Source of the DNA: a virus
UHGV virus genome: UHGV-2124687
Length of the DNA: 13,465 nt
Strand: one strand, 5' to 3'
Shown in pieces: positions 1 to 13,465 of this stretch. The notes beneath the pieces were generated by a model. The model saw only the letters and a list, made by a program, of their open reading frames with translations, was not told the origin of the DNA and did no database searches. The translations under genes were made by a program, and so were the position numbers. Within the stretch, counting starts at the first letter, position 1; the number at the start of each line of letters is the position of its first letter.

Positions 1-1472
1 GTGGTGGCGATATCTATGATCAGCAGCGGGGTTACTTCAGCGATGAGGTGGCCGGTGCAGGTAACTACGCCTTCCGCTTCTTCTTTACCCATAATGTCAG
101 TACGTCCGGAAAGCAGGTCGTTCAGCGCGTGAGCAATCTCAATTTCGCGGGCATCCATCGGCAACCGATCGTCTTCATGATCGGTCACTTCCGTTTTTTC
201 ACCTTCATTTGAGGCGCTATTGGCAAATGCCGCCTCCAGCTCTCTGTCGAGTTCCGCAGCGCGAGCAGGGCAGACTGCTGGTAATTCAGTTTTGTCCTGT
301 AAAGTCTGTTCGGTTTGATCATTGTGAGATGTCTCATCAATTTTTTGTGGCAGCGGGGCGGATGTGCGGCCGCAGGCGATATCAACAATCAGCGGATCTG
401 GATTGGCGTGATCTGACTCAGTAAGATTTTTATTGATGTACTCGCGCAGCTTTACGGGGTCGCGGTAGATATCCTCCGGGGAGGATTTAATAAGGGCGAT
501 AATTGCTGCCTTTGAATAATCCAGAATACCGGGCGTGCGGCGGAACTGTTTCCACCAGGCGGTAAAGCGCTCATCGGTGCCGGTTTCTTCCATTTTTTTT
601 GCACGCTCATGAACAGCATGTGGCAGTTCGTAGATGTCGAAATCCATAGCAATACCCAGAATACCAAGGCACGTCTCATGGCGCAGGGTTGCCAGCGTAT
701 GGGGAAGAACGCGATCGGTTTGGTTTCCGCCGCCCAGGGTGCAGCCTGATTCGGTGTGCGTCTCGTTGCCGGTTTCTGCGCTGTCTGTGGTTAATTTGAC
801 GGGTTCGCGTTGCGCGGGCGGAGTTTCGATCCACTTAACAATCGGCCTTTTGAAATCGGGCCATTGTGCCGTTTCTTTGACAGTTGCACGCAGATGCGCC
901 AGCAGTTCTTCCTGACGTTCCGGCAGCAGCGCCAGCACGCGAGATTCCCGGGCGATGGCTTCAGCCATTTCACGAGCAAAACTGCTTTCTTCATCGTTTA
1001 CCAGATCCATTACCTGACCGTATTGATTGGCTGTGATTTCCTCAGCAGGTCCAAACAGCACCAGGCTGGCGGCGCGATAGTTAGCTGGTAACGGTCTTAC
1101 CGCTGTCATTTTCTCTGCGGTTGCACCATCGTTCTGCTGGCCATCATCAGCAAGTTCAGGCTCAACCAGCACGCGTTCAGGTTTGCCAGCTTCAGCATTC
1201 CAGACAATTTCATCTGAGAAAAAATCAGGAGTTAATACGCCCATAAGTTCAGGTCGTGGGACGTCTTCGATGTCCTCCCATACTTTAGGTTTGAAATAAT
1301 CATCAGCAAGTTCTGGTGCAAATTGCAGAAAAATTCCGTGTAACATCACCTGTGCCGCGGATTTATTTTTTGCTCTCACAGCGCCAGCGTAAACGGGAAG
1401 GTCCTTATTTTTATCAAGCGAACCCTTTTTAGGTTCGAGCATTCCAGAAAAAATATTTAATTCAATAGTCAT
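1..1472 (-). CDS. recE: Exodeoxyribonuclease VIII (RecE)-like protein, N-terminal 490 codons; partial, continues past the left edge
   Basis: ATG at 1472-1470, preceded by GAGG (1481-1478) at 5-nt spacing. I checked every plus-strand triplet in register 3,6,9...1470 and found no TTA, CTA or TCA, so the minus frame is open to the window edge. The translation starts [17 protein letters not shown]. It contains ...GGGNQTDR...[24 protein letters not shown]...[15 protein letters not shown]...[28 protein letters not shown]. This closely parallels the E. coli Rac RecE segment as I recall it (GGGNLTDR...SMDLDIYNLHPAHAKRIEE...LDYSRAIVVASVKE...[28 protein letters not shown]). The ORF is absent from the supplied track because it has no stop inside the window. 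Confidence 0.7.
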   Translation of the reverse strand, partial: [490 protein letters not shown]

Positions 1473-1479
1473 AACAACC

Positions 1480-1680
1480 TCAATAATGTTTATGTGAATG
1501 GCGCGCATTGCCTCTGCTTAAATTGCAGCGCCGCGGTTCATGAATTTGTTTGTAGGAGATAGCATGCTCAAGGCTACAGAAATAAGCAGTCACTACTCTC
1601 TTATGCATTCTCTTTGTTGATTTATACATGGAGTCATCAGAACTCCATTTTTTGCAATACGGACAGCACTCAAGTGTCAC
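1480..1680 (-). CDS. Small zinc-ribbon protein of the early-left operon (CxxC ... FCS-type motif)
   Basis: 66-aa ORF with a GTG start, preceded by GGGAGGG. It contains CPYC and the motif YFCSLEHAISY, which resembles TRASH/FCS-type zinc fingers. Its stop overlaps the SD of the recE-like gene. The position matches small genes such as ydaE/racC upstream of recE in Rac. The start codon is uncertain. Confidence 0.45.
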   Translation of the reverse strand: MTLECCPYCKKWSSDDSMYKSTKRMHKRVVTAYFCSLEHAISYKQIHEPRRCNLSRGNARHSHKHY

Positions 1681-1805
1681 TTACCCTCCCTGCATGGCTG
1701 GCTATGACAGGGCCATCATTGATAGATATAGTTAGCCCTGCCAGTTAAGACATAAATAAAAACTCTCTTAATTGTTTGAAGTTATTGAAGGGGGTAAATA
1801 AAAGT

Positions 1806-1991
1806 TCAGCGTAAAAATTCGCTAATATTAACCCTCTGGTCGTTAACTATTTTGGTCATTACTTTGATGAAACACATATCCAGCACCGCTTCATCTTTGT
1901 ATTTTTGAACGCCGGTTATATCAGCCACAGCTTTTTTATATTCAGCTTCAGCTGTGCGCCGGACAATATCTTCTCTGGTAAATTTAACCAT
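1806..1991 (-). CDS. Hypothetical early-left protein (61 aa)
   Basis: The internal ATG at 1991 (MVKFTREDIVRR...) overlaps the stop of the upstream gene (AATGGTTAA), which suggests translational coupling. The longer track ORF (to 2063) would overlap the upstream gene by 80 nt. I recognise no family. Confidence 0.5.
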   Translation of the reverse strand: MVKFTREDIVRRTAEAEYKKAVADITGVQKYKDEAVLDMCFIKVMTKIVNDQRVNISEFLR

Positions 1992-2178
1992 TGGCACGCA
2001 CCATCCTGAGTAAAGATTCCGTGTGATCGAGAGCTGCCTTCTGTTGTTCGTAAAGTGCTTCAAGTTCAGTTGTAAGGCGGTCGCGAAAAACAGGAACGCT
2101 TAACTGATAAATAAAATTATTTACTGAGCTTTCCACATCAGGATCCTCGTCCGGTATAACTGGCTGTGAATTTTTCAT
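1984..2178 (-). CDS. Hypothetical acidic early-left protein (64 aa), first gene of the leftward operon
   Basis: ATG at 2178-2176 (MKNSQPVIPDEDPDVE...) is preceded by GGAGGG (2187-2182). Upstream in-frame starts of the track ORF (to 2244) fall inside a terminator hairpin. I recognise no family. Confidence 0.5.
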   Translation of the reverse strand: MKNSQPVIPDEDPDVESSVNNFIYQLSVPVFRDRLTTELEALYEQQKAALDHTESLLRMVRANG

Positions 2179-2190
2179 AAACCCTCCGGT

Positions 2191-2220
2191 AAAAAAGGTG
2201 CCCATTGTGGGAGATGGGCA
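2191..2220 (-). terminator. Intrinsic terminator immediately upstream of the first leftward gene
   Basis: Read on the minus strand: TGCCCAT-ctcccaca-ATGGGCA (7-bp stem, 2220-2199), then CC and TTTTTT (2196-2191). It ends 3 nt before the SD of the 2178 gene. Confidence 0.6.
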
Positions 2221-2255
2221 AAGACCACGCGGCACACACAGCAATTAATCACATC

Positions 2256-2321
2256 TGCAAGCGCACTCCGCCTGTTTCACGCCTGTCACCCATAACTGGT
2301 AAGTGAAGGAGTGCGCTTGCA
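2256..2321 (-). promoter_or_regulatory. Long perfect hairpin (14-bp stem) in the leftward leader
   Basis: TGCAAGCGCACTCC (2256-2269) is the exact reverse complement of GGAGTGCGCTTGCA (2308-2321). The 38-nt loop can form an extra inner stem of about 7 bp on the minus-sense RNA. No U-tract follows on either strand. Confidence 0.5.
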
Positions 2322-2333
2322 TGTTGCGCCCTG

Positions 2334-2383
2334 AAAAAGGCTGGCGGTTACCGGAAATACACGGGAAAACACCGGGCCGCCAG
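2334..2383 (-). terminator. Second (upstream) intrinsic terminator on the leftward strand
   Basis: Read on the minus strand: CTGGCGG (2383-2377) pairs with CCGCCAG (2347-2341), with an inner CCGG/CCGG pairing. CC and TTTTT (2338-2334) follow. Confidence 0.5.
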
Positions 2384-2545
2384 AACAGGGGTCTACTTCT
2401 TATTGCTTTAGCCTGCTTTTAACCACATCAGGCGCGGTGGATCCTGCTATTCCCCAACAGTCAGGAATGCGATAATCTGGACATCCGAGGTAGATTGATC
2501 AGATGGTCAATCATCAGCCAATTCAATTGCAAAGGCACATCGACC

Positions 2546-2809
2546 ATGGTTTCACTTATTCGAAATAAAGGTAATACATCCACGGGTGTGCACATGCTTC
2601 AAAGGTCTGGCAAGCAATTCAAATTCCGCTGCGATATGGATACTTTGAAACGCCTGACATCTAGAAGCGTCAAACCAGAATTTGAGTATCTTTTTCGTAA
2701 GCGAACTGATGGCGTTTATCATTCAGAACTTTTTGATTCAATTGAAGAAGGAAAAATTGTTCTTTGTCAGTTTGTTCAAAGAGTTACTGGAGAACCATGT
2801 ACCGCCTGA
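2546..2809 (+). CDS. Orphan hypothetical protein (87 aa from ATG 2546; track ORF starts at TTG 2495) between the leftward operon and the repressor gene
   Basis: This is the only sizeable ORF in the AT-rich stretch 2495-3050. It runs opposite to both neighbours. A good plus-strand terminator follows 54 nt downstream. The SD is weak, so the start is uncertain. I recognise no family. Confidence 0.4.
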   Translation: MVSLIRNKGNTSTGVHMLQRSGKQFKFRCDMDTLKRLTSRSVKPEFEYLFRKRTDGVYHSELFDSIEEGKIVLCQFVQRVTGEPCTA

Positions 2810-2862
2810 ATATTGGTTAACTCAGCTACCTATGATCAGAATGTCCAGATTATTAAAGAGCG

Positions 2863-2892
2863 AAGCGTCCAGTAGGGCGCTTTTTTGTTTTT
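2863..2892 (+). terminator. Intrinsic terminator of the 2546-2809 transcription unit
   Basis: AAGCGTCC-agta-GGGCGCTT forms an 8-bp stem with one G-U pair, followed by TTTTTTGTTTTT. Confidence 0.7.
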
Positions 2893-3053
2893 GGCCCTGT
2901 ATCGCCAGGGTAAGCGGAACATTTGATTCTGAGTAATCACTGCGTGTGGTTACTTGATGGAATAAGGTTAAGATTGCTAACCAAGTTTGGCAAGTTGTTT
3001 TTGGTAATAAAACTAAACAAAAGAGACGTAAGAAGATAACTTACTGAAAAAGG

Positions 3054-3461
3054 TTATTTTTTTTCTGTTCGTTTGCGGGCTTTTAGGAGTTCTTCGAAGA
3101 GCTGGTTGAAGTTTTCAACTCGAGCCCGGAGATTTTGGATTTGAGCTTGTTGCTCTGATTCTGGCAAAGAGCGATAGAGCTCAAGCATCTCTTGTTCATC
3201 AACGCTTAAAGTTCTCTGCTCTTCAATTGAGACTGGTTCTGCAGGAGTCTGGTCTTCATCACCAAACAAAATCCAAGTAGGGCTGCACTGGAGCACCTTA
3301 GCAAGTGCATGCAGGTTCTTACCTGAAGGCTCTGTGTTGTCACTTTCCCATAGCGAAATAGTGGCGTGCGATATCCCGAGAGCTTTTCCAAGATCTCGCT
3401 GCGTTAACCCAACATCTTTGCGTCGACGTAATACTCGACGACCTAAAGTTTCACTATTCAT
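3054..3461 (-). CDS. CI-like prophage repressor, HTH (XRE/Cro-CI) domain only, no S24 peptidase domain
   Basis: 135 aa. The N-terminal part (LRRRRKDVGLTQRDLGKALGISHATISLWESDNTEPSGKNLHALAKVLQCSPTWILFG) is a classic XRE HTH. The remaining ~65 aa are a charged helical tail (…EQQAQIQNLRARVENFNQLFEELLKARKRTEKK). There is no room for a LexA-like autocleavage domain and no matching motifs. The gene is divergent from a cro-like gene. No SD precedes the ATG. Confidence 0.8.
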   Translation of the reverse strand: MNSETLGRRVLRRRKDVGLTQRDLGKALGISHATISLWESDNTEPSGKNLHALAKVLQCSPTWILFGDEDQTPAEPVSIEEQRTLSVDEQEMLELYRSLPESEQQAQIQNLRARVENFNQLFEELLKARKRTEKK

Positions 3462-3543
3462 GTTTAGATATCTTAATTCTTCTTGACTAAAGAATTCTCA
3501 CCAAATAACCTTGTTAAATAAACTCAACAAACGAGGTTGCTTA
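3462..3543. promoter_or_regulatory. Divergent PRM/PR-type promoter-operator region
   Basis: 82-bp AT-rich spacer between divergent repressor genes. It contains the perfect palindrome AGATATCT (3466-3473). It also contains the dyad AATTCTT-N8-AAGAATT (3475-3496), which encloses a consensus-like -35 TTGACT (3483-3488). I could not place the -10 elements confidently. Confidence 0.5.
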
Positions 3544-3783
3544 ATGTACAAAATTGATGCCGTGAAATTTTTCGGCACAAACACTCAAGTGGCACATGTT
3601 GCTGGCGTCGACCGCTCTGCTGTAAGTCAATGGAAAGAACTTGTTCCCGAGCGCTGTGCTCAGCGTCTCTCTGATGCCTCAAATGGCGCACTCATCTACG
3701 ACAAAGACGTTTATGACCGTTACCGCCAGGCCAAACGCCTTGGTAAACAGAATACCTGCATAACCAAGAAGGAATCTGATTGA
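3544..3783 (+). CDS. Cro-like / YdaS-family DNA-binding protein
   Basis: ATG 3544 with GAGG 7 nt upstream. The 79-aa product (MYKIDAVKFFGTNTQVAHVAGVDRSAVSQWKE-LVPERCAQRLSDASNGAL...) matches the YdaS/Cro pattern (..AVSQW....vP..ra..ie..T.G.l). It sits opposite the CI-like gene. Confidence 0.65.
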   Translation: MYKIDAVKFFGTNTQVAHVAGVDRSAVSQWKELVPERCAQRLSDASNGALIYDKDVYDRYRQAKRLGKQNTCITKKESD

Positions 3784-4259
3784 TGAAAATCAACGAGATT
3801 AAATTGCTGGCCATCGAGCTGGAAGAGTGGGCGATGAAGGATGGCAGGAAAGGGGGCTGGAAAAAGATAGTCCCGCTGATTACAGCGCATCACTACGGTG
3901 ATTTGCTGGACAGCCTGACAGATATCGTGGACCCGTCAGAGTATGTGCGCCGCCTGCATAACAACACGCAGATCATCCAGCGGGCATTTCGAAATGACAC
4001 ACCGAACTATCGTGGCCAGGCAGCTGCGCTGGCGCCAGCAATCAAAGCTGCGATGGATGCAGAGCTGGCTGGTCAGCATGACTTACATAACCTGGTGGCC
4101 ATTGCGAACCGCGAGTGCATCGAGGCGACCAGTGCAGTGCTGACTGGTAAGCCAATGCAGGTAATCCGCAAAGAAACGGCAGAGGCAATTCAGGCTCTGG
4201 CCGATCTCATCCCCGGCGTCAGCATTCAGTTCAACCATATTGGTCCACGCGCGGCGTAA
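3783..4259 (+). CDS. YdaT-like protein (CII-position regulator)
   Basis: ATG 3783 overlaps the cro-like stop (TGATG). The 158-aa product lies directly after a YdaS-like gene, as in Rac ydaS-ydaT. Its size and position match the YdaT family, which has been reported as a CII functional analogue. The family assignment is from memory only. Confidence 0.45.
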   Translation: MKINEIKLLAIELEEWAMKDGRKGGWKKIVPLITAHHYGDLLDSLTDIVDPSEYVRRLHNNTQIIQRAFRNDTPNYRGQAAALAPAIKAAMDAELAGQHDLHNLVAIANRECIEATSAVLTGKPMQVIRKETAEAIQALADLIPGVSIQFNHIGPRAA

Positions 4260-4271
4260 CAGGAGGCTCCC

Positions 4272-4514
4272 ATGCTTGCCCAGGAATTAGTAGACCGCAT
4301 GAAAAATGCGATGAAGCACAAAGTACCGGCGGAGACAGTCGATCGCAGCGCTGAAATGATTCCGGGGATGAAATACCGCAACGAACGCGGACGCATGGTG
4401 ACGGTAATGAGAGTTTCTCATCTTCGGGTTATGTACCGATACGAAGGTTATCAGGACATCTGCGAGACCAGCCGCAGAGAGTTTGATTTGAAATTTAGAA
4501 AGGTGCAGTCGTGA
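4272..4514 (+). CDS. DUF4222-like small protein
   Basis: Strong SD AGGAGG 5 nt upstream. The 80-aa product contains YRNERGRMVTVMRVSHLRVMYRYEGYQDICETSRREF, which resembles the DUF4222 pattern found between cII-like and replication genes of enterobacterial prophages. Confidence 0.5.
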   Translation: MLAQELVDRMKNAMKHKVPAETVDRSAEMIPGMKYRNERGRMVTVMRVSHLRVMYRYEGYQDICETSRREFDLKFRKVQS

Positions 4515-5605
4515 GCAGCAAATTACACGGTCTTGTATGGGAAGGGTGCGCTCCTGCTGGATTGGGAATTTCCCGCGTTGCGCTTATGGCCCGCCTGGCT
4601 GATTACAGCAATGCTGACGGCATATCGTGGCCAGCGATTGAGACGCTCAGGATTGAGATCGGCGCTAAAAGCGATACGACAATAAAAACTGCTTTAGCTG
4701 AGCTTGTTAAGGGCGGCTGGATTAAAAAAACAGAACGCAAGCTGGGTGGAAGAAATCTGACAAATGTTTATCAGATTGATATCGCAAAACTCGAAGAAGC
4801 GGCAGCAGAGGGGCGTAAAAAAATACGGGAAGAGAGAGCCAAAAAGAAAGGTTCCCGTTGCCTGCCAGCAGGGCAGGAAGATAAGGCGTCAATTTTTGAC
4901 CCGTCAAATAATGACCCCTTAAAAGAGGATGGTAAGGGGGCAGATTTTGACCCGTCAAAAATTGAGGGGTCAAAAATTGGTGAAAACAGCGATTTAACCC
5001 CCCCAAAAATTGACCCCGATCCGTCATTAAAACCTGATCCGTCATTAAACCCCACACATAACACGCGAGGGGGAGAGGTCGAACCAGTTCATAACAATCC
5101 GGTTCCTGAATATCCCGGACAGCCTGGTATGAATTTTCCCGCCGGAGAGTCATTTGGGAAGGTCCCAATGACCATTGACTGGAAACCGTCGGCTGACTTT
5201 CGCCAGCGCGTTGGATTCTGGGGCATAACGATCCCGGATGGACTGAACCTCAGAGGCGAGCTGAACAGCTTCATTGCCTACTGGCAGCCAGAGAATAAAG
5301 TTTTTTACCAGTCGCAGTGGGAGCAGAAATTTGCCCGCCACCTGCAACAGGCCAAACCCACTAAACCGCGAGGTAACTCACATGCAGGACTGGATCCAAA
5401 CTCCACAGCAAACGCAGCTGTACAGCGAGCACGCGCAGCACACGCTGCACAACTCCGCGCTCGAGGAGAAGGCGTGGAAGTTCTGGGTTCTCATGCTGGA
5501 AATATACTCCAGCCGGTGGGAAACCAAAAACGGATCGGCTCCGTCGGACCTATGGATTGCTCAGATTGGGAATTTGACCAGCGACCGGATGACGAGCGTC
5601 TGTAA
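4511..5605 (+). CDS. Replication initiator (lambda O analogue): N-terminal winged-helix domain plus DnaT-like C-terminal domain
   Basis: GTG start overlaps the upstream stop (GTGA). The N-terminus (SRVALMARLADYSNADGISWPAIETLRIEIGAKSDTTIKTALAELVKGGWI) is a wHTH typical of phage replication proteins. The segment IDWKPSADFRQRVGFWGITIPDGLNLRGELNSFIAYWQPENKVFYQSQWEQKFARHLQ parallels E. coli DnaT as I recall it ([20 protein letters not shown]...[31 protein letters not shown]). The true C-terminus is uncertain; see the overlap finding. Confidence 0.75.
   Translation: MSSKLHGLVWEGCAPAGLGISRVALMARLADYSNADGISWPAIETLRIEIGAKSDTTIKTALAELVKGGWIKKTERKLGGRNLTNVYQIDIAKLEEAAAEGRKKIREERAKKKGSRCLPAGQEDKASIFDPSNNDPLKEDGKGADFDPSKIEGSKIGENSDLTPPKIDPDPSLKPDPSLNPTHNTRGGEVEPVHNNPVPEYPGQPGMNFPAGESFGKVPMTIDWKPSADFRQRVGFWGITIPDGLNLRGELNSFIAYWQPENKVFYQSQWEQKFARHLQQAKPTKPRGNSHAGLDPNSTANAAVQRARAAHAAQLRARGEGVEVLGSHAGNILQPVGNQKRIGSVGPMDCSDWEFDQRPDDERL
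4893..5050. repeat. Iteron cluster: probable phage origin of replication inside the initiator gene
   Basis: TTTTGACCCGTCAAA occurs at 4893-4908 and 4945-4960, with internally inverted half-sites TTTGAC/GTCAAA. Related copies are ATGACCCC (4912-4919), the inverted GGGGTCAAAAAT (4966-4977) and ATTGACCCC (5009-5017). A tandem GATCCGTCATTAAA lies at 5018-5031 and 5036-5049, each copy carrying a GATC site. This region encodes the low-complexity linker FDPS...FDPS...DPSLKPDPSLNP. Confidence 0.7.
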
Positions 5606-6044
5606 CGCGATGGTTGATCGCTGTGCGGCGGGTAATTCATGGCCACCTGACCTGGCTGAGTTCGTGACGCTGGTGGCTGACTGTGACGGCGGGAAGCTTG
5701 GACTGAAGGTTTCGGACGTTATGGCGGAATACAGGAACTGGCGCAACGAATCTTACCGTTACGCCAGCACTGAGGAATATTTCATTGACCGCAAATGTAA
5801 TCCGGTCCTGTACCAGATTTGCACCGAACTTCGCCGAACTGGTGTTGAGCGACAAATGACCCAACCCGAGCTGGAGAGACTGGCTGCGGACCAACTGGTG
5901 AAGTGGGAAAAACACCTGGAGGATGGCAAGCCGATCCCTCCGGTAAGAAAACAGATTGCGGCGCCGCGCCATCCGGCAGGACCGACACCCGCGCAGCAGC
6001 TGCTTGAAGAATACAAACGCCGTAAAGCGGCTGGCTTAATTTAA
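5382..6044 (+). CDS. Lambda P-like replication protein (helicase loader)
   Basis: ATG 5382 (MQDWIQ...) has GAGG 9 nt upstream. Two segments parallel lambda P: GNSWPPDLAEFVTLV (lambda NRPFLPSPGQFVAWC) and MTQPELERLAADQLVKWEKHLEDGKPIPPVRKQI (lambda LTDAELRRKAADELVHMTARINRGEAIPEPVKQL). The track start at 5274 would lengthen the overlap with the initiator gene. Confidence 0.7.
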   Translation: MQDWIQTPQQTQLYSEHAQHTLHNSALEEKAWKFWVLMLEIYSSRWETKNGSAPSDLWIAQIGNLTSDRMTSVCNAMVDRCAAGNSWPPDLAEFVTLVADCDGGKLGLKVSDVMAEYRNWRNESYRYASTEEYFIDRKCNPVLYQICTELRRTGVERQMTQPELERLAADQLVKWEKHLEDGKPIPPVRKQIAAPRHPAGPTPAQQLLEEYKRRKAAGLI

Positions 6045-6057
6045 TCTGGAGAATTTT

Positions 6058-13465: not shown

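Follow-up and report, generated by a model that had tools for sequence, protein, structure and literature searches.

The closest described relatives of the locus reported here are the leaders of the early-left operons in the Escherichia coli prophages Rac and Qin, from which the small RNAs KilS and DicF, respectively, are released by cleavage and termination. KilS (b4833) was recognized in Hfq RIL-seq data and confirmed by northern blot, and Bar et al. (2021, PMC8175672) suggested as a possibility a promoter of its own. In Qin, RNase III cuts at 813/814 to give a 190-nt DicF species, and the terminator sets the end of the DicF RNA; longer species containing dicB were not seen in uninduced cells, nor was an internal promoter (Faubladier et al. 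1990; Ragunathan et al. 2023). A third point of reference is RprA (RF00034), a core-genome Hfq-dependent sRNA encoded at the ydiK-ydiL locus. Terminators also stand ahead of the genes in the early operons of the lambdoid phage HK022, which does without N and carries instead the conserved structured RNA elements putL and putR, the former near the start of its leader (King et al. 1996, 2011; Hwang et al. 2022, PMC9378689).

The stretch of DNA studied here (the window, 13,465 nucleotides of the viral genome UHGV-2124687) is, to judge from its gene content, the Rac/Qin-type immunity region of a Citrobacter prophage. An HTH-only repressor gene (3054..3461, minus strand) stands in the position of racR and dicA, and to its right follow genes for Cro (3511-3783), a YdaT/CII-like protein (3780-4259) and a DnaT-like replication protein (4511-5605), all four recognized by PHROG and Pfam matches. 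On the minus strand a RecE-like gene (3..1472) runs off the left end of the window, leaving an open frame of at least 490 aa; its product is colinear with Rac RecE (40% identity over 209 aa, E 2e-37). The first early-left ORF, orf64 (1984..2187, minus strand, including the Shine-Dalgarno sequence GGAGGG at 2187-2182; ATG at 2178), encodes an acidic protein of 64 aa that is not arginine-rich and has no match in Pfam, PHROGs or a phage tblastn search; its position is that of kilR and dicB in the homologous operons. A Cys-rich 66-aa ORF showed no significant similarity to Rac YdaE. The gene order is as in Rac (racR, sieB, KilS, kilR, ydaE, racC, recE) and in Qin (dicA, dicBp, ydfABC, DicF, dicB). 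An O157:H7 prophage has the same leader (A2, then hairpin C, both described below), with a bona fide DicF (77 bits with the Rfam model) directly before dicB.

Upstream of orf64 three structures had been noted on the minus strand, and reading the sequence confirmed each of them where it had been placed: hairpin 1 followed by five U, hairpin 2 with a perfect 14-bp stem, and hairpin 3 followed by six U. Their conservation as non-coding modules in many prophages sets them apart from chance structures. We consider it probable that the region is the untranslated leader of a kil/recE early-left operon, serving as a small-RNA factory and attenuator and not as an antitermination module. By its sequence it is the Citrobacter version of the arrangement known from Rac and Qin.

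The preliminary description assumed too short a leader. The likely early-left promoter (PL) lies at 2993-2965 on the minus strand, about 780 nt upstream, with a rightward moron between it and the three structures. This best candidate has a -35 element TTGCCA (2993-2988), a 17-nt spacer and a -10 element TAACCT (2970-2965), and would start transcription near 2958. Alignment pairs it with the Qin dicB promoter (TTGACC-17-TAATCT) and the PL of a related locus, L005, and it is kept in two Citrobacter relatives, L135 (C. braakii) and L136 (C. meridianamericanus); a consensus promoter scan missed it because only 8 of the 12 consensus positions match. An operator-like repeat, AAGGTTA, overlaps the candidate -10, occurs again at 3046-3056 and is found inverted at 3506-3516 near PR. 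A promoter inside 2400-2560 was also considered, but inspection by eye gave no convincing -35/-10 pair there and the consensus scan none on the minus strand. The promoter-proximal leader delimited by alignment (2895..2958, minus strand), with a hairpin CCCUGGCGAUACAGGG at 2910-2895, is homologous to the 5'UTR preceding ydfA/ydaG (DUF1391) in Qin, Rac and an O157 prophage. The window lacks the DUF1391 gene and has the moron cassette in its place (2495..2883, plus strand), which according to the ORF list and a terminator scan consists of an ORF (2495-2809, 104 aa) and a strong intrinsic terminator (2862-2883). The ORF has no PHROG, Pfam or phage tblastn match. The cassette occupies the position of sieB in Rac; in L136 the same flanks enclose another ORF, and in the moron-free L135 the leader runs uninterrupted from PL through modules A2, B, C and D to the ATG.

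The element that we term A2, CCACCGCGCCUGAUGUGGUUAAAAGCAGGC (2411..2440, minus strand), is a near-invariant 30-nt sequence that stands at the head of nearly all such leaders, namely the early-left leaders of N-less prophages of the Rac, SfIV, O157 and Flotzy types. A 76-nt stretch including it is found, unannotated, in 1548 of the 5426 complete E. coli genomes (~29%), and more than 120 viral contigs match A2 exactly. Its bases would allow an H-type pseudoknot with CCAC/GUGG and GCCUG/CAGGC as helices. Variants altered at a single helix position were sought at three positions, which gave 0, 3 and 0 contigs; in two of the three variants a C is replaced by U, so that a G.U pair persists on the leftward strand but not on the other. 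With so little variation A2 does not lend itself to a test of covariation. Only the Rac type of A2 adds a second helix that is compensatory, GCCCGG/CCGGGC. A linker predicted to be single-stranded, conserved in all leaders of the hairpin 1 type, joins A2 to hairpin 1 and contains the (ARN)4 motif AGCAAUAAGAAG (2396..2407, minus strand). ARN motifs are binding sites for the distal face of Hfq, and AGCAAUAAGAAG is thus a putative site of this kind.

Hairpin 1 (module B, 2334..2383, minus strand) resembles an intrinsic terminator. Its hairpin (2383-2341) is closed by an outer stem CUGGCGG (2383-2377)/CCGCCAG (2347-2341) enclosing an inner CCGG/CCGG helix, and is followed by CC and U5 (2338-2334); the flanks CCCUG (2390-2386) and CAGGG (2333-2329) are able to pair around it. 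Alone it folds with -17.8 kcal/mol and with its flanks with -23.8 kcal/mol (z -3.26; 1 of 200 shuffles as good). We found it in 26 distinct leaders, three of them incomplete at a contig end, and the 7-bp outer stem is kept in all 14 aligned variants, in two allelic forms and with one compensatory G-C to U-A pair. A tract of only five U counts against strong termination. Its architecture is that of the DicF and KilS terminators, with a 7-bp GGCGG-type outer stem, a 1-nt bulge, an inner helix, a 3-nt bulge and C(C)UUUUU. It also occupies the same family of leaders as DicF. This likeness to DicF concerns how the hairpin works and is not one of family membership: DicF (RF00039) has no Rfam match in the window at the gathering score and none at E up to 10 in 2000-3600, and the same search recovers DicF at 77 bits in the homologous O157 leader. 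An RfaH ops element (GGCGGTAGnnTG) was rejected for hairpin 1, whose corresponding sequence GGCGGCCCGGTG has three mismatches by eye, including the essential T6.

Hairpin 2 (module C, 2256..2321, minus strand) pairs 2321-2308 with 2269-2256 in 14 perfect base pairs, extendable by ACAU/AUGU, around a 38-nt loop. It folds with -36.4 kcal/mol (z -4.65, none of 200 shuffles as good). The family pattern (A/C)AAGCGCA...UGCGCUU(C/G)C followed by (A/G)G(U/A)UGU yielded 46 distinct instances with compensatory changes; the conserved base is closed by ACA(U/C)/(G/A)UGU, and the pattern recovers the window instance (25 pairs, -34.8 kcal/mol). Coordinate arithmetic of our own places the 813/814 cut in Qin in the homologous hairpin, at the foot of its 3' arm, and the annotated 5' end of KilS lies in the 3' arm of the Rac copy. 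By analogy with these cases hairpin 2 is predicted to be an RNase III processing site.

Hairpin 3 (module D, 2191..2220, minus strand) is the only minus-strand structure flagged by the consensus terminator scan, which in total found four terminators against 2.6 +/- 1.7 expected, a total not significant alone. Its stem UGCCCAU (2220-2214)/AUGGGCA (2205-2199) is followed by CC and U6 (2196-2191). The stem is modest (-9.5 kcal/mol) with a 2-nt spacer before the U-tract, and the region is not special by energy (z -0.51 against 200 shuffles). It ends 3 nt before the Shine-Dalgarno sequence, as had been noted. What distinguishes it is its likeness to RprA: GUCUUUGCCCAUCUCCCACAAUGGGC in this module is one base off E. 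coli RprA, and 38 of 39 aligned bases are shared by the hairpin 3 region and the 3' half of RprA (AAUUGCUGUGUGU...GUCUUUGCCCAUCUCCCAC(G/A)AUGGGC and a U-tract), apart from an 8-nt insertion and the ACC before the U-tract, neither of which RprA has. Only this 3' half is homologous; the 5' half of RprA, with the stem-loops that pair with rpoS and csgD, is missing from the window, and the copy here lies in a prophage leader and not at ydiK-ydiL. An Rfam search of the whole window at the gathering score gave nothing, and one of 2000-3600 at E up to 10 gave only a sub-threshold RprA (31.5 bits, E 0.24, against a gathering score of 70).

Upstream of hairpin 3 stands the motif UGCUGUGUGU of KilS, and an alignment of RprA, KilS, Flotzy, L005 and mEp390 delimits in the same place a seed-like motif AAUUGCUGUGUGU (2246-2234) with the 8-nt insertion GCCGCGUG (2233-2226; together 2226..2246, minus strand). 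The window thus reads UGCUGUGUGU, the insertion, GUC and then the terminator. So far the insertion has been seen only in three Citrobacter versions, those of the window, L135 and L136. Elsewhere in phage leaders the full motif UGCUGUGUGUAGUC occurs with terminator hairpins of at least seven kinds attached to it, which by comparison of the sequences is the signature of a conserved seed on exchangeable scaffolds. Module D is predicted to be the 3' end of a KilS/RprA-like sRNA of ~65-80 nt starting near 2258; since the insertion splits the motif, its target specificity may differ.

Set beside the Rac leader (Bar et al. 2021, PMC8175672), the window has its site in the same place, after a sieB-type rightward gene, an A2-type element and a long hairpin and directly before the first small early-left gene of what in Rac is the racR...recE operon. 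KilS and the window share UGCUGUGUGU upstream of an intrinsic terminator, but that of KilS is of the GGCGG type and that of the window of the RprA type, and the motif is intact in KilS and split by the insertion in the window. The window has an additional upstream terminator (module B) and lacks the E and F modules that part KilS from kilR in Rac, and because of the latter its U-tract ends so close to the Shine-Dalgarno sequence. With the Qin dicBF leader it shares a promoter homologous to the candidate PL, which in Qin is controlled by a repressor, and a long hairpin of the same family, which in Qin holds the RNase III site; DicF, too, is an sRNA whose intrinsic terminator precedes a small toxic gene. 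The window differs in having no DicF sequence and a first gene that is not DicB, and the Qin leader in having the ydfABC genes and no canonical A2. The suggestion that small RNAs end at these terminators hence finds support in homology, the locus being a positional and sequence homolog of both the KilS and the DicF leaders.

Transcription would, most likely, start at the dicBp-like promoter at 2993-2965, run antisense through the rightward moron and pass A2 (2440-2411). Part of the transcripts would stop at hairpin 1 and its U5, giving an RNA with the (ARN)4 stretch and a U-tail. Those reading through would form hairpin 2 and be cleaved by RNase III, and would then end at hairpin 3 and its U6 to give the KilS/RprA-like sRNA of ~65-80 nt, with AAUUGCUGUGUGU single-stranded and a terminator that may bind Hfq. 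Only the fraction escaping both terminators would translate orf64 and the downstream genes up to recE; in consequence these potentially toxic genes should stay low unless the promoter is strongly derepressed. The 3' ends, processing and Hfq binding assigned to this locus are those predicted by homology, and we infer likewise the promoter, the actual 5' ends and leaky read-through as the route of expression. That early-left expression needs read-through, as the preliminary description held, follows from there being no consensus promoter after hairpin 1 and no room for one after hairpin 3. An internal promoter like the one suggested for KilS may also exist here, and consensus scanning is no bar to it.

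No hidden antitermination system is needed to explain these structures, and we know of none with a dedicated factor in Rac or Qin, the characterized homologs. For ~780 nt of untranslated leader, partly antisense to a gene, exposure to Rho would be the normal expectation; this and the universal A2 give some scope to a mechanism of active read-through. The put sites are known for factor-independent suppression of downstream terminators, which is blocked by mutations in the zinc-binding domain of the RNA polymerase beta' subunit, and a put-like RNA acting in cis had been put forward as an explanation, there being no N: indeed the leftward ORFs of the window include no N-like gene, arginine-rich motif or family match. 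We regard such a processive antiterminator as unlikely here; the candidate for it would be A2 (2440-2411), the only one in this leader, and not the 14-bp hairpin. A2 resembles put in being a conserved structured RNA element near the leader start (in L005 a clear promoter precedes it by ~15 nt, an arrangement like that of putL in HK022), and its near-invariance makes it the one element common to leaders with such different terminators as those of DicF, KilS, module B and module D. When the canonical and Rac types are compared, its helices differ in one place, in a compensatory way, and the G.U-compatible variants pair on the leftward strand only. Yet its distance from the promoter varies from ~15 nt to more than 450 nt, its loops are as invariant as its stems, which fits a protein or DNA-level site equally, and it also heads SfIV-type leaders (A2-E-F) in which no terminator is seen before the next module; in Qin, which lacks a canonical A2, the DicF-terminated RNA predominates. 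A2, a putative pseudoknot of 30 nt, has no sequence or model similarity to put, two stem-loops of ~70 nt. Even when up to 7 substitutions are allowed, the window and the related leaders L002-L006 lack the cores of put stem I (AACGGCGCGAC..UAAACCAUGCGUCGG) and stem II (GGCGGGYUCAGGRNGARCGGCAAU). A covariance model built from known putL sites, with put sites taken from annotated phage records, recovers the untrained controls HK022 putR (34.8 bits) and PdC23 put (44.1 bits) and finds no match in the leader; its best hit in the window (7.9 bits, E 3) lies outside it, at 6164-6244 on the plus strand. Were A2, against these odds, a new cis-acting RNA making RNA polymerase resist intrinsic and Rho-dependent termination, it would be a functional analog of HK022 put with an unrelated and much smaller fold, and would explain gene expression behind one to three sRNA terminators and untranslated leaders of up to ~850 nt.

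A phage-encoded antitermination protein not recognized as such (an analog of N or Q, or another kind), acting at A2 or at the boxA-like CGCUCUUUAAUAA (2862-2850), appears decidedly improbable to us. There are small leftward ORFs without known function (orf64, orf61 and the Cys-rich 66-aa protein), the invariance of A2 at the sequence level suggests recognition by a protein, and the boxA-like 13-mer comes after a hairpin on the leftward strand; but no ORF has an arginine-rich motif or an antiterminator-family match, and any such ORF would itself lie downstream of the terminators to be suppressed. The boxA-like sequence is part of the moron cassette and missing in the moron-free L135, and with no N-like ORF and no boxB seen by eye a system of the lambda N/nut type was set aside. 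Conditional attenuation, in which alternative leader pairings would decide whether hairpin 3 forms and termination would answer a signal, we hold to be very improbable indeed. Reading of the sequence shows that AUGGGU in the loop of hairpin 2 could base-pair with the 5' arm of hairpin 3 and that the 8-nt insertion could do so with the Shine-Dalgarno region; in the minimum-energy fold of 2185-2250, CCG.GUGG (2232-2225) pairs with UUACCGG (2192-2186) beside it. These pairings are short, however, the minimum-energy folds retain both the terminator and hairpin 2, and neither a feature of ligand binding or of a leader peptide nor an Rfam match to a riboswitch or leader was found.

On the reading of the leader as a source of small RNAs, the terminators precede the early-left genes because the leader is itself a product, and the puzzle of their placement is largely resolved. 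By analogy with dicBF and KilS/kilR of E. coli, the leader would yield Hfq-type small RNAs and keep the kil-type genes low. In three respects the picture goes beyond the known cases, and in the literature searched we found no description of any of them: KilS would be a member of a broad family of prophage leader sRNAs with one motif on many terminator scaffolds; the motif and, here, the whole terminator are common to the core sRNA RprA, which suggests that a host sRNA gene and phage leaders have exchanged sequence, and that phages perhaps interfere with RprA targets; and a single 30-nt element heads nearly all such leaders.

A further hairpin, A1 (CCUGACUGUU GGGG AAUAGCAGG; 2443..2465, minus strand), was found by folding and adjoins the start of the moron. 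In related loci its place is always taken by a different hairpin, and in the loci where it was read the complement of that hairpin holds the Shine-Dalgarno sequence of the opposite-strand moron.

By sequence comparison the gene layout of the window is that of the Rac and Qin prophages. An HTH-only repressor gene (3054-3461, minus strand) is followed rightward by P22-Cro-like, YdaT/CII-like and DnaT-like replication genes, in this order (PHROG and Pfam matches), and leftward by three small ORFs and a RecE-like gene running off the window, whose product is 40% identical to Rac RecE (E 2e-37). Matches to E. coli occur in patches only. Around the leader, the window shares 93-97% identity with prophages of Citrobacter braakii ATCC 51113 and of C. 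meridianamericanus. BLAST of 2150-2620 recovered short unannotated matches that lie directly after the repressor and have the same orientation, in phages including SfIV, Flotzy and mEp390; of 5426 complete E. coli genomes, 1548 have such matches too. As judged from such comparisons, the leader is a mosaic of recurring conserved non-coding modules: the 30-nt element A2 (2440-2411), B (hairpin 1), C (hairpin 2, with the base (A/C)AAGCGCA...UGCGCUU(C/G)C closed by ACA(U/C)/(G/A)UGU) and D (the motif UGCUGUGUGUAGUC followed by a terminator, hairpin 3), in this order before orf64, the first early-left gene. The corresponding order is racR, DUF1391, a divergent gene, A2, C, DicF (Rfam, 77 bits) and dicB in an O157:H7 prophage; racR, ydaG, ydaF, sieB (opposite strand), an A2 variant, C, KilS, kilR, ydaE, racC and recE in K-12 Rac; and dicA, dicBp, ydfABC, C, DicF and dicB in K-12 Qin. 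Two further conserved modules, GUGAAUGCGGCUNAGCGCACG and CCUGGAGGCACCAGG, precede dicB, kilR or the SfIV KilS-like RNA (L012:2440-2600, L013:3240-3400 and L002:2600-2740, all related loci), and both are missing from the window.

The three minus-strand structures that the preliminary description had placed upstream of orf64 are all found there on direct reading. Hairpin 1 comprises the stem CUGGCGG (2383-2377)/CCGCCAG (2347-2341), an inner CCGG/CCGG helix, CC and U5 (2338-2334); hairpin 2 is a perfect 14-bp stem (2321-2308/2269-2256) with a 38-nt loop; and hairpin 3 is UGCCCAU/AUGGGCA (2220-2199), with CC and U6 (2196-2191), after which come ACC, the SD GGAGGG (2187-2182) and ATG 2178. Hairpins 1 and 2 are far more stable than their dinucleotide shuffles (z -3.26 and -4.65), unlike the region of hairpin 3 (z -0.51); hairpin 3 is the sole one of the three flagged by a simple terminator scan, whose count in the window is not above expectation. 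Since this z-score and the scan count are unremarkable, the case for real features rests on conservation.

Hairpin 1 follows A2 in 26 distinct leaders (3 of them incomplete at the contig end), in two allelic forms. The 7-bp outer stem is kept in all 14 aligned variants, with one compensatory G-C to U-A pair, and the U-run has four or five residues (five in 13 of the 14). It resembles the terminators of the prophage leader sRNAs DicF and KilS in its 7-bp GGCGG-type stem, 1-nt bulge, inner helix, 3-nt bulge and C(C)UUUUU; identity with DicF itself is ruled out by Rfam. Upstream lies a conserved single-stranded (ARN)4 motif, AGCAAUAAGAAG, and an RNA ending at hairpin 1 would carry two features typical of Hfq ligands.

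For hairpin 2, a pattern search of all fetched loci yielded 46 distinct members, all folding into long stems, whose distal parts vary yet stay complementary (e.g. CACUCC/GGAGUG, CAUUUCC/GGGAGUG and CACGGCGA/UCGACCGUG), with an A-U to G-C change near the base of the stem. In Qin, DicF is without an internal promoter: an RNase III cut between 813 and 814 gives a 190-nt DicF species, and RNase E subsequently produces the 53-nt form (Ragunathan et al.). With positions counted forward from the dicB promoter and backward from the 3' end of DicF, we mapped this cut to the 3'-arm base of the Qin copy of the hairpin; in the Rac copy, the annotated KilS 5' end falls within the 3' arm as well. Hairpin 2 therefore most likely serves as a site of RNase III processing.

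The main interest of the locus lies in A2 and in a link between RprA and KilS that emerges from module D. Aligned with E. coli RprA, the window reads AAUUGCUGUGUGU, an insertion GCCGCGUG, GUCUUUGCCCAUCUCCCACAAUGGGC, and then ACC and U6; insertion and ACC excepted, 38 of 39 bases are those of the RprA 3' half. The Rfam RprA score is 31.5 bits against a gathering score of 70, as the RprA 5' half is missing from the window. KilS, which was found in Hfq RIL-seq data, verified by northern blot and located in the kilR 5'UTR (PMC8175672), is annotated as an ncRNA and has the motif of module D in common with the window, where the insertion splits it. Among the fetched phage loci this motif is combined with seven or more different terminator hairpins, namely KilS, SfIV, Flotzy and RprA types, a compensated GCCCGC/GCGGGC type, a DicF-type stem and longer ones. 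A single-stranded motif that stays constant while its terminators are exchanged looks like a conserved seed. Our literature search found no publication linking RprA, KilS and these phage modules. The near-identity to the RprA 3' half, covering motif and terminator (window 2191-2246, minus strand; E. coli rprA locus L014:530-578), suggests that a host sRNA gene and phage leaders have exchanged sequence. The Citrobacter-specific 8-nt insertion (2226-2233), present in the hairpin 3 variants of both Citrobacter prophages, is predicted to pair with UUACCGG (2186-2192, minus strand) adjoining the orf64 SD; in read-through transcripts, this pairing might mask some of the ribosome-binding site. AUGGGU in the hairpin 2 loop (2287-2292, minus strand) repeats the 3' arm of terminator 3 and could compete for its 5' arm GCCCAU (2214-2219) as a candidate anti-terminator pairing.

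Neither a scan nor inspection by eye found a consensus promoter on the minus strand in 2560-2191. A candidate early-left promoter, TTGCCA-17-TAACCT (2993-2965), lies directly below the repressor gene and, with the next 60 nt, aligns with the Qin dicB promoter and ydfA 5'UTR. As it is separated from A2 by a rightward moron (plus-strand ORF 2495-2809 and strong terminator 2862-2883), the leader would be ~780 nt long; C. braakii lacks the cassette and shows an uninterrupted series of promoter, ~230 nt, A2, B, C, D and ATG, and C. meridianamericanus has another ORF between the same flanks. The earlier argument that the early-left genes require read-through of both terminators holds, and the moron hairpin read leftward is an additional, weaker obstacle. 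The cassette flanks are conserved on the A1 hairpin and terminator sides (window 2443-2883; C. braakii L135:3563-3741; C. meridianamericanus L136:5790-6420), and diverse morons across phages are always inserted directly upstream of A2. Repeats containing AAGGTTA, at 2960-2970 (over the candidate -10), 3046-3056 (just below the repressor stop) and 3506-3516 (inverted, near the rightward promoter), may serve as operator half-sites for the HTH repressor. Hairpin followed by boxA is the order of rrn leaders; directly after the moron hairpin read leftward (2883-2862) stands CGCUCUUUAAUAA (2850-2862, minus strand), a close match to the boxA consensus (CGUUCUUUAACAA in L136); it is part of the moron cassette flank and may be a coincidence.

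No leftward ORF of the window is N-like, as had been noted before. Comparison of the put sites, cis-acting antiterminator RNAs, of HK022, HK75, O276, phiEt88, UPF_BP1, CobraSix, S9-5, HK639 and PdC23 revealed two strongly conserved cores, neither of which is found in the window or related leaders with seven substitutions allowed. A covariance model built from five putL sites recovered HK022 putR and PdC23 put as untrained controls but nothing in the window leader. Of the explanations offered in the preliminary description, the HK022 put-like one is therefore rejected, and that of small RNAs is supported by the homology to KilS and DicF leaders. In Qin, the DicF-terminated RNA is predominant and a longer dicB-containing species was not seen (Ragunathan et al.), a pattern that fits attenuation rather than programmed antitermination. 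We favor, as a probable reading, an sRNA-producing, RNase-processed attenuator: some transcripts would end at hairpin 1; those reading through would be cleaved at hairpin 2 by RNase III and end at hairpin 3, releasing a KilS/RprA-like, putatively Hfq-binding sRNA of ~65-80 nt; and, given leaky terminators, a minority would extend into orf64 and on to recE.

A2 (CCACCGCGCCUGAUGUGGUUAAAAGCAGGC on the minus strand) is nearly invariant, unannotated and without an Rfam family; exact matches occur in more than 120 viral contigs, and 1548 of 5426 E. coli genomes have a match to a 76-nt stretch in which it lies. It could fold as an H-type pseudoknot, the Rac-type A2 has a compensatory second helix, and in one related locus (L005) it lies ~15 nt past a clear promoter. 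When three positions of the helices were scanned for variants, 0, 3 and 0 contigs were recovered; in two of these three, C is replaced by U, so that a G.U pair persists, but solely on the leftward strand. A2 stands at the head of early-left leaders in many prophages, and the modules after it differ widely among them. In moron-bearing phages it adjoins a variable hairpin, the complement of which holds the SD of the opposite-strand moron in the loci where this was read. A2 could act as an RNA element in the leftward leader, where a put-like role is improbable; it could equally belong to the promoter or 5'UTR of the moron on the other strand, or be a DNA-level junction for module exchange. In three related loci (L116, L024 and L043), tRNA-like segments with GGTTCGAATCC-type T-arms lie between sRNA modules on the A2 strand, 30-430 nt past the A2 start, and those of L116 include an apparently interrupted tRNA.

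What the first reader, a model, noticed from the sequence alone, without database searches (positions are those of the whole stretch)
2495..2892. Self-contained orphan gene at the repressor-proximal hotspot where lambdoid phages carry exclusion or defence genes
An AT-rich unit sits between the leftward operon and the CI-like gene. It has one ORF (87-104 aa depending on the start), oriented against both neighbours, and its own strong terminator (2863-2892). This is the position of rexAB in lambda and sieB in P22 and Rac, that is, lysogen-expressed exclusion or defence functions. I recognise nothing about the protein (…KQFKFRCDMDTLKRLTSRSVKPEFEYLFRKRTDGVYHSELFDSIEEGKIVLCQFVQRV…). Its SD is weak, so coding status is not certain. 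The overlapping track ORF 2682-2936 contains the terminator and is probably spurious.
Basis: inference. Interest (0 to 1): 0.5.

Follow-up and report, generated by a model that had tools for sequence, protein, structure and literature searches.

The report
Prophage cargo gene in early-transcript leader
The flagged ORF is a real, conserved 87-amino-acid gene of unknown function, one of at least seven interchangeable "cargo" genes that enterobacterial prophages carry backwards inside the leader of their leftward early transcript; a defence role is plausible but untested.

Summary
An AT-rich unit lies between the leftward genes and the CI-like repressor, with one conserved ORF and a strong terminator (2862-2893). 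The true start is ATG 2546 (87 aa, basic). Homologues share 52-86% identity and the same length. Synonymous sites are saturated while pN is 0.15-0.36, so the gene is under purifying selection. No Pfam, PHROG, PADLOC, NCBIfam or PDB sequence match exists.

The AlphaFold model is confident (pLDDT 90.5). All three fold searches rank AP2/ERF or phage HNH-AP2 DNA-binding domains first, but below significance.

The position is not that of rexAB. The candidate pL promoter (2993-2965, minus strand) lies between the repressor and the unit, so the gene sits antisense inside the pL leader.

The same slot occurs in 118 other complete phage loci with at least seven unrelated cargo families. It is always flanked by a covarying inverted repeat. 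On the pL strand it is preceded by a hairpin and a consensus boxA, the order seen in rRNA operon leaders.

Most likely this is a lysogen-expressed accessory gene encoding a small DNA-binding protein. Whether it excludes phages, silences host defences or regulates its own prophage is open.

The parts
2412..2471 (.). Conserved leader block on the left of the cargo slot. It is shared by slots that carry unrelated cargo.
   Evidence: Homology with L006 and L013 starts at 2412/2417. It is near-invariant across 57 unique loci. The SfIV equivalent is present, unannotated, in 1112 of 5426 complete E. coli genomes.
2448..2476 (+). Candidate weak sigma-70 promoter of the cargo gene: TATTCC/TTCCCC, then extended -10 TGcGATAAT (2468-2476). 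The predicted start is about 2483-2486.
   Evidence: It is the top plus-strand PWM hit upstream of the ORF, and the top or near-top hit at the same aligned position in L022, L009 and SfIV. The strict consensus scan did not flag it. Inferred, not shown.
2472..2505 (.). Left arm of the inverted repeat that brackets the cargo. The core is 2472-2484, ATAATCTGGACAT.
   Evidence: 13-nt perfect inverted repeat. It extends to about 25 pairs in the predicted leftward RNA fold. The arms covary across cargo types.
2546..2809 (+). The cargo gene: an 87-aa basic protein (pI 9.4, 10.1 kDa) with the invariant motif G-N-x-S-T-G-x-H-M-L-Q.
   Evidence: Homologues and alignment. Purifying selection. AlphaFold pLDDT 81.6 and 90.5 with the same topology.
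2822..2853 (.). Right arm of the inverted repeat. The core is 2841-2853, ATGTCCAGATTAT.
2850..2862 (-). boxA-like sequence CGCTCTTTAATAA on the leftward (pL) transcript. It sits directly between the hairpin and the 5' arm of the repeat.
   Evidence: It is the only match in the window. L006, L013, SfIV and E. coli 1943 carry the full consensus GCTCTTTAACAA. The order matches the rrn leader fetched for comparison.
2862..2893 (+). Intrinsic terminator of the cargo gene: GAAGCGTCC-AGTA-GGGCGCTTT followed by TTTGTTTTTG. The hairpin is weaker on the other strand because a U.G pair there becomes a C.A mismatch.
   Evidence: Conserved in all slot loci.
2965..2993 (-). Candidate pL promoter: -35 TTGCCA (2993-2988), 17-nt spacer, -10 TAACCT (2970-2965).
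   Evidence: It is the best minus-strand PWM hit in 2880-3060. It shares its -10 with the candidate pR, TTGACT-17-TAACCT (read). Homology with the heteroimmune loci L007 and L008 ends at 2959-2965. SfIV has a consensus pL at the equivalent place.
3054..3461 (-). CI-like repressor, 135 aa, HTH only with no S24 peptidase domain. It converges on the cargo gene.
   Evidence: Pfam HTH_3 at 1e-15 and Phage_CI_repr at 5.6e-7.
1984..2178 (-). First called gene of the leftward early operon (64 aa, acidic, not N-like).
   Evidence: Gene calls in L001 mapped by the offset 5455. No Pfam hit.

Best explanation
The unit 2412-2893 is a genuine accessory gene cassette (a moron).

Shown:
- It encodes an 87-aa basic protein from ATG 2546 and ends at its own strong terminator.
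- It is one of at least seven unrelated, interchangeable cargo genes that fill a conserved slot in enterobacterial lambdoid prophages.
- The slot lies downstream of pL, on the opposite strand, inside the untranslated leader of the leftward early transcript.

Inferred:
- In the lysogen pL is repressed, and the cargo is transcribed from a weak promoter that overlaps the left repeat arm.
- On induction, convergent pL transcription runs antisense through the gene and silences it.
- The slot's frame serves the pL transcript. A hairpin plus consensus boxA would recruit host Nus factors, so that RNA polymerase crosses 0.35-0.8 kb of untranslated antisense RNA without Rho termination. The flanking repeat would form a leader-trailer-type helix that loops the antisense cargo out, as in rRNA operons.
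- The protein is a small sequence-specific nucleic-acid binder with an AP2/ERF-like sheet-plus-helix core carrying a helical insert. It acts in the lysogen as a transcriptional blocker on foreign or host DNA, most likely for the benefit of the lysogen against other phages.

My confidence by step: real gene 0.95; cargo slot inside the pL leader 0.85; lysogen expression 0.6; DNA binding 0.45; anti-phage role 0.3.
For: Real gene:
- Eight homologues of 85-88 aa at 52-100% identity.
- Saturated pS against pN 0.15-0.36; dN/dS is 0.12 for the one unsaturated pair.
- Only this frame is open in all homologues.

Cassette boundaries:
- L006 (96.7% identity) and L013 (68%) share exactly 2412/2417-2889.

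Slot:
- 118 complete slots with 76 unique fillings, all with the ORF on the plus strand.
- Cargo families are unrelated to each other.

Position relative to pL:
-.

Terminator and strand asymmetry:
-.

boxA and rrn-like order:
-.
- rrn elements are described in PMC10250234.
- boxA protecting long untranslated RNA from Rho is shown in PMC7665894.

Repeat covariation:
- True arm partners are more stable than mismatched partners in the variable part (-13.3 vs -10.5 kcal/mol, p=0.00025).
- The leftward-strand duplex is more stable in 30 of 43 pairs (p=0.001).
- The long-range helix appears in both the MFE and centroid folds of the leftward RNA.

Fold:
- AlphaFold pLDDT 90.5 with topology b-b-a-a-b-a.
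- Foldseek-PDB top hit is ERF1 (1gcc).
- Foldseek-BFVD top hits are phage HNH/AP2 proteins.
- hhalign against real AP2 domains gives the predicted register with score 21, above all 60 column shuffles.
- The protein is basic, pI 9.4.

Precedent:
- Prophage AP2-domain proteins that silence genes during lysogeny are described in bioRxiv 10.64898/2026.02.23.707548.
Against: - No promoter passes the strict consensus scan upstream of the ORF, and the Shine-Dalgarno is weak.
- There is no expression data.
- Neither this protein nor its slot-mates match a known defence family.
- The family is tiny, with 11 representatives among 1.84 billion, and is absent from cultured phage genomes.
- Distant homologues sit on plasmids and in a chromosomal island outside any such slot, so the function is not tied to pL.
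- G.U counts do not distinguish the strand on which the repeat pairs, 56 vs 56.
Confidence: 0.4

Rival explanations
1. Anti-defence or host-silencing factor. The protein binds specific sites in host genes, such as a CRISPR-Cas or restriction locus, and blocks their transcription during lysogeny. This protects the prophage or its relatives rather than excluding them. It would work like the CasPR proteins of Bacillota prophages.
For: - AP2-like fold lead.
- CasPRs are AP2-domain DNA binders needed to inhibit CRISPR during lysogeny.
- Distant homologues (33% identity) lie on Klebsiella IncFIB plasmids about 2.4 kb from psiA, in an accessory region.
Against: - CasPRs need a CapR zinc-finger domain that is absent here, and they are largely confined to Bacillota.
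- AP2 homology is unproven.
- The plasmid homologue is oriented opposite to psiA.
- No target site is known.
Confidence: 0.2
2. Regulator of its own prophage. The protein binds in or near the pL leader and modulates leftward early transcription or the lysis-lysogeny decision.
For: - The position is at the head of the leftward early operon, both here and in the unrelated resolvase-type phages L017 and L018, where it diverges from the early operon.
- It is a small basic protein.
Against: - The slot, its repeat and its leader are the same whatever the cargo, so they are not this protein's operators.
- The 5' UTR specific to this cargo is not conserved among homologues.
- The identical protein serves four different immunity types.
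- Homologues occur outside prophages.
Confidence: 0.15
3. Relic of a homing endonuclease. The gene is the surviving DNA-binding domain of a free-standing HNH-AP2 homing endonuclease, persisting as selfish or neutral cargo.
For: - The best viral structural matches are HNH or homing endonucleases.
- The NTS(T)G motif resembles the NTSG motif of phage AP2 domains.
Against: - Strong purifying selection over saturated synonymous divergence, with constant length.
- No nuclease remnant is adjacent.
- Exchange boundaries coincide with the conserved slot flanks rather than a homing site.
Confidence: 0.08
4. Not a protein gene. The conservation reflects the antisense pL leader RNA or chance.
For: Weak Shine-Dalgarno, no consensus promoter, and overlap with a transcribed leader.
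Against: - A threefold excess of third-position changes.
- pN is far below pS.
- The frame and length are kept at 52% identity and in unrelated genomic contexts.
- AlphaFold gives a confident compact fold.
Confidence: 0.03

Closest known systems
Lambda rexAB and Salmonella BTP1 bstA (defence genes at the repressor locus)
   Same: They are accessory genes next to the prophage repressor, in the cI-N mosaic hotspot. They are expected to be expressed in the lysogen (PMC8585504).
   Different: rexAB and bstA are co-oriented with cI, lie upstream of pL and share the repressor's promoter. This gene converges on cI, lies downstream of pL in the pL leader, and needs its own promoter. There is no sequence similarity.
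sieB of P22, lambda and Rac (superinfection exclusion)
   Same: It lies inside the leftward early transcription unit but is oriented against it, with its own expression signals (established knowledge of P22/lambda sieB, from memory).
   Different: SieB is a membrane protein of about 190 aa located beyond N. This protein is 87 aa and hydrophilic (GRAVY -0.5). It sits before the first early gene and has no SieB or other Pfam match.
Morons (independent promoter-gene-terminator units in lambdoid prophages)
   Same: A single gene of deviant base composition with its own terminator, inserted between conserved phage functions and exchangeable among phages.
   Different: The insertion site is a fixed, structured slot. 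It is framed by a covarying inverted repeat, with a boxA on the opposite strand, and is never found empty in the collections searched.
AP2/ERF DNA-binding domain, including phage HNH-AP2 modules and CasPR anti-CRISPR repressors
   Same: The predicted core is an antiparallel sheet packed on a long helix. AP2 domains are the top match in three fold searches. An NTS-x-G motif precedes the first strand.
   Different: There is no Pfam AP2 hit. A helical insert of about 25 residues lies between strands 2 and 3. There is no HNH or CapR partner domain. The similarity is statistically inconclusive.
rRNA operon leader (boxB hairpin, boxA, boxC, leader-trailer helix)
   Same: On the leftward strand there is a hairpin, then consensus boxA, then the 5' strand of a long-range helix. 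The partner strand lies beyond a large looped-out segment (PMC10250234).
   Different: The helix starts immediately after boxA rather than 18-19 nt later. The boxC sequence UCUGUGUGGG is absent. The loop is the antisense of a protein gene, not a structural RNA. Function is untested.

Membership tests
Moron (autonomous accessory transcription unit in a prophage) | Own transcription terminator | tested here: met
   9-pair stem plus T-run at 2862-2893. dG is -16.1 and 0 of 200 shuffles fold as well.
Moron (autonomous accessory transcription unit in a prophage) | Own promoter | tested here: inconclusive
   There is only a weak, positionally conserved candidate, TGcGATAAT at 2468-2476. The strict scan found none.
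Moron (autonomous accessory transcription unit in a prophage) | Present or absent, or replaced, between conserved flanks in related phages; deviant composition | tested here: met
   At least seven alternative cargo families lie between the same flanks. GC is 0.39 against 0.476.
Moron (autonomous accessory transcription unit in a prophage) | Expressed from the repressed prophage | not testable with these tools
   No transcriptome data for a lysogen are available here.
Repressor-operon defence genes (rexAB, bstA type) | Co-oriented with cI and transcribed from the repressor promoter, between cI and pL | tested here: not met
   The gene converges on cI. The candidate pL lies between it and cI.
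Repressor-operon defence genes (rexAB, bstA type) | Sequence membership in a known defence family | tested here: not met
   PADLOC gives 0 hits for 15 family members. Pfam, PHROGs and NCBIfam give none that are meaningful.
SieB-type exclusion | Membrane protein homologous to SieB | tested here: not met
   No Pfam hit. The protein is hydrophilic, GRAVY -0.5.
AP2/ERF DNA-binding domain (PF00847) | Match to the family profile | tested here: not met
   No AP2 hit for any of 15 members at E<=10.
AP2/ERF DNA-binding domain (PF00847) | Profile-profile similarity to bona fide AP2 domains | tested here: inconclusive
   hhalign score 21, P 0.002-0.006, probability 6-15%. The register is as predicted, and 0 of 60 column shuffles reach the score.
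AP2/ERF DNA-binding domain (PF00847) | Three-stranded antiparallel sheet packed against a helix | tested here: inconclusive
AP2/ERF DNA-binding domain (PF00847) | Sequence-specific DNA binding | not testable with these tools
   This needs EMSA or ChIP-seq.
rrn-type antitermination leader | Consensus boxA (GCUCUUUAACAA) on the transcript | tested here: met
   11 of 12 positions match in the window. 12 of 12 match in L006, L013, SfIV and E. coli 1943.
rrn-type antitermination leader | Hairpin upstream of boxA and a long-range leader-trailer helix downstream | tested here: met
   The order was verified against the fetched rrn leader. The helix is predicted and covaries.
rrn-type antitermination leader | boxC (UCUGUGUGGG) 18-19 nt after boxA | tested here: not met
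   The arm UCUGGACAU follows boxA with no spacer (PMC10250234).
rrn-type antitermination leader | Nus-factor binding and resistance to Rho | not testable with these tools
   This needs reporter fusions in nus and rho backgrounds.
Invertible DNA switch | Both orientations of the segment between the inverted repeats occur | tested here: not met
   All 76 unique fillings in 118 slots are in one orientation. Junction searches in the genome and metagenome collections had no power, because the normal junction was also absent.

The most novel reading that the evidence does not exclude
Enterobacterial lambdoid prophages carry a dedicated "antisense cargo socket" built into the pL leader. An rRNA-operon-like hairpin, boxA and leader-trailer helix let the early transcript cross, and perhaps excise, a backwards-facing accessory gene. 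This lets prophages swap lysogen-expressed genes freely. The 87-aa protein here would be the first member of a new AP2-like family of DNA-binding silencers delivered through that socket.
Probability: 0.2. Interest if true: 0.75.

Novelty: new variant of a known kind. Interest (0 to 1): 0.5.

Why it matters
Repressor-proximal hotspots in prophages have already yielded RexAB, BstA, Nun and SieB.

This site is a distinct, structurally framed version of such a hotspot. The leader element is found in about 20% of complete E. coli genomes and is unannotated there. It holds at least seven families of small proteins with no known function.

If the cargo genes are lysogen-expressed defence or anti-defence factors, the conserved flanks give a simple sequence handle for harvesting new ones.

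If the hairpin, boxA and helix frame works as inferred, it would be a phage use of the host rRNA antitermination and folding machinery without an N protein. It would also explain how an antisense gene can be tolerated inside an early leader.

Tried and rejected
- **Family searches for the protein.** Pfam, PHROGs, PADLOC and NCBIfam found nothing meaningful for 15 members. The PDB sequence profile gave only a chance-level ThiS-like hit at E 0.03.
- **Repeat-protein match.** The 689-aa FG-GAP-like protein P0040 matches only the N-terminal motif and was judged spurious.
- **Alternative starts and frames.** The TTG 2495 start is not conserved. The overlapping ORFs are not open in homologues.
- **Rfam.** There were no hits at gathering thresholds. 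Only chance-level hits appeared in 2150-3100.
- **HK022 put RNA.** The HK022 pL region was fetched and no similarity was found.
- **Invertible switch.** No inverted copies were found. The public-collection junction scans had no power.
- **Empty slot.** None with arms 93 nt or less apart exists in IMG/VR.
- **The repeat as this protein's operator.** Rejected, because the same repeat frames unrelated cargo.
- **Strand assignment of the repeat helix.** G.U counts are equal on both strands. Only duplex energy favours the leftward strand.
- **Known defence functions for slot-mates.** None was found.
- **AFDB fold search.** The library was unavailable.

Full report
**Observation.** The window has an ORF at 2495-2809 on the plus strand. 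It lies between leftward genes (61 and 64 aa, 1806-2178) and a CI-like HTH repressor at 3054-3461. The repressor diverges from a P22_Cro/YdaS-like gene and a YdaT-like gene. A nine-pair GC-rich hairpin with a T-run follows at 2862-2893. Its dG is -16.1 kcal/mol and none of 200 shuffles folds as well. The ORF has GC 0.39 against 0.476 for the window.

**It is a real gene, and the start is ATG 2546.**
- A search of 5.8 billion proteins found eight cluster representatives of 85-88 aa with 53-100% identity. All align from the Met at 2546.
- The exact protein is annotated only as "hypothetical" in Citrobacter freundii and C. koseri.
- An exhaustive profile search of 1.84 billion representatives found only 11 proteins, so the family is small.
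- Among eight encoding loci, synonymous differences are saturated (pS 0.69-0.94) while pN is 0.15-0.36. Third positions carry two to three times the changes of first or second positions. The one unsaturated pair gives dN/dS 0.12.
- The 17-codon TTG extension and the overlapping ORFs (2682-2936 plus strand; 2461-2595 and 2552-2722 minus strand) are not conserved.
- The Shine-Dalgarno is weak (AAAGG, 11 nt upstream), but AAGGA or GAGGA occupies the aligned position in homologues.

**Where it sits.**
- The identical protein occurs in Citrobacter prophages at three chromosomal sites. It lies next to four different repressors: two 135-aa and one 138-aa HTH proteins and a 239-aa S24 type. It always converges on the repressor gene.
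- The 66-70% homologues do the same next to 217-aa S24 repressors.
- Pairwise DNA comparison fixes the boundaries. The heteroimmune loci L007 and L008 match the window from 1800 to 2959/2965 and then diverge. L006 (96.7%) and L013 (68%) share only 2412/2417-2889.
- Immunity-specific DNA therefore starts at about 2960, to the right of the cassette.
- The best leftward promoter in 2880-3060 is TTGCCA-17-TAACCT at 2993-2965. Its -10 is the same as the candidate pR, TTGACT-17-TAACCT, read directly.
- In Shigella phage SfIV, which has the same flanks, the scan finds an 11/12 consensus leftward promoter right after the cI terminator and before the hairpin.
- The gene therefore lies downstream of pL, antisense, in the leader of the leftward early transcript. 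This is not the rexAB or bstA position, which is co-oriented with cI and upstream of pL (PMC8585504).

**A conserved cargo slot.**
- SfIV and an E. coli prophage carry different rightward genes (144 and 166 aa) between the same flanks.
- A pattern scan of IMG/VR returned 120 loci. Together with the other loci held, this gives 118 complete slots and 76 unique fillings.
- They fall into at least seven unrelated cargo families of 87-175 aa. These include the present family, a two-TM family, a multi-TM family, a secreted family and a coiled-coil/CxxC family.
- None matches Pfam or PADLOC meaningfully.
- Every cargo ORF is on the plus strand. No empty slot was found.
- The left flank is unannotated and present in 1112 of 5426 complete E. 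coli genomes.

**The slot's frame: the inverted repeat.**
- A 13-nt perfect inverted repeat (2472-2484 and 2841-2853) brackets the ORF.
- The same repeat, usually AATCTGGATATCCCCAAC... and its complement, brackets every cargo. It covaries: GGACAT/ATGTCC here, GGGA/TCCC in L009, GGATGACT/AGTCATCC in L043.
- With the invariant core removed, true arm pairs are more stable than mismatched pairs (-13.3 vs -10.5 kcal/mol, p=0.00025).

**The slot's frame: the minus-strand order.**
- Read on the minus strand, the order is hairpin, then CGCTCTTTAATAA, then the 5' arm.
- That sequence is the only boxA-like match in the window. In L006, L013, SfIV and E. coli 1943 it is the full consensus GCTCTTTAACAA.
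- I fetched an E. coli rrn leader for comparison. It has a boxB hairpin, boxA TGCTCTTTAACAA, then the 5' strand of the leader-trailer helix, whose partner follows 16S (PMC10250234).
- The order is the same. The spacing and the boxC sequence are not.

**The slot's frame: which strand folds.**
- The leftward RNA 2960-2400 folds with the long-range helix in both the MFE and centroid structures (z -2.5).
- Duplex energies favour the leftward strand in 30 of 43 unique pairs (p=0.001). G.U counts are equal on the two strands, so the strand is not settled.
- The terminator hairpin is asymmetric. A U.G pair on the cargo strand becomes C.A on the pL strand. This fits strong termination of the cargo RNA and weak hindrance of pL.

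**Inference about the frame.** boxA recruits Nus factors, so the pL transcript survives a long untranslated antisense stretch. This has been shown for CRISPR arrays (PMC7665894). The helix would loop out the antisense cargo.

**The protein.**
- AlphaFold gives pLDDT 81.6 with 8 sequences and 90.5 with 15. The topology is the same in both: strands 18-21 and 24-30, helices 31-38 and 44-50, strand 57-59, helix 66-81.
- Foldseek against PDB ranks ERF1 first (E 1.7).
- Foldseek against viral models ranks phage HNH or AP2 endonucleases first (E 0.18 upward). All of these are below significance.
- The invariant motif GN-x-STG-x-HMLQ resembles the NTSG-x-KGV motif of phage AP2 domains.
- To test this I collected real PF00847 proteins, using a consensus recalled from memory only as bait. 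I aligned them and ran hhalign.
- The register is as predicted, with score 21, P 0.002-0.006 and probability 6-15%. This is above all 60 column-shuffled controls, whose maximum was 19.5.
- A plasmid branch (TGIRGVQRYG.MYRWRV) looks closer to AP2 by eye but scores no better.
- Membership in AP2 is therefore not established. "AP2-like nucleic-acid binder" is a lead, helped by pI 9.4.

**Other contexts.**
- More distant homologues (about 55-60% identity) sit at the head of, and opposite to, the early operon of resolvase-type phages.
- Others sit in a chromosomal island, on a 34-kb Atlantibacter plasmid, and on 46 Klebsiella plasmids near psiA.
- No cultured phage genome has the gene.

**Mechanism and rivals.**
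- Shown: it is a real gene and an exchangeable cargo in a framed slot inside the pL leader, with its own terminator.
- Inferred: lysogen expression from the weak promoter TGcGATAAT at 2468-2476, silencing by convergent pL transcription, and a DNA-binding product.
- The biological target is open. Options are exclusion of other phages (by analogy with hotspot genes), silencing of host defences, or self-regulation.
- The host-silencing option has a precedent in AP2-domain CasPRs that act during lysogeny (bioRxiv 10.64898/2026.02.23.707548).
- Self-regulation is disfavoured, because the frame is independent of the cargo.
- A non-coding reading is effectively excluded.

**Verdict.** The finding is sound as an observation and partly right in interpretation. 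The gene is an uncharacterised member of a known kind of element, a prophage accessory gene at the immunity-region hotspot. Its setting is unusual and apparently undescribed. Interest is moderate (0.5).

Noticed in passing
window 2411-2447: The conserved leader contains GCCTG..CCAC..CAGGC..GTGG. These are two interleaved short helices, a possible H-type pseudoknot. Compensatory changes occur in L042 (GCCTT/AAGGC and CCGC/GCGG) and in one pair of L006. The strand and function are unknown.
   Followed up: partly
window 2256-2321: A perfect 14-bp stem (TGCAAGCGCACTCC / GGAGTGCGCTTGCA) with a 38-nt loop lies in the leader just before the first leftward gene. It is conserved in L006, L009 and L010. 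No T-run follows on either strand.
   Followed up: no
window 2444-2460 and the 5' arm; most slot loci (e.g. L021 2534-2585): There is a direct repeat: TATTCCCCAACAAC upstream of the arm and TATCCCCAACAAC inside it. The 3' arm could therefore pair with either copy, giving possible alternative structures.
   Followed up: no
L021 (SfIV), L022, L023-L142: At least six other unrelated, uncharacterised cargo families of 98-175 aa occupy the same slot. Several have predicted membrane or secreted features, and one has a coiled coil plus CxxC pairs. None is in PADLOC or Pfam.
   Followed up: partly
L143 3001-3551 (E. coli Nissle 1917 prophage): The same leader (homologous to window 2322-2452) is followed by a leftward ClpX-zinc-finger-like gene instead of an antisense cargo. 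The leader therefore exists without the slot.
   Followed up: no
window 3054-4259: The repressor is a 135-aa HTH protein with no S24 peptidase domain. The divergent genes are P22_Cro/YdaS-like and YdaT-like, a Rac-type switch that would need an antirepressor or another induction route.
   Followed up: no
window 7782-10690: The late-early region carries apparent cargo: a YdcA-like gene, a CdiI_ImmP-like orphan immunity gene (8447-8821), an acetyltransferase (9091-9582, minus strand, interrupted by a masked N run) and a LysR regulator (9719-10690). In sister loci this stretch is replaced by IS elements or other genes.
   Followed up: no
L150 4989-5255 (Klebsiella IncFIB plasmids); L149 4980-5279: Unannotated distant homologues of the 87-aa protein lie on 46 Klebsiella plasmids, about 2.4 kb from psiA, and on an Atlantibacter 34-kb plasmid. 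Their N-terminal motif TGIRGVQ is closer to the AP2 signature.
   Followed up: partly
window 3038-3067: An AT-rich hairpin (ATAAC...GTTAT) with a T8 run lies on the plus strand and overlaps the stop codon of the repressor gene. The 10-mer CTGAAAAAGG also occurs at 2331-2340. It may be a back-up terminator protecting cI from rightward read-through.
   Followed up: no
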